Part shown: one piece after another, positions 1 to 64,000 of the stretch | How the letters are laid out: each line of letters opens with the position of its first letter | How positions within the stretch are numbered: the stretch's first letter is position 1 | NCBI GenBank assembly: GCA_963675745.2 | Contig: CAXXWX010000010.1 | Location: forward strand, 64,001 to 128,000 | Direction of reading: 5' to 3' | DNA from: Phycisphaerae bacterium | GTDB taxonomy: Bacteria; Planctomycetota; Phycisphaerae; UBA1845; Fen-1342 | Length of the DNA stretch: 64,000 bases | Translations under genes and position numbers: made by a program | Notes under the pieces: model-generated | Databases searched by the model: none | What the model was told of the DNA's origin: nothing | The model's input: the letters and a program-made list of their open reading frames with translations, nothing else

Positions 1-1469
1 GTGATGCACGCGAACGAGCAGACAAAGGAGTACATGCCGGCGTTGGTGAGGTTATTGACGTCACTCTGGCTGAACGGCGGCCCGTCGGCCCAGGAGTAAG
101 TTCCGCCGTGGCCGCTGTAGATGCCATAAAAGCGCCCGTCGTTGAACGAGTCGCTGACATCCTGCGTAGTGGCGCCATAGGTTACCTGGTAGAGCCGGTC
201 ACAGATGTAGCCGTTCGGTTCGAGGTACGTGTTGATGACGTATTCGTGCGTTCCCTCGCTGACCAGGTAATTGTCGACAGACGCCATGAATACGGCGCGT
301 TTGAGATATGCCGGATCGACGAGTGGGCCATTCTCGGTATAGAGGGTTTTGTCGATGAGGGTATTCAGTTGGGTGGCGTTGCGCACGGGAAAGCGGCCGA
401 TGGCGATGTCGGGATACCAGTCGCCGGCTCCATCCATGCACGCATATTGCAGATCAGTGGCGGGGTTGCCCACACCGCCGCCGGTCCAATGTGGGATCGT
501 GTTCGTATCGCCGACCAGCAGGATGTACTCCGGAGCGTCGGGGCCGCCCCACAGGCTCTCGATGTAGCTCTTGATGGTGGTGTTGGCGGTGCCGTCGGCT
601 ACGGAGTGTGTCGTAACATTGAAACCCTGAGCCGCCTTGGCCGTCGCAAACGGGGCAATCCCGGCGGCAAATGAGTTGGCGGTGATGATCAGGTAGTTGC
701 CGGAGCCGCAGGCCCGCACGTCTGAGACCAGGTCCGGATTGAGTACGACGCGCTTGAGGCCGGGCAGCGCTGTCAGCCGGCCTTGAGTTGTCGTGCCGCC
801 GACGAATCCCACGGTTGCCGTCAGCCGTGGGAACAGCGACAGTTGCCGGGTCGCCGCGTTGTAGGCGACCGGATGCATTTCCAGCAGCATAACGCGCTGG
901 CCGCGGAAGATGCCCAAGTCGCTGACCGAAGCCCGCTGCTGCGGCCACGCCGCGTCGATTTCATACGCCGCCGCGTCTAGGTGAAAATCCGCAAGCTCCC
1001 GGGCGCCGGGAATTTTAGGGATGGGCGGCTGGACTGGCATGAGCACGACTTCGGCGCCGAGCGACTGTCCATCCACGACTTCCGGTTTGCCCTCCTCCAC
1101 TGTGAGCACCACATCGGCGTCGAGCGGAGCGATTAACAACCGGCGCACGACCGGTACGCCCGGTGCCCCGACTCTCCCCGCCAGCGGCGCGCCCGGCCAG
1201 TCGAGCTCGACGAAAACGCCGTGCTTCGTCTCGCGAACGGCGGCCGTGAGCCCGGTGAGTTCCACGGTGACGTCAAGACCGCGCACGCCGTGGCTGACAA
1301 CGTCCACGCGTGGCGCGGTGGTGTCGCCGAGCGTTTCGATGCGCACATCGCCGTCAGGTGTGCTCGCCAATCTGAGATCGCCGGCCGCGGTGCCGATAAC
1401 GAGCGCAACCACCATAATGGCAAGCGCTGCGCGGTGTCGGCGGGATTGTGAAAGCATGCCCGTGCCCAT
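1..1469 (-). CDS. C25 (gingipain-like) cysteine peptidase with signal peptide and propeptide; runs off the window start
   Basis: Not in the ORF track because it has no stop in the window. ATG 1469 with AGGAG RBS. Translation MGTGMLSQ...YILLVGD...YPDIAIGRFPV...YSGHGG...SFACIT carries the catalytic His (GHG) and Cys (FAC) motifs. Confidence 0.85.
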   Translation of the reverse strand, partial: MGTGMLSQSRRHRAALAIMVVALVIGTAAGDLRLASTPDGDVRIETLGDTTAPRVDVVSHGVRGLDVTVELTGLTAAVRETKHGVFVELDWPGAPLAGRVGAPGVPVVRRLLIAPLDADVVLTVEEGKPEVVDGQSLGAEVVLMPVQPPIPKIPGARELADFHLDAAAYEIDAAWPQQRASVSDLGIFRGQRVMLLEMHPVAYNAATRQLSLFPRLTATVGFVGGTTTQGRLTALPGLKRVVLNPDLVSDVRACGSGNYLIITANSFAAGIAPFATAKAAQGFNVTTHSVADGTANTTIKSYIESLWGGPDAPEYILLVGDTNTIPHWTGGGVGNPATDLQYACMDGAGDWYPDIAIGRFPVRNATQLNTLIDKTLYTENGPLVDPAYLKRAVFMASVDNYLVSEGTHEYVINTYLEPNGYICDRLYQVTYGATTQDVSDSFNDGRFYGIYSGHGGTYSWADGPPFSQSDVNNLTNAGMYSFVCSFACI

Positions 1470-1771
1470 TCATGACTCCTTGCGATCTACCTTGGATTCG
1501 CCGCGATACTCCCCCGCGCTCGACACTGACCTGGGGGTTGAATCTTGCAGCCTACCCTGGAAGGGACTGTTTCCATACTAACAAACCCGTATTGGGATTG
1601 ATACCGCAAACGAGGAGGATGAACGCCGTGCGCGGCACGGGGAACAGGCGGAGGACATTGCGTCCGGCGAGGCACTATCGCAGGGGCTGTTTGCACCAGG
1701 TGGCCGGGACTCTGCTCAATGCAGGTCGATGCCGGTTGGTGATTGGTGTCGCAGCCGGTAGTATTCGCTTC

Positions 1772-2971
1772 ATGCATGCTCCACGATGCCGTTCCGCGCT
1801 GATAGTGGTGTTGTTCACGATGCTGCTCGTGCCGGCCTGCCGGCAGTTCGGCGAGCGCCGGCAGGGCGAGGTCTCCCCGGATGACTCACCGGGTGGGGCG
1901 GCGTCCCCGGGGCAGGCACTTACCTGGCCTCGGTCTTCCGGCGCGCAGCCCGACCAGGGGGCCGTACGGGGCGATATCCTGATCGTCGATGACACGGTCC
2001 TCACCGTCGACGAACTGCTCTACCCGCTCGGCGAGTGGATCGAGGCTTATCACCGGAACCGCTCCCCAGAGCTGGGGCCCGGTCAATTGGCAAAGCTGAT
2101 TCGCGGCCACGTCCAGCAGGAGGTCGGCGCGGTCCTGCTGTATCAGGAAGCCAAACGCGAGTTTGCCGAGAACCAACAGGATGCCGTGACCGCCTATGTT
2201 GAGGCCGAGACGAATCGGCGAATCACGACCGAGTTCGGCGGGTCCGTGGCGCGTTTTGAACGCCACCTGGAGCGCTACGGCCTGACGCTCGAGCAATACC
2301 GGGGATGGCTCGAACGCGGGAGCGTCGCGCGACACTATGCTCGTGAGCGCTTCCTGCCGATGGTCCATCTGCGCCGCAGCGAACTCCTGGCGTATTACCA
2401 GAAGAACCTGGAGCAATACACGACTCCCGGGACGCGCGAGTTGTACATGATCGAGATTCCCTTTGCGTCGATGTTGCCAAAGGGTGTCACGTGGCGGTCA
2501 GCGTCGCCCGCCGCGCGCGACCTGGCCCGCTCAAAGGCGCGGGAGCAGATCGCAGCCGCGCATAACGCTTTGCAAAGTAGGCCGTTTGAGGATGTGGCCC
2601 GCGAGTTCTCGCGCGGCCCGCTAGCCGCGCACGGCGGTGCGTGGGGCACCATCGGCAAACCGCTGAAGGCGCCCTACGACTCGCTCAGCGCGCGCGTATT
2701 CCAGTTTCACCCGGGGCAGTACAGCGCTCCGATCGAAACCGACACCGGCTGTCACATCGTGGGCTGTGGCGAGGTGCAGCCGGAGCAGCGTACGCCGTTC
2801 GTCGACATTCAGGACGAAGTCCGCCGACAGCTTGCGAATGAGCGGATTAACGAGCTCTCAGATCGCTACATGGACCGGCTGGCCGCCAAGGCGTCGATGA
2901 CCTCTCTGGACGCGTTCATCCAGGCGGCCATGGAGCGCGCCAACGACCCGCGCTGGCCTGACACGGATTAA
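1772..2971 (+). CDS. PpiC/SurA-type peptidyl-prolyl isomerase, probable lipoprotein
   Basis: Hydrophobic leader ending VPAC, SurA-like helical region, parvulin motif FEDVAREFS...GG.WG...YSAPIET..G.HI. Confidence 0.8.
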   Translation: MHAPRCRSALIVVLFTMLLVPACRQFGERRQGEVSPDDSPGGAASPGQALTWPRSSGAQPDQGAVRGDILIVDDTVLTVDELLYPLGEWIEAYHRNRSPELGPGQLAKLIRGHVQQEVGAVLLYQEAKREFAENQQDAVTAYVEAETNRRITTEFGGSVARFERHLERYGLTLEQYRGWLERGSVARHYARERFLPMVHLRRSELLAYYQKNLEQYTTPGTRELYMIEIPFASMLPKGVTWRSASPAARDLARSKAREQIAAAHNALQSRPFEDVAREFSRGPLAAHGGAWGTIGKPLKAPYDSLSARVFQFHPGQYSAPIETDTGCHIVGCGEVQPEQRTPFVDIQDEVRRQLANERINELSDRYMDRLAAKASMTSLDAFIQAAMERANDPRWPDTD

Positions 2972-3150
2972 TGCCGCCGTCTGGCGCCGAAGGTAACGGC
3001 CGGCGCCTCGCCGGCCGCCGAACATCGGAGGCGTTGTCCCGCGCCGACGGCCTGCGAGGCGCAGGCCGCTACAGCGCTGCACGGGCCGCTTTCGCGCTGC
3101 GCGTGCGAGACGAGCGAGCCGGGGATGGGGCAAGGCTGCCGCGCTGGGGT

Positions 3151-4980
3151 TCACTCCGCGGGTTTGAGCTGCACGGCGATCATGTGCAGACCATCAGGTG
3201 AGGTGCGCAGCGTGCCCAGCCCCACAGTCTGGTACTTGAGCAGCTTGCGCAACTCGCCGACATTCTCGCTGTCCATGCTCTGACCGTACTGATTGACCAT
3301 CATCGTGGTAATGAAAGCGCCCATGTTCATCGCGGCTTCGGGGCCCTGGAGCAATTCGGGTTTCTCGACGAACGCCAGCAGAGCCTCGGTTATCTTGCGC
3401 GAGTCGGCATAGACCACGCCGCTCGCCTCGCGCGGTATCTCCTTAAGGATGGCCTTGAACTGGTCGTCCGCGCCCAGGCCTTCACCAGCCGCCTGAATGG
3501 CGGCTTCGACGGAGGGCGTGGTGCCGGCCAGCAACTGGTCATCGCTCAGGGCCACGGCGATCCCGGGCATCGGTTCGTACAACTCGGCCCCACGGAACTC
3601 GCGAGGCGGGAGTTGCGCCAGGGTCAGCAGCTTGAGCAGCGCCTCGCGCTGTCGATGTCCCAGGGTCAGCAACAGTTGCAGCGAACTGGCACCGTAGGGC
3701 TTTGTGAAGCCGAGGCTGATCGTCAACGGCGGACGCAGATGCGCGAACACGTCCTTCCGCAGGTCGATCGTCTCTTCGGGGCCGATCGGGATGGCCGCCA
3801 GGCTCGCGCGCATCTCGTCGGCCTCATCGGGGTCCGTCTGACGTATGATCCGCTCGATCTCATCGAGCATGTCGAGCAGATTGATGTTGAGGGAGCCGTA
3901 AAGGGCCGTGTGCTCGGGGATGAACTTGGGCGGTGCAATCGCCGCGTTGTCCATGCTGAAGATTTTCGCCAGGCCCGAACGCTCGCCGCGCAGCAGGGCG
4001 ATGATCTCCATCTCGTACTCGAGCACGTCACCGCCGATGCGTGCGTGTCCGATGATGCTGCCGAAGGCATCGAGCCCGAGAGCTGCCTGCCACTTGTCGG
4101 CCTCGTCGCCGCCGTCCGCCGACGCCAGCTTGATAATGCGGGGAAGATTGATGAACAATCGTAGCGTGCCGGCCTCCGGCAGGAGGCGTTTCATTCGGCG
4201 ATAGTCCATGTTGGCGAGCAATGAGCCCTTGAGTTTCTCGCGGCGCAGCACCGCCTTGATCTCATTGGCGGAACTCGACAGGATCAGTCGGTCGGACGTC
4301 AAGCACATTGCGAACTCTGGAGGCATCTCCTCGAGTGCGAACATCTCGTCGAGCGCCTTATCCAACTGCTTGCCAAACGCCGTCGGGTCGGATGGATCGA
4401 ATCCCTCCCAATCGAAGCCGTCGTCCTCGGTCAGGGTTTCGTCGTCGGTGTCGTCGGTCGGGGCCGCGCCACGCAGGATATCGACGCGCTGCGACTTGTA
4501 GGACTTGGTGTCGCGCTCATCCGCCGCCTCACTCAGGCGTTTGAGCGCCTGGTCGTAGTAGCGCTTCATCAGCTCGGCGTTACCGACGCCGGCGACAAAG
4601 ACGACCTCTCCGTCGTCATCGAGGTTTCCGCCCGTCGGCAGCGTGACATACAGCGCAACGCCGCCCGCAAACGGGTTCTCGAGCTGGCCGGCGCCGATAT
4701 CGAGTGCCTCGGCGACGCGCGTCTTCAGCTTTTCGGTGAACTGCCCGAACACGTCCACCTCTGGCATGATCTCGCGCGCCTGCGCGTCGTTCATCAGCCG
4801 GTAGGCGCTCGTCTCTTTGACGCCGGCAACCGTCGCGTCAATATCGGTGACCCCGATGTAGAACAGGGCGTCATCGGGCACCCACGCGGCCGGATCGTCG
4901 GCTTCGGCCAGAGCGCGGCCCACCAATGGGGAAACGGCGACGAGCAGGACAGCAGTGGCCAACATGCGAAAACGTGTCAT
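3151..4980 (-). CDS. Secreted hypothetical protein (DUF3352-like)
   Basis: Signal peptide followed by AAWVPDDALFY; long acidic ORF with good codon bias. Confidence 0.6.
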   Translation of the reverse strand: MTRFRMLATAVLLVAVSPLVGRALAEADDPAAWVPDDALFYIGVTDIDATVAGVKETSAYRLMNDAQAREIMPEVDVFGQFTEKLKTRVAEALDIGAGQLENPFAGGVALYVTLPTGGNLDDDGEVVFVAGVGNAELMKRYYDQALKRLSEAADERDTKSYKSQRVDILRGAAPTDDTDDETLTEDDGFDWEGFDPSDPTAFGKQLDKALDEMFALEEMPPEFAMCLTSDRLILSSSANEIKAVLRREKLKGSLLANMDYRRMKRLLPEAGTLRLFINLPRIIKLASADGGDEADKWQAALGLDAFGSIIGHARIGGDVLEYEMEIIALLRGERSGLAKIFSMDNAAIAPPKFIPEHTALYGSLNINLLDMLDEIERIIRQTDPDEADEMRASLAAIPIGPEETIDLRKDVFAHLRPPLTISLGFTKPYGASSLQLLLTLGHRQREALLKLLTLAQLPPREFRGAELYEPMPGIAVALSDDQLLAGTTPSVEAAIQAAGEGLGADDQFKAILKEIPREASGVVYADSRKITEALLAFVEKPELLQGPEAAMNMGAFITTMMVNQYGQSMDSENVGELRKLLKYQTVGLGTLRTSPDGLHMIAVQLKPAE

Positions 4981-5016
4981 TGCAAAACCCTCGTGCAAAC
5001 GGGAGGTGTGTGTGAA

Positions 5017-5976
5017 CTATTCTTCTGTCAGATTGGGCGGAGTGGCATCCTGACGCGCCGGCGGCTGGAGGTAGCGATAACCCGCCTCCGAGCTCTCCGG
5101 GTTGTAAGCGAACGCGTCGCGATTCTTCAGGAAGTCGACCACGTAGCGAATCGGAATGGCGAAGTTCAAGCCCTCGCCCGCCGGGATGATCATGTTCGTC
5201 ACGCCGATGACCTCGCCGCGCATATTGAACAGCGGCCCGCCCGAGTTCCCCGGGTTGATCTGCGTGGTCGTTTGTACGTATGCCAGCCCCTCCATGGCCC
5301 GATTGCGCCGACTGACGATGCCCCGCGAGACGGAACGCTCGAGGCCGAGTGGTGTGCCGATGGCAAACACATGGTCGCCGTCGCGCAGGCTGTCGTCGGC
5401 CCCCAGATAGACGAATGTTGGCGTATAGTCGTCGGGGAGGTTGACTTTCAGCAGGGCCAGATCGAGAAACGGGTTGGTCGCGACAATATCGACGTCCTCA
5501 AACTTCTGGTTCTTGAATTCGTTACCGATCTTGCGGAACAGGACGATCGCGATCTTGGTCTCGTCCTCGATCACGTGGAAGTTGGTGATCAAGTGACCCT
5601 CGCGGCTGATGAAGAATCCGCTCCCGATCGCCCCCGGCACCGAGACCTTGATGACCGCCTCGCCGATCTGCTCGGCGTGTTGCTTGACCGTCTGCGGCTT
5701 GAGCCCGGCATTGGTGCTGTACAGGTCGTCCGTGGTGTAGACCGCGTCGGTGGCGTCTTCCTGGCCGTCGTCGGCTTGCTCTTCGATGGCGCTAATGTGT
5801 GCGCGCGGGATTGAAAGCACGTCGTAGCCCAGGTCGATCACAATCGTATCCGGGTACTCGCGCACTACATCGGCCTCGATCGTCTGGCCGTGGTTGAGCA
5901 CAATCTGCTCGCCGAGCAGCGGGGCCGCGGAACCCAGCAGGATCACCGCGATTGAGATCAGGCCGCGTGTTCTCAT
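5017..5976 (-). CDS. Trypsin-like (S1C) serine protease without PDZ, secreted
   Basis: GSGF, TNFHV, DLALLK and INPGNSGGPL catalytic motifs; signal peptide. Confidence 0.9.
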   Translation of the reverse strand: MRTRGLISIAVILLGSAAPLLGEQIVLNHGQTIEADVVREYPDTIVIDLGYDVLSIPRAHISAIEEQADDGQEDATDAVYTTDDLYSTNAGLKPQTVKQHAEQIGEAVIKVSVPGAIGSGFFISREGHLITNFHVIEDETKIAIVLFRKIGNEFKNQKFEDVDIVATNPFLDLALLKVNLPDDYTPTFVYLGADDSLRDGDHVFAIGTPLGLERSVSRGIVSRRNRAMEGLAYVQTTTQINPGNSGGPLFNMRGEVIGVTNMIIPAGEGLNFAIPIRYVVDFLKNRDAFAYNPESSEAGYRYLQPPARQDATPPNLTEE

Positions 5977-6119
5977 CTTGATCACCTCTATTCCCTGGGC
6001 TGGATGTGCGATATACGACGGATGTTAGGGCAGGCCGCCCGGCCCGACAAGGCCGAAGGCGCATGTGGACCTGCTCCGCGGGCTTTCCGTCCCGGGTCGC
6101 ACGCGTTAGCCTATCGGCC

Positions 6120-6653
6120 ATGTCACGATTGCTAACTGAATCACAAATCACGGAAACGCTCGACCGCATGGCCCGGGACATTGTCGCGGCGCTGCCGGCC
6201 GACGCCCCCCTGGCCGTGGTCGGCATCCGCCGGCGCGGCGAAACGTTGGCCCGGCGTCTGCTTCCGCTGCTTGAGAAGCACGGCACCGCGCCGGCGCACT
6301 TCGGCGTTTTGGACATCACGTTGTATCGCGATGACCTGACCGCCATCGGGCCGGCGGCAGTGGTGCGCGGCACTGAGCTGGACTTCGACCTGACCGACAC
6401 GTGGCTGGTGCTGGTCGATGATGTGCTCTACACGGGGCGGTCGGTGCGCGCGGCTTTGAACGCCCTGACGGACTTTGGACGCGCGCGGGCGGTCAAGCTG
6501 GCCGTGTTGATCGACCGCGGCGGGCGGGAATTGCCGGTCTGTCCGGACTTCACCGGGCTCTCTGTTGAGGCCACGCCGGAGCAGGTCGTGGAAGTGCGTT
6601 TGCTGGAACACGATGGAATCGAAGGGGTCGAGCTCAATGACCGGCCTGCGTGA
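6120..6653 (+). CDS. pyrR: Pyrimidine operon regulator / uracil phosphoribosyltransferase
   Basis: LDITLYRDD, LVDDVLYTGRSVRAAL, DRGGRELP; overlaps pyrB. Confidence 0.95.
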   Translation: MSRLLTESQITETLDRMARDIVAALPADAPLAVVGIRRRGETLARRLLPLLEKHGTAPAHFGVLDITLYRDDLTAIGPAAVVRGTELDFDLTDTWLVLVDDVLYTGRSVRAALNALTDFGRARAVKLAVLIDRGGRELPVCPDFTGLSVEATPEQVVEVRLLEHDGIEGVELNDRPA

Positions 6654-7593
6654 AAAGACGACAATCTGGTCCCGCAAGCACCTGCTTGCGCTCGAAGAAC
6701 TGTCGCGCGAGGAGATTCTCTACATACTCGACACAGCCCGGGGCTTTGAAGAAGTCTCGACGCGCAGTGTCAAGAAAGTGCCCGCCTTGCGCGGACAGGT
6801 CGTGGTGAATCTCTTTTTCGAAGACAGCACGCGCACGCGCATGAGCTTTACGCTGGCCGCTCAGCGCCTCTCCGCCGACATCATCGATTTCTCCGAGCGG
6901 ACGTCATCGACCAAAAAGGGGGAGACGCTGCGCGATACGGCGCGCAACATCGAGGCCATGGGCGTCGATATCATGATCATCCGGCACGGGGCCACCGGGG
7001 CGGCGCATGCGCTGACCGAGTCGGTCGATTGCTGTGTGATCAACGCCGGCGACGGGCAGCACGAGCATCCCACGCAGGGCCTGCTAGACCTGTACACGAT
7101 CCGCCAGCGCAAGGGCCGCATAGCGGGCCTCAAGGTGGCGATCGTCGGGGACATCGCACATTCGCGCGTGGCCCGATCGAACCTGCACGCCCTGCTCAAG
7201 TGCGGTGCGGAGGTGACGTTTGTCGGGCCGCCGGCGCTGGTGCCCCGCTCGTTTGAACAGCTCGGGGCGCGCGTAACCGCCGACTTTGATGACGTGCTGC
7301 CGGAGATGGACGTCATCAACATGCTCAGGATTCAGCGCGAGCGCATCAGCAGTAATGCGTTTCCCTCGACGCGCGAATATGTGCGACTCTTCGGCATGTA
7401 CGGCGAACGCTTCAGACGCTGCAAGCCGGACGTGCTGATCATGCACCCGGGCCCGGTCAATCGCGGCGTTGAGCTGTCGGCTGACGTAGCCGACGGCCCC
7501 AACTCGAGCATCCTGCAGCAAGTCACCAACGGGCTGGCAGTGCGGATGGCGGTAATGTTCCTCTGCCACCAGGCAGCGACCACCGGGGCATAG
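6637..7593 (+). CDS. pyrB: Aspartate carbamoyltransferase catalytic subunit
   Basis: FFEDSTRT, NAGDGQHEHPTQ, MHPGPVNRG. Confidence 0.97.
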   Translation: MTGLREKTTIWSRKHLLALEELSREEILYILDTARGFEEVSTRSVKKVPALRGQVVVNLFFEDSTRTRMSFTLAAQRLSADIIDFSERTSSTKKGETLRDTARNIEAMGVDIMIIRHGATGAAHALTESVDCCVINAGDGQHEHPTQGLLDLYTIRQRKGRIAGLKVAIVGDIAHSRVARSNLHALLKCGAEVTFVGPPALVPRSFEQLGARVTADFDDVLPEMDVINMLRIQRERISSNAFPSTREYVRLFGMYGERFRRCKPDVLIMHPGPVNRGVELSADVADGPNSSILQQVTNGLAVRMAVMFLCHQAATTGA

Positions 7594-7790
7594 GGCATCA
7601 AGCCCGGAAGGCACGCCGGTTTGGGCGCGACGGCTCTGCGAGCCGGAAGCCGGTGTGCTGCCCGACCGGCTGTGTTACACTGGACCTACACCGTCTGGCC
7701 ATTGAAGAGAGGGGCCTCGAACGACCGCCAGAGCGGTGATTGTGGGGGGTGGTCACGTCTCATGGTGCATAGCTTGATGGGGAGAACATC

Positions 7791-9089
7791 ATGCCAACCG
7801 AGCGAGAACTGCTGAGTCAGTGCCCGAACCAAGCCTGCGGGTATCGTTATAGGATTCGACACGAGCAGGTCGGCAAGATAGCAACATGCAAATCCTGTGG
7901 AAGGAGATTCAAGCTGGCTGCCGGGATGGGGGGCGCGGCCGATGGTGAGTCAGAAGAACGCGCCACGTCCGCTGCAGTGATGCAACCATCTCGCGACTAC
8001 ACGGAGTCGACGGCTGACAAGCGTGTGTTGACAGTGTGCCTCTCGACGTTCGGTGTGGCCGTCGTGGCGTTGTCAGTCTGGCTCTACACCGCAACGCGCG
8101 ATCAAAGCGAAGAGGTGAATGCTGCGCCGGTTACAGCGAGAATTGCTCTCGACGCCGAACAGCCTTCGCCCCAGGCTGCCACCGAAGTGCCCATAAAGCC
8201 GATCGCGAAGCAGGTTCCCAAGTGCGTTGTGCTCCGTGATGAGGTCGTCGCTGACCTGCCGGCCAGTGCGGCGATTGCGATCGACGTGCTGATTGACACG
8301 CCGCTTACCAAGGATCAGATCCTTGCGCTGTTGCGAGAGAAACTCGAGAACGCGCAGATTCGGCCAGCGTTTACCTATCTCGATTCCGCTGACTATGTCG
8401 ACGTGTCCGCGTACATCTCGGCGGAACACCAGCGCACGACTGCGTGGCATCGACTTGCAAGGATGACATGGAACTCGTTCTACAACGAAGGTAAGATCGA
8501 CATCAACTTCGACGAGTCGCTGCACCGGCAGTTATTTGACTCACCCGAGGTTCTTCACGGGCTAGATGAGCCCACACGGAAGAAGATATTCAAGGAGTAC
8601 GTTCACGCGAACCACAGTGCTGACGATCAAGCGGAGTACGAATTCCCAAGCGATTCCGAGAGAGTCCTGAAGCCCGGTGACCGATTTACATTGACTGGTA
8701 CGGTGATGTTGATGTCGCACAACAACGCTACCGAATGGCTTGAGAGTGGAGCAGGATCACTAGAGCTGCCGGCGGGCACGTCGATATATGTGATCCGTAC
8801 GGAGGAGAATCCGCAGGGCACGTTGTACACGCAAGTTGCCGCCACGCTGCCAAACGAGGCCAATCCGTATGGCGGTTGGGTCATGTCGACTATGCTTGGG
8901 CTCCAGCATCCGACTATATCCGACCCTGACGTGCGATCCGCACAGCATTCGCGCCGGGATCAGCGGTTCCAAGAACTGCTGGAGAGATCGGTGGTCGACC
9001 TTATGGAGTATTACGGTATCGACCGCGATATGGTCTCGAGGAGATTCGATCCGAGGGACACGAAAAGAAGTGGCCGTACTAAACGCTGA
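7791..9089 (+). CDS. Hypothetical single-pass membrane protein with N-terminal Zn-ribbon
   Basis: CPNQAC...CKSC, then one TM helix; weaker codon bias than neighbours. Possible indel near 9040, where an alternative frame ends EIRSEGHEKKWPY*. Confidence 0.6.
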   Translation: MPTERELLSQCPNQACGYRYRIRHEQVGKIATCKSCGRRFKLAAGMGGAADGESEERATSAAVMQPSRDYTESTADKRVLTVCLSTFGVAVVALSVWLYTATRDQSEEVNAAPVTARIALDAEQPSPQAATEVPIKPIAKQVPKCVVLRDEVVADLPASAAIAIDVLIDTPLTKDQILALLREKLENAQIRPAFTYLDSADYVDVSAYISAEHQRTTAWHRLARMTWNSFYNEGKIDINFDESLHRQLFDSPEVLHGLDEPTRKKIFKEYVHANHSADDQAEYEFPSDSERVLKPGDRFTLTGTVMLMSHNNATEWLESGAGSLELPAGTSIYVIRTEENPQGTLYTQVAATLPNEANPYGGWVMSTMLGLQHPTISDPDVRSAQHSRRDQRFQELLERSVVDLMEYYGIDRDMVSRRFDPRDTKRSGRTKR

Positions 9090-9163
9090 CAGAAAAGGCG
9101 TCGCTATTGCGCCTGTGCCACACATCGGTACACCCCACCCTTCGATACACACCCGGCGGGGCG

Positions 9164-10519
9164 CTATGTCATGCCGTAGTCTTTCAGCTTGCGGTATAGC
9201 GTGCGTGTGCCGATGCCGAGGCGCTTGGCCGCCTGCTCGCGATTGCCGCCGGTGATTTGCAGCGTCTTCTCTATCATCATCCGCTCGACCTCGGCCATCG
9301 TCAGGCCGATCAGGCCGCCGCTCAGCGGCACAATGTCGCGCGTGCCGCGGATGCGCTCGGGCAGATCGTGCGGTTCGATCTGGCGCCCTTCGGCCTCGAC
9401 CGCCGCCTCGACGATCACGTTGGCAAGTTCGCGGACGTTGCCCGGCCACGGGTTCTTGGTGAGGAGCTCGATCACCTCGCTCGAAAATCCCGGACACTTG
9501 AAGCCGTGCTCAACCCGTGCTCGTTCGAGCAGATGCAACGCCAAGCCGGGAATATCCTCACGCCGTTCGCGCAGCGGCGGCACTCTGATCACCCACTGGT
9601 TCAGGCGGTAATACAGATCCTCGCGGAAGCTCTTGTCCTCGACCTTCTTCGACAGGGCGACGTTCGTCGCCGCGATCAGACGCACATCCACCCGCCGAAT
9701 CTCGGTCGAGCCGACCGGCGTGATCTCACGGCGTTCGAGCGTGCGCAACAGCTTGGCCTGCATGCTCAACGGCATATCGCCGATCTCGTCGAGGAACAGC
9801 GTGCCACCATCGGCGGCCTCGAAATAGCCCTTGCGGTCGGCCACGGCACCGGTGAACGCGCCTTTAACGTGCCCGAACAGGTGGCTTTCGAGCAGGCTTT
9901 CACCCAGGCCGGCGCAGTTCAGCGGCAGCAGCGGCTTGCGAGCCCGATCCGAGCGCTTGTGAATCGCTTCGGCGATCAGGTCCTTACCCGTCCCGGTCTC
10001 GCCGAGAATCAGCACGGTGAGCTTGTTACGGGCGGCCTTCCTGATGCGCTCGATGATGTTCCTGATCCCCGGCGAAGTGCCGACGATCCCCTCAAAAGCC
10101 TCGCCGCGATGTTCGTCAATGGACTTGCGGAGCAAGCGATCGTCGCGGCGGCCGGCGGCGGACGTGGCGGCGCGGTTGATCGGCGCGACCAGGTCGGCGG
10201 GGTCGTCTTTCGCAGGCATGAGGATGACTTGAATATGCCGCGCACGCGCCGACACGGGGCTGTCACCGACGACGATCAGCGTGGCATCGGGTGCCGCCGT
10301 ATCGAGCAGCCCGGCCAGCGGCGGAGCCGTCGCTTCCGAACCCACCACCGACTCGGCCACCACGATATCCGGCGCCTTCTGGCGGATCGAATCGAGCGCG
10401 TCGGACAGAGTCGCGACCGCGCGGCAGGAGTGCCCGGTCTCCCGGCGCAGCAACTCGTGCAGCCGCTCGGCGCGGTCCTGATCATCCATCAGAATCAGAA
10501 TAAACGCGGTGCGTGGCAT
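9164..10519 (-). CDS. Sigma-54-dependent activator (NtrC/Fis family) with atypical receiver domain
   Basis: [28 protein letters not shown] and a Fis-type HTH. Confidence 0.92.
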
Positions 10520-10763
10520 AATCTGGTAATTCTACGCGTCGCCGTCAGAGTTGGTAGCCCCATGCGGCCGGCGATCCCAGAATGACCGCGCCGGGCACTC
10601 GTTGACCGGCCGGCGGCGACCACGGCCGGTTCGATCGGTGACGCCACACGCGCATCCGGTCTGCCGTTGGCAAAGCTCGCGCGTGCCAGGGCGGGCCGAA
10701 GCGCGTATGATGTTGATAGGCCACGTCGTGGGCGTGAGCACGGGGGGGCGCAGAGGACGCCGC

Positions 10764-11219
10764 ATGGGACGCTGGACGTATTATTCGCCGATTCTGATCG
10801 GGATCATCTTTGCGCTGCTGGCGCGCGAGCTGCTCGATCGCGCTGTGCCGCGTGAGCCGGCCTGGTATTACTGGCTGATCGTGTCAGGGGCCGCGCTGTT
10901 GTTTGGCTTGCAGTGCCAGATTCTGATGATTGGCGCACAGGGGGTGTCGGCGCAGGTGCTGCCGGTGCCGGGTGGGCGTTCGATTCGCGGTCGGGCGGCG
11001 GTCGGCACGGGATGGCTGCTGCTGGCCTGGTTCGCGTTTGTGCTGGTCGGTACGGTGTTGACGTGGGAAGGGGCGGGGCTGGTGGCCACGATCGCACTGT
11101 GCTTGTCGCTGCTGGCTCTGCTATCCGCCGTCATCACGTACATCTGGTGCTGGCCGACGGCGCTGCGTGATTTCGACACGAGCGATCGGTTTCTGTCCGC
11201 CGGTGAGCGCCCGGAGTGA
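10764..11219 (+). CDS. Hypothetical membrane protein (~4 TM)
   Basis: Four hydrophobic segments from MGRWTYY onward. Confidence 0.7.
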   Translation: MGRWTYYSPILIGIIFALLARELLDRAVPREPAWYYWLIVSGAALLFGLQCQILMIGAQGVSAQVLPVPGGRSIRGRAAVGTGWLLLAWFAFVLVGTVLTWEGAGLVATIALCLSLLALLSAVITYIWCWPTALRDFDTSDRFLSAGERPE

Positions 11220-11308
11220 TCTTGACACGGGGGGAGTTCGCCATGATCATCAGCGCAACAGGAGGCGGGGTACGCTGAAAGCGTTCATTGTCAGGAGAAA
11301 GTGCAGAT

Positions 11309-14300
11309 ATGAATCCGGCCACACCCTCCCGCGTCGCGCGCCACGCAACCGCTCTGCTTACCGCTTGCTGGCTCGCGCTCAACGCGGCCGCCGCTGATTT
11401 GTCATTCCCCTTCGTTGACGAGCTGGATGCGTCCGCGGCAGCCCGCTGGCACGCATTCGCGGGCGAGTGGACATTCGACGACGGCGGTGCCCACCAGTCG
11501 TCGGCCAGTTACGACTGCGGCGCCGCCATCGCGGTCACACCCGACGGGCCCTTTGTTGTCGCCGTTAACTTCACCCCTGAATCAGGTTTCAACGGCGGCG
11601 GCCTGTTCTTTGCTCTGCCGCAACTGGACCGGAAGAACGGCGGCATGATGGTGCGCTGTGATCCGGGCGGACGCGTCTTGTACGGGTGGTTTGATGGGGC
11701 CGGCACGTTTGAGTATCACGGCGACCTGACCGTCGCCGACACGGCGGAAGCGCAAGAGCTCGCCGTGGCCGTCGATCCGGCCAACCTGGCCTTCAACGTA
11801 TTCCACAACGGCAAAAAGGTCGGCACAAATATCAAGACCGACCATGCGCTGGGGTATGTCGGCATCCAGACCAGCGGCGGCCCGCACACGTTCACCCGCT
11901 TTGAAGTGCGCGCCGCTACCGAGAAGGAGCTGGCCGGCATCGAGCCGCCGGGTGAATACGGCCGCATCGTCGACATCATCGGCGATGAGCATGGAATCCT
12001 GGCGCTGCGGCGTTTGCCGGCGTTCCTGATGCGGTTTGATGAGCAGGGCGAGCCACGCGCCAGCGTGGTTGTGGGCGACCTGCCCGGTGTGGTCGGCGAC
12101 GCGCTGGAGCCGATCGCGCTCTCATGGGATCGGCCAGACGCCGAGGGGCGCGGAGCGGGTGTGTACGTGCTGGCAGGTGGCGGTCAGCGTGTCTACCAGC
12201 TCAGCCGCGAGCTCAGGGTTGTCGGCAACGGTCCGCTGATCGATGTCGAACAGATGCGGGGGCGTGGTATCGCCGCCGATAGCGAGGGGCGCATCTTCAT
12301 TGCTGATGACGCCATTCCGGGGATTCGCGTGTTCGCTGCGGACGGCCGGGAGCTGCTCAAGTATGGCGAAAAAGGGGGCGGTCTCTCGTACGATCGGCCG
12401 AACCCGGAGACAGCCGGTCGTTTCCAGCAGCCCCGCGGCATCGCCGTCTCCCCTGACGGGCTGATCGTGGTTGCTGATCGCGAAAACCTCACGTATGTCT
12501 GTTACCGCTACGATGCATCGGCCAACAAGCTGAATTGGGTGACCAACGGCCCGTGGCTCCCGCATCCCGAGGGCATTCGCTTCGATCGCAAGGGCCGCAT
12601 CCTGCTGGCCGGCCAGTACGAATACTATCGCTCGAATGGGGCTCTGCGCATTCTGACAATCGACGGCATGTCGCAAAACGTATTCATCGGGCACGCGCTG
12701 CGCGACATGTCCGAGCGTGTGCGCGCCTGCGAAGGTGCGGGCGGCAAGCTGTTCATCGCCGACGCGGACAAGGGGCGTGTGGTTGTCCTGCCGCCGGATT
12801 TCGTCGAGAAGATGCCAGAGTTTGAGTGGCTGCCGGATGGGGGCGTTAAGCTGACGATGACCAAGGTTGATGGAAGTCGCGTGTCAACACTTAACCAGAC
12901 TCGACTGCCGGACGATGAAGGTCGCATCGTGGTGCGCCAGCGCGAACCGGTCTGCGAGACCTGGCCGCCGGCCAAGCCCAACGAGCTGGTGTCGTACTTC
13001 GTTCCACCAGCGCCGCCCGCCGGGCAGAAGTACATCATCGACATGCCGGTGCTGGTGGCGGTGTTTACGAAGATGACGAACGGCAAGGGCGAGACAGTTG
13101 AGATCGAGGCCGGCGGCGTGGCCGAGCGCTTGAGTCGCGAATTGGCCCGTGATCGCCGGTTCTATTTCCAGAGCAGCCACGGCATTCTCAACAAGCAATT
13201 CGAGATCATGGTGATTGACGAAATCGTGCCTGAGAACGTCGGCGCCTGGATCACACCCACGGACGGCCGTCGTCTTGTCAACGATGTTCGGCGCAAGCGC
13301 GGGCTGGAGCCGATCGACGCCGACCACAGCCTGGTCTGCGTTCATCCGCTGGCCGGTTTCGACAGCGCGTATACCGACGACGTTGGCTACGTCGGCGGCG
13401 GTGGGCTCACGATGTACGCCTACAGCGGCTACGCGACCTGGAACCACGGTCAGGGCTGGCTGATGGGGCATGAGTGGGGGCACCAGCTCGATTCGTATTT
13501 CGATCGCTCGGGCATGACGGACTGGTGGCTGAATCATCCAGACGGCACGGTTCATGTGGGGCGTTACGGCGAGCACTGGGACTGTAACGCGTTTTTGTGT
13601 CGCCGCGTCGATCGGATGAACTGGCTGCGGCTGCGCAGTGGAAAGCTGCGTCTCGTGGCGGACGCCGACGAAGACGGTCTGGCCGATGATGATCCCGCGT
13701 TGCCGCTCGATGAAGCGCGTTTCGGCTCATCACCGACGTCGTACGATACTGACGATGACGGTCTCTCGGATTTGGATGAAGCGCTCGCCGGGACCTTCAC
13801 GCGCAGTGATCCGACCAACCCTGATAGTGATGGGGATGGCGTCACCGACGGCACGGACACTCACCCGCAATTCGCCGTCGCCGATTCGATCCCGCAGGTC
13901 TCCGCCGCCGCCGCCGGCATGCGCCCGTCACTGAAGCGGATCGGCACGCTGCACGGTGCGTGGTGCGATACGGAGGTGCGTGCGGGTTACGACGCAGACG
14001 CGCTGCATTTTGAGCTGCGGCCGCGCAAGGCGGTGCGCACAATCTACCTGCCGATCGACTTCGACAACAACGGGTGGTTCATCGGGCGTGATCAGGTCTA
14101 CCCGCATGTCGACCTGGCCTGGCCCGCTGACGGCCCGCCGACCATCGGGCGCCAGGCCGGCTGCGAGGCGACCTTGACAGTTGGTGATGATGGAACGGTC
14201 GTGGTCGCCGTCACAGTGCCCAGGCCCGCCACCCGCGCGCCACTGCGGAGCGGTTCAAGTGTCGGCGTGATCATCCGCGCGCAGAATGATGGCGGGCGCG

Positions 14301-14350
14301 TTCAGTTCCTGATCGACCCCTGGCAAGTCCTGGGACTCGAACTCAAGTGA
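11309..14350 (+). CDS. Large secreted multidomain protein: lectin/DUF1080-like, NHL beta-propeller, zincin HExxH, Ca-binding DxDxDG repeats
   Basis: Signal peptide; PRGIAV..DG.IVVAD repeats; GHEWGHQLD; DADEDGLAD, DTDDDGLSD, DSDGDGVTD. Confidence 0.75.
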   Translation: MNPATPSRVARHATALLTACWLALNAAAADLSFPFVDELDASAAARWHAFAGEWTFDDGGAHQSSASYDCGAAIAVTPDGPFVVAVNFTPESGFNGGGLFFALPQLDRKNGGMMVRCDPGGRVLYGWFDGAGTFEYHGDLTVADTAEAQELAVAVDPANLAFNVFHNGKKVGTNIKTDHALGYVGIQTSGGPHTFTRFEVRAATEKELAGIEPPGEYGRIVDIIGDEHGILALRRLPAFLMRFDEQGEPRASVVVGDLPGVVGDALEPIALSWDRPDAEGRGAGVYVLAGGGQRVYQLSRELRVVGNGPLIDVEQMRGRGIAADSEGRIFIADDAIPGIRVFAADGRELLKYGEKGGGLSYDRPNPETAGRFQQPRGIAVSPDGLIVVADRENLTYVCYRYDASANKLNWVTNGPWLPHPEGIRFDRKGRILLAGQYEYYRSNGALRILTIDGMSQNVFIGHALRDMSERVRACEGAGGKLFIADADKGRVVVLPPDFVEKMPEFEWLPDGGVKLTMTKVDGSRVSTLNQTRLPDDEGRIVVRQREPVCETWPPAKPNELVSYFVPPAPPAGQKYIIDMPVLVAVFTKMTNGKGETVEIEAGGVAERLSRELARDRRFYFQSSHGILNKQFEIMVIDEIVPENVGAWITPTDGRRLVNDVRRKRGLEPIDADHSLVCVHPLAGFDSAYTDDVGYVGGGGLTMYAYSGYATWNHGQGWLMGHEWGHQLDSYFDRSGMTDWWLNHPDGTVHVGRYGEHWDCNAFLCRRVDRMNWLRLRSGKLRLVADADEDGLADDDPALPLDEARFGSSPTSYDTDDDGLSDLDEALAGTFTRSDPTNPDSDGDGVTDGTDTHPQFAVADSIPQVSAAAAGMRPSLKRIGTLHGAWCDTEVRAGYDADALHFELRPRKAVRTIYLPIDFDNNGWFIGRDQVYPHVDLAWPADGPPTIGRQAGCEATLTVGDDGTVVVAVTVPRPATRAPLRSGSSVGVIIRAQNDGGRVQFLIDPWQVLGLELK

Positions 14351-14391
14351 TCCGGGCCGCGCTGCCTCGCGTGTCTTTGGGTAACAGTCTG

Positions 14392-14457
14392 GTGTGCCAC
14401 TGCTCTTGAGCAGTGCGGTTTCAATGCGAACTTCACGGTGCGCACGGCCGTGGCACA
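14392..14457. repeat. REP-like palindromic repeat, GTGTGCCAC family
   Basis: gtgtgccactgctcttgagcagtg plus an inverted partial copy; same family at 24620-24689 and 35286-35309. Confidence 0.7.
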
Positions 14458-14480
14458 GTGCCAACTGGCAGATCCCGTTT

Positions 14481-15167
14481 TCAGTCGCTTGAGCCGCGCG
14501 ATGCGGCCACGATTCTGCGCAGCGCGGCGGCGTCATAGGCCAAGCTGACACCTTCAGCGGCTGCGAGATACTCGCAGATGCGGTCTTCGGTGTGGTGGCT
14601 GTACGTTTGGATCAGGCCTCTGACAATCGTTGCTAAATACTCCGGGCTCGGGGCTTGCAGCACGCGGCTCGCCATGCTCGACCTGGATGTGAACGTCAGC
14701 ATTGGCGCGTTGTCCAGGTTCCCGACTTTAATGACGCGGCTGTACGGGAGATCGGGTGCGGCGTGTTGCCTATTCTCAGCGCGCAGATATGTATGGCCTT
14801 CGGCAATCGCGCGGCGGATATCGACGTCGAGCCGTGTTTTACCGGGGTGCTCGCCATTCTCTTGGCGCAGCACATCAGCGAACTGTTGCTCCGTGATCAG
14901 ATAGGCACGCGCCAGGACAGTCCGCCCCACGCCGTTCGGGTCGATAAAGGCCACGCCGCCCCACCATTTCGACCCAATATCCGCGAAATACAGCGCGGCG
15001 TTCAGTTGAACCGGCTGGTCCGCACGAGGATCGCGCCGGTCACGACATCCGACGTGATGCCAGGTTACACCAGAGGGCGATCCGCCTCGGAGATAACCGA
15101 GAAAACGTTCACGCCGCAGGTTTGAACCATACGCCGCGTACCAGATCAGTTTTTCGTCAGTTGCCAT
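14481..15167 (-). CDS. Gamma-glutamylcyclotransferase-like protein
   Basis: N-terminal WYAAYGSNL and C-terminal PSPEYL..I..GL motifs. Confidence 0.7.
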   Translation of the reverse strand: MATDEKLIWYAAYGSNLRRERFLGYLRGGSPSGVTWHHVGCRDRRDPRADQPVQLNAALYFADIGSKWWGGVAFIDPNGVGRTVLARAYLITEQQFADVLRQENGEHPGKTRLDVDIRRAIAEGHTYLRAENRQHAAPDLPYSRVIKVGNLDNAPMLTFTSRSSMASRVLQAPSPEYLATIVRGLIQTYSHHTEDRICEYLAAAEGVSLAYDAAALRRIVAASRGSSD

Positions 15168-15341
15168 GGACCCGCCAAAACGTATGTTCACGCGTAACTG
15201 TCGCAACCAGCGGCGGTCATTGTCACGGATTGCGCCGGCCCCGCAAGCGTGTCAGGCGCCCAGCGGTAACGCCGGCTGCTCAGCAACGTGTCGCGGTGCC
15301 CTGTCGCCGCTGACACGTTCGGCGTAGCATGACGTGCGATC

Positions 15342-16535
15342 ATGATGGTGAGGCTACCCGACTATCGCGCGATCTGGCGCCGGCTGGGCCGGCGCCTGCG
15401 GCGGGTCGCGACCATGCTGGCGCTGGCGTGCGTAGCAATCGCGGGCATCGCCGGCGGATTCGCTCTGCGAAGCTGCATGGCGCCCGATGAGCGTACGCAA
15501 GCCACGACAGCGCGGCGGTCATTGCGGGATCCTCTGCACACCCCCGCTGGTGAATACACCTGGACTGAGCTGCCGACGGCCGAGTTTCCGATTCCGCCAT
15601 ATGCGCGCTACCTGGCCGGCGTTCGGATTGTGGTCGATCCCGGTCATGGCGGTCGCGCGTACAAGCAAGGTTGGAAGGTGGGGCCGACGGGGCTGCGCGA
15701 AGCACAGGTAAACCTCCGCGTGGCACTGATGTTGAAGGAGTTCCTGGCCGCCGTCCACGCCGACGTGATTCTCACGCGTGAGCGGGACGAATTCCTCGCC
15801 AAGAGTGAGTCCGACGATCTGGCGCGACGCGCCGCGCTGGCCAATCAGCGCCGCGCGGACTTGTTTCTATCAATTCATCACAACGCGGCAGGCCGGCCCG
15901 AAGCCAACCGCACGGAGGTTTATTATCACGGTACTCCCGATCACAGCCCGGCGAGCCTTGATGCGGCTCGCTACTTGGTCAGCGGACTGAATCAGGCGCT
16001 GCGACTCGAACAGCACCTGCCGTGCCCGTTGTTGAGCGACACCAACCGTGTCGCGAGCGGTGGATTCGCCGTGCTCAGGCTCAGCGACGTGCCCGCGGTG
16101 CTCGTCGAGTCGTCCTTTTTCACGAATCCGCTTGAAGAGCAGAAACTGCGCGATGGCGCTTACAACCGGCGCGAGGCGTATGGGTTGTTTGTCGGGTTGG
16201 CGCGCTGGGCCCACGCCGGACTGCCGCGGGTAAGCCTGTTGGAGCCGGCCGACGCACGAGCCGGGCGCGGCGACGTGTTGGTGGTTGAACTTGCCGACGG
16301 TCTCAGCGATCGGGCGCTGGATCAGGGACATGCGAAGATCCGCTTCGACTCGATTCTCGTTAAGCTCGACGGCGCTGCGCTGGCCGGCGAAGTTGATCAG
16401 TTGCGCCGACGTTTATATGTGCCGGTCCCGGGCGACGCGCGGGTCGGCGCGCACGAGTTGTACGTGAATTTCGCGACCATCACGGGGCAACACGTGCTGC
16501 ATCCGCGCCTGGGTTTCGAAGTAGTCGGGCGCTGA
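15342..16535 (+). CDS. N-acetylmuramoyl-L-alanine amidase (Amidase_3)
   Basis: VVDPGHGG, EAQVNL, LFLSIHHNA, PAVLVE. Confidence 0.92.
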   Translation: MMVRLPDYRAIWRRLGRRLRRVATMLALACVAIAGIAGGFALRSCMAPDERTQATTARRSLRDPLHTPAGEYTWTELPTAEFPIPPYARYLAGVRIVVDPGHGGRAYKQGWKVGPTGLREAQVNLRVALMLKEFLAAVHADVILTRERDEFLAKSESDDLARRAALANQRRADLFLSIHHNAAGRPEANRTEVYYHGTPDHSPASLDAARYLVSGLNQALRLEQHLPCPLLSDTNRVASGGFAVLRLSDVPAVLVESSFFTNPLEEQKLRDGAYNRREAYGLFVGLARWAHAGLPRVSLLEPADARAGRGDVLVVELADGLSDRALDQGHAKIRFDSILVKLDGAALAGEVDQLRRRLYVPVPGDARVGAHELYVNFATITGQHVLHPRLGFEVVGR

Positions 16536-16590
16536 TAGCGTTTGGGCCGGAGCGGCTTCGCGATCTCCCGCATGGCTTGATGGGCGGCGC

Positions 16591-16632
16591 AAAAAGAACG
16601 GCAGCCCGGCGATGGCGAAGTGCCGGGCTGCC
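16591..16632 (-). terminator. Rho-independent terminator
   Basis: 11-bp stem ggcagcccggc/gccgggctgcc followed on the minus strand by gttcttttt. Confidence 0.85.
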
Positions 16633-16696
16633 CGATTGACGAATCAGCAAGCGAGCTTGTCCGCGTCCGCGGACCGTTCTACTTACCGTAGCGCTG

Positions 16697-17145
16697 CTAC
16701 TTCCAGGTGTAATTCTTGAAGGGGCCCTTGTTGATGTTGGTGGTCGTCGCCACCAACCAGGTGCTGCCGCGGCCATGCGCGACCGCCTTGATGGATCGGC
16801 CAAACTTCTGGCGAAGCCAGCGCGTCGCATTGGTCGGCGTGAAGTTGGGATCCCACTGGCCCCCAAACGCCTTCGTGAACTGGGTGCCGGTGAATTTGTA
16901 GACCTTGGCGCCGTTGTTGACGTAGTTGGTCCACTGCATCGCCATCCGCGGCGAGAAGGTGGTGACCATACCGGGGCCGGTGACCTGCGAGTAGATGTTG
17001 CGGTACGAACCGATCTTCCACTTGATGTCCTGGCGTAGTCCGTGTACTTGTTCGCAGTCCAGGTGTTCCTGTTCTTGGTGGTCCACGAACGGTTGGTGTT
17101 GGTGGTCCGCCGCGTCGTTGTCGTGTAACGTCGTGCTGTAGGCAT
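16697..17145 (-). CDS. Small, very basic Thr/Asn/Trp-rich hypothetical protein (~149 aa, one frameshift near 17040)
   Basis: AGGGAGA RBS before ATG 17145 (MPTARRYTTTTRR...ANKYT). A one-base shift joins it to LRQDIKWKIGSY...KNYTWK*. Both halves share strong codon bias. Confidence 0.75.
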
Positions 17146-17449
17146 AAGTCTCTCCCTAAGCCTGCTGTTCGTCGGGACGTTTAAACAAAATCCGCTTGAG
17201 GTTTTGGTATCGGTCACAACGGCAACTTAGTTGAGAGTTTGGTGATGATAAGTTGTCCGAAAACGAGTTGCCGGCGGCGATTAGTGGCGGTCTTGGAGCG
17301 ATTACGACCGCCCCCTCGGCGCCCGAAACCGCTCCCGCAGCCGCGACGACGCGCGGGCTATACGATTCCAGTGCCTTTCTAGTGGCCCAAAACCGCCCAG
17401 CGGTGGACAATTGTCTTAGGAGCGTATCACACGCACAGGAGTAAGCGCC

Positions 17450-19054
17450 ATGAGCTGTTGGTCTACAACTCGAAGTCGGGCGCGAAACAGGTCGCCGTGG
17501 GCGCAGACGCGTCACGTTGTCCTGGCGGCCGCCATGCTGCTGATCGCGGCTGCACCGCTGGCCGGGCAGGACGCGCGCCCCAGCACCAGCGCGGCGGTGA
17601 TCCCCATCCGCGGCGCCATTGATGACATCATGTACGGCAGCATCGAGCGCCGCATCGATGAAGCGCGCGATATGGGCGCCAACCTCCTGATCTTTGAAAT
17701 GGACACACCCGGCGGCGGCGTCATCAGCGCCATCGACATCTGCCGGCTGATAATGCGCCAGGCTGACGGAAATATGCGCACCGTCGCCTGGATAAATCCC
17801 GAGGCCTACAGCGCCGGAGCGATGATCTCCGTGGCGTGCAACGAGATCTGGATGAGCACCGGATCGACCATCGGCGACTGTGCGCCGATCATGATCGGTG
17901 CCGCGGACTTGGGCGAGGCGGAGCGCGCCAAGGCCGAGAGTCCGGTCCTGCAGATTTTCCGCGAAGCCGCCACGCGTAACGGCTACGACCAATTGCTCTG
18001 CCGCGCGATGGTCCAGGCCAACATCGAAGTCTGGTGGATCGAGCGCGTCGATACTCCCGAAGGTGCCGAGCCCGAGCGCCGCTTTGTGCGTGGCGATGAA
18101 AAGGCGCGCCTGATCGACGATGTTGAAGAGCAAGACCTGCGCGAATGGCGGTTGGTGGAAGCTGATGGACTGCTCCAGCCCATCGACGACGAAAGCACCT
18201 TGCTGACAATGTCCGCGCTGGAGGCGGTCGAGTTTGGTCTGGCCCGTGGGCAGGCCACCAGTCTCGCCGATCTCGCCGATAAGCTCGAATTGTCGATGAT
18301 CCCCACCGTCCAGGAGATTACCGTCTGGGAACAGTTCGTCATGTGGCTCAACAGCCCGTTGGTGCGCGGCGTGCTGTTCCTGATCATGCTGGTGGGCGGC
18401 TATCTGGAGTTTCAGTCTCCCGGGCTGATCCTGCCCGGCAGTGTCGCGCTGGTCGCGGCCGCGATTTTCTTTGGCGCGCCGTACGCCGCCGGATTGGCGG
18501 ACATCTGGACGATCGTGTTGCTGGCGGTTGGCGTGGTGCTGCTGATTGTCGAGATTTACTTCATTCCGGGGTTTGGCATTTTCGGCATCCTGGGACTCTG
18601 CCTGATTTTTGTATCGCTGATCGGGAGTTTTGTGCCCGCCGAGCCGATCGCCCCCGACGGGCCCTGGTGGCGGCCGGTATGGCCGGCGCAGCCCGGCACC
18701 TGGCAGGCGATCCGGACGGGCATCACAGTGTTGAGCCTGAGCGTGATCGCGTCATTCATCGGGCTGATCTTCCTGGCGAAGTATCTGCCTCAGTTGCCGA
18801 TAGCGCGGCGACTGACGCTGGGCAATCCGGAAGGGGTTACGCTGCCGAAGCTCGGCGCGGATGCGACCGTAGCGCTGGTTGGCGACGTGGGCATCGTGGT
18901 GGGTGATCTGAAGCCCGGTGGACAGGCGCGCTTCGGCAACGATGTGGTGGACGTTACCACTCAGGGGCAGTATGTTGACGGCGGAACCAAGGTTCAGGTC
19001 ATTCGTCGTGAAGGCATGAACGTTTTCGTTCGCCCGCTGGTGGACGAAGCATGA
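17450..19054 (+). CDS. nfeD: Full-length NfeD (ClpP-like protease, TM region, OB fold)
   Basis: DTPGG, AYSAGA, TM block with EIYFIPGFG, C-terminal LKPGG..F...VDV. Confidence 0.88.
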   Translation: MSCWSTTRSRARNRSPWAQTRHVVLAAAMLLIAAAPLAGQDARPSTSAAVIPIRGAIDDIMYGSIERRIDEARDMGANLLIFEMDTPGGGVISAIDICRLIMRQADGNMRTVAWINPEAYSAGAMISVACNEIWMSTGSTIGDCAPIMIGAADLGEAERAKAESPVLQIFREAATRNGYDQLLCRAMVQANIEVWWIERVDTPEGAEPERRFVRGDEKARLIDDVEEQDLREWRLVEADGLLQPIDDESTLLTMSALEAVEFGLARGQATSLADLADKLELSMIPTVQEITVWEQFVMWLNSPLVRGVLFLIMLVGGYLEFQSPGLILPGSVALVAAAIFFGAPYAAGLADIWTIVLLAVGVVLLIVEIYFIPGFGIFGILGLCLIFVSLIGSFVPAEPIAPDGPWWRPVWPAQPGTWQAIRTGITVLSLSVIASFIGLIFLAKYLPQLPIARRLTLGNPEGVTLPKLGADATVALVGDVGIVVGDLKPGGQARFGNDVVDVTTQGQYVDGGTKVQVIRREGMNVFVRPLVDEA

Positions 19055-19082
19055 GAGACTCTGAATACAAGGGGACCTAAAC

Positions 19083-20093
19083 GTGCCATCTGGAAATCTC
19101 TTGTTGGTGGCCCTGGGCGTTATCGCGGTCATCGCCGTCATACTGGGGTTCATCTTCCTCGTGAACTTCGGCCGGCTCTACATCATGGCCCTCGCCGCGC
19201 GGGCGCGCGTCGGCATGGGAGAGCTGATCGGTATGTGGCTGCGGGGTGTCAGCTCGAACGTGATTGTGCGGGCCAAGATCCAGGCGTGGAAGGCTGGCCT
19301 GACCGAGATCAGCACTGACGATCTCGAAGCGCATTACCTGGCGGGCGGCCGGGTCATCAACGTAGTCAATGCGCTGATCTCGGCGGAACGGGCGAAGATT
19401 GCCCTGGACTTTCCGACGAGCTGCGCAATTGACCTTGCTGGCCGCGACATCGTGGACGCCGTCAACACCAGCGTGAATCCGAAAGTGATCGAGTGCCCTA
19501 ACCCGTCACTGGGCCGGCCGACCATCGACGCTGTCGCACGCGACGGCATCCAGCTCAAGGCCCGCGCGCGCGTCACCGTACGAACGAACATCCAGGGCCT
19601 CGTCGGCGGGGCCACCGAAGACACAATTATCGCTCGCGTGGGTGAGGGCATCGTCTCCGCGATCGGCTCGGCCGACACGCACAAGGCTGTGCTGGAGAAC
19701 CCCGACCGCATTTCCAAGGCGGTACTCGGCAAGGGCCTTGATGCCGGTACGGCGTTCGAGATCCTCTCGATTGACATTGCCGATATTGACGTGGGCACGA
19801 ACATCGGTGCCCAGCTTCAAGCCGACCAGGCCGAGGCCGACAAGAAACGTTTTCAGGCCGAAGCCGAACGGCGCCGCGCGATGGCCATCGCGCAGGAGCA
19901 GGAGAACATTGCGAAAGTTGCCGAGAATCGCGCGCTTGTGGTCCTGGCCGAGGCCGAGGTGCCCAAGGCAATCTCCGATGCGTTCCGCAGCGGCCACCTC
20001 GGTGTGCTCGACTACTACCGCTTCCAGAATATCCAGGCCGACACGAGCATGCGCTCGCGTGTCGCGGGCGGCGAAGAGGAAAAGAAGGGCTAG
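19083..20093 (+). CDS. floA: Flotillin-like protein FloA (YqfA family)
   Basis: [54 protein letters not shown]. Confidence 0.95.
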
Positions 20094-20102
20094 CCGGCAA
20101 CA

Positions 20103-20834
20103 ATGCACGAGCTACTGGCATTTGACCTGGACGAACGCGCCATTGTGGGGATGGCTATCGCCGGCTTCTACGGGCTGGTCTATATCGCCAACGCGCTGAA
20201 GAAGCGCAAGGAAGAGCAGGAGCCGAAACGCGAGACGCGTCGTCCGCGACCGGTGCAACAACAGCCGTCAAAGTCAGGCAGCCCGCAGCGACCTGTGCGT
20301 CGTCAGGGTGCGATTCCGCCGCGACCGGCGCGCCCGACGGGGGCCCCGCGGCCGCCAAGGACGGTTCAGCCGCCCCCGCAACAGCCCCACGCGCCACCTC
20401 GACCAACGGCCCGTCCGGCTCCGCGTCCGGCTCCGCAACCGCAACCAAAACCTCAGCCCGTGGCCCGCGCTCCCGAACCACAGCCGCGCCCACATCGCCC
20501 GGTCGAGCCGATGCGCGGACATCACGGCCCCAGGGAGCTGCACGATCACATCGCCGAGCGGCACGTGAAGACGCACGTCTCCGCCGATGAAGCTGTTAAG
20601 CGCAAAGCCACCAAGCCGGCGCAACCACGATCCATGCCCGCTGAATCGCGAACTGAGGCGTCGATTACAGCGCTACTGGAGCGCAAGGTGCGGCGGCGGC
20701 GTGCGGGCAACGTTGTCGACAAGCTTAACCGCGTGCTGCACAGCCGCTCCGGGTTTGAGGGCGCGTTTCTGCTCTCCGAGATCCTCGGTCCGCCCGTCGG
20801 CTTCCGCAAAGACCACCTCGAACCGCGCATCTAG
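20103..20834 (+). CDS. Pro/Arg-rich membrane-anchored protein, third gene of the nfeD-floA operon
   Basis: N-terminal TM, Pro-rich linker, C-terminal LSEILGPP; occupies the position of yqfB. Confidence 0.65.
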   Translation: MHELLAFDLDERAIVGMAIAGFYGLVYIANALKKRKEEQEPKRETRRPRPVQQQPSKSGSPQRPVRRQGAIPPRPARPTGAPRPPRTVQPPPQQPHAPPRPTARPAPRPAPQPQPKPQPVARAPEPQPRPHRPVEPMRGHHGPRELHDHIAERHVKTHVSADEAVKRKATKPAQPRSMPAESRTEASITALLERKVRRRRAGNVVDKLNRVLHSRSGFEGAFLLSEILGPPVGFRKDHLEPRI

Positions 20835-20934
20835 AGAATGCTCCACGGAATGGTGGCGTCCGGTCACGAACCTCGTTGCCGCGTTACCTTTCCATTCCAG
20901 GGCCCGCGACACGATCGGCGGACGGTAGCGATGT

Positions 20935-21117
20935 CGTCCCGCAGGGACGCAATGAACATAGCCCAGCACGCAGTGCTGGGGCAATTGCGGCCACGCAAAG
21001 ACCCAGTCCCATCGGGACGGCTGAGCTTTCAGTCGTCCCGTGCGGGACTCGGTGGCCAGGTGCGCGATCGAACCCAGTACTGCGTACTGGGCTAAATCCA
21101 GATGCCCCTGCGGGGCG
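20935..21117. repeat. REP/REPIN-like nested palindromic element
   Basis: Inverted pair 20959-20980 / 21073-21094 plus an inner inverted pair within 21005-21049. Confidence 0.75.
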
Positions 21118-21306
21118 GACAACTCGGAAACCACAGGCGCGGATTTCTCGCCATCAGTGCCACGGCCTTTCACTCCCCTCGGCGCTCGCGGGAGCGGGAC
21201 TTTCCGCACTCCTGCCGCTAAACTCACACGATTGCCGGCCCGCGAACGGTTGATGTAGCATGCCGTGGCTGGTTGCGCTATCTGAATGCGGCGTGGAGAA
21301 TCACTG

Positions 21307-24300
21307 ATGAGTACAGGCGGTAGTTACGACCCCACAGGTGTGGAAGCGGAAATGTACGGACTCTGGGAGGCCGGCGATTACTTCCACGCCGAACCCGACG
21401 AGACCAGAGAGCCCTACTCGATCGTGATTCCGCCGCCCAACGTAACCGGTGCGCTGCACCTGGGCCACGCGCTCAACAACACGCTCCAGGACGTGCTGAT
21501 CCGCCGCGCGCGGATGCGCGGCTTCAACACCTGCTGGCTGCCCGGGACCGACCACGCCGGCATCGCGACGCAGGCGGTGGTTGAGAAGCGGCTGAAGGAA
21601 GAGGAGAACCAGACGCGGCACGAGATCGGCCGCGAGGCGCTGGTCCAGCGCATCTGGGACTGGAAGGACGATTACAACGCGCGGATCATCAACCAATTGC
21701 GCAAGATGGGCTGCTCGTGCGATTGGCAGCGGACGCGCTTTACGCTCGACGAGGTCTGTGCGAAGGCCGTCTACGAGACGTTCTTCCGCTTCTTCAAGGA
21801 CGGGCTGATCTTCCGCGGCTTGCGATTGGTGAACTGGGACGCGCATTTGCAGACCGCCGTCGCGGACGACGAGATCGTACACGAGACGGTCAAGGGCAGC
21901 CTGTGGCACTATCGTTATCCGATTCTGGAAGGGCACGCGGCGGCCGAAGAACATGCCGACGCGAACAGCCGTCGGCATGGCACCCATGACGTGGCGGCCG
22001 ATGCCCGTGGATTGTCGGACGACGATGCGAAGGCTGCCATCGCCCGGGCGACAAAGCCCGATGCCCAGCTCGGCGTCGATTACCTCAGCGTCGCCACCAC
22101 GCGCCCTGAGACCATGCTCGGCGATACGGCGTTGGCGGTACACCCGGACGACGAGCGCTACAAGCACCTGATCGGCGGGCGGGTCATGCTGCCGCTCCAG
22201 AACCGGACGATACCGGTCATCGCCGACGGCTTGCTGGTCAAGCAGGAGTTCGGCACCGGCTGCGTAAAGGTCACGCCGGCCCACGACCCGAACGACTACG
22301 CCTGCGGCCAGCGCCAGGGTCTGGAGATGATCAACATCCTCACGCCCGAGGGCCTGATCAACGACAACGGCGGGGCGTACGAAGGCATGGACCGCTACGA
22401 CGCGCGTAAGAAAGTCGTCGCCGATCTCGAAGCGCTGGGCCTGCTGGAGCAGACCGAGCCCTACGAGACCGAGATCGGCCATTCCGACCGCAGTAAAACG
22501 CCGATCGAGCCGATGCTGAGCGAGCAGTGGTTTGTGAAGATGGACGAGCTGGCGGAGCCGGCGTTGGAAGCCGTCCGCGACGGCCGCGTGCGGTTCTTCC
22601 CCGAGCGCTACGCAAAGACCTATCTCGACTGGCTAGGCGAAAAACGCGACTGGTGCATCAGCCGGCAACTCTGGTGGGGGCACCGGATTCCAGTTTGGAC
22701 CGTGCCCGCGGCTGTCGCCGGTGTGTTTGACGAAGGCCGGGATCAGCGCAAGCGGTCGACGATTGACGAACTGGGGGCCGCGTTGCGGGAGTACTTCGCG
22801 GCGGCAGGGGTGACAGAGGACTCGTACGTCGTGGAGCAACCCAACGAGTTCACTTTTCGCGTCTGCGGTGGCTCGAATCGAGCCCGGCGCGCGCTCGCTG
22901 CACTTGAGGAGTTTTATGAGGGCTTCAGATTGGAGAAGGTCGAGCGAGGTCAGGCACCGAAGACCGCTCCTAAGTTCGTTGATGGCTTTCGCGAGGCGAC
23001 GCCGGCAGCGCATCGGATACTGACGAAGAGCTACTTCGTTCGCCAAGACCCCGACGTCCTCGACACCTGGTTCAGCTCCGCCCTCTGGCCACACAGCACG
23101 TTCGGGTGGCCGGGAGAAGAAGAGGGATTAAGGGAATCAGGGAGTAAGGGACTAAGGGAATCAGGGACTAAGGGATTAAGGGAGGGTGACGCCAGCGCAC
23201 CCTCAATCCCTCAATCCCTCAATCCCTCAATCCCCACTCTCAACTACTTCTACCCAACCAACGTCCTCTGCACCGCCCGCGACATCATCTCGCTCTGGGT
23301 CGCGCGCATGGTCATGACCGGGCTGTACAACGTCGGGAGCGTGCCGTTCCCGCACGTCTACATCCACCCCGTTATCCAGGACGGCCAGGGACGACGGATG
23401 AGCAAGTCGCTCGGCAACGGCGTCGATCCGCTCGAACTGATTGAGATGTACGGCACCGACGCCATGCGCTTCACCCTTGCCCAACTTGCCGGCGAGACAC
23501 AGGACATCCGCATCCCGGTCAAACAGCTCAAGCTCGACGACGGGCGCATGATCAACACGTCAGAGCGTTTCGAGCTGGGCCGCAACTTCTGCAATAAGCT
23601 CTGGCAGGCCGCCACCGGCTTTGTCATGGGCAACCTGAGCGGCTACGCGCCCAAGCCGCTGACGCCGGCGGATCTGACGCTCGAAGACCGCTGGATTCTC
23701 TCGCGGCTGACGGCGTGCATTGAAGAGGTCGATCGGCGGCTTGAACAATACCAGTTCAGTGACGCCTGCAACGCGCTTTACGCGTTCTTCTGGAGCGACT
23801 TCTGCGACTGGTACGTCGAGCTCGCCAAGCCGCGCCTGTTCGAACGCGACGAGCAGGGCGAGTTCATCACGCGCTCGGATGAGTCGGCCCAGGTGGCGCG
23901 GCAGGTGCTGGTGTGGGTGCTCGACCAGACGCTGCGTTTGCTGCACCCGGTCGTGCCGTTTATCACCGAGAAGCTCTGGCACATGCTCAACGAGGCCGCT
24001 CCGGTGCGTGGCTTGACGCAAGTTGGCGAGCACGGGCCGGCGCTGATCGTGGCGGCGTGGCCGGATGCTGCCGCCTGGCCGCGCGATGAGCAAGCCGAGA
24101 CCGACATCGAGGCGCTGCGCGACGTGATCCGCGCGCTGCGCGACACGCGCAACCGCGTGAACGGCATTCGCGCCGCCGCCCGGCAGACGGTGCTCAAGTC
24201 GCTGCCGAAGGGCGTCATCAAGGCGAAGATGGCGATCGCCGAGGCGCTGCGCGAGTCCAGCGCGATGATCTGCCGGCTGGGCCAGTGTGATGAGGTCGAA

Positions 24301-24592
24301 ATCGGCCCCGATGCGACCAAGCCGCCGGACGCCGCCACGCAGGTCTTTCACGGCATCGAGGTCTACGTATCACTGACCGGCCTGGCGGACTTGGCCATCG
24401 AGCGCAAGCGGCTGGGCAAGGAGCGCGACGAGACCGCCACACAGATCCAGCGACTGGATGGCAAACTCGCCAACGAGGGCTTTGTTTCTAAGGCGCCGCC
24501 GGAGGTGGTCGAGAAGGAACGCGAGCGTCCTGGCCAAGCTGCTGGAGAAGCTGGCGGCGGTTGATCGGAACCTGGCGGAGATCAGCGAGTGA
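21307..24592 (+). CDS. valS: Valine--tRNA ligase (apparent 1-nt insertion at ~24530)
   Basis: PPPNVTG.LHLGH, DHAGIATQ, DWCISRQLWWGHRIP, DVLDTWFSS, RMSKS. The coiled coil continues in a shifted frame as LAKLLEKLAAVDRNLAEISE*. Confidence 0.96.
23123..23235. repeat. Inverted octamer tandem arrays inside valS
   Basis: Seven AGGGANTN units, a spacer, then four CCCTCAAT units. Confidence 0.9.
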
Positions 24593-24619
24593 CACGAGCC
24601 CGATATCGAACAAACCGTC

Positions 24620-24689
24620 GTGTGCCACGGCTCTGTGAGCCGTGCTGTGCCACGACGGGAGAAGCACTGCCCACAGAGCAGTGGCACAC
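24620..24689. repeat. REP doublet, GTGTGCCAC family
   Basis: gtgtgccacggctctgtgagccgtg and inverted gcactgcccacagagcagtggcacac. Confidence 0.75.
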
Positions 24690-24738
24690 GTCACGCTGTG
24701 GGACCGACCTCCGGTCGGTCGCGTTCCGACAGTCATTT

Positions 24739-26818
24739 ATGCTCAGACAGGCCGGAGGCCTGTCATCCATGCTGTTGATCGGCGTCCTCTGTGTTGTAAC
24801 CGCGGCGGCGGACGAACCCCAGTCGATCGAAACACTGCTCCGCGGTGTCGGAATCGAACCGCGCGACGTCGCGATCAACAACAACGACCTGACGCTGATG
24901 GTCGGGGCCCGGCCGCGGACACCGTTGGCGCAGATGCTGATGACCGAGCCGCTGCGCGCCGATGCGCTGGGACAGGCCATCGGCGACCTGCTGGTTGACG
25001 CCGCCGCCAACAAGCCGGTCAATGTCCTGTCGACGCTGTCGCGTTTTCAACGGTCGCACATTGCGGCGTGGGCTCGTAGGCGATCCGACATCTGGCTATC
25101 TCGCCAGCGCCCGGCAGCCCGATGCTCTGCTGGACGTGTTGCGGCAGTGTGGCGGGCGGCGCATTTCCACCAGCGCCCTCGCGGACGTGCCGGAGTCGGT
25201 GCAGCAGGCGGCGACCATGTTGCTGCTCGCGGCCCCTCGACGCGGAGCCGTGGATCGAGCGGGCGCAGCGCGCCGCCGGCGACGACCGCTGGTGGTCCCG
25301 CGTGGAGCGCGAGCTGCGCAAACCCCTGCCCGATGCGAAATCCGATGAGCGCGAAGAGACGCCCGACGATGAGTATCAACTCGAATACAAACTGGCGCTC
25401 GAGAAGTTTCCGGCCCAGTGGATGATGGTCGCCGGGCAAGACATGTTGCTGACACTGATCGCCGCGCGCGAGTTGCTGCTCATCGACGAGCAGCTCGCCG
25501 CGGCCACGTTTGACCTGCGCGTGAACACGCGGCTTGGCTGGGTTGCGCTCACGGGCAGCCAGGATGACGAGCACGACTATCGTGGCCCGGTGGCACTGAT
25601 CATCGATATCGGCGGCGACGATACGTACACCCAGGCCGGCGGCAACGCGGACCGCAAGCACGCGGTCAGCGTCGCGCTCGACTGGGCGGGAAATGATCTA
25701 TACCAGGCGCTGCCGGACGAGTTCGCCAGCTTCGGGGCCGGGGCGCTCGGCGTCGGTATTCTCTGGGACGAGGCCGGCGACGATATCTATGACGCCGACC
25801 GACGCACGCAGGGTTGTGGCGTGTTCGGCGTGGGTGTGCTTGTCGACCGCGCGGGCCGCGACACCTATCGCGCGATCAGCGATGCGCAGGGTTCAGCGAC
25901 GGGCGGGTTACGGCGTGCTGGTCGACATGGTCGGCGACGACTGCTACGAGTCCCTACATTGCCTCGCAGGCGTTCGCCCGCGCCAAACGCCGCCGCCACA
26001 CTTATCGATCTGGCCGGCAACGACGAATACGTGGCGAACGACAGCGAGATCCGCTTTCCGTCGTCGCAGAACGCCGAGCACAACACCTCGATGTGCCAGG
26101 GGGCCGGCCACTGGTGAGCGGGCCGACTATCTCGACGGAGTGAGTATCAACGGCGGCGTGGCCGTGCTGCTTGATGCTCAAGGTGATGACAAGTACACGT
26201 GCGGCCTGTTTGGCCAGGGCGTGGGCTATTGGCTCGGCACCGGCATGCTTATCGACCTGGCCGGCCGCGATCGCTATCTCGGGCACTGGTACGTGCAGGG
26301 GGCCTCGGCGCACTTCGCGGTCGGCATGCTTTGCGATCGCGACGGCGACGATCGCTACACCGCCAACCAGAACATGTCACAAGGCGCCGGCCACGGACGT
26401 CGGCATTGGGATCCTGATCGACGACGCCGGTGGACGATGTCTACGAGGGTTCGACGCTCGGCCTGGGGCGCGTCGAACGCGGCGGGCATCGGAATCTGCA
26501 TCGACAAGGCCGGCGACGATCAATACCACACGCCGCCAAGCATCTGCCTCGGCTGGGTGAACCCGAACACGGCGTACCGGGGGCTGTTTCGATCGTACGG
26601 CCTGTTCTTCGATCTCGGGCGGCACCGACACGTACGCGGGACGCGATGACGGCGCCGGGCGTGAAGGACCGAAAGCGTCCAGCATCTGGTCCTCGCCGGC
26701 GAACACCGGCACGGCCGGGCGTTACATCTACGGCTTCGGCTTTGACGCGCCGTTGGCTGGCGCGGCCGCGGCCGGGCTTCCGACAGACCAGCCGGCCAGG
26801 CGTGTCGCGGAGCCGTAG
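24739..26818 (+). pseudogene. Secreted protein with G.G.L.D..G.D.Y repeats, ~10 frameshifts (pseudogene or assembly error)
   Basis: Repeats such as IIDIGGDDTY, LWDEAGDDIY and LLDAQGDDKY can be followed across all three frames to the TAG at 26818. Confidence 0.7.
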
Positions 26819-27000
26819 TCGGTGACATGCAAGGACGAGGGCCCGGCCCGGATCAGCCCCGGCGGCCGGGCAGACGTCCGGAAACTCTGCGGCGACCGGC
26901 GCTTGAGCTTACTCGCGTGGGCACGCCAGATTACGGGACGGCTGATCACGCCGCGCAGGCTTGTCTGAGGGCTTTCGCGATCGATTTGGATGTGCTAACA

Positions 27001-28647
27001 TTAGGAATTGCTCGCCGCCGGCGGCGCGCGGGCGGAATCGCCACGGGCGTGGCCCAGTCTGGTAGAGCGCTGCGTTCGGGACGCAGAGGTCGTAGGTTCA
27101 AATCCTATCGCCCCGATTCGACAACCCCCTGCATAGCGGCAGTAATCCGCGCATGTTTTCAGCCCGCCACGGGATTCTCCGGTCGGGAGGCGATTCCTCG
27201 CGCTACTGCCGACTCCTCCGTCCCGCAATTTGGCCCGATCCTGTCCCAGGTTCAGCGTCGGCAACGGGCCGCGCGGCGAACCATCAGCCGACGCAGCATC
27301 CTGGTTTTTGGCAGATCTCCGGCGAGACGATTCCCGCCCTGCGCCGCGACGTTCTGAGCGAGATCCTGCGCAGAGGCGCGCAACGCCTGTTGGCGCAAGC
27401 GATGGACGCCGAGGTGAGTCAGTGGATTGACGCCGCCGCCGGTTCAGGTCGACCGTTCGCCCGCCCATTCCCTCAGCCAGCACACCTTCGAGGACCCGCA
27501 GGAAATCCTCAATGTCCTTGAGGTCAATCGTCAAACTCGGATCGATACGCAGCACTTTGACATCGGGACGCCGCCCGACGATGAAGCCACGCCGTACGAG
27601 TTCGCGATGCACCCGCATCGTAAACGAGTTTTCCGCATCATCGTCCATTTCCAGCGCGACCATCAGTCCCCGCGAACGAATGTCCTTGATCCGGCTTGTG
27701 CGATCCCTGATCTTCTTCAACCCGGTCATGAGGACATGCGCAATCTCCTTGCCTCGCTCGATCAGCCGTTCTTCCGTGATGACCCGAATGACCTCCCGCA
27801 CAACGGCCGCCCCCAGCGGATCATTCTGGTGAGACTGGGCGTATTTCACCCGCTCGCCCTTCAGCCGGCGTATGACGGTGTGCGAGAGCGCCGCCACACT
27901 CACGGGGTAACCATTGCCGATGCCCTTGCCCATGGCAACGATATCCGGCGCAAACCCATAGTGCTGAAAGCCGAACCAACACCCAGTTCGGCCGACACCA
28001 GTCGTCACCTCGTTTACTAGAACAAGCCCATCGCTTTCCTTGACAACACGAACGATGTTCCGAATCAGCTTCTCCGACGGAAAACGAACCAAACCGGATG
28101 AACTGCCGGGTTCGAGAAGAAAACCCCCGATCTTGTCAAATGGGATCGTCGCCCATCTGTCGCAGTGCCCGCCGCAGTCACCGGCGTGCGGGCACGCGGC
28201 GCATGCCTGCCAGTCGAAACGGAACCACTCGTCGTCCTCGCCCTTACTCGCAGAACCGTAGGCCCCGAAGTAGGAATCCGTCATCGTCATCAGCAATGGT
28301 CGATAAATGACCATCTGCGCGACCCGCACGCCATACTCGACGGCTTCGCTGCCCGAACACAGGAAGACACATTTGCCGTCCTCGAATCCGACCAGGGACA
28401 GAATCTCCCGCGCTGCCTGCTCCACCACGCCGCTCGAGTAACAGAAGCCCGTGTGACCGATCCGCGCGGCCTGTTCCGCAATCGCGCGAAGCACGTTTGG
28501 ATTCCCTTGACCGATCGGCGTACACCACACGCCCGATTCAAGATCGACGTACCGCTTGCCTTGGGCATCATAGAGAGAGCAGTTTTCTGCACGGACCAAG
28601 TCCGTCAGAAGCAACTCGTGCCCAGGATACCATACGATGTGCGTCAT
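27001..28647 (-). CDS. Class-III PLP aminotransferase (ArgD-like); native stop apparently lost near 27460
   Basis: GKRYVD, SGSEAVE, NEVTTGVGRTG, PDIVAMGKGIGNG; GGAGG RBS. Confidence 0.85.
   Translation of the reverse strand: MTHIVWYPGHELLLTDLVRAENCSLYDAQGKRYVDLESGVWCTPIGQGNPNVLRAIAEQAARIGHTGFCYSSGVVEQAAREILSLVGFEDGKCVFLCSGSEAVEYGVRVAQMVIYRPLLMTMTDSYFGAYGSASKGEDDEWFRFDWQACAACPHAGDCGGHCDRWATIPFDKIGGFLLEPGSSSGLVRFPSEKLIRNIVRVVKESDGLVLVNEVTTGVGRTGCWFGFQHYGFAPDIVAMGKGIGNGYPVSVAALSHTVIRRLKGERVKYAQSHQNDPLGAAVVREVIRVITEERLIERGKEIAHVLMTGLKKIRDRTSRIKDIRSRGLMVALEMDDDAENSFTMRVHRELVRRGFIVGRRPDVKVLRIDPSLTIDLKDIEDFLRVLEGVLAEGMGGRTVDLNRRRRQSTDSPRRPSLAPTGVARLCAGSRSERRGAGRESSRRRSAKNQDAASADGSPRGPLPTLNLGQDRAKLRDGGVGSSARNRLPTGESRGGLKTCADYCRYAGGCRIGAIGFEPTTSASRTQRSTRLGHARGDSARAPPAASNS
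27044..27116 (+). tRNA. tRNA-Pro(CGG)
   Basis: Anticodon arm ctgcg-ttCGGga-cgcag, T-loop ggttcaaatcc, 3' cgccccga. The 5' strand cgggcg lacks one G; CCA is not encoded. Confidence 0.92.
27348..27434 (+). mobile_element. IS256-family transposase N-terminal remnant
   Basis: DVLSEILRRGAQRLLAQAMDAEVSQWID. Confidence 0.7.
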
Positions 28648-29568
28648 CCGTTCCTCCATGACGGTTCGGGAGCGCGGCGTTAGTGCTGCCATCACGGGTT
28701 ATGTGCCCGAGTTGGCGGCATCTCGGGATACAGCCGAACGTTCCGGCGTCGTTCAGTTCTTTATGAAGGGGATCGCCGTCGCGGATTGCCCAACTCCATT
28801 CACCGGAGCAAGTTACCCGACACAAAGCAGGGTATCGTGCTTCGCGTTCCACATCAAGCACGTTCTCCGTTGGCGTGCGTGAGCAGGCGCCGGGCCTCGG
28901 GGCAAGTTTCGTCTTGCATGGGGGCGTTGGAGGCGGCCGACATCGTCAAGAAGAACATGCCACGCGGACCGAGGTTCGGTTCCTGACGACGCGACGGAGC
29001 AGCGTGGGATTTTCTGCTCGTACGCTGTAGGCCGGCGCTGCTGGCAACGTATCCGCAAGCAACGACTCGATCGGGCTCGGTGAACTCACCGGGCCCCTCT
29101 ATGTCCCCATGCGCGGGACGTGTGCCCAACTCGACTTGGGCGTCGCCCATTTGGAGGATCTGAAACGCGCCTCGGTCTTGCACCGCTATCCGCATAGAAG
29201 GTCGAGCGATCGGCTGCTGCGGATCTGGATGACGTTGCTACGCGGAGGAATCGAGAATGCACTCTCTTGATGACGCGTTCTTCTCAACCGATCGCGCACC
29301 CCGTTTGCTCGTCATGCCGCACTTTGGTGGGGGGCTTGACGTTGGACCGCGATTGGCGGGTTCCCACCGACCAACGATGGCGCTCAATCACTGGCACAGG
29401 TACTCCAGAACAACGCCTGGGGGCAAAAGAGGGAGGGGCTTGAGGTGCGACTTTGCGATCAGGATGAGCAGCTGCTTGCGACCTTGTCGGTCGACGGCGG
29501 GCGATGGACACGTGAGGATCCCTGCGGCGGGATGCCTCCTGTCGGTCGCGGCACACGCTAACTCACTG

Positions 29569-29656
29569 TCATGCAGCAAGTAATGCCTCGACGACTCGCG
29601 GCGATAGGTGACTCGCCGCCTTCGCAAAAAGTTCTAACCGTGTCCAGTCACTTCGA
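29569..29656 (-). repeat. att-like segment copy 1, encoding RSDWTRLELFAKAASHLSPRVVEALLAA*
   Basis: Gap-free homolog of 34969-35056; the last 33 bp match 31/33. Confidence 0.85.
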
Positions 29657-29660
29657 GTTC

Positions 29661-29867
29661 TTAAGTCCTTTTTGGGGAACAGCTTACAGAAGCCTCGCCT
29701 GGGGCCGAATGAGCGGAAACGCCCCCATACGCAAGTCGTACGCAAGTCGCTGCGCCGGAGCCTCCCAGAATCGCCTCGTATCTCGACGCCGCCGCGCGGT
29801 CGTTTGCGTCGGCGGACTGGAGATAGAACTCACGTGTGGTCGTGATGGACGCGTGGCGACCACCCAC
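29661..29867 (-). pseudogene. Tyrosine integrase C-terminal remnant
   Basis: HASITTTREFYLQ resembles the His/Tyr catalytic box; perfect tandem tacgcaagtcg x2 at 29728-29749 resembles an arm site. Confidence 0.65.
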
Positions 29868-29875
29868 GACTCATC

Positions 29876-30178
29876 GTGGTCGTAGAGATGTCGCCGATCG
29901 TCCCCGAGGACCGTCGTCGCGAGTTCGCCGAAGCTGTCGTGCGTGCCAACTACACGTTGATGTTGGGCCGGTTTGATCTGGACCTGCGCGACGGGGAGAT
30001 GGAGTTCCACAACTGCATGCCCGTGGCCGGCGGTGAGATCACAACTGAGCAGTTTGGAGACTTGCTGTACAGCTCGATCGTGACCGCGGATCGTTACGCC
30101 CGGGCGTTCAATCGCCTACTGTACGGCGATGACCTGTCGCCGGCGGAAGTGATCGCCGAGGCGGGAATGGCCGCATGA
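29876..30178 (+). pseudogene. YbjN-like protein, 5'-truncated
   Basis: VPEDRR..FAE..VRANY....G.F.LD.RDGE pattern. Confidence 0.65.
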
Positions 30179-30301
30179 CTCAGCGCGGCATCCGTGTGAC
30201 CGAGCCGTCGGACGAGTTCGAATCCCTCGGACTGCAGCGAGTCCGCGACCTGGGAGAAGAGACCCCCGCAGTTTACTGAAAGGGCCGACGGGGAGGGTGT
30301 T

Positions 30302-31348
30302 ATGAACCGCACGATTGTCATCGGTGACATTCGCGCATGTCACGACGAGCTTCAGGATCTCCTGCAGCGTGTCGGCCCGACAGTGGACGACCGCATCATT
30401 GCGATTGGTGACGTGGTCGACCGTGGACCGGACAATCGCGGTGTGCTCGAGTTCATTCGCGATATGCCCAATGCAATATCGCTGATGGGTAGTCACGAGC
30501 GCAAGCATCTACGGTCCGCGCGGGGCGAAGTCGAGCCCGCCATCGCGCAGCGGATCACCCGGCACGAACTCGGCGACGCCTACCAGGAGTGGCTGGCGCT
30601 CATGGCGACATTCCCTGTCCACATTGAGCTCGCTGAAGCGCTGCTCGTCCATGGCTTCTTCGAGCCCGGTCTACCGCTGAAACTGCAGCGCGAAAACGTG
30701 CTGGTGGGTACAATGTCCGGCGAGGGACATCTGCGCCGCACGTACGCACAGCCTTGGTACGAGCTGTACGACGGGGATCGACCGCTCGTGGTCGGACATC
30801 ATGACTATCTTCGCACCGGCGAGCCGCTGATCCACAACGATCGCGTGTTCTGCATCGACACCGGAGCTTGTCGCGGCGGTCGCTTGACTGCGCTCGTGCT
30901 GCCGGAGTTCCGCATCGTGCAGGTGAATGCCCGGCGTGACCATTGGGCGCGCGTGAAAGGCGACCACGTCGTCGCGCAGCGCGCTGTTGCGTCGCACAAC
31001 AAAGGGAGGTATCGGCATGGCACAGCAACTACACGAGCTCCTACCGGGACTGGAAGTCGTCGCCACGGAGTCGGTTGGACCACTGCAGGTCTTCGGCCTG
31101 CGCGGGCGGCCAGCGTCGCGATTGAATTACTTGACGCTGGACGAGGCACTGACCACCAAGCACTTCCGCGTGGACGAAATCAGCGAATCCGGCAGCGTGC
31201 CGCAGCTCAAGCTGCAGAACGACGTGGATCAACGGGTGTTCGTTATGGCCGGCGAGCAACTCATTGGCGCCAAGCAGAATCGCGTCCTGAATGCGAGCCT
31301 GCTGGTCGAACGCAAGACGCAGATGCTGGCGCCGGTGAGCTGCGTTGA
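30302..31348 (+). CDS. PPP-family metallophosphoesterase with degenerate motifs; reads through into the next gene
   Basis: IGDIRAC, GDVVDRG, MGSHE, VHG, VVGH, IDTGAC.GG.LTA; homology ends near 30960. Confidence 0.8.
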   Translation: MNRTIVIGDIRACHDELQDLLQRVGPTVDDRIIAIGDVVDRGPDNRGVLEFIRDMPNAISLMGSHERKHLRSARGEVEPAIAQRITRHELGDAYQEWLALMATFPVHIELAEALLVHGFFEPGLPLKLQRENVLVGTMSGEGHLRRTYAQPWYELYDGDRPLVVGHHDYLRTGEPLIHNDRVFCIDTGACRGGRLTALVLPEFRIVQVNARRDHWARVKGDHVVAQRAVASHNKGRYRHGTATTRAPTGTGSRRHGVGWTTAGLRPARAASVAIELLDAGRGTDHQALPRGRNQRIRQRAAAQAAERRGSTGVRYGRRATHWRQAESRPECEPAGRTQDADAGAGELR

Positions 31349-32657
31349 GCGGGGCCGCTGGTCGTATCGCAGCCGCTCGTTTGGCTCGAAGGGCTCGTCC
31401 TCGCATGGCTATCTGCGGCGGAAGATGTCCAAGGACAGCTACGAGGGCTATCGCAAACACTCGTACCCCAGGAGCAAGCAAGGCGAGGTCTGGGCTGAGG
31501 TGGATCGCAAGATGTTCGCGATGCAGAGTGCGTCCCCTTCGGACGCGCTCGATCAGGTCTATGACGACTATGCCGGCCAGCTTGATGACCTGCTCAGCCA
31601 AGTCAACGTGCCGGACGACTGCCGCGGCGTGGTGTTCGCGTTCGCGGGACAGATCGCCGGCGCAGACGTGTTCGACCAGCCGGCGACCCTCAGCAAGCTG
31701 CTGCCGAAGCTGCTGCGCGCCTACGCCCTGGACGCGCTCGAGGCGAACTCGGACCAGCAGGTTGAAGCCGATGTCGTGACCGCCTGGCTGGGCCAGGCGC
31801 GGGATGCGCAACTCGAACGCTTCGACTCGCCGGGACTCGGCCACGACTACCGGCTGGAGACGCCGCAGCTGGTCGGGGCGGCCCTGGCCTTCGAGAACCA
31901 GGCCCTGCACATCGAGCTGTTCCCGAGTGACGATGGGCCCGGCCGAGGGAGTCGCCGGCCGCAGCCGTCGCCCGCTCCTGCGCCCCGCGCATCGACGCCG
32001 GAAGGCAGCGGTTCCGGCGCCGTAGCGCTCAGTGCAGCCATCAACGAGGCGCACGTGGTGGCGTTCGCGACCTCCGAAGCCACGTTGGCTGCGTTGAGCG
32101 AAGCGGTCCGCGCTTTAAGGCCCGGCATGCGCGCCGGGGCCGGACTGCAGGTGGCGCGGAGCGGTTTGCTGATTCGCGTGGACCGCAGTGAGCACGACCG
32201 CTTCGACGCGACAAACCCGGCGCTGAACCATGCCGCGGAGGCGGCGCTAGTGTACGCCGCGACGCAACGCGCACCCCAGGCCCGGCATCGGCTCGTGGTG
32301 ACGGGCTGCGGCTTGGCGGACAATTGGTTCTCGCACTGGCACGCTGAGGCACGCACGACAGTCGTATCGCTCTTCGATTGGCACCGTGTGGCCGCCGTAC
32401 CGCCCGCCGCCTTCGTCGCGTGCGAACTGCTTGTGCATGGCCTGCAGGCCGCCTCGGACGACTATGACCCTGAGCGGCTGTTCCACCGGTCGACGCGCAA
32501 TTGTCTGTTTGACTTCTGCGCGAACAAGCCGGACATCGAGGCAAAGCTGACGACCGGGCGCATGTGTGACGAGTGCCGGCGCGCGCTCCGGCAACACGAG
32601 GTGGTGGAGCGAACATTGATGCAAGTGCTGCCCATCATCGCTCGTTTGTGCCAGTAG
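31017..32657 (+). CDS. ARPP-1 (DUF6569-like) protein fused to a Cys/His-rich C-terminal domain
   Basis: GGGAGGT RBS; LTLDEAL, GSVPQL, GEQLIGAKQNRVLN, PVSCVERGRW, QGEVW. Confidence 0.8.
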   Translation: MAQQLHELLPGLEVVATESVGPLQVFGLRGRPASRLNYLTLDEALTTKHFRVDEISESGSVPQLKLQNDVDQRVFVMAGEQLIGAKQNRVLNASLLVERKTQMLAPVSCVERGRWSYRSRSFGSKGSSSHGYLRRKMSKDSYEGYRKHSYPRSKQGEVWAEVDRKMFAMQSASPSDALDQVYDDYAGQLDDLLSQVNVPDDCRGVVFAFAGQIAGADVFDQPATLSKLLPKLLRAYALDALEANSDQQVEADVVTAWLGQARDAQLERFDSPGLGHDYRLETPQLVGAALAFENQALHIELFPSDDGPGRGSRRPQPSPAPAPRASTPEGSGSGAVALSAAINEAHVVAFATSEATLAALSEAVRALRPGMRAGAGLQVARSGLLIRVDRSEHDRFDATNPALNHAAEAALVYAATQRAPQARHRLVVTGCGLADNWFSHWHAEARTTVVSLFDWHRVAAVPPAAFVACELLVHGLQAASDDYDPERLFHRSTRNCLFDFCANKPDIEAKLTTGRMCDECRRALRQHEVVERTLMQVLPIIARLCQ

Positions 32658-33139
32658 AGGGGCGTCGGAATGATCGGCCAACGCGTGGCGGAGTATGGCT
32701 GCGGAGGAAGGTGACGTGGGAAAGCCGAAACGCCAGCTCCGCCGCGCGTTGGGTCTGGACGACTACGGCGAGCTCTGGCTGCCCAGGAAGCGCAGCAGTG
32801 CCATCCTCGCCGGCATTGAGCACCATCGCGAACGCGGCTGCTGGTTCGACTTCCGGCACGGGCGAGACACCAACAACGCGACGCTTCTCAAAAACCGCCG
32901 CTCGTGAGAGCACCATCGCCGGCAGCAGTGGCGAATTCGGTGAGCCAAAGGTTGTTTAGGCGGTCCCGCCTGGGGTCGCTGATGTTTGCCACACGACCGG
33001 ATTGGAGAATCAGCGGCATCCTCGACCTGGACACGTACAAGATTGGCAAGGGTCCGGCGGACCCCGTCTTCAATCTGGCGGCGTCTTGCCGCACGATGCC
33101 TCCGCGAGAGGAGGCCTGGCGCCTGGGCAAGCTTGCAGT

Positions 33140-33323
33140 GCGAGGTTTGCGGAAGGAAGCGGTGTGGCGGCGCAGCCTGAGTCGGCAGGCCGAGAGCGGA
33201 CAGTCAGTCTCAGGCTGGTGTCGCGAGCGCGGAGTCGCGGAGACGGCGTTCCAATGGTGGCGCAAGGAACTGGTTCGGCGTGTCGCTGAGATCCGGGCGT
33301 CACTGAAGAGAATGGTGAGCTGA
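33140..33323 (+). mobile_element. IS66 TnpA-like HTH remnant
   Basis: W......AESGQSVSGWCRERGV....FQWWRKEL. Confidence 0.65.
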
Positions 33324-33338
33324 GTGAGAGGGTACGAC

Positions 33339-33476
33339 ATGCGTCTGATCTTGGCGGCTCAAGACGCCGATATGCGGGCTGCCTGGGCCGAGCACTTCGC
33401 TGTAGAGGTGGACGTCACGATCAGAGACACGGATGTTGGTGACGTCGCTTGCGATGCAGTTGTAATTCCGCTTAAC
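33339..33476 (+). pseudogene. Macro-domain protein, N-terminal fragment
   Basis: MRLILAAQD...AAWAEHF....DVTI.......ACDAVVIPLN, then similarity stops. Confidence 0.55.
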
Positions 33477-33497
33477 GGTCCGGATCCGCGTGCCGAC

Positions 33498-33802
33498 GCG
33501 ATGAACTCGCTTCCGAAGGCCCCGCTGGATACCTGCTTGTTGTCGGGGACCTGTACATTGGCGGTGATGTTCGATGCCCGGTGTTCATGCGCGATGCAGA
33601 AATCCCACCGGTCGTTGCGGCAGTTCAGATACATCCGGACGGGTTATACCTCACAAAAGCCAGGACTGATGTACGATTACGAGTTGATGACAGAGACATT
33701 GATTCGGGACAATCGGAACGAATCGAGCTTCCCGTGCAGTTGTCGTGTGGCCGTTACGCGTGCACGATGCGTGTTGCGAGCATCAAGGACTTCACGGAGT
33801 GA
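33498..33802 (+). pseudogene. FHA-like beta-domain, C-terminal fragment
   Basis: YLLVVGDLYIGG...LRVDDRDI...LSCGRY..., directly upstream of the kinase fragment. Confidence 0.35.
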
Positions 33803-33820
33803 CATGAAGGCGGCGATCTG

Positions 33821-34048
33821 ATGACTGACGAACGTGCTGAACTTCCTTCGGACCCGCGGACCGATCAGCCATCGCATCTGACTTCGGAAGGCTGTAACCG
33901 GTGGCAGAGCATCGGTGACGAGAAGACGCTTCCGGACGAAGGGCATCTTGACAGCGATCGCCTGACGCTGATCAAGCAGCTTGGTGAAGGCGGGATGGCT
34001 GTAGTCTGGCTGCTGCAACGAGACGAGGGATCGATCGCAAGGATGTGA
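33821..34048 (+). pseudogene. Ser/Thr kinase N-terminal fragment
   Basis: Gly-rich loop LIKQLGEGGMAVVWL followed by an early stop. Confidence 0.7.
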
Positions 34049-34066
34049 CGGCGCTGAGAGCGAATC

Positions 34067-34440
34067 ATGAAGAAGCACGCACTGCTTGTCGGAGTTGAGG
34101 AATACCGGGATTCGATGATCTCGCGGCTGCAGTTTGCGCGAGCGGATGCGCCACGCTTGCCGAGCGGCTCGAGACCCGTTGCGGGTTCGACCAGGTTCGG
34201 GTGCTGGCCGACACGAACGGTGAGAACGAGCCGGCATTAATCAACATCGTGGCCGCTTTGCGTGACACGGCCGGAGAGCTGCGGAGCGATGACCTGTTCC
34301 TGTTCTTTTTCGCCGGCCATGGCGTGGAAAAGGAGGGCCACGGCTACCTGATGGCGCGCGACAGTCTGCAGGCCTTCCCCGAGCACGGCAGCCTGTCACT
34401 GGAGCTTTTGCGCAAGACATTTGGACAGTTCGGCGCGGGT
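34067..34440 (+). pseudogene. Caspase-like (C14) fragment, frameshifted and truncated
   Basis: MKKHALLVGVEEY...LQFARADA...LFLFFFAGHG; no catalytic Cys (DAC) region. Confidence 0.8.
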
Positions 34441-34739
34441 AAGCCGTACGGAGAGAAATGCCAGTAATTCGGGCAGCAGTTGTTGCGTTCCTGGCTGAGT
34501 CCGACGGCGCTCTTGTGCTCGCCCAGCACGAGCGTCTCTTTTCCTTTCCGATGCGCGGTCAGCGGATCTGTGCAACCAAAATCGACCCGATTATGCGGGC
34601 GGTCTTCTTGCTCCCAAACCCGCGCCTCAGGGTAAATATGGCAAATGCGCTCAACGATGCTCCGACGCTGCGGATTGGACCGGCTTCCCTTCGTCAGAAC
34701 GATCCGCTTTCGGGAAATAATGGGGGGACTTCGGGGCAT
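34441..34739 (-). pseudogene. Spore-photoproduct-lyase-like radical SAM N-terminal fragment
   Basis: ...GKETLVLG...CPNYWHFSPYG, cut just before the expected CxxxCxxC. Confidence 0.55.
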
Positions 34740-34968
34740 GTAGTGTTCGGTGTACGCAAAGAGCCCGCCCATACTCTCTTCCGCAGCCCTCATTCGCATG
34801 CCGCGTCTCCCTGGCGAGTGGAACTGGTGAACCCTAACACGCGGCTAACAAGCGGTCAATCATGTCGAGAAGGACCAGTGGCTTTCTTCACCCGCCATCG
34901 GATTCGAGGTGCCGCCATAGCATTCGGGATTCTCCCGGCAACTGGGCCGAATGCTACGTAACATCCTG

Positions 34969-35056
34969 TTATGCCGCCAGTAACGCCTCGGCGACGGACT
35001 GCGGCAGGCGAACGGCGCCCGCGGCAAAAAGTCCTAACCGTGTCCGGTCACTTCGA
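34969..35056 (-). repeat. att-like segment copy 2, encoding RSDRTRLGLFAAGAVRLPQSVAEALLAA*
   Basis: Homologous to 29569-29656 at an offset of exactly 5400 bp; marks the right edge of the island. Confidence 0.85.
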
Positions 35057-35285
35057 TTGATCGCAAGTCTCGCCGAGCGCACGGATTGGCGAACCTGCCC
35101 GACGCCGGGCCGTGCGGCACGATGCCTGACTCCGCGCGGACCATAATCCACGCCAGGTACACTGGCGCGGCACATGGCGAAAAACCGCAATTCCTGAACT
35201 ACCGCACACACGCCGTCCCGGCATGAACCCGTCGATGGCGGCGTGCGCGACTTGGCGTTTCATTACAACGGCGATGCGGCGTCTG

Positions 35286-35309
35286 ACTGCTCTGTGAGCC
35301 GTGGCACAC
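35286..35309. repeat. REP-like repeat, GTGTGCCAC family
   Basis: actgctctgtgagccgtggcacac. Confidence 0.6.
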
Positions 35310-35340
35310 AGCGAGGCAACGCACCACAAGCGATGGTAGG

Positions 35341-36264
35341 CTAGCTCCGTACCCGCCGACACAGCGCTTCGGCCAGGCGCTCCGCGGCGTTTGGACCATG
35401 GCGGAAGAACAGCGACGGCTCCACCAGCTCCAGCTCGCTGAGCCGCAGCTCGCCGTGGGCGTCGCGCAGGAAATCGACGCGCGCGTATAGCAGCTTGTCG
35501 GCGTCGTGAGGCGCAGGTGTCTGTCTATCCGGTAGCCGGCCGGCCATGGCTTCGGGCACCAGGCCGACGATTCGCCGGGCCGCGTCGAGCCCGTCGCGTG
35601 CCATCACGGCGGGCTCATCGCTCGCTCCAAAATCGTCCTGAACACGGTAATCGCCGGGCACGGGAATCTTGCGGACGGTGTGCGTGATCTCGCCGTCGAT
35701 GAAGATAACCGACAGCTCGCCAGCCGTTTCGACGCTTTCCAGGTATGGCTGGATCATCATGTCTTCATGCGCGAGCAGTCGCTTAAGGTGCGACTCGGCG
35801 GTGGCGAGGCCGGCCGGCGTGGCGTCAAATCGCAGTGTTTCGCGTGCTGTTGCGCCGATCAGCGGTTTGAGAAACGCCCGGCGCCAGCCATGCTCGGCCA
35901 ACACGGTCTCCAGATCGACCGTCGCGCCGCGCGCGAGCCAGACGGTTGGCGTCAGCGGCGCGCCCAGTGCCTCCAGATCATGCAAGTAGCTCTTGTGTGA
36001 ATTCCACCGGACGACGTCGGCCGCGTTGAACAGCCGCGTCAAGCCGCCGACGCGTGCGGCCCAGTCCGCAAACGCGTCGCGCTTCTCCTGATAGTCCCAG
36101 GTTGTGCGAATCAGGCACGCGTCAAACGCCGTCCAGTCCGCGCGCGGGTCATCCCACACGAGTTGGGCGTACTCCACGCCGCGCCGAGCCAGCGCGGCGT
36201 GCAGCGGCCGATCATCGACCTCCCAGTCGGGCAGGTTCGAGCAGGTTGCCAGCGCGATTCGCAT
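35341..36264 (-). CDS. ATP-grasp (RimK/glutathione synthetase-like) protein
   Basis: IRTTWDY, WNSHKSYL, MIQPYL, YARVD, ELELVEPSLF. Confidence 0.85.
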   Translation of the reverse strand: MRIALATCSNLPDWEVDDRPLHAALARRGVEYAQLVWDDPRADWTAFDACLIRTTWDYQEKRDAFADWAARVGGLTRLFNAADVVRWNSHKSYLHDLEALGAPLTPTVWLARGATVDLETVLAEHGWRRAFLKPLIGATARETLRFDATPAGLATAESHLKRLLAHEDMMIQPYLESVETAGELSVIFIDGEITHTVRKIPVPGDYRVQDDFGASDEPAVMARDGLDAARRIVGLVPEAMAGRLPDRQTPAPHDADKLLYARVDFLRDAHGELRLSELELVEPSLFFRHGPNAAERLAEALCRRVRS

Positions 36265-36346
36265 GGCCAAAAGCCTGATCGCGGGAGCACGCGGTGTCAA
36301 TCCGATCTGGCGTGACGCTGCCGCGCCGACACGCTAGCGCAGTCGA

Positions 36347-37609
36347 TCAATCCAGCGGGGCGATCCAGAGGTTGCGGAAGCGAACGCGGTTGCCGTGGTC
36401 CTGGAGCAGCAGCGGGGCGTCGTTTGGGGCTTCGGGCAGCCCGAAGCCGGTCTGCTTGGGGATTTCAACGTTGCCGTGGATGCGCGTCCCGTTGTGGTAG
36501 ACCGTGATGTGTGCGTTGGCGATTTTCGTGCCTTTCGCATCCCAGCGCGGCGCGCGGAACTCGATGTCATATGTCTGCCACTGACCGGCGGGGCGGGCCA
36601 TGTTGAAATCGGCGGCCTTCACCTTGTAAATCGCGCCGCAGATGTCATCAGCCGGTTCCTGGCCGCACGAATTCAGGATCTGCACCTCGTAGCGTCCCTG
36701 AACGTACACGCCACTGTTCCCGTTAGCCTGCCCCTGCTTCTGGTTGTCGTCTACGCAGAACTCGATGTGCAGCCGGCAATCGCCGAACGGCTTTCGTGTC
36801 ACGATGTTGCCGGTGCCGGGCTCGACCTCAAGCGCCCCGTCGGCGAATCTCCATTGGACGCGCGAGCCGGGCTTGCCCGCGTGTTCCCACTTGGAGAGGT
36901 CGCCGCCGGCGTCGAGCAGCGTCACAGCGCCGGTGGACGGCCGGCACAACGGATCGCCGAGGTCCTTGATGCGCAGCTTGCGCCAGCGCACCTCCATCGG
37001 CTCGGCTTCGTTCGTGCCGTGTACCTGGAGGCCGACAAAGCCGCTACGAGTCAGATCGTCGCGCAGGTCCGCCGCCGCCACGCCGTTCAGCCACGTGCGG
37101 ATGCGATCGCCGTGGGCTTCGACGCGCACGTGGTTCCATTGGTTCTGGCGCAACGCCCGGCGTGCCGACTCGTTATCTTTCAGGTCACACAGCCAGCCGC
37201 GCCGGCCCTCGTCATAAATGCCGGCCGTCCAGGCACGCTCGGACGGATCGATCTCAATCTGATAGCCGTGTACCAGGCCGTTCTTGTATCCCGCGACGCT
37301 GTTGCTGCGAATCTGCACGCCCGAATTCAGCTTCGGGTCCACCTTGAATTCGTATTCGAGCGTGAAGTCGGCATAGTCGCGCTCGGTGCAGAGAAACGAG
37401 TTGGGCGTGTTCGGGACCGAACGGCCGACGATCTGCCCGTCCTCGACGGCGTATTCCGCCTTGCCGCCGCGCTGTACCCAGCCGTCAAGCGTCTTTCCGT
37501 CGAACAGCTCCCGCCACCCCGGCTCTCCCCGCTCGTCGGCGAGTGTCGGCACGTGTGAAAGAAGCAGAGTACAGGTGATGCACGCGAAAGCGAGGGCTGC
37601 TCTGAACAT
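36347..37609 (-). CDS. Secreted protein with two DUF1080 (3-keto-glycoside hydrolase-like) domains
   Basis: LFDGKTLDGW...NSGVQIR...GLQVH and a second NSGVY...LQDHG..V.FRN. Confidence 0.9.
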   Translation of the reverse strand: MFRAALAFACITCTLLLSHVPTLADERGEPGWRELFDGKTLDGWVQRGGKAEYAVEDGQIVGRSVPNTPNSFLCTERDYADFTLEYEFKVDPKLNSGVQIRSNSVAGYKNGLVHGYQIEIDPSERAWTAGIYDEGRRGWLCDLKDNESARRALRQNQWNHVRVEAHGDRIRTWLNGVAAADLRDDLTRSGFVGLQVHGTNEAEPMEVRWRKLRIKDLGDPLCRPSTGAVTLLDAGGDLSKWEHAGKPGSRVQWRFADGALEVEPGTGNIVTRKPFGDCRLHIEFCVDDNQKQGQANGNSGVYVQGRYEVQILNSCGQEPADDICGAIYKVKAADFNMARPAGQWQTYDIEFRAPRWDAKGTKIANAHITVYHNGTRIHGNVEIPKQTGFGLPEAPNDAPLLLQDHGNRVRFRNLWIAPLD

Positions 37610-37804
37610 GATGTTGCCTCCTGCCGCGTATCGTACGACGCGTGGCCGATCAGGTCACCACGCCGGCAGCTCGTGGCCGCCCGCCAGCATGGGCTCAGTG
37701 ACGTCCGCTTCGTCCGCGCGAACATGGGGCTGCCGTGCTGTAATCGAGAGCAGTCTCGCCCTCCGGGTTCCGAGCGCATGGGCTGATCGGTACCGGCCGC
37801 GCTA

Positions 37805-38365
37805 TCAATCGCCGTCATGCTCCTGTTCGTGTTCAAGCTCACCGAAGACAGTCGCACCGGCGGTCGGCGGCGGCGGCGTCTCGGCGACCAGCGCCTGCAC
37901 GCCGAATTCATGTACCAGCCGGCCGCCTTCGTGGGCGGCGTTTGCCAGCAGGATGATCCCGCCGCTGTAGATCAGCAGGTACGCGATCGTGACAATCGTG
38001 CCGGGCAGGCGTTTGAGAGGCCGCCGCACCGCGTGTGGAATCAGAGTGATTGCCGCAAAGAGCAGCGTCGATCCCAGAAAGACCCACTGCGTCGTTTCCG
38101 CGAGCTCCTCATGCCTTGCCAGGACCGGGTTGATCTCCGGCGAGCGCATCACGAGCTCCGCGCCGGCTTCGCCGGTCAGAACCGCAACGAACGCCGCGGC
38201 CGTGCCGAGTGTCATGATGGCCAGTGCGGCGATCGCGAACCACAAGTATTGCCGGTACATGATCAAACCCAGCACGACAAGCACGGGGGCGACAATCAGC
38301 AAAGCGATCGGAAAGTGCACCACGAGCGGGTGCAGCCCGTCCCAACTCGGCATTGGCGGAAACAA
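37805..38365 (-). CDS. DUF2231-family membrane protein
   Basis: LHPLVVHFPIALL, TG..., HE, AHEGGRLV; AAGGAG RBS before TTG. Confidence 0.85.
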   Translation of the reverse strand: MFPPMPSWDGLHPLVVHFPIALLIVAPVLVVLGLIMYRQYLWFAIAALAIMTLGTAAAFVAVLTGEAGAELVMRSPEINPVLARHEELAETTQWVFLGSTLLFAAITLIPHAVRRPLKRLPGTIVTIAYLLIYSGGIILLANAAHEGGRLVHEFGVQALVAETPPPPTAGATVFGELEHEQEHDGD

Positions 38366-38467
38366 AGTACCACTCCTTGTTGTGAGAGAAACTAGCGCAA
38401 GAGAAACGCAACGTGGCGGTCGCGGTTCCCCCGGACGACCGCAATCACGCTGCGTTACCGAGGCTGG

Positions 38468-39103
38468 CTACTGAACCGCCTCGTACTTCTCCTTTGGATC
38501 GAAGCAGGACGGGCACTTGTCGAACGTGAAGTCCTTCTTCGCGACCGTGTAACCGCACGTCGTGCAGACCATGTAAGTCGCCTTCTCGGCGCCCTTGAAC
38601 TGATCGAGGTGATCGGCGGCGTACTGATACAGCTTGGCGTGTTCCGCCTCGGCCGTGCGGGCGAAGTTGAACGAGCGCATCGCATCGCGATTGCGTTCCT
38701 TGCGCGCCGTCTTCATGAACGCCGGATACATCTTGTCGCGCTCATAGCTCTCGCCGGCAACGGCGGCCAGCAGATTATCCTTGGTCGTTTTGATCTCCGG
38801 CAGTTTGATCTCCGCTTTCGGCGTGCCGCCCAACGCCTTGATCACCTTGGCGTGGTTTCCGGCGTGGATTTCCTCGGCTCGCGCCGTTGCCCGAAACAGG
38901 CTGGCGACGGGTGCGTAGCCCTCCTCTTCCGCCTTTTTCGCATACGCAAGGTACTTCGCATGGGCATTGCTCTCGCCGTTATAGGCCTCCATGAGGTTGT
39001 CGAGCGTCGAGTTCTTCTCCCAGCGTTTGGCGTCTTCTTCGCCGGCCAGGACAGCGGCGGGAATCAACAGAGCGACGAGCATGGTGGGTACGAGTTTCAG
39101 CAT
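38468..39103 (-). CDS. Rubrerythrin with an N-terminal signal peptide
   Basis: GES.A..KY, AEEIHA, GESYE..MYP, AEAEHA, CTTCG...CPSC; leader MLKLVPTMLVALLIPAAVLA. Confidence 0.92.
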   Translation of the reverse strand: MLKLVPTMLVALLIPAAVLAGEEDAKRWEKNSTLDNLMEAYNGESNAHAKYLAYAKKAEEEGYAPVASLFRATARAEEIHAGNHAKVIKALGGTPKAEIKLPEIKTTKDNLLAAVAGESYERDKMYPAFMKTARKERNRDAMRSFNFARTAEAEHAKLYQYAADHLDQFKGAEKATYMVCTTCGYTVAKKDFTFDKCPSCFDPKEKYEAVQ

Positions 39104-39165
39104 CACAGCATTCTCCTTGGAGCGAGTCGTGGTTGTTAGCATGGTACGCCCTCGCTCACCCATGT

Positions 39166-39181
39166 TGCACACACCGTGCCA
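39166..39181 (-). promoter_or_regulatory. Sigma-54 -24/-12 promoter
   Basis: TGGCACGGTGTGTGCA (GG-N10-GC). Confidence 0.85.
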
Positions 39182-39198
39182 TACTGGTGCTAGAAACG

Positions 39199-39211
39199 CA
39201 AATAGTTGATA
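39199..39211 (-). promoter_or_regulatory. IHF-binding site
   Basis: TATCAACTATTTG is an exact WATCAANNNNTTR match. Confidence 0.75.
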
Positions 39212-39256
39212 TCAAAGAACTTATGGGCCTCGTCAAAAAGTGCCCCTGATGCGGCG

Positions 39257-39304
39257 GTTCAAAATCTGGAACCTATCACGCTTGCGCAGTTCAAAAATTC
39301 GAAC
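39257..39304. promoter_or_regulatory. Two putative activator (UAS) sites, GTTC-N8-GAAC
   Basis: GTTCAAAATCTGGAAC and GTTCAAAAATTCGAAC, 32 bp apart. Confidence 0.75.
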
Positions 39305-39318
39305 GGCGGTCTGGGCAT

Positions 39319-40728
39319 TCAGCCGTTCGGCTCGCCCAGCTTCCTGAGCTTGTAACTGAGGTCACTCTTGGAGATGCCCAACTGCCGAGCCGCCTGGGCC
39401 TGCACGCCCGCCGCCTCATCGAGCGCCCGGCGGATCAGCGTCGTTTCAATCTGCCGCAGCGCGTCGCGCAGCGTCCCGTCACGCGGCAGAAGCTCGCGCC
39501 ACCACTGCGGCACGTCGATACACGGCGGCGAAACGCCGCACGCCCCGACCGCGGAATCCTCGGCAGGGATTACGAAGTCGCTGGCGCCCAACGTGTCGCC
39601 GCGCGCCAGGATATAGGCACGTTCGATGAGGTTACGAAGTTCGCGCACGTTGCCTGGGAAGCTGTATGCCGTTAGCCGATCGATGGCGTCTTTTGTGATC
39701 TGGCGATAGGGCATCTTGAGATCGGCCGCAACACGCCGCGAGAAATGCTCCACCAGCGCCAGCAGATCCTCCCCGCGGGCGCGCAACGGCGGGATCTCCA
39801 GGGGTATGACCGCCAGGCGATAGTACAGGTCTTGTCGGAACTCGCCGGCTTTCACGCGCTGAGCCAGGTTGCGATGGGTTGCAGCCAGGACACGGACGTC
39901 AACCTTGCGCGCCGCCCGCGCACCAACGCGCAGCACCTCGCCGTCCATCAACACACGGAGCAGCTTTGCCTGCAACCCGCCGGGCATCTCGCCGGCCTCG
40001 TCCAGGAACAAGGTTCCGCCGTGAGCCGTTTCAAACAGGCCGGGGCGGGCGCGGTCGGCGCCGGTGAACGCCCCTTTTTCGTGACCGAAGAGCTCGCTCT
40101 CTAGTAGCGACTCAGACAAGGCGGCGCAATTGATGGGGACAAATGGTTGCTCAGAGCGCGGGCTGCCTCGGTGAATCGCCCGGGCCACCAGTTCCTTACC
40201 GGTCCCGGTTTCGCCGCTGATCAGCACCGTCGCATCGGTTGGGGCGACGCGTTCAATCTGCTGGCGTACGAGTTGCATCGCCGGACTGTCGCCGACCAGT
40301 CCGTCCGCCGCGCCGAGGCGGCGCACCTCATCCCGCAGCCGCTCGTTTTCGCGTTGGAGTGTCCGGCGTTCGCAGGCCTTGCGTATCACGGACAGCACGT
40401 TTTCCGGCTGGAATGGCTTCGGCAGGAAATCGAACGCGCCCCGCCGCATCGCCTCGACGGCCAAATCGACGCTCGCATACGCTGTGATCACCACTACCGG
40501 GATCGTGGCATCGGCTCCCGCGACGGCGTCGAGCAGCGTGAGTCCGTCGCCGTCGGGCAGCTTCTGGTCGGTCAGCACCACATCCACCGGTTCGGTGCTC
40601 AACAACTGCCGAGCGGAGGCGAGGTCACCGGCTTGCAGCGCGGCGTGGTCGCCGGCCGCCAGCAGCGAGCTCAGCACCTGCCGCATCGAGGGTTCATCAT
40701 CGACAATCAGAATGCGCGCCATCGTCAT
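39319..40728 (-). CDS. Sigma-54-dependent response regulator (NtrC/ZraR-like)
   Basis: REC (VDDE, VLTD, LPKP), GETGTGKE, GAFTGA, HTH. Confidence 0.95.
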   Translation of the reverse strand: MTMARILIVDDEPSMRQVLSSLLAAGDHAALQAGDLASARQLLSTEPVDVVLTDQKLPDGDGLTLLDAVAGADATIPVVVITAYASVDLAVEAMRRGAFDFLPKPFQPENVLSVIRKACERRTLQRENERLRDEVRRLGAADGLVGDSPAMQLVRQQIERVAPTDATVLISGETGTGKELVARAIHRGSPRSEQPFVPINCAALSESLLESELFGHEKGAFTGADRARPGLFETAHGGTLFLDEAGEMPGGLQAKLLRVLMDGEVLRVGARAARKVDVRVLAATHRNLAQRVKAGEFRQDLYYRLAVIPLEIPPLRARGEDLLALVEHFSRRVAADLKMPYRQITKDAIDRLTAYSFPGNVRELRNLIERAYILARGDTLGASDFVIPAEDSAVGACGVSPPCIDVPQWWRELLPRDGTLRDALRQIETTLIRRALDEAAGVQAQAARQLGISKSDLSYKLRKLGEPNG

Positions 40729-42137
40729 TCTCTGTGCGAGTCATGCTCGCCGCCGCCCGGCAGCAGTAACTCGAATCCTACTCGACCTGGCTCGTTGGTG
40801 GCCAATCGGAGCGAGCCGCCGTGCGCCGCCGCTATGTTGCCGGCAATCGCCAATCCGAGCCCCGTGCCGCCGGGCTTGGTCGTGAAGAAGGGCTCGAAGA
40901 TCTGCGTGGAGAGGTTCTTGGCGATGGGCTCACCTGTGTTTATGACGCGGAAGGCGACACCGCTCTGAGGCATGGTCTCGGCCAGCAATACGACCTTCCC
41001 CGAGGTGCCGGCGGCCTCTACTGCGTTCAGTGTCAGATTCAGCAACGCCTGATGTACCTGAAAGGCATCGAACTCGGCTTCGAAATCCCCGTCAACCTGA
41101 ACGTCCACGTCGACCATGAGCTCGTCCGCGCGGGGCCGCGCCAGCCCGCGTACATACTCCAATGTCGTTCGGACCGAAGTGGGCTGAAGCAGCGGCGGCT
41201 TCCGCCGGGCATAGCTGAGAAACTCATCCGTGAGCCGCCCCAGCCGACTCGACTCCTTCTCGATAATCTCGCACATCTCATCCCGCACCGGAGGTTCGAA
41301 CTGGCACTGCTTCGCAGTCGCAACGGCGCTCGTGATCATCGCGACCGGGTTGCGAACCTCATGGGCGATCGCGGCGGAGAGGCGTCCAACCGCCGCCAGC
41401 TTCTCCTGCTCGACCAGACGATCGCGCGTCTCGGCCAGTTCGCGCAAGCTGCGCCGCAGCGCCTGTTGCTTCTCCCGGAGACGCCGCGCGACCAGGTGAA
41501 CGAAAATGGCAACCGCCGCGTACACCAGCACGACGGTGGCGGCTTCGAACATCTCGGCCGTCCGCGCGCCTTCGGGGAACTTGGCGTAGTGCATCCGGAC
41601 CTCGAGGAGGGTGTTCGCGCTGGCGATCAGCGTGATGGCGGCCGTTCCGAGCCAGCCAAAACGAAAGGCCGCCGTGATTGTCGGCAGGACGAATAAGACG
41701 ACGTAGTGACTATGTTCAAGGCCCGAGGCCAGTGATGCGGCCGACGCGAACGCGAGGTGGGCGACCACGGTGCCCACGCCGTACGTGCGAGTCAGAGCCG
41801 CCGACAGCGGACGCGTCCAACCCTGTAGCCATACCAGTTCCAGCGTCTGCCAGGCGAATCGCCCGGCGAACAACCCGACAATCAATGCGGAGGGCTTACC
41901 CGGCTGCGACTGAAAAAGCACATGGATGACGACGAGCGCGGCCAGGATCAACAAATTGAGCAGGATGAACACCGATTCCTGGCTGCGGATCTCGTCGAAC
42001 AAATCCACCGCACCAGTTTCAGCGCGGATGCGTCCCGGCGGATCGACCGTACCGCCGGCCGCTGGTTCTGCGTCGGCGAGGGTTTCGTGCTGCAAGCTGA
42101 CCGGGCCTTTCGCGGGTTCCGACATGCGGGCGAGCAT
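40725..42137 (-). CDS. Membrane sensor histidine kinase
   Basis: Several TM helices, AHEVRNP, FFTTKPGGTGLGL; its stop overlaps the regulator ATG. Confidence 0.93.
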   Translation of the reverse strand: MLARMSEPAKGPVSLQHETLADAEPAAGGTVDPPGRIRAETGAVDLFDEIRSQESVFILLNLLILAALVVIHVLFQSQPGKPSALIVGLFAGRFAWQTLELVWLQGWTRPLSAALTRTYGVGTVVAHLAFASAASLASGLEHSHYVVLFVLPTITAAFRFGWLGTAAITLIASANTLLEVRMHYAKFPEGARTAEMFEAATVVLVYAAVAIFVHLVARRLREKQQALRRSLRELAETRDRLVEQEKLAAVGRLSAAIAHEVRNPVAMITSAVATAKQCQFEPPVRDEMCEIIEKESSRLGRLTDEFLSYARRKPPLLQPTSVRTTLEYVRGLARPRADELMVDVDVQVDGDFEAEFDAFQVHQALLNLTLNAVEAAGTSGKVVLLAETMPQSGVAFRVINTGEPIAKNLSTQIFEPFFTTKPGGTGLGLAIAGNIAAAHGGSLRLATNEPGRVGFELLLPGGGEHDSHRE

Positions 42138-42437
42138 CGCCGGAGCGCCCTGGTTGTCAAGCCATCCAGACCCGGTTTTGGGTACCTCGCACGACGATCG
42201 CGTAGCCTCACGTCTTGCGCCGCAGCCTTGAAACGTGGTTCCAAGCGGCGCGTTTTCCCTCCCGCCTTCCCTCAGACTGGCGTTATTGGCTTGATCCCGT
42301 CACGGCCGCAAGGCGGTGTTCAGCGGTCGGCGAGTGTGTTAGATTTCTGCCACGGCGCGGCAAGTGGCCACTGGTCGCCGCCTCGCCAATGTCCCCGGTC
42401 CCGAGCCCACTTCGAAGTCACGTGAGGACACCTGGCC

Positions 42438-45400
42438 ATGACCTCCATTTCCAGCAGCGCCTTCATCACCGCCGTCGCGTTCGCCACGATCACTCTGCTT
42501 GGGGCCGGCTACGCCGCAACCGGTCGGCAGGGCCAGGCCGGCGGACATGAGTACAACGGAGCCTACGTCGGCGCGCACCTCAACCGCGTCGCATTCCCCA
42601 TCGGCGGCATCGGTGCCGGAATGGTCTGCCTGGACGGGACCGGCTCGATCTCGCACGTCTCCGTTCGAAACCAGATGCAGTTCTTCAACGAGCCGCATTC
42701 GTTCGCCGCCATTTGCGTCCGAGGGCCCGACGGCAACACAGCCAAAGTTCTTGAAGGGCCCGTGCCGGACTGGAAGGTCTTCGGCGGCGCCGCGACCGGC
42801 AACGGGGCGGCGGGCACGACGTACGGGTTGCCGCGTTTCGACGAGGCGACGTTTTTGCCGCGTTTTCCGTTCGGCACGGTGACGCTCAGCGATAAGGAGA
42901 TCCCACTCCAGGTGGAGTTGACCGGCTGGAGCCCGTTCCTGCCCGGATGTGCTGATGACTCGAGCTTACCCGTCGGAGCGCTTGAGTATCGCTTCAAGAA
43001 CGCCGGCCGAGAGACCGTCGAAGCCGTCTTCTCGTACAACACCAAGAACTTCATGGCCACCGGCGGCAGCGGCGACACCATCCTGCCGATCGACAACGGC
43101 TTCGTGCTCTGGCAGGCCGGTACCGAAGAAAACCCGGAACACGAAGGCGGATACGCCGTGTTCGTCGACGATGCCAAAGCCGTCGTGGATCATTGCTGGT
43201 TCAAGGGCGGCTGGTGGGACGCGGTGACGCTCGCCTGGCGGAACGTCCAGGAAGGGCGACTCGTGGACAACCCGCCGCAGCAAGGGCGATGTCCGGGCGC
43301 ATCGCTGTTCGTGCCGTTCACACTGCGACCGGGCGAGGAGCGCACCGTTCGCCTGATGATCGCCTGGTATGTTCCTCGCACGACGTTGCGTCTCGGGCGC
43401 GACGCGCCCGGCCCGGCGTTTGCCCCCGGACCGTCGCACGGCACCGCGACAGGCCAGCAGGAAGTCACCGGATTTGTCGGCGCGGGACTGGTCAACACGT
43501 TCGATCCGTCGGGCGACGAGGCGATCGGTACACTGACCTCACCCGTGTTCGAGCTGACGCGCGACTACATTCAGTTCCTCATCGGCGGCGGAAGCCACAG
43601 CGGCAAGACTTGCATCCAGGTGCTGATCGGCGACGAAGTCGTCCGCTCCGCCACGGGCAGGAACACCGAGGGGCTGGAATGGACCACGTGGGATGTCGCC
43701 GATCTGAAGGGGAAGCGCGCCCGCATCCGTATCGTCGACCAGGAACGCGGCGGCTGGGGGCACGTCAATGTCGACCAGATCGTGCTGACCAACAAGCGCT
43801 GGCTCGATGCCGACGAGCTTATGAAGAGCAAGGCCGCATGGGATGACACCGTCACGGTGCTGGCTGATTTCGAGGCCGCCGATTATGGCGAATGGGTCGC
43901 GGAAGGGCCGGCGGCGCCGGATGCGACCACGTGCTGCCCGGTCGCGGAGCATCACTCGCCCTGGTACGCCGGCCGCTTCAAGAGCATCAACGAAGTCGCG
44001 AAGTACTGGCGTGATGACTATGACCGGCTGCGCCGCGAGTCGGCACTGTTCCGTGACACGTTCTATGACACGACGCTGCCCGCCGAAGTGATCGAGGCAG
44101 TGGCCGCCAACCTGACGATTCTCAAGTCGCCGACCGTGATGCGACAAACCGACGGTCGCCTGTGGTGTTTCGAAGGGTGCAGCGACGATCACGGCTGCTG
44201 CCACGGCTCGTGTACGCACGTCTGGAACTACGCCCAGGCCATTTGCCACCTGTTTCCCGACCTGGAACGCTCGCTGCGTCAGACCGAGTTCCACGAGAGC
44301 CAGGACGAGCGCGGGCACCAGATGTTCCGTTCCTGCCTGCCGATCCGGCCCGTCGCCCACACGTTCCACGCCGCCGCCGACGGCCAGCTCGGCGGAATCA
44401 TGAAGGTCTACCGCGAGTGGCGCGTATCGGGCGACAGCGCCTGGCTGCGGGCAATCTGGCCACAGGTCAAACAAAGCCTCGACTATTGCAGCAAGACTTG
44501 GGACCCGCGCGGGCGCGGCGTTTTGGAAGAGCCGCACCACAACACGTACGACATCGAATACTGGGGCCCGGACGGCCATTGCTCGAGCTTCTACCTGGGA
44601 GCCCTGACCGCCGCGATCGAAATGGGTTCGTTCCTCGGCGACGACGTGTCACACTATCGCACGTTGCTGGACAACGGCCGCGCGTTCATGGAAACGAAGC
44701 TCTACAACGGCGAGTATTTCTACCAGCAGGTGCAGACCGAGGGGCTCGACGCGAAGTTCGACGCGCTCGATGTGTCGGCCAACGGGCCCGGCTACGGCGA
44801 GATCATAGCCGCGCTCAACGAGCAGGGGCCGAAGTATCAGTATGGCACCGGCTGTCTTTCGGATGGCGTGCTCGGCTTCTGGATGGCGCGGGTCTGTGGC
44901 CTGGATCAAGACATTGTCGATGCGGCGAAGGTGCGCAGTAATCTGCTGGCGATTCACCGCTACAACCTGCGGCGTGACCTCTCCGATCACGCCAACCCGC
45001 AACGGCCCGCGTTCGCCCTCGGCCGCGACGGCGGCCTGCTACTGTGTACGTGGCCGCACGGCGGCACGCCGGCATTGCCGTTCGTGTACAGCGACGAAGT
45101 CTGGACCGGCATCGAGTACCAGGCCGCCGCGCACATGATGATGGTCGGCCTGGTCGACGAGGGTCTGGAGATCGTCCGCATCGCGCGCGACCGCTACGAC
45201 GGCCGCGTGCGCAACCCGTTCAACGAGTACGAGTGCGGCCACTGGTACGCGCGGGCGCTGTCGAGCTATGCGCTGCTGCAGGGACTGACCGGCGCACGCT
45301 ACGACGCGGTCGACAAGATTCTGTACATAGACTCGCGCATCGGCGACAGCTTCCGCAGCTTCCTCGCCACCGCGACCGGCTTCGGCACAGTTGGCCTGGA

Positions 45401-45539
45401 GCGCGGCAAGCCGTTCCTCGATGTGAAGCGCGGGCACATCGACGTGGAGAAGGTACTCGTCTCTGGCCGACCGAGTTCGCTGAAAATGAGCCAGGGGATG
45501 GCGGCGCCAGCGACGCGCCCTGGGGAGCCCGGTCGGTAA
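42438..45539 (+). CDS. GH116-family glycoside hydrolase with an inserted beta-sandwich module
   Basis: FPIGGIGAG, GSCTHVWNY, AADGQ, HHNTYD, SDEVWTGIEY, RNPFNEYECG..Y.RA. Confidence 0.88.
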   Translation: MTSISSSAFITAVAFATITLLGAGYAATGRQGQAGGHEYNGAYVGAHLNRVAFPIGGIGAGMVCLDGTGSISHVSVRNQMQFFNEPHSFAAICVRGPDGNTAKVLEGPVPDWKVFGGAATGNGAAGTTYGLPRFDEATFLPRFPFGTVTLSDKEIPLQVELTGWSPFLPGCADDSSLPVGALEYRFKNAGRETVEAVFSYNTKNFMATGGSGDTILPIDNGFVLWQAGTEENPEHEGGYAVFVDDAKAVVDHCWFKGGWWDAVTLAWRNVQEGRLVDNPPQQGRCPGASLFVPFTLRPGEERTVRLMIAWYVPRTTLRLGRDAPGPAFAPGPSHGTATGQQEVTGFVGAGLVNTFDPSGDEAIGTLTSPVFELTRDYIQFLIGGGSHSGKTCIQVLIGDEVVRSATGRNTEGLEWTTWDVADLKGKRARIRIVDQERGGWGHVNVDQIVLTNKRWLDADELMKSKAAWDDTVTVLADFEAADYGEWVAEGPAAPDATTCCPVAEHHSPWYAGRFKSINEVAKYWRDDYDRLRRESALFRDTFYDTTLPAEVIEAVAANLTILKSPTVMRQTDGRLWCFEGCSDDHGCCHGSCTHVWNYAQAICHLFPDLERSLRQTEFHESQDERGHQMFRSCLPIRPVAHTFHAAADGQLGGIMKVYREWRVSGDSAWLRAIWPQVKQSLDYCSKTWDPRGRGVLEEPHHNTYDIEYWGPDGHCSSFYLGALTAAIEMGSFLGDDVSHYRTLLDNGRAFMETKLYNGEYFYQQVQTEGLDAKFDALDVSANGPGYGEIIAALNEQGPKYQYGTGCLSDGVLGFWMARVCGLDQDIVDAAKVRSNLLAIHRYNLRRDLSDHANPQRPAFALGRDGGLLLCTWPHGGTPALPFVYSDEVWTGIEYQAAAHMMMVGLVDEGLEIVRIARDRYDGRVRNPFNEYECGHWYARALSSYALLQGLTGARYDAVDKILYIDSRIGDSFRSFLATATGFGTVGLERGKPFLDVKRGHIDVEKVLVSGRPSSLKMSQGMAAPATRPGEPGR

Positions 45540-45858
45540 TGCAGGCGCCGGTCAATCGCCCGCGTCAACGCTTGAGCTTCTATCGAGGAGATCTCCTGGT
45601 GGGTGTGTCTCGCCGAGCGGCCCGCAATCACCGAATGCGCGAGATCAGACTGTTGAAAACGGGCCGCCCGAGGTGTGTGGCGTTGGTCCGATTGGCGAGC
45701 TTGGCGAGATTCCCGGTATCACGTCGTCACCACGGCTGAGTCTCATCGCGCGCTTTGGAATCGCCTTTGATGATGGCATGGATTTCGGCAGGCGGCACGA
45801 CCACGCCTTCAGCGAATCACCGCGGTTCGCTTTTCCCTCTCCCCATTCACCCCGTCTG

Positions 45859-45886
45859 TTGCACAGCAATTTGACAACGCTACACT
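45859..45886 (+). promoter_or_regulatory. Sigma-70-like promoter of tRNA-Thr
   Basis: TTGCAC-N16-TACACT ending 9 bp before the tRNA. Confidence 0.55.
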
Positions 45887-45895
45887 TAGTCCATC

Positions 45896-45968
45896 GCCAC
45901 CGTAGCTCAATTGGCAGAGCAGCGGTTTTGTAAACCGCAGGTTTTCGGTTCGAGTCCGATCGGTGGCT
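45896..45968 (+). tRNA. tRNA-Thr(TGT)
   Basis: Acceptor gccaccg/cggtggc, anticodon arm gcggt-ttTGTaa-accgc, T-loop ggttcgagtcc. Confidence 0.96.
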
Positions 45969-46217
45969 ATCCTGCCGTACGCCGCGCCGGTTTGCTCGGC
46001 TTCGGGCTCAGATTGCCGGGGCCATTGCCGGGCGTCTGCGGGGGCGCGTTTGGGGAACGTACAACTTGAACGCAACGCCCCGACGTCCCTGTTCCAACGC
46101 AACTTACTCTCGGTCTTATGGTCCCATCTCAATCCGTATGCCGTCACCGGATCGGCGTGCCATTGTTGCTCCAGAGCTCATTTGGCGTGCTGGAGATTGG
46201 TGCGTTGTCATCAACAG

Positions 46218-46625
46218 TCAAGTTGGAGGGCATGAGTCGTCCACTTCACCACTGTCCATACCCCGTAGATGCTGCTCGACTTCCTCCGCGAACGAATACG
46301 GATTAATGGGTTTCTCGATATAGCCGTTGCAGCCGGCTGCAAGAATCCGCTCGCGATCCCCAGCCATGGCGTACGAGGTGACCGCGACGATGGGGATTCC
46401 GTCGAGGCCCGGGTTGCTGCGCAGGGCGCGCGCCACGGCGTAACCGTCCATCACGGGCAATTGTATGTCCAGCAGGATCAAGGCCGGCATGATCTCGCTC
46501 GCCAACGCGATGCCCTCGCGACCGTCCCGGGCCGGGACAACCTCATGACCGTTCTTCTCGAGAATCCGAGTTACCAGGTAGAGATTCTGCTCATTGTCTT
46601 CGACGACCAGGATGCGATGAGCCAT
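46218..46625 (-). CDS. Single-domain response regulator (DivK-like)
   Basis: ILVVEDN, LLDIQLP.MDG, AVTSYAM, YIEKP. Confidence 0.92.
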   Translation of the reverse strand: MAHRILVVEDNEQNLYLVTRILEKNGHEVVPARDGREGIALASEIMPALILLDIQLPVMDGYAVARALRSNPGLDGIPIVAVTSYAMAGDRERILAAGCNGYIEKPINPYSFAEEVEQHLRGMDSGEVDDSCPPT

Positions 46626-49600
46626 CACATACTCCCCGTGTTTGTCACCGGAATCGCAAAAGTGAACGTGCTGCCGATGCCCCACTCGCTGTCGACTTCA
46701 ATGTTGCCGCCGAGCATCTCGACCAATTTCCTGCAGATCGACAGTCCCAGACCGGTCCCCTCGGCCTTGCGGGACAGTCCGTTGTCGAGTTGGTGGAACG
46801 AATCGAAAAGGCGGCGCATATTCTCGCGTTTGATGCCGATGCCGGTATCGGTGACGCGTGTCTCCAGGCGATCTCCTTGAATGGCGCAGGTGATTCGCAC
46901 GCTGCCTCGTTGGGTAAATTTGATGGCGTTGTTGACCAGGTTGATCAGGATCTGCTCGACGCGCCGCGCGTCGCTGCAAATCCGCTCGACGCCCGGCGCC
47001 ACGGCGCCTTCCAGCGTCAACCCTCTCTTGTCAGCCAGCGGTTGCAGGGTTTGTACGACCCGGTCCACGATCTCGGACACATCAAACGGCTCGATACGCA
47101 GTTCCACCGCCCCGGCTTCGATCCTGGACAGGTCGAGGACGTCGTTGATCAGACTCAAGAGGTGCTTGGCACTGCGCTCCACCATGCCCATCTGTGTGGC
47201 CTGTTCCTCGTTGAGCGGGCCGTCAAACTCCTGCAACAGCATCCCCGTGAAGCCGATGATCGAGTTCAGGGGCGTGCGCAGCTCATGTGACATTGCCGCC
47301 AAAAACGCTGATTTGAGCCGGTCGGATTCCTCGGCCCGGTCCTTGGCAACCGCCAGTTCCGCCGTGCGCTCCTCCACCAGATCCGCGAGATGTTCACGAT
47401 GCCTCGTCAGCTCCTCCTCCGCCAGCTTGCGCTGTGAGATGTCTGTGACGAACGCGAGTAGCAGCTCCTCTCCGTCAAACTCGAAGTAATTCGTCGTTAT
47501 CTGTACGGGAAACACGTGGCCGTCCTTGCGGCGATGGCGCGACTCGAAGTCCAGCACGCGGGCGTCTTTCAGTTTCCGCCACCCCGCGGACCAGTAGTCG
47601 GCCGGCCAGTCCGGATCGAAATCGGGAACGGACAGGCTGAGCAGCTCTTCCTTCGTGTATCCCAGTTGTAGACACGTCGCCTCGTTCGCGGCCGACAGGC
47701 TGCCATCCGGGCGAATCAAGTAAATGGCCGTGCCGCAGTTGTCAATGGCGTACTGGGTCAAACGCAGCGCCTGCTCCGCCCGCTTCGCGTCATCGAGCAG
47801 GTTCAGGGCAGCCTTCCGCTGCGACTCAAGCTCCCCCTGTTTTCGCCGCAGCGCTGCCAGGCTGTTCTCCGCCCGCAGCCTGGCGACGCCCAACACGCCC
47901 GACACTTCCGCCACACTGGTTAGAAACGACAGTATCGGCGACAGCCGCTCGGCCGTAATCACCGGCGCCTCGCGCACGGCGCGGAGGTAGTCGCTCTCGT
48001 CGAAACCGTATTCCCGCGCCTGCGAACGGAACATCTCCTCATCCGGTTCGCTGCTGTGGAACTGCCCGACGAAGGCGTTGGCGACGTGACGTCCTTCCAC
48101 CATGATGGGCGCCGCGGCGTCCGTCATTCCGTTGCGACATTGGTACACCGCGTACGGCTTGCCTTCCTGGACCAGGTTGGCGAGGCAGGTGTCGCTCTCG
48201 ATGCACCTGCTGCAGGTGGCCTCGTTCACTCGGTGGTAGTCCGTGCAGACCCGCTGCCAGTTGGCGCTGCACAGCACGCTCCCATCCAGGTCAATGATGG
48301 CCGACGAAACGCCGACGACCTTGCAGAAGCTATCGAGGACGTGCTGCAGGGCGGTCACGTTGAGCCAGTTCTTGAGCTCCGTACCCACGGCACCGGAGGG
48401 TGGCGCGGGCGGCCTCTCCGGGTCGGCCGGCCTCTCCGGGCTCTTGTCGTAGACCGGCCCTCGGCCCAGTTCGACGGACAGCGCGTTCACCTCTTCCTTC
48501 ATCTCCAACAAGCGTTCTTCGCGCCCGACCATCGCCCGGTTGAAAGCGGCGAGATCCTCCTCGGCCTTCCTGCGCTTGGTGATGTCTCGCCCCGATTCGA
48601 TGATCTGAACCACGTTGCCGTTCTCGTCGAAGACCGGCACCGCGACCAGCTCGACCGTAGCGGGTTTGCCGCCGACCTCATGGTGGACGTGCTCCACCAC
48701 GACTGAGGCCTTCGTCGCTATGACTTCTTCGAGCGGGCAGGGTGATTGGCTGCCGCGACACGGAGTCTCGCTTCCATGGCACAGTTGATGGCACTTGATG
48801 CAGGAAGAAAGCGTCTCGCCCGTGGCGCACCGGCTACGTAATATGCGGTTGGCCATTGCGATTGTGTGGTCGCGATTGATGACCATCAGGCTTTCGGGCA
48901 GACCGTCGATGACGGTCTGCATCACGGCCGCGGCACGCTCGCGCTGCTCGCGCGCCAATACGGACTGCGCCAGTCGCGCTTTCAGACGCACCATCCGCAA
49001 CGAAAAGAGAACGATCAGGATCATCAGGAGAAAGATGCTGAGCAGCCAGAGTCCGTACTGGCGCAGCATATTGCTCAGCGTGACTTTCCCGTAGTCCTCG
49101 TAGGGAGACACACGGAGGTCCATCAGGCATTCGCGGACGGATTGGTAGCTTTGAGGGATAGTCCAACCTCCGCACTGGGCGGCCTGAGCCGCCGGGCTCT
49201 GCGCCGGCATTTGCAGCAAGGCGACGGTGACCTGCTCGGCCAGACTGTCCCGGGTGTATGGCGATTTGGCCATTGGCCATTCCGGGTAGTGCGGCGTGGA
49301 GTGTATGAACTTGACTTCCCCGTCGCAGCCCTCGTGACGCATCAGGATCCGAAAGTCGTCCAGCCGGATGCTTCCCTCGTGCGCCATTCGCTCCAGAGTA
49401 TCGCTGCGCACGCAGCCCGCATCGACTTCCCCGTCACTTACCGCGTGGACGACGGCGTCGTGGGTGCCGCCAAAACGCAGTTCCGCGAAAGCGCTGTGTG
49501 GGTCGATGCCGCGCCGTTTGAGCTCACGCCACACCATGTGCCAACCGCCGAGCGAGCGCGGATCGACTGCCATAAACACGCGGTTGTTCAGGTCTTCGAT

Positions 49601-50215
49601 TTGCTGGAGGTCATCGCGGTCGGCACGACAGAAGATAACCCCGGCAAAGAACTTGTGCGTCGTACCGGATGAATGCAGATTGCGCAGCGTGGCGATGCGC
49701 CTGGCGCCGAGGCGAACCTCCATGTCGACGTAGTAGGAGGGGTTTGCCAGAAAGAACTCCACTTCCTCTCGAATCACTGCGTCGCGAATCTCGTCGAATT
49801 CGAGCGGGACAATGACAAACCTGTGGTCGGGGATAGCCGCGGAGAGATACTCGGCCGTAGGCCCCCATTGCGTGAGACACCGCGCACTCCCCCGTTTGGC
49901 AAGCACTCCAATCCGGACGGGCTGATCCGGCCGCTCAGCTTTCGCAGCGTCCTCTTGTCCAAGTGCGCATGCGTGACTCAATGCGAGGCAAACCGCGGCG
50001 GACAGCACCGTGGCTCTCGTCCTCGTACGATTCGATGGCGATCCCACGAGTCTCTCCGTATGAGCCGCCGCGCGCGGACAAACGGTCGAGCATTTGGTGT
50101 GGGCCGAGAGGGTCTCGGCCGGGAACTCGCCTGGTCCCTGACCGATCTTCGGTCCCGCATCCCCACAGCAAGGCTGAATCTCAAATGTGGACACCGAATC
50201 GCGCATGTGCGTCAT
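46625..50215 (-). CDS. Sensor kinase: PhnD-like binding domain, TM, PAS, PocR, PAS, HisKA, HATPase (start uncertain)
   Basis: Periplasmic-binding motifs (GGTHDAVV), PocR-like NWQRVC..YHR...C...D...YQC.NG, SHELRTPLNSI, GTGLGL. Confidence 0.88.
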   Translation of the reverse strand: MTHMRDSVSTFEIQPCCGDAGPKIGQGPGEFPAETLSAHTKCSTVCPRAAAHTERLVGSPSNRTRTRATVLSAAVCLALSHACALGQEDAAKAERPDQPVRIGVLAKRGSARCLTQWGPTAEYLSAAIPDHRFVIVPLEFDEIRDAVIREEVEFFLANPSYYVDMEVRLGARRIATLRNLHSSGTTHKFFAGVIFCRADRDDLQQIEDLNNRVFMAVDPRSLGGWHMVWRELKRRGIDPHSAFAELRFGGTHDAVVHAVSDGEVDAGCVRSDTLERMAHEGSIRLDDFRILMRHEGCDGEVKFIHSTPHYPEWPMAKSPYTRDSLAEQVTVALLQMPAQSPAAQAAQCGGWTIPQSYQSVRECLMDLRVSPYEDYGKVTLSNMLRQYGLWLLSIFLLMILIVLFSLRMVRLKARLAQSVLAREQRERAAAVMQTVIDGLPESLMVINRDHTIAMANRILRSRCATGETLSSCIKCHQLCHGSETPCRGSQSPCPLEEVIATKASVVVEHVHHEVGGKPATVELVAVPVFDENGNVVQIIESGRDITKRRKAEEDLAAFNRAMVGREERLLEMKEEVNALSVELGRGPVYDKSPERPADPERPPAPPSGAVGTELKNWLNVTALQHVLDSFCKVVGVSSAIIDLDGSVLCSANWQRVCTDYHRVNEATCSRCIESDTCLANLVQEGKPYAVYQCRNGMTDAAAPIMVEGRHVANAFVGQFHSSEPDEEMFRSQAREYGFDESDYLRAVREAPVITAERLSPILSFLTSVAEVSGVLGVARLRAENSLAALRRKQGELESQRKAALNLLDDAKRAEQALRLTQYAIDNCGTAIYLIRPDGSLSAANEATCLQLGYTKEELLSLSVPDFDPDWPADYWSAGWRKLKDARVLDFESRHRRKDGHVFPVQITTNYFEFDGEELLLAFVTDISQRKLAEEELTRHREHLADLVEERTAELAVAKDRAEESDRLKSAFLAAMSHELRTPLNSIIGFTGMLLQEFDGPLNEEQATQMGMVERSAKHLLSLINDVLDLSRIEAGAVELRIEPFDVSEIVDRVVQTLQPLADKRGLTLEGAVAPGVERICSDARRVEQILINLVNNAIKFTQRGSVRITCAIQGDRLETRVTDTGIGIKRENMRRLFDSFHQLDNGLSRKAEGTGLGLSICRKLVEMLGGNIEVDSEWGIGSTFTFAIPVTNTGSM

Positions 50216-50370
50216 GTCCGACACCCCCTTGCGGCTCGACTCCAGTTCATCGTCGATCGGCTCGACAGGGCGAGCCGCCGGCACTTCCTACTCGAATGCT
50301 GCAACCGCCAGGGGGCAGGGGAGTCGCCGGACCGAATCGTGCTATGCAACGCAAGCGTGCACGCCGTGGT

Positions 50371-52137
50371 TCAGACGTCGCTCGCGGTCGCACCACCGAT
50401 GGTTCGTTGGCTTCCCGCTGCCTGGTCCGAGGGTGCTGTCACACGCTTCGGCTCGTCCAGTGTTTTACGTACGCAACGCAGGAGATCTCGGCGACCAAAC
50501 GGCTTATCGAGGATCCTGACATTGTGAGCCAGCGCCCCCATATCGGCAAGAACGTCAGACGCGTACCCTGACATGAATACGGTCTTGAGGCGCGGGTACA
50601 GAGCTTCCATTTCCTCCGCCAACTGTCGGCCGTTCAATCCCTGCATAATGACGTCGGTAAGCAGGAGGTCGATCGGCTTGGTACACGTTCTGGCCAGTTG
50701 TAAGGCCGGCTCACCTCCCTCAGCGACAACGATCGTATAGCCCGCCTCCTGGAGCATCTGAACCGTCAGTTGGCGTACGAACTCGTCATCCTCACAGACT
50801 AAAATCGTCTCTGTGCCCCCTTGTACGGGCAGTTGATCGCGGGCCACTTCCCCTTCGTCTGGCTGCGTCTCCGAAACGGGGAAGTAGACCTTGAATGTGG
50901 TCCCCTTGCCAGGCGCTGTATCGAACGTCATATGACCACCAGCCTTGCTGATGATGCCGTAGACCGTCGCCAATCCCAAACCCGTTCCCTCGCCAACCGG
51001 CTTGGTGGTGAAGAACGGCTCCAGAGCATGTACGGCCGTTGCCTCGCTCATGCCGTCGCCCGTGTCGGTTACCGTGAGTAGGACGCGCGGCCCTACACGC
51101 GCTTCGGGATGGGTGCCGGCATATGCATCGTCGACCACTACGTTCGACGTCCGCAGAGTCAGCGAGCCGCCGCTCCGCATGGCGTCACGAGCATTGACGA
51201 CAAGGTTCATGATGACCTGTTCAACTTGTCCCGCATCGGCGTATATCCGCTTGAGGTCCGACGCGCACACCATCTCGAGCGAGATTGCCTCGGGAATCAG
51301 TCGCCGAAGCATCGGCTCGAACTCCGTGAGAAGGCGGTTGAGATCCAATACTTCAGGACGAGCGGTATCCCGGCGGCTAAAGATGAGCAATTGCCGTGTT
51401 AACGACGCCGCGCGTTCAGCACATAATTGAATCTGCTCAAGCCCATTGCGCACCACGGCAGGGTCTGGATCAGAACAACGCAGTATGTTCAGAGTAAGTT
51501 CCGCATTGCCGAAGATGGCGGTCACAATGTTGTTGAAGTCGTGGGCGACACCGCCGGCCAGGCGCCCGATGGCCTCCATCTTCTGCGCGTGTCGCAGTTG
51601 CGCTTCCAATTCGGCGTTCTGTTCTTCGGCACGCTGGCGTTCACGTATCTCGGACTCGAGATCGCGGACCTTCTTCTGGAGCTTGCGTGCCAGGCTCGCC
51701 GCGTGTTGCCGCTCAAACTCCTCCGCGCCGCTTGCCTGTGTGCCCGGAGCGGATGAGTCCGGCCGCCCGCTTCCAGCGACGGTTTCTTCGATGAGCGCTA
51801 ACAGTTTCTCGGGAGGTTCCGGCTTGATGACAAAGCGATCTGCTCCGAGGCTGAGAGCGAACTCCTCGTCTTTGGAATCCGTGTATGTCGCTGTGTAGAA
51901 GACGAATGGCGTGCCCCGTAACAGTGGATCGGTCTTCCACCGGCGGCACAGCTCGAAGCCGTCCATCTCCGGCATGAGGATGTCGGTGACTATGACATCC
52001 GGTGTGTCGCCCTCCGCCCGCGACAGCGCTTCCACGCCGTTCGATGCCGTGATCACCTGGTGCCCATGCCCCTCCAACAGCGACCGCAGCATGTACCGAC
52101 TCTGCTCGTTGTCGTCCACAATCAGTATGCGACTCAT
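50371..52137 (-). CDS. Hybrid REC-HisKA-HATPase-REC kinase
   Basis: AGGVAHDFNN, NLVVNARDAM, two receiver domains. Confidence 0.92.
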   Translation of the reverse strand: MSRILIVDDNEQSRYMLRSLLEGHGHQVITASNGVEALSRAEGDTPDVIVTDILMPEMDGFELCRRWKTDPLLRGTPFVFYTATYTDSKDEEFALSLGADRFVIKPEPPEKLLALIEETVAGSGRPDSSAPGTQASGAEEFERQHAASLARKLQKKVRDLESEIRERQRAEEQNAELEAQLRHAQKMEAIGRLAGGVAHDFNNIVTAIFGNAELTLNILRCSDPDPAVVRNGLEQIQLCAERAASLTRQLLIFSRRDTARPEVLDLNRLLTEFEPMLRRLIPEAISLEMVCASDLKRIYADAGQVEQVIMNLVVNARDAMRSGGSLTLRTSNVVVDDAYAGTHPEARVGPRVLLTVTDTGDGMSEATAVHALEPFFTTKPVGEGTGLGLATVYGIISKAGGHMTFDTAPGKGTTFKVYFPVSETQPDEGEVARDQLPVQGGTETILVCEDDEFVRQLTVQMLQEAGYTIVVAEGGEPALQLARTCTKPIDLLLTDVIMQGLNGRQLAEEMEALYPRLKTVFMSGYASDVLADMGALAHNVRILDKPFGRRDLLRCVRKTLDEPKRVTAPSDQAAGSQRTIGGATASDV

Positions 52138-52230
52138 TCCGTTCCTCCCTCGACGTGCTGGCCTACGGGCGCGTAACCGCGTGGTAGCTCTGCTCGTTGT
52201 CGTCCACTGCCCCTATCCTGTCCGCCTACT

Positions 52231-54774
52231 TCATTCTGATTGCTGATCAGCCCACACTTCTGGAAGCGAGAACGCGAAGACACTACCGACTCCCCACTCG
52301 CTTTGCACCTCGATGTGCCCCCCCAGTTGCGCCACGAGTTTCTTGCAGATCGACAGTCCCAGACCTGTTCCATCGCGCCTTCGCGACAGCCCGACGTCAA
52401 TCTGCGAAAAGGTCTCGAACAGCCGATCCATGTCCTCATCCTTGATGCCGATCCCGGTATCCGCCACCTCAACATGGATCATTGCACCGCTGCCTTCGCC
52501 GCCGGCGCGGCGTTCGGCGCGCAGGCGGACGCCGCCTCGATCCGTGAACTTCACCGCGTTGCTGAGGAGGTTTATGAGGATCTGCTCGACGCGCTTTGAA
52601 TCACTCTTGATTTCGCGCACTTGCGCCGCTATTTCGGTCTCCAGCGTGAGACCCTTTTGGCTGGCAAGTGGCGCTACAGTGTTGATCACCTTTTCAATGC
52701 TCTGGCGAAGCGAGAACCGGCGTGGCAACATCTCCAATTGGCCAGCTTCGATCTTCGAGATATCCAGCACATCGTTGATCAGATCAAGCAGGTGGGTTGA
52801 GCTTCCCTGCACCATTCCGAGCTGCTTTTGCTGCTCCGCATTAAGCGGCCCCGTCAAACCCTGGAGCATGATCCCGGTGAATCCGATGATCGAATTGAGC
52901 GGGGTGCGCAGCTCGTGTGACATGGTCGCCAAGAACGTGGATTTGAGACGGTCGGCTGATTCGGCCCGTTCCTTCGCTTTCTTCAATCGCGCCTCAACCT
53001 GAAGCCTGCGATTGATCTCACGCCGCAGCCTGCGAGCCCAGAGCAGCGCTGTCAGCCCCCCGATGCCCAACAGCCCGACAATTGCGGCACTCCACTGTAG
53101 CACACGCCTCACATCTTGGCCGTGTTCAAAACGCACGGCAACCCACTTGGCTCGAATCGCGGCAGCCTCATCTGGCGTGATGGACCTCAGGCCCTTGTTT
53201 AGGATACTCACGAGTTCGGGCCAGTCCTTGCGTACCGCCATGCGAAAACCCGCGGTTTCCCCGTCCAACGGCGCGGCAACTTTCAGATTCGTGAAACCAA
53301 GCTGTTCGATGGCGTACGACCCCTGAGCCAATGTGTCGACGTATGCATCGGCGCGGGCAGTCGCCACCGCCTGCAGCGACTCGTCCGTTGTCGAGAACAA
53401 CTTCAGCCGGAGTTGCGGATAGTCGCGTCGGAGACGGTCAAGCTGATGCGAATCCTCCTGCAGTGCGACGGTTTTGCCGGCAAGATCCAGCGCGCCACCA
53501 ACAAACGGCGCGCCTTTTCTCGTAAAGATCATCATTGGTGACGTGACGAAGACGTCGGTGAATGCCAGATACGCTTCACGCGGATCGGTTCGCACAGCCC
53601 CAGCCAGGACGTCTGTCTCACGCCGCCTCGCCAGCGCCAGCGCATCGTTCCACGTGTCGGCGGGAACCACCTCTATGCTGAGACCCACGCGCTGACCGAT
53701 CAGAACCAGGTAATCCCCGGAGATCCCGGCCAGTTCATGGTTTTTCGTGATGAATGCAAATGGCTGATGGTAGGGATCAGCGCTTGCGCGTATCGTGGGG
53801 TGTGCCGCGATCCAGGCACGCTCGCGCGGCGTCAAGTCGATCGTCACTTCCTCCGCTTCACGGTAGCGTGCTTCAACGTCAACAAACCAGCGTCGCTCGA
53901 TCTCCGCGCGTTCGTCCGGAGTAATGCGCTCTAGACCGGTGTTAATCTGGTGGATGAGGTCAATGCGTTCTTTCCGTGTCGCACCCCGGTACCGCCTCAC
54001 GAAGAGCGGCTTTGCCATGACGTAGTGAAACAGATCGTCGCAATCGTGCTCATTGCAGTGGTAGAACAGGTTGACGGCTGGCGAGACGAACACACTGAGT
54101 TCACCCTTGATAACGGCGTCGTAGAGCGAGGGATAATCCGGATAGAGCCTCAGATCGGCATCAGGGAACTCGCGTCTCATGAACGACTCGGTGAAACCGG
54201 CTGCCGGCGCACCCACCGCGACCCCCCGCAAGTCTGTCGGGTGGTCGGTGTGTCGATCGCGATCATGCACGATGACTCGATAGGCGAGGTCGCATATCGG
54301 TTCTGTGAAATCAAGTTGCCCATCTCGTTCATCAGAGAAGAACAGCCCGGCGTGGAGATCAGCCTCACCGTCGCGCACCATTCGGACCGACTCGGCGAAA
54401 TCCGCGGTGCGAAACTCGACCGGAACACCGGTCTTGTCGGACCACAAGCGCCACACGTCGATGAGCAAGCCGGCGGCCTGGCCGTTCTCGTCACAAAACT
54501 TCAGCGGGGGGTTGTTCCGATTGCTGGCGATGATCAACCGCTCGAGCCGCGGAACCTCCGGCGCGTATTGCTGCGATGGTTGCCGCGTACTCGACTCTGT
54601 TGAATCCGGCTGGCCAAACGCTGCCAGCGGGGCCAAGAGCAAGATGACCAGCATGCTCGCGACAGCGCCGGCGGATGCCACGTTGGCCGGCATCAAACGA
54701 CGTTGCACAGCAAAGGGGCCTGCGCCCGTGATCATCGAGACCAGAGATTCAGCGTGATCGAACCAGCGTGTCAT
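52231..54774 (-). CDS. Sensor kinase with two periplasmic solute-binding domains (BvgS/EvgS-like)
   Basis: Two PBPb domains linked by LTPRERAWI..HP, TM, SHELRTPLNSI. Confidence 0.9.
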   Translation of the reverse strand: MTRWFDHAESLVSMITGAGPFAVQRRLMPANVASAGAVASMLVILLLAPLAAFGQPDSTESSTRQPSQQYAPEVPRLERLIIASNRNNPPLKFCDENGQAAGLLIDVWRLWSDKTGVPVEFRTADFAESVRMVRDGEADLHAGLFFSDERDGQLDFTEPICDLAYRVIVHDRDRHTDHPTDLRGVAVGAPAAGFTESFMRREFPDADLRLYPDYPSLYDAVIKGELSVFVSPAVNLFYHCNEHDCDDLFHYVMAKPLFVRRYRGATRKERIDLIHQINTGLERITPDERAEIERRWFVDVEARYREAEEVTIDLTPRERAWIAAHPTIRASADPYHQPFAFITKNHELAGISGDYLVLIGQRVGLSIEVVPADTWNDALALARRRETDVLAGAVRTDPREAYLAFTDVFVTSPMMIFTRKGAPFVGGALDLAGKTVALQEDSHQLDRLRRDYPQLRLKLFSTTDESLQAVATARADAYVDTLAQGSYAIEQLGFTNLKVAAPLDGETAGFRMAVRKDWPELVSILNKGLRSITPDEAAAIRAKWVAVRFEHGQDVRRVLQWSAAIVGLLGIGGLTALLWARRLRREINRRLQVEARLKKAKERAESADRLKSTFLATMSHELRTPLNSIIGFTGIMLQGLTGPLNAEQQKQLGMVQGSSTHLLDLINDVLDISKIEAGQLEMLPRRFSLRQSIEKVINTVAPLASQKGLTLETEIAAQVREIKSDSKRVEQILINLLSNAVKFTDRGGVRLRAERRAGGEGSGAMIHVEVADTGIGIKDEDMDRLFETFSQIDVGLSRRRDGTGLGLSICKKLVAQLGGHIEVQSEWGVGSVFAFSLPEVWADQQSE

Positions 54775-55224
54775 TCCGTGATTCCCGAGGAGCCGTCAGC
54801 AGTCCAGCGACAGGCATCCAGCGGAGCCGTGCAATAGGCCCTCTCCCTATCACCTCGAATGACGAGCACATCTCGATCGCGGCCACCACCTCGACCGGTT
54901 AGGGGAACGACGCATCGCTGACGGCATGTGCGCAGATCCGCGACCCAGGGCTCTCAGACTTGCCCAGCCAACCTCCCAATCCAAGCGACAGGATCCAACC
55001 GGCTGTAGCCGGCATATCAGTATTCCGATCCCCCGATGTGCGTCCACCCCGCTCGTCGCACCTCGTGCGAACACCGTCACCTCCTGTGACTTCGCAGTTT
55101 GCCAGATGGGCCGGCTTCGGTACCGCGATCGGCAATTGCTATCCATAACTGCCGAATATGGCTTAGTTTATCGTCTGCCCGCCAGCAGATCAAGCCGCCC
55201 TCGGGGAACCGCGGGTCAGACTTG

Positions 55225-56577
55225 TCAGCGCCCGCCCTGTCCGAAAGCGCGTTCGATGAAGTGCGTATCAACATCTCCCTTGACGAAATCAACGTGCTCG
55301 AAAATCTTCATGTGCAAGGGGATGGTCGTCTTCAACGGGCCAATCACGAATTCGCTCAGCGCTCGCCGCATCACCTTGATGGCTTCCTCGCGCGTCGGCC
55401 GGTGTACGAGGAGTTTGGCGATCATCGAGTCGTAATGGGGGCTGACGACATAGCCGGCATGGGCATGGGTGTCGACGCGCACGCCCGGGCCGCCCGGCAC
55501 GATGTAATGCTCGATTCGCCCGGGGCAAGGGCGGAAGTTGTCGTCGGGTGATTCGGCGTTAATGCGACACTCAATGGCCGAGCCGCGGGATTTGATGTCG
55601 GCCTGCGCCAGGCTCAGTTTTTCGCCGGCGGCAATCCGCAATTGCCATTGCACGAGGTCGAGGCCGGTCACCAACTCCGACACCGGGTGCTCGACCTGGA
55701 TGCGTGCGTTGATCTCCATGAAATAGAAGTTCTCATTCTCATCGACCAGGAACTCACACGTCCCGGCGGAGAAATAGCCGGCGGCCTTGGCGAGCCGCAC
55801 CGCCGCGTCGCACAAGCGCCGGCGCGTGCGCCCGCTGATATGCGGCGAAGGTGATTCCTCGACCAGCTTCTGGTGTCGGCGCTGGAGCGAACAGTCACGC
55901 TCAAGCGTGTGGATCGTGTTACCCTTCTTGTCGGCGAGCAACTGCACCTCGACGTGCCGCGGCCGCTCGATGAGCTTCTCGATGTACAGCGTGCCATCTC
56001 TGAACGCGGCCTCAGCCTCGGCGTGCGCGTTGCGAAAATTCGTACGCAGCGCGGCCTCATTGTGCGCCGGGCGCATCCCGCGGCCCCCGCCTCCCGCGGC
56101 GGCCTTGATCATCACCGGATAGCCGATCTTCGAAACCAGTTCAACGGCCTCTTCCTCATCGGCAACCGGACCATCCGTGCCGGGCACAATCGGGACGCGG
56201 GCCTTCTTGGCCAGCTTGCGGGCCTCGACCTTGTTTCCCAACAGGCGCATCGACTCGGCGCTCGGGCCAATAAACTCGATGCGGCAGTCCCGGCACATCT
56301 GCGCAAACGTTGGGTTTTCGGCGAGAAAACCATACCCGGGATGGATAGCCTGTACGTCGGCGATCTCAGCGGCGGAGAGAATCGCCGCGGGATTCAGATA
56401 CGAGTGTGAGGCCGGTGCCGCACCGATACAGATCGCATCGTTTGCTTGATTCAGGTAGGCGGCACCCTCGTCGGCCTTGCTATAGACCGCGATCGCCTCG
56501 ACGCCCAAATCGCGACACGCGCGGATAATCCGCAATGCGATCTCACCACGGTTGGCAACCAGTATTCGGCTGAACAT
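55225..56577 (-). CDS. accC: Biotin carboxylase
   Basis: [40 protein letters not shown]. Confidence 0.97.
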
Positions 56578-56605
56578 CCGGATCGGATCCCCAACGCCGC
56601 GCAGC

Positions 56606-57067
56606 TCAGGCGGGCTCGATGGCAAACAACGGTTGGTCGTACTCGACTGCCTCGGCGTTCGTCACCAGCACCTTGGTGATCCGGCCCGAAGCCTCCGCCT
56701 TGATCTCGTTGAACACCTTCATCGCCTCGACGATGCACACGACCGTTTCGGGATCGACGACGCTTCCAACGGACACAAAAGGCGCCGCCTCGGGCCCGGA
56801 AGCCGCATAAAACGTGCCCACCATTGGCGAGCGAATGAGTGTCTCATTCGACTCGGGCGGCGCTTCCGCCGATGCGCCTGGCGTGGGAACCGATGCCGTG
56901 GGCGTGGTGGCCGGTACAGGTGGGAGTGAGGCCGGCGGCAGGGGGCCGGCCACCACCGACTGGCCGCGCTTGAGCAGCACGTGCGATTCGCCCTCTTGAA
57001 TCTCGATACGGCTGAGGTCGTTTTCAACCATCAGCTCTATGAGCTCTTTGATGCGTTGCGTGTCCAT
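56606..57067 (-). CDS. accB: Biotin carboxyl carrier protein
   Basis: [13 protein letters not shown]. Confidence 0.97.
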
Positions 57068-57115
57068 ATGGATCTCGCTGGCGTCCGCTGCGGGACGCCC
57101 GTCGCTCCCAGGTGA

Positions 57116-58213
57116 TCAGCGTGGCAGATCGAGCGGTAGATCTGAGAGCACTTCGCAGCCGGTTTTGGTCACCAGCACGTCGTCCTCCAATCTCACGCCG
57201 CACACTCCGGGGATGTAAATCCCGGGTTCGATTGTCACGACCATGCCGGGCTTCAACTCGCCGGCCGCGGTGCGTCCAAGGCTTGGCGCCTCGTGTACAT
57301 CCAGCCCGATGCCATGTCCGAGGCCGTGGGTGAACTGCTTGCCGAAACCCGCCTTGCGGATGATGTTTCGGGCAACCTTGTCCACGTCTGCCGCCTTGAC
57401 GCCGGGACGTACGGCATCGATCGCACCATCGTGCGCCGCTCGTACGACGTCATACAGCTTCCTGATGCGGCGGGGGATGCTACCGATCCACAGCATGCGG
57501 GTCAAGTCGCTGACGTACCAGTCAACTCGCGCCCCCCAGTCGATAAGCACAGGTTCGCCGTCACGCAGATTCCGACTTCCAGGCTCGTAATGGGGTAGCG
57601 ACGCGTTGGGGCCCGATGCGACGATGGGCGTAAAGCTGGGGCCCTCGGCTCCCAGCGCCTGCATCTCGTAGATCAGCTTTGCGGCGACCCGGCGCTCCGT
57701 CAGGCCGGGACGAGCCCATTTCTCGATCTTGCGGAACGCACGCTGGGCGACGTCGATGGCGTGGCGGATTCTCTTAACCTCTTGTGGCGACTTGATTTCT
57801 CGCATCGCGCCGACGAGATTGCCGGCGGCCATCAGCCTTGTAGGCGCGAGCAGACGCTTGAGGCCGTTGAACACCTGCACGGTCATGTGGCCGGGGTCAT
57901 ACCCCACGCTCCGTAATCGGTAACGGTGGATTTCCTGGACGGTTGCTTCGGGGCCGCGTTTTTTGCGGATGATTTTCTTTGCAAAGGGTGCCTCGCGGGT
58001 GGCCGTCTCGCCGAACCGTCCGTCCGTGAGCAGGACGATCGCGCGAGGCGTCAGGAGCACACCACCGTCCTCGCCGGTGAACCCGGTCAGCCAATACTGG
58101 TCCTGGCGGTTTAGAATGAGGTAGCCATCGAGCTTATGCCGCTGCATCTGCTCGCGAACCTGGGCGATTCGCTTGGCATACAGGCTTGGGATTCGCGCTG
58201 GTTTCTTGCTCAT
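57116..58213 (-). CDS. Xaa-Pro peptidase (M24)
   Basis: SDLTR, HGLGHGIGLDVHE, TIEPGIY, GVRLEDD. Confidence 0.93.
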   Translation of the reverse strand: MSKKPARIPSLYAKRIAQVREQMQRHKLDGYLILNRQDQYWLTGFTGEDGGVLLTPRAIVLLTDGRFGETATREAPFAKKIIRKKRGPEATVQEIHRYRLRSVGYDPGHMTVQVFNGLKRLLAPTRLMAAGNLVGAMREIKSPQEVKRIRHAIDVAQRAFRKIEKWARPGLTERRVAAKLIYEMQALGAEGPSFTPIVASGPNASLPHYEPGSRNLRDGEPVLIDWGARVDWYVSDLTRMLWIGSIPRRIRKLYDVVRAAHDGAIDAVRPGVKAADVDKVARNIIRKAGFGKQFTHGLGHGIGLDVHEAPSLGRTAAGELKPGMVVTIEPGIYIPGVCGVRLEDDVLVTKTGCEVLSDLPLDLPR

Positions 58214-58418
58214 ATGCCTCGCTCAATGGTGTCTGGATATGCCGGCGACTCGCCGTTTGCAGCGGGCAGTCTACCACCGGACGTCCGATACTGCCAGCAT
58301 CCGCGAGTTGCAAAGCTGCCCCCGGCGATTGACCGGCGGCGGCTTATCTGGTAGCGTAAGTGGCTCGCATCTGTCGGCGGCAGATGCCGTTAGTGCGTAA
58401 ATCAACGAGGAAATACTC

Positions 58419-58688
58419 ATGGCTCGCATATGCCCTTTTACCGGCAAGCGGACAGTGGCGGGACGCTCGATCGCTCGCCGTGGTAAGGCGAAGTACCTGG
58501 GCGGTGTCGGCCGCAAGGTCACCGGCATCACCAAGCGGAAGTTCAAGCCCAATATCCAGAAGGTCCGCGCGGTCATCGACGGGCGCATTTGCCGGATCCG
58601 TGTGAGTGCCAAGGCAATCCGCATGGGGTTGATCGTCAAGCCGCCCCGGCGTCAATGGTCAAAGCCGGAAGAGCCGACCGAGTCCTAG
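58419..58688 (+). CDS. rpmB: 50S ribosomal protein L28
   Basis: MARICPFTGK...KRKFKPNIQ...RVSAKAIR. Confidence 0.95.
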   Translation: MARICPFTGKRTVAGRSIARRGKAKYLGGVGRKVTGITKRKFKPNIQKVRAVIDGRICRIRVSAKAIRMGLIVKPPRRQWSKPEEPTES

Positions 58689-58769
58689 TGCTGTCTCACC
58701 GTAGTGGTACCCGGTCGCGCGGCTTTTCGGCTCAGGGCCGATTCGCATCGACCACAGCGGGGCAACGTC

Positions 58770-59075
58770 ATGTCACAGGCGATCGACGAAGCCCGTGTAC
58801 GCCACATCGCCAAGCTCGCCCGACTCGCGCTGACCGATGACGAAGTGCGGCTCTTCTCCGGGCAGTTGGCCGAGATCGTCAACTACTTCAAACAGCTTGA
58901 TGAAGTCGATACGGACGGGGTCGAGCCGATGGCCCACGCCTTGTCTGTGATGGATATCCAGCGCGATGACTGCCCGCGCGCGTGGCTCGATACGGCGGCC
59001 GCACTGCGCAACGCGCCGCAGCAACACGAGTCGTTTTTCCAGGTGCCGCCGGTCCTCGGCGGCGGCGGCGCATAG
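58770..59075 (+). CDS. gatC: Asp/Glu-tRNA amidotransferase subunit C
   Basis: [22 protein letters not shown]....FFQVP. Confidence 0.95.
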
Positions 59076-59164
59076 ATGATGAAGCGCGCCCGACCATTGA
59101 TGGCGCGCCGCGGGCCTCAGCCCGCGCGGCACGTCGATTGCGAGCGTGGTGCCCCAGAAGACAC

Positions 59165-60643
59165 ATGAGCACACCTGATTCGGCACAACTGATCGCGGCG
59201 GATGTGGCGGCGGCACGCCGGCGCGCTGTTGACGTCTGCGCGGAAGCGCTGGAGCGCATCGAGGCGTGTGACAGTGCCACGGGGGCCTTTATCGAGGTGA
59301 CGCGCGCTCACGCGCTGGACGCGGCCGCGCGCATCGATGGCGATGTCGCAGCCGGCAAGTCTGTCGGGCCGCTGGCAGGCGTGCCGGTCGCCATCAAGGA
59401 CAACCTGTGTACGCGTTTCAGCCGGACCACGTGTGGGTCGAAGATGTTGGCGGCTTTCGAGTCGCCGTACGACGCGACCGCTGTCGAGCGACTCGAACGC
59501 GCCGGCGCCGTCATCGTCGGCAAGACAAACCTCGACGAGTTTGCGATGGGTTCGTCGACCGAGACCAGCGTGTTCGGCCGCACGCGAAACCCCTGGGATC
59601 TGCAACGTGTTCCCGGCGGCTCATCGGGTGGTTCGACCGTGGCCGTCGCGGCACGCATGGTGCCCATAGCGCTTGGAACCGACACGGGCGGCTCGATACG
59701 CCAACCTGCCTCGTTGTGCGGCGTCGTCGGCATGAAACCGACCTACGGGCGCGTTTCGCGCTTCGGCCTGGTGGCGTACGGCTCCAGCCTTGACCAGATT
59801 GGGCCGCTGGCGACGTGCGTTGACGATGTGGCGGTTGTACTGACGGCGATCAGCGGGCATGATCCGAAAGACTCGACCTGCGTGGACCAGCCCGTGCCGG
59901 ATTACCGCGCGGCGCTGATGGATGACAATCTCGCGCAGCGCGCATCAGGATTGCGGATCGGCATCCCGCGGGAATACTTCGGTGAGGGGCTCGACGCGCA
60001 GGTCAGCGACGCTGTCAAGCAGGCGCTCGACGTGTACCAGACGCTCGGTGCAGAGTTGGTCGACCTCTCACTGCCACACACCCGATACTGCATCGCCGCC
60101 TACTACGTGGTCGCGACGGCGGAAGCGTCCAGCAACCTGGCGCGCTTTGACGGCGTGCACTACGGGCATCGGGCTGAGAAACCATCCGGCATCGTTGATC
60201 TCTACAGCAGATCGCGCGAGGAGGGCTTCGGCCCCGAGGTCAAGCGTCGCATCATGCTGGGGACCTTCGCGCTGTCCGCGGGCTACTACGACGCGTATTA
60301 CAACAAGGCACTCAAGGTCCGCCGGCTGATCAAGCAGGACTTCGACCGGGCGTTCGAGCAGGTTGATGTGCTGGCGTGCCCGGCGTCGCCAACGCCGGCG
60401 TTTCGACTGGGCGAGAAACTCGACGACCCGCTCCAGATGTATCTGGCCGACGTCTACACCATCGGCCCGAACCTCGCCGGCCTGCCGGGCATCGTCGTGC
60501 CGTGCGGATTCAGCGGTGGGGGGTTGCCAATTGGATTGCAGTTGATCGGGCCGTTGTTCGGCGAAGCGGCGCTTCTTCAAACCGCGCGATTACACGAGCG
60601 CGAGACTGATTGGCACACGCGCCGGCCGCCCGATATCGGGTAA
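59165..60643 (+). CDS. gatA: Asp/Glu-tRNA amidotransferase subunit A
   Basis: [42 protein letters not shown]. Confidence 0.97.
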
Positions 60644-60744
60644 CCAGCGCCGCCTCAATCCAACCGCCCCGTCAGGCGTCCGAGTCGGGCCGGTTTCACC
60701 AGCGTGCATTCTCGCGAAGTCACGGCCGACTCGGGGGGCGGCCG

Positions 60745-60892
60745 CTAGAGCGGTTTCAGTAAAGACGCGGTGGCTTACACTGTCGGGGTGGGTCGGGCGT
60801 CTCGCCCGACTTCGACGAAAGCAGTACATGGGCGGGTGGGACGCCCGCCCCACCCGCGTATGGGCAACGGATTGTTGTTGAAACCGCTCTAG
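60745..60892. mobile_element. 148-bp MITE-like element with a nested REP doublet
   Basis: Perfect 14-bp terminal IR CTAGAGCGGTTTCA / TGAAACCGCTCTAG; internal inverted pair at 60786-60855. Confidence 0.8.
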
Positions 60893-60910
60893 GCTATAAG
60901 GCAAAACGCG

Positions 60911-62359
60911 CTATCGACGAATCGTGCGCAGAAACTCCTGCACTTCCGGTATCTCCCCCTGGTAGATGAGGTAGCCGTTGTAGGGTTCGCGCTCGGTGAT
61001 GTCGTTGCAGATCGGCGTGAGCATGATCCGTTGGACTTCGGCCGGGTCGGACGACTGACCCAGGGCCCAACAGAGTTTCATATACGCGACTTCCGGCAGC
61101 ATGTTCGCCAGGGGGACAACGCCGAGCTTCATGATCTCGCGTCCCGTTTCATAGACGTACATCTGCACATAACCCCAAAGCGTTTGGACGGTCATGTAGA
61201 TGTGTACGCCGGCGTCCGTCGCGCGCTTTAACGCCGGGTACAGCGGTTTGTTTACGTGGCCGAGTCCGGTGCCGGCGATGACGATGCCGCGGTAGCCCTT
61301 CTCGACAATCGCATCAACAATGTCGGGCTGCATCCCGGGGTAGTAATAGAGGATCGTCACCTTCTCCTCGAACGTCAGTTTCAGTGTCACGTTGCGGTCG
61401 AGACGGCGGCGACGGAAGTCGTCGCGCAACGGCGACACTTCCTTGGGCGAGATCATGGCCAGAGGCACATCACCGATCGTGCGAAATGTGGACCGGTAGC
61501 TCGAGTGCATCTTGCGCACGCGCGTGCCGCGGTGCAGCAGGCAGTATTCATCCGACGTCGGCCCGAACATGCAGACCATAACTTCGGCAATCGGCCCCTC
61601 GGCGGCGGCTTTGACCGCGTTGATCAGATTGATCGCCGCGTCGGACGACGGACGATCGGAGCTGCGCTGCGAGCCGACCATTACGATCGGAACGGGTGAG
61701 TCCTGCACCATGAAGCTGAGCACTGCGGCGGTGTGGTGCATGGTGTCGGTGCCGTGCCCGATTACGACGCCGTCGACGCCTTCCGCGATCGCCTCGCCGA
61801 CCCTTTTGGCCAATGCCAGATAGTTCTCCTTGGCCATGTTCTCGCTGAACACGCCGTAGAGCTTCTCGGTGCGCAGATTGCAGATGTCGGCGAGCTCGGG
61901 CACGGACCCGTAGAGCTCGCCGGGTGAGAACGCCGGAATGACGGCGCCGGTGCGGTAGTCGAGCCGACTGGCGATTGTGCCGCCGGTGCCGAACAGGACC
62001 ACGTTCGGTTTGGCCGGGTCGCGCGGGAACTCCTTCTCGGGGATTTTGTAGTGCGCCTCGCGGCGGCCGATTTCGGTGATGTTTGTAATCGAATCGGCGG
62101 CAATGCCGACGTTGTAGCCGCTGCTCAGCTTGATCACGATATGGCGGTCATCGGCGGTTTCGGAGCGCGGCAGGATGATACCCGCGAAAATGCCGTTGTT
62201 TGAGTCAAGCTTTACTTCACTCCACACGCCGACATTGTATTGCTCGAGAACTGCGGCGCCGGGGCCGCGGTAGCTTTTGCGTGGCGAATCATCGTTCGAC
62301 GCAGCCCGACGTGCCTCGGTGGTAGCCTTGTCAGAATCCATTTCCAGATCATCCTGCAT
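60911..62359 (-). CDS. gatD: Glu-tRNA(Gln) amidotransferase subunit D (archaeal type)
   Basis: GatD-type N-terminal domain (IVIKLSSGYNVGI), TGGTIAS, HGTDT, GSQRSSDRPSSD, RKMHSS.R. Confidence 0.93.
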   Translation of the reverse strand: MQDDLEMDSDKATTEARRAASNDDSPRKSYRGPGAAVLEQYNVGVWSEVKLDSNNGIFAGIILPRSETADDRHIVIKLSSGYNVGIAADSITNITEIGRREAHYKIPEKEFPRDPAKPNVVLFGTGGTIASRLDYRTGAVIPAFSPGELYGSVPELADICNLRTEKLYGVFSENMAKENYLALAKRVGEAIAEGVDGVVIGHGTDTMHHTAAVLSFMVQDSPVPIVMVGSQRSSDRPSSDAAINLINAVKAAAEGPIAEVMVCMFGPTSDEYCLLHRGTRVRKMHSSYRSTFRTIGDVPLAMISPKEVSPLRDDFRRRRLDRNVTLKLTFEEKVTILYYYPGMQPDIVDAIVEKGYRGIVIAGTGLGHVNKPLYPALKRATDAGVHIYMTVQTLWGYVQMYVYETGREIMKLGVVPLANMLPEVAYMKLCWALGQSSDPAEVQRIMLTPICNDITEREPYNGYLIYQGEIPEVQEFLRTIRR

Positions 62360-62452
62360 TTGACCAAGTACTGCATTGTCCGGCAGGCCTCCGGCCGCCC
62401 ACGCTGACTTGCGGATGGAGGCGACCAGGTCTGTCGGAGTCCACGCGAGCGA

Positions 62453-64000
62453 TTACACCGTTGAGTGCTCAGCCGGGCCGGGTGTGGTACTGCAATCCAG
62501 GCGCTGCCGCACCAGCGCCGCCAGGTGGCGCCCTTCGACGCGCCCGATCAATCGGCTCATCAGCCGGCCCATCACCCAGCGCTGCCGCGCATCGATCGGT
62601 TTATCGGTGCGCGGATTCGCGTCGAGTTCTCGAAGCGCCTCGTCGACTTCCGTTTGGACCACCTTGTCGTTGACCGGCTCACAGGTAAGCGCGCTGGTGA
62701 CTTCGGCGACGCGCGCCACGGGGAACTGCGCTGCCTCACTGTCGCTCAGCACTTGTTCGATCACCAGCGTAACGCCATCGCGGGTTATCCGTCCGTCTGC
62801 ATGCGCCCGAAACGCCTCATACAGGCACTCGTCACATAGCCGTTGCGGTCGGAACCCGGCGCGCCATAGCGCTTTCATGCGTTGCACGAGCACAACCGCC
62901 GCGAATGTGGGGTCTATCTTCAGCTCTTGCACCAGCCGATCAAACAGGCCGATGCGTGGCGAGACCATCAGGGGCTGCAGTGTGTCATGGGGGACGCCCA
63001 GCCTGGCGAGCTCGGCCTCGCGCTCCCAGACATTCACGGGTAAGAGGGATCGGATCTGCTCGAGCCTGGGACGCGTGATCTCCAATGGCGGCAGGTCGGT
63101 GTCTGGGTACATACGCTCGGCGCCGGGGAGCACGCGCTCGAATCCGGTTGTGCCGTCGGGTAGCGCCTGGCGTGTATCATGCGGCACGCCTTCCGTCGCC
63201 TCGCGGGCCCTGATCACAATCTCTTCACACGCCGTCTCGGTGTCGTCACGATCGCCCCACACCAATACGAGCGCGTCGCCGGCCTTGGCCCTGGTTATGC
63301 GATACAGCTCTTTCCAATCGCGCGCCGTCAGGGCCTCGGTCGCCGTGTCTGAGTGCACGATATTGGGCATCTTCGACAGGCAAGCGACCACGCGCACGCG
63401 GTCGGCGAACTCCTTGGCAAAGGTCGTGTGCTCCTGCGTGGTCTCGTTGAGCAATCCCGCGAAACCACGCAGCGCGACGCACATGACGCGCAGCCCGTCG
63501 GCAAGCGCCGCGCGGATCGGGTCATAGCGCACCTTTGTCACCGCGCGCGTGACCTCGTGTTTTGAGTACGCGAAGGAGTCCGGGGTAACTCCGCGTTGCC
63601 GCAACATCTCCCGGATGCGCAGCAGGGCGCATTGCCGCATGGCTTCGTTATAGGTCAGACGCGGGATGCGCCAGATCTGCGGCACGCCCTTGATCTCGAC
63701 GCGCGTACCACCCCGCACGCTCACGTTGACATCCTCGCGCGCGGCGCCATACCCCGTGCGGACTTTGCCCGTGCTGCGGGCCAGCATCCGCAGGATCTGG
63801 CAAACCTCGGCCGCCTCTTGCGGCGTGCGCATATCGGGGTCGGTCACGGTCTCGGTCAGCGGCATGCCCAGCCGGTCCGTCAACAGCACCCGATCGTGCC
63901 CGGTGTCGGAAACCTCGCGACAGGAATCCTCTTCGATCGAAAGCTGGGTGATACCGATGCGGCGGTCCTTGTAGGGAATCCACCCTCCGACGCCGATGAT
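62453..64000 (-). CDS. gatE: Glu-tRNA(Gln) amidotransferase subunit E (archaeal type); 5' end beyond the window
   Basis: Frame is open to 64000: IEEDSCRE, DRLGMPL, DVNVS, RVEIKGV, AspRS-like insertion, TRQALPDGTT.F.R.LPGA.RMYPDTD. Confidence 0.93.
   Translation of the reverse strand: MIGVGGWIPYKDRRIGITQLSIEEDSCREVSDTGHDRVLLTDRLGMPLTETVTDPDMRTPQEAAEVCQILRMLARSTGKVRTGYGAAREDVNVSVRGGTRVEIKGVPQIWRIPRLTYNEAMRQCALLRIREMLRQRGVTPDSFAYSKHEVTRAVTKVRYDPIRAALADGLRVMCVALRGFAGLLNETTQEHTTFAKEFADRVRVVACLSKMPNIVHSDTATEALTARDWKELYRITRAKAGDALVLVWGDRDDTETACEEIVIRAREATEGVPHDTRQALPDGTTGFERVLPGAERMYPDTDLPPLEITRPRLEQIRSLLPVNVWEREAELARLGVPHDTLQPLMVSPRIGLFDRLVQELKIDPTFAAVVLVQRMKALWRAGFRPQRLCDECLYEAFRAHADGRITRDGVTLVIEQVLSDSEAAQFPVARVAEVTSALTCEPVNDKVVQTEVDEALRELDANPRTDKPIDARQRWVMGRLMSRLIGRVEGRHLAALVRQRLDCSTTPGPAEHSTV

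Follow-up and report, generated by a model that had tools for sequence, protein, structure and literature searches.

Downstream of the tRNA-Pro(CGG) gene of a Phycisphaerae bacterium, two homologous DNA segments each encode, antisense to the tRNA, a 28-codon tail that ends in LLAA directly before a stop, and the locus raises the question to which protein such tails belong and what their common end is for. We approached this question in the window, i.e. the complete 64,000-nucleotide stretch (positions 64,001 to 128,000 of contig CAXXWX010000010.1), and in related genomes. According to the original prediction the tail is encoded by attP, forms part of a recombinase as long as the element is excised, is lost upon integration at tRNA-Pro and carries a selected ssrA-like Ala-Ala end. 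This core idea is supported by the comparisons below, but the partner protein and the relationship of the two segments had to be revised.

Two tail copies downstream of tRNA-Pro(CGG)

The segments 29569-29656 and 34969-35056 are gap-free homologs with a spacing of 5400 bp and 66 identical positions out of 88, located 2.5 and 7.9 kb downstream of the tRNA gene, and both encode the 28-aa minus-strand tails that had been assigned to them. Their codons differ by six synonymous changes plus the TGA/TAA exchange, as counted before, and by 10 non-synonymous changes. The antisense reading of the tRNA end, RGDRI followed by a stop, indeed aligns in register with RSD(W/R) of the tails. Both tails had been called start-less, which does not strictly hold for copy 2; it is covered by an 80-aa frame opening with GTG, probably a product of chance. 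An Rfam search returned nothing besides the tRNA. The features of the locus are:

27043..27116, plus strand: tRNA-Pro(CGG), the target; its antisense reads RGDRI and a stop, and the crossover is placed, by inference, at C71-G72-A73
27117..27317, no strand: non-coding arm directly next to the tRNA, with 87% identity to the DNA just beyond a tail copy on contig C18 (G000:C18:19637-19827)
27427..28695, minus strand: class III aminotransferase (PF00202, E 4e-62), cargo between the tRNA and copy 1
29569..29655, minus strand: tail copy 1, an orphaned C-terminal extension that derives from a large serine recombinase; 28 codons and TGA, end LLAA
29627..29656, minus strand: attP-derived (P') arm of copy 1, with a GAAC motif that is shifted outward by 5 bp relative to the tRNA half-site
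29661..29867, minus strand: C-terminal remnant of a tyrosine integrase, a non-cognate neighbour with its own TAA stop
29876..32657, plus strand: cargo genes for YbjN, a metallophosphoesterase and an ARPP-1 domain protein
34441..34968, minus strand: gene remnant, marker of a related element, 79% identical to the DNA beside the tail copy G000:C18:23771
34969..35055, minus strand: tail copy 2; 28 codons and TAA, end LLAA
35027..35056, minus strand: attP-derived (P') arm of copy 2
35057..35222, no strand: displaced flank, with similar DNA after tRNA-Ala(CGC) on contig C26 and after a tRNA-like fragment on C17

The stretch that bears the copies has a reduced GC content and contains cargo and gene remnants.

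The copies are outer scars of independent elements

The genome contains nine tail copies in total (three on contig C10, one on C12, four on C18 and one on C26), two of them partial, and each of the nine lies on the 3' side of a tRNA, a tRNA fragment or the tmRNA and in antisense orientation to it, the targets being tRNA-Pro(CGG), tRNA-Pro(GGG), the 3' half of tRNA-Pro(TGG), tRNA-Ala(CGC) and tmRNA. The non-coding arm in front of the tRNA antisense of the window stands in front of a tail on C18. One and the same arm thus has either a tRNA end or a tail as its neighbour, as expected if an insertion exactly at the tRNA end pushes the old neighbour outward. Copies 1 and 2, previously interpreted as paired att junctions, are the outer scars of two independent elements and do not constitute an attL/attR pair. 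No intact recombinase of the tail family was found in the genome (91% complete), which has just an end of 54 aa on C18 and, on C16, an unrelated large serine recombinase (LSR); the window therefore holds relics. It is a decayed tandem array of two outer scars, cargo and a foreign tyrosine-integrase end, with no recombinase.

Two read joints were considered as excised circles and rejected, as the joint of 29656 to 27126 has the spacer of the C18:19628 copy and that of 27118 to 29625 has a 30-nt side at a depth of 154, likely a repeat unitig. In the empty-site look-up the tRNA-Pro(CGG) gene was located at a contig start and had different flanks in both G040 and G041, and an ATP-grasp gene was close to tRNA-Pro(TGG) in two of nine relatives. 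No RNA holder was among the matches listed. The arm gave no match in viral contigs, where one LSR relative was found, ending at a contig edge.

The partner of the tail is a large serine recombinase

At the copy C18:25365 a recombinase-like C-terminus is located upstream of the tail, in frame with the arm. Used as query against 72 family genomes, this C-terminus found matches in 29, and 30 family loci were fetched. In 25 of these the gene abuts tRNA-Pro and ends with RGD[RWK]I and a stop or a few codons later, three run into a tail, one meets a tmRNA-like end and one is stopped by the end of its contig. A phylum-wide search, again with 30 loci, gave tRNA-Pro (20), tRNA-His (four) and tRNA-Lys (two), with four loci lacking a call. 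The enzymes of full-length relatives comprise Resolvase, Recombinase and Zn-ribbon domains and are thus LSRs.

Target and polarity of the elements are shown by these comparisons. Eight intact elements of 35-78 kb each have the LSR at a tRNA or tmRNA-like end and the tail upstream on the same strand. Joining their ends in silico brought LSR and tail into one frame in all eight, demonstrating the in-frame fusion to a recombinase at the reconstructed attP that had been anticipated, and no frameshift is needed for it. The DNA upstream of the arm varies from case to case (120-odd arm matches). With a profile of recombinase end plus tail we obtained 872 proteins at E ≤ 0.001; the best 150 were classified as LSR-end/tail fusions (91), tRNA-antisense ends (20) and other or unclassified (39). 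Both forms occur within the 90%-identity cluster of P0027, where nine of the 15 members listed (16 in total) end in R[GS]DWI, four carry a 28-aa LLAA tail and two end otherwise; the proteins of this cluster lack the catalytic half. Instead of coming from circles, such natural LSR/tail fusions may represent neighbours in tandem; in G796 a junction of this kind joins an older recombinase to the tail of a newcomer.

A probable crossover at the extremity of the tRNA

The first 29 nt of the tail are the attP arm and exhibit the 5-bp motif offset typical of LSRs. When 49 tRNA half-sites were compared with 184 tail half-sites, using the first 13 nt of the tail for the inner part, the inside matched best at offset 0 (0.79) and the outside at offset 5 (0.69, as compared to 0.18 or less at offsets 0-3, 7 and 8). 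The 5-bp attB/attP offset is seen for the tRNA-side half only; the other two half-sites, the LSR-side arm and the displaced flank, have no shared motif, so that the fit to the att rule is partial. The similarity begins sharply between T and CG, with T preceding the arm in 111 of 118 distinct matches, and the crossover core is very short, without a duplicated tRNA fragment. All 44 tRNAs adjoining an LSR end have perfect acceptor stems, spanning six stem sequences, which indicates a host-derived stem and a crossover within the last bases. The DNA similarity to the tRNA end is as modest as originally cautioned, and it is explained by a presumed crossover at T-C-G at the tRNA extremity, the remainder being recombinase half-site. 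Since the arm functions as attP, the first 10 codons of the tail are constrained as DNA and carry little information on the peptide.

The terminal Ala-Ala is conserved as a peptide

We compared 178 tails, collected with arm search patterns that did not cover the C-terminus; left out of the counts were L198 (an unpublished genome), tails with no stop in view, those of fewer than 10 codons and two poor arm matches. The 59 tails of the window arm type with the stop in view include 36 of exactly 28 aa, and 26 end in Ala-Ala, as compared to 0 of 54 on the other arm types in the same comparison. Over all 178 tails, Ala-Ala ends occur in 28 of the 52 that are 28-29 aa long and in none of the 126 others, the share of 28 in 178 not being the family frequency, as the exact patterns were drawn from the window arm type. 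Grouped by kinship, 12 of 35 clusters at 70% identity and five of 23 at 60% have Ala-Ala ends. On other arm types such ends were found in seven of 84 tails retrieved with the profile, which favours them, and in one among 66 of a broader sample. Long open reading frames of the host end in Ala-Ala in 22 of 2307 cases (~1%).

In codons 11-28 of the 36 tails of 28 aa, pN/pS was 0.59 in frame and 1.0-1.3 in the shifted frames. At codons 27-28 the identity was 0.84, 0.79 and 0.32 for the three codon positions, compared with 0.35 beyond the stop. The terminal Ala-Ala makes use of all four Ala codons, and all three stop codons occur. The last two residues and the position of the stop are the best-conserved part of the tail, and its middle varies freely. 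As judged from these codon patterns, the terminal Ala-Ala-stop is under selection as a peptide. The commonest end is ALLAA (15 of 28), fitting four of the five positions of the E. coli degron consensus.

Alternative explanations

In the original prediction the partner of the tail was the tyrosine-integrase remnant, joined to it by a -1 shift, with copies 1 and 2 bounding one island. The remnant indeed points into copy 1, and a single additional base in the A5 run at 29669-29673 would bring it into frame with the tail; the partnership, however, did not hold. On its own the remnant has no Pfam or NCBIfam match and no match in 71 family genomes, its identity resting on two tyrosine integrases from the database, P0016 and P0017, whose C-termini match 29664-29867. 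Neither homolog has a tail; with no shift, P0016 terminates where the remnant does, its final residue aligning three positions ahead of the stop of the remnant itself. The reads had been expected to distinguish A5 from A6, but the sole variant seen was A4, in the single contig of run X1 that covers the site (one base missing, leading to the third frame; depth 6.4, five other differences in 531 nt), and no A6 was among the alleles listed; X1 may be the source sample and hence not independent. As, in addition, no tRNA-Pro 3' fragment is present within 27117-36500, and tails elsewhere are in frame with LSR ends while the DNA upstream of the arm differs from case to case, we rejected the frameshift fusion, and the local model as a whole is extremely improbable. 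The remnant represents the left end of a different island, next to which the element of copy 1 inserted.

Conservation at the DNA level only, i.e. a binding site plus shared ancestry with the LAA end arising by chance, would be in line with the first 10 codons, where third positions are conserved as well (0.86, although the search patterns select for that), and with the close kinship of many copies. It is nevertheless very unlikely, as codons 11-28 carry a coding signature, the terminus makes use of four Ala codons and three stops, and Ala-Ala ends recur on different arm types. More weight has to be given to the idea that the tail swap is real but structural, a helix-Pro-helix tail altering activity or direction of the LSR as in Mx8 Int. 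The enzyme would be competent for integration when it has the tail and weak or competent for excision when it lacks it, and Ala-Ala would simply close a conserved helix. Tails without Ala-Ala retain an ELF..G..W pattern, with identities of 0.46 and 0.54 at codon positions 1 and 2 and of 0.38 at position 3, and they are the tails of all eight intact elements; moreover, two helices and not a loose tail are predicted (pLDDT about 70, behind a low-confidence linker, in an AlphaFold model without contact information), and the available parts of PMC4701971 and PMC6070905 provide a precedent. This reading accounts neither for last two residues and a stop that are the best-conserved part of the tail beside a freely varying middle nor for the confinement of Ala-Ala to the terminus of 28-29 aa tails, and we consider it somewhat unlikely. 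The structural and the degron explanation are not mutually exclusive. Given the coding conservation of tails without Ala-Ala and the two predicted helices, a structural role is likely to be part of the story.

A model for an integration-dependent tail switch

The reading that we prefer combines a tail swap on the LSR with a degron of the excised enzyme. We propose that a planctomycete LSR family inserts at the last bases of tRNA-Pro, and also of tRNA-His, tRNA-Lys and a tmRNA-like end, using an attP situated within the recombinase gene about 28 codons ahead of its stop. In the integrated state the gene runs out of the element into the tRNA antisense and terminates with RGD[RWK]I or slightly downstream of it, as observed at the loci described above, and its lost 3' end persists at the far side of the element as a start-less tail, the arrangement present in the eight intact elements. 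Excision would rejoin LSR and tail in frame, consistent with the in silico joining and with the natural occurrence of forms of the same protein with and without the tail. The excised circle would then produce a long, tagged form, presumably degraded by ClpXP and short-lived, and integration would be a brief, protease-gated pulse that leaves a stable integrated form. Such degradation could restrict both re-integration and recurrent cutting at a gene that is essential, and the protease load might gate integration, by analogy with the BPs phage.

Judged from sequence comparison, the integration-dependent tail swap on the LSR is very likely, and the tail of the 28-aa subgroup is a fairly likely candidate for a ClpXP degron; the full explanation, i.e. 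tail swap plus degron of the excised enzyme, appears on balance probable. The host encodes ClpX and ClpP, and its tmRNA tag ends in RLAA. Ala-Ala tails are present in none of the eight intact elements and in two of 66 tails of a broader, later sample; an intact LSR with a cognate Ala-Ala tail was not found in these searches, and none of six matches was a full-length LSR with an Ala-Ala tail, which is weak evidence. Between tRNA and nearest tail of the window arm type, none of 11 stretches (0.9-6.3 kb; L104 excluded because rRNA intervenes) contained a recombinase.

The attP tail could also act as a double degron, rendering its own excised LSR unstable and tagging a rival when grafted onto a resident recombinase. 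A newcomer that inserts between the tRNA and a resident element would have its tail grafted in frame onto the recombinase of the resident, which would account for Ala-Ala tails kept under selection beside recombinase-less cargo (11/11) as well as for the abundance of displaced recombinases that carry foreign tails and are usually truncated. The same observations are explained by plain decay, and we regard the double degron as unlikely.

Distribution and implications

The class sample of 301 genomes contained the 29-nt arm in 84 cases, a tally that includes the unpublished G337 (four matches in the control), and the phylum sample of 401 genomes in 45 (five control matches). The arm marks island ends that are missed by methods relying on tRNA fragments. 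A recombinase tail switch on integration, plausible from the sequence comparisons, would join serine integrases, tRNA targets, which were said to be unused by them in 2014, and a protease tag toggled by recombination. If the degron works, the system would be a natural self-limiting integrase and would suggest how cutting at an essential tRNA gene by such an enzyme is kept under control. An LSR aimed at the conserved ends of tRNA-Pro genes might also serve as a tool for planctomycete genetics.

Comparison with known systems

Among the papers listed by our full-text search of the literature there was none on the LSR family described here or on a recombinase that sheds its own degron; a toggled tag is known for a phage repressor, and in the literature searched there is no report for the recombinase itself. 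The available portions of the 2025 TIGER note, 2026 IOD, ProBord and DEPhT do not describe the system, and Fig. 3J of ProBord may hold such cases. The term 'tRNA' does not occur in the main text of Durrant 2022, and the accessible part of the 2014 Islander paper (PMC4383910) states that no serine integrase was known to use tRNA genes as targets.

Regarding the att site, the LI/A118 integrase rule, as given in the available sections of PMC3783163, has the outer motif nearer to the centre in attB than in attP, by 5 bp. Here the rule applies to the tRNA-side half only, the other halves having no shared motif, and in contrast to LI/A118 the target is a tRNA. An attP inside the integrase gene and a C-terminus that differs between the two states are shared with Int of Mx8 and Mx9, where integration exchanges the C-terminus and changes activity (accessible parts of PMC6070905 and PMC4701971), and with the streptococcal rumA ICEs, whose large serine integrase gene holds the att site so that the excised C-terminus differs (same part of PMC4701971). 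Mx8 Int, however, is a tyrosine integrase in which 112 residues are replaced by 13, and the rumA ICEs use a protein-coding gene as target and exchange the end with rumA; a degron is neither mentioned for the former nor proposed for the latter in the sections available.

The tail resembles ssrA-like ClpXP degrons in its terminal Ala-Ala with an upstream Leu, but it is encoded by attP and not added by tmRNA. An E. coli screen yielded the consensus [LFYW]-[LAR]-L-A-A, a terminal Ala-Ala alone being insufficient for degradation (available part of bioRxiv 10.1101/2024.01.29.576913). In mycobacteriophage BPs (clusters G, I, N and P), as described in the accessible sections of PMC4557955 and PMC9262239, attP is located inside a gene and integration at a tRNA strips a C-terminal ssrA-like LAA tag, the stop lying at the junction; a gating of integration by the protease load was proposed there (PMC9262239). 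The tRNA target and, for the 28-29 aa subgroup only, an LAA-type end that is lost on integration are common to BPs and the elements studied here. In BPs, however, the split gene is that of the repressor, the tyrosine integrase is permanently tagged and a 35-bp core restores the tRNA, whereas here the recombinase itself is split, the enzyme is a serine recombinase and the shared core can be as short as TCG.

Non-coding arms and element remnants around the tRNA-Pro island

Two types of non-coding arm beside tRNA ends or tails (the start-less C-terminal extensions of the large serine recombinase, LSR) recur, and further remnants and repeats were located in the window:

35057-35222: shared arm, first type; also at G000:C26:668827-668979 and G000:C17:101689-101913 (contigs of the same genome)
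27117-27317: second shared arm; also at the fetched loci L128 and L130
32904-33323: transposase HTH-like remnant, Pfam score below cut-off
34201-34467: caspase domain-like remnant, Pfam score below cut-off
24619-24690: REP-like inverted repeat

The first type of arm was found after tails, after tRNA-Ala(CGC) and after a tRNA-like fragment; it probably marks where a further element that targets tRNAs ends. The second type follows tRNA-Pro in the window's genome and in another genome (G041). Its version on contig C18 appears to carry, at a distance of ~75 nt from the end of the tRNA, a second half-site resembling an att site. The remnant at 27330-27430, which we take to resemble the start of an IS256 transposase, gave no match in the domain search. 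A related copy of the REP-like repeat lies at ~35288-35312, just past the island end.

Comparison with read contigs

Relative to the window, one base is missing at 27460 in contigs of both sequencing runs, X1 and X2, and one at 29669 in a single X1 contig, so that the window may contain indel errors there or may derive from a different strain. The indel at 27460 may also explain why the frame of the class III aminotransferase (27427..28695, minus strand) runs on through the tRNA. Contigs spanning the tRNA to tail copy 1 (27114-29652) had a depth of ~14 as compared to 2-7 immediately to the right of copy 1, and several contigs exit copy 1 into other DNA. This depth step and the divergence of contigs hint that strains living alongside carry the 2.5-kb unit next to different DNA, although depth cannot be equated with copy number.

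Possible origin of the tail and spread of the recombinase

At L085:505 the complement of ACCA, a displaced tRNA 3' end, precedes the outermost tail. A second recombinase-like frame, L320:481-1398, is located directly upstream of an intact LSR; its last part is a TRLELF block that resembles a tail but has no att junction. Among the best 150 proteins of the profile search with LSR end and tail (P0018-P0167), the tail start T-P-I-E-L-F-x-A-G resembles the LSR's own last conserved block, K-P-F-D-V-L-A-E-G, ~19 residues earlier, possibly reflecting an old duplication. Finally, the LSRs of loci L095 and L201 share 99% identity; their genomes (G023 and G168) belong to two families and the tRNA-Pro genes differ, which identifies the pair as a recent transfer.

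Follow-up and report, generated by a model that had tools for sequence, protein, structure and literature searches.

GatD and GatE proteins in a Phycisphaerae bacterium with GatCAB, GlnRS and U1-A72 tRNAs

The gatE-gatD locus and its products

The window analysed here is a stretch of 64,000 nucleotides from a Phycisphaerae bacterium (GCA_963675745.2, CAXXWX010000010.1:64001-128000). Its plus strand carries rpmB, encoding ribosomal protein L28 (58419-58688; TIGR00009, 65 bits, cut-off 48), the first gene of a run continued by gatC of GatCAB (58770-59075; TIGR00135, 85 bits, cut-off 47) and by the gatA of an ordinary bacterial GatCAB (59165-60643; TIGR00132, 605 bits, cut-off 481), whose partner gatB lies on contig C1. 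On the minus strand are gatD (60911-62359), encoding an asparaginase-like glutaminase subunit of 482 aa, and gatE, encoding the kinase/transamidase subunit. The latter runs from 62453 to beyond 64000 (contig coordinates 126453-128444); the window edge cuts off the 5′ 444 nt of the gene, which in full specifies 663 aa. gatD is found 93 nt downstream of gatE and the two genes presumably form a single operon. The genes of the two strands converge, the gatA and gatD stop codons being 267 nt apart. This convergence of gatE-gatD on rpmB-gatC-gatA, and the absence of a gatB directly after gatA, had been described in the initial annotation and are both seen in the gene calls at the locus.

The two proteins pass the cut-offs of their respective families. 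In profile searches the complete GatE scores 510 bits with PRK04028 (cut-off 456) and 459 bits with TIGR00134 (cut-off 320) and only 145 bits with the best GatB model (cut-off 338), and GatD scores 514 and 509 bits with GatD models (cut-offs 310 and 324; the models of the family are TIGR02153 and PRK04183), scores with asparaginase models being much lower. Both family-specific domains claimed at the outset were detected: GatD_N in GatD and, in GatE, the GAD insertion (PF02938, 30.2 bits, cut-off 23.4), a domain absent from GatB. The best PDB matches of GatE are 2D6F_C and 1ZQ1_C (E ~1e-97), with GatB structures at 1e-27 or weaker, and GatD matches 2D6F_A with an E value of 1.5e-119, with asparaginases at 1e-37 or weaker. 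An identity as GatB and type I asparaginase (AnsA) was considered and rejected on these grounds, and the host genome carries, apart from gatE-gatD, a gatB and another gene of the asparaginase family. GatD residues T128, T204, D205 and K283, which we take to be the counterparts of the GatD catalytic residues T101/T177/D178/K254 from their positions on the GatD alignment, are invariant in all 28 aligned GatD proteins, and the glutaminase Thr nucleophile and the residues of the Thr-Lys-Asp triad are thus kept. GatE residues H29, E171 and E198 correspond, in the alignment to 2D6F_C, to H15, E157 and E184 of Methanothermobacter thermautotrophicus, the Mg-binding residues of GatE according to PMC2330236. 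The gatE-gatD pair is thereby confirmed as intact and genuine, and its reading as a true GatD and GatE resident in a bacterium is upheld.

The spacer between gatA and gatD contains a palindromic dispersed repeat of 155 nt (60741-60895, without assigned strand), with 10 copies across the genome that are no shorter than 120 nt and match at 85% or better. It has terminal inverted repeats and a predicted fold of -88.7 kcal/mol, is probably MITE- or REP-like and lies outside the enzyme system. In the two best public runs, both from one sample that is possibly the source, contigs end at this repeat, leaving the gatA-gatD junction without an independent bridge. Read depth is similar on both sides (~6-9x) and the gatE-gatD pair recurs in 15 of 41 relatives, which together indicate that the genes are not contaminants. 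The suspicion of a chimeric assembly is therefore answered in part: depth is even and the genes are resident, but the gatA-gatD junction itself is unbridged by run contigs. Codon usage is host-like, as had been proposed: GC3 is 0.785 and 0.795 for the two genes compared with 0.783 ± 0.039 for 1184 long frames, and their CAI percentiles are 41 and 75, values ordinary for the genome. That gatE-gatD might be a contaminant, a recent island or a decaying relic is suggested by a genome contamination of 6% and by the unbridged repeat; it is nevertheless very improbable given the host-like codons, the position of both genes among Phycisphaerae in the GatE and GatD trees, the occurrence of gatE in 33 of 131 genomes of the order with no internal stops in any match, and the location of one copy on a chromosome record of 5.4 Mb (L069).

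Coexistence with GatCAB, GlnRS and AsnRS

A search for gatB, glnS and asnS showed that the absence of gatB holds for the locus only. An intact gatB (492 aa) is located on contig C1 of the same genome, together with genes elsewhere for GlnRS (730 bits, cut-off 426) and AsnRS, the latter with a one-base frameshift in the current assembly. The genome also encodes one bacterial GluRS, a bacterial-type AspRS and one asnB-like gene, and has no asnA. In this order gatB commonly stands apart from gatA, which is found within ~1.5 kb at only one of nine gatB loci. tRNA-Gln(UUG), tRNA-Gln(CUG) and tRNA-Asn, as identified with ARAGORN, all have a U1-A72 pair, and no A1-U72 tRNA-Gln was seen among the tRNAs read. 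A second tRNA-Gln(CUG) copy has an altered 3′ end. With gatB, GlnRS and U1-A72 tRNAs in the genome, GatDE is neither a substitute for GatB nor required for Gln-tRNA formation.

These observations bear on both interpretations offered in the initial annotation. The first, an archaeal-style division of labour with GatDE for Gln and GatCAB for Asn, is not supported by the synthetase genes and tRNA pairs of the host, nor by its relatives. In a sample of 131 genomes of the order of at least 90% completeness, the host genome included, gatE is carried by 33, of which 32 also have gatD, a gene missing from all of the 98 others. GlnRS is encoded by 32 of the 33 gatE genomes compared with 92 of the 98 others, and was present in all three further gatE genomes whose gene was classified. 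A role in compensating for GlnRS loss was rejected from the same counts, and one in compensating for an absent glutamine synthetase was rejected because 130 of the 131 genomes have one. AsnRS is found in all 33 gatE genomes and in 123 of 131 overall by protein query, the basis for these counts since the TIGR00457 threshold is too strict for the insertion-bearing AsnRS of this order; a family model added four.

The second interpretation was that GatE replaces GatB, as in a hybrid GatC-GatA-GatE enzyme. Adjacency in one contig suggests it, and it is scarcely credible: gatB is intact elsewhere, gatD accompanies gatE as above, gatC-gatA adjacency is found in none of 79 related loci, and the gatE-bearing relatives that lack gatB have lost gatA as well (7/7). 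At the genome level the hybrid is refuted.

Within the 131-genome sample GatCAB is lost only where GatDE is present. gatA and gatB are both missing from six of the 33 gatE genomes and from none of the 98 others (Fisher p 2e-4, or 6e-3 if restricted to the three families in question), although these and the other p values for gatE associations are overstated since related genomes are not independent. The six belong to six genera in three families, and both genes are also missing from one more gatE genome that is not among the 131. gatB is missing from seven of the 131 in all; in the one besides these six, a genome without gatE, gatA is retained and the missing gatB is probably an assembly gap.

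Genes of amide metabolism also differ with gatE. AsnA is encoded by four of the 33 gatE genomes compared with 50 of the 98 others (p 0.013 within families f1 and f7 together, with the same overstatement); the depletion holds within f7 and not within f1 alone. Conversely, one GlnA subtype (at least 61% identity to the query) is present in 23 of 33 gatE genomes versus four of 98 others, an enrichment that holds within f1 and within f7. It is found in all six GatCAB-less genomes and is absent from the host genome itself. asnB-like genes occur in all five GatCAB-less genomes searched, the sixth having asnA, and the conserved asnB-like gene of these genomes is shared with the host. The host GatDE is one of many bacterial copies, and it exists alongside the usual routes and does not replace them.

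Related loci and origin of the branch

A genome scan yielded 186 confirmed stretches; the comparison used the best 79 loci. Of these best 79, 59 are from Planctomycetota/Phycisphaerae, 16 from other named bacteria (mostly Ignavibacteria and Kapabacteria) and four are unnamed; none has an archaeal title. gatD is present in 67 of the 79. Neither gatA, gatC nor rpmB was found near gatE in any of them, 50 of the 79 having at least 1.5 kb of sequence beyond gatD. The convergence on gatC-gatA, which might have been a conserved link, is hence incidental.

Other neighbours recur. glnA of the subtype described above is directly upstream of gatE in eight of the 79 loci, asnA is directly downstream in five, and AS-AR is a further nitrogen-gene neighbour; no tRNA gene was found in these 79 loci. 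The position of asnA also fits Asn as the amide donor for Gln-tRNA. A second set, 80 metagenome loci retrieved with a Thermoplasmata sequence of the branch as query, includes seven low-GC, archaeal-type loci with tRNA-Gln directly behind gatE, of which six have A1-U72, and one bacterial-type locus with gatE, gltX and tRNA-Gln(U1-A72) in that order. glnA was nearby in 15 of the first 45 loci of this set and an archaeal asparagine synthetase in three. gatD and gatE are divergent in archaeal-type loci whereas bacterial loci are mostly gatE-gatD tandems. For some of the branch at least, these neighbours point to glutamine chemistry.

Trees were built with FastTree and a quick IQ-TREE run, with SH-aLRT support only and most rows without a taxon name. 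In three trees GatE of the window groups with Phycisphaerae and then with Ignavibacteria/Kapabacteria, in a well-supported branch that also holds Deltaproteobacteria, CSSED10-310, Zixibacteria and some Thermoplasmata (OYT28761.1, UCE36696.1); TBP, PCNA and PriL genes back the Thermoplasmata label of three branch contigs. GatE and GatD both nest among Phycisphaerae sequences, and GatE falls within the GatE branch and not with GatB. With GatB as outgroup the sister of the whole branch is Heimdallarchaeota GatE (the cluster of TET29438.1; SH-aLRT 99), followed by Thorarchaeota and Odinarchaeota GatE, with an unsettled root among archaeal GatE. Asgard GatE have several motifs in common with the branch. 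The GatD tree includes no archaeal GatD from outside the branch and so does not test origin. As judged from these sequence comparisons, the branch is probably of archaeal origin, whether it passed from Asgard archaea straight into bacteria or by way of Thermoplasmata: it would have left an archaeal source long ago and then spread among sediment bacteria, probably with patchy retention.

Recognition elements and possible substrates

Like the archaeal GatDE of M. thermautotrophicus (2D6F) and Pyrococcus abyssi (1ZQ1), the system described here has both subunits with the same domain order and insertion domain, the Mg-binding His/Glu/Glu residues and the glutaminase Thr/Thr-Asp/Lys residues. It differs in its bacterial host, which has GlnRS, AsnRS, GatCAB and U1-A72 tRNA-Gln, and in being accessory and patchily distributed where the archaeal system is essential. 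Membership of the GatD and GatE families is thus clear for these proteins, and the two occur together (32/33 genomes) as in archaea, but two defining features of archaeal GatDE, an A1-U72 host tRNA-Gln and a host without GlnRS, are absent. Compared with bacterial GatCAB, the glutaminase subunit is unrelated (asparaginase fold, not amidase), there is no GatC, the GatE insertion domain is present, and the GatE alignment shows no 3-10-turn insertion like that of bacterial GatB.

U1-A72 is general in these bacteria. It was found in all 49 tRNA-Gln read from 33 other genomes with or without gatE or GatCAB, and in 30 of 31 tRNA-Asn from 30 genomes; these are 49 of 56 Gln and 31 of 32 Asn matches to a pattern that favours bacterial-type tRNAs. 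No co-variation of the first pair with gatE or with GatCAB loss was seen among them. According to PMC2811023, a GatE loop lies next to the tRNA's first base pair. Archaeal GatDE separates tRNA-Gln from tRNA-Asn partly by this pair. The loop reads RTGxGA in the commonest Phycisphaerae and Ignavibacteria/Kapabacteria forms, compared with K/Q-RGxGT in archaea; in branch members from Zixibacteria and Thermoplasmata it resembles the archaeal one. GatE position 255 is Gln in 56 of 58 archaeal rows and mostly Pro in the branch (87/111). Altogether 57 columns set the branch apart from other archaeal GatE, including this change at position 255 and a small insertion within the GAD domain. Since the host tRNAs are U1-A72, GatDE must have adapted to this pair if it acts on tRNA, and such adaptation would remove one barrier against tRNA-Asn.

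We consider it about 45% probable that the accessory GatDE is a GatCAB-equivalent amidotransferase for U1-A72 tRNAs, used probably for asparagine. By analogy with archaeal GatDE, from which its chemistry is inferred, GatD would free ammonia from Gln or Asn for transfer to GatE through a putative tunnel, and GatE would phosphorylate and then amidate the acidic aminoacyl-tRNA, presumably within an alpha2beta2 assembly. The substrates would be the host U1-A72 tRNAs, both Asp-tRNA(Asn) and Glu-tRNA(Gln): as tRNA-Gln and tRNA-Asn share the pair, an adapted enzyme should accept both, and as GlnRS already supplies Gln-tRNA, its useful output would most likely be tRNA-made asparagine. Nitrogen would flow from NH4+ to Gln by GlnA and from Gln to Asn-tRNA by GatDE. 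A parallel exists in bacteria with GlnRS, AsnRS and GatCAB (Bdellovibrio, Thermus, Deinococcus), for which PMC4206432 gives Asn synthesis on U1-A72 tRNA-Asn as the proposed role of GatCAB and describes no bacterium as known to have both Gln-tRNA routes. The loss of GatCAB in gatE-bearing relatives hints that GatDE does the same job, although the asnB-like genes or asnA of those genomes may provide another Asn route. The depletion of AsnA, the enrichment of the GlnA subtype and the changed GatE loop also favour this reading.

The AspRS discrimination motif is ambiguous: the His that marks ND-AspRS is present both in the host genome and in three of four readable GatCAB-less genomes. The tail motif GXXAXGX, linked in PMC2811023 to rejection of Asp-tRNA(Asn), has a strict match in none of 111 clade rows, but in only eight of 58 archaeal rows too. 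The GatE insertion domain, which blocks ND-AspRS binding to archaeal GatDE (PMC2943598), is retained here and counts against the use for asparagine; so do the missing 3-10-turn insertion and the absence of the GlnA subtype from the host genome.

Retention of the insertion domain in turn favours an amidotransferase acting on Glu-tRNA(Gln) alone, archaeal-like but tolerant of U1-A72, which would provide a second Gln-tRNA route, an indirect one next to GlnRS, or repair the Glu-tRNA(Gln) of a relaxed GluRS. Asn might then be the amide donor, and GatCAB would be lost where GatDE repairs and AsnB supplies Asn. We regard this as a real possibility, to which several of the neighbours point: the tRNA-Gln genes behind gatE of archaeal branch members (archaea, in a general statement of PMC9499178, should have no GlnRS), the bacterial-type gatE-gltX-tRNA-Gln locus and the asnA genes downstream of gatE. 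The GluRS itself may contribute, since in Phycisphaerae the motif near the anticodon-reading Arg (the discriminating Arg358 of Thermus thermophilus GluRS; PMC2978374) is shortened and altered. This region, however, aligns in two registers, leaving the motif ambiguous, and Ignavibacteria/Kapabacteria GluRS keep the Arg. Moreover, with GlnRS nearly always present the route would be redundant, AsnA depletion would have no explanation, and the pairing with GlnA would presumably be futile if GlnRS charges Gln directly.

Repurposing is unlikely, be it as an amidotransferase whose acceptor (free Glu, free Asp or a carrier) lies outside translation or as a regulated glutaminase/asparaginase in nitrogen handling. 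It would agree with the patchy, accessory distribution, with the neighbouring glnA, asnA and AS-AR, and with the better conservation of GatD (70-80%) than of GatE (55-67%), whose tail has diverged. The helical and tail domains are nevertheless found in all 111 aligned clade GatE rows, tRNA-Gln linkage occurs elsewhere in the branch, and GatCAB loss tracks the presence of GatDE.

Returning to the GatCAB-equivalent reading, a fuller scenario in which an Asgard-related GatDE switched or widened to Asp-tRNA(Asn), with a dedicated GlnA, and displaced GatCAB in several Phycisphaerae lineages is somewhat doubtful; if true, this would be the first GatDE working as an Asp-amidotransferase. GatDE is described as exclusively archaeal in papers from 2008 to 2022 (PMC2330236, PMC2811023 and, as a 2022 review, PMC9499178), in which the question of why archaea need two amidotransferases and bacteria one is left open. 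NCBI and JGI annotations already name such bacterial proteins GatE; our search for literature on bacterial GatDE, made by title and abstract and thus outside supplementary tables that could list bacterial gatDE, found none. The importance of the system lies in its substrate and not in its position facing gatC-gatA. The branch would record an old transfer of a translation component from archaea to bacteria and, presumably acting on U1-A72 tRNAs and accompanied by GatCAB loss, provides a natural experiment on the question of two amidotransferases versus one.

Glutamine synthetases that accompany gatDE

A distinct subtype of type I glutamine synthetase (L042:4501-5916, with further examples in the stretches L339-L350) follows the amidotransferase genes gatDE in its distribution across the order, being present in 23 of the 33 gatE-bearing genomes of the sample and in 4 of the 98 that lack gatE. 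The two are not adjacent in 10 of the 12 loci read, yet they co-occur. Type I glutamine synthetase was not found in the whole genome of the Phycisphaerae bacterium itself (G000). This contains one weak match to PF00120, whose score equals that of frames of about 740 aa in its relatives and which is probably a type III glutamine synthetase.

Aminoacyl-tRNA synthetases and an asnB-like gene

The only AsnRS gene of G000 (L008:1165-2672, contig C4) carries a one-base frameshift near codon 366-372, whereas its orthologues in relatives are single open frames of about 500 aa or longer. The frameshift may represent an assembly error or a recent loss. The GluRS gene lies on the same contig (L004:628-2289). 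In its product, some 60 residues are inserted behind the KMSK motif, and the anticodon-reading motif is one residue shorter, a shortening common to one other Phycisphaerae GluRS. In three genomes of the family (L176, L133 and L135) a conserved asnB-like gene has a mutM-like gene on one side and fliN-like/murJ-like genes on the other, the labels of the surrounding genes having been assigned by eye.

Repeats between gatA and gatD

The spacer separating the gatA and gatD stops includes a 155-nt palindromic repeat (window 60741-60895) that has terminal inverted repeats, is present in 10 genome copies at ≥85% and is, by inference, MITE/REP-like. It is immediately preceded by a second repeat family, shorter and more numerous (window ~60680-60747).

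tRNA genes

Contig C26 of G000 carries an 88-nt tandem duplication of tRNA-Gln(CUG) (506895-507054), in which the 3′ acceptor end of the second copy is altered; contig C16 carries a tRNA-Sec. In the archaeal-type loci L259, L260, L270, L274, L282, L283 and L287, odd anticodon loops occur among the tRNA-Gln genes located directly behind gatE and, in one case (L274), the first position is unpaired. These genes may be secondary or dedicated copies.
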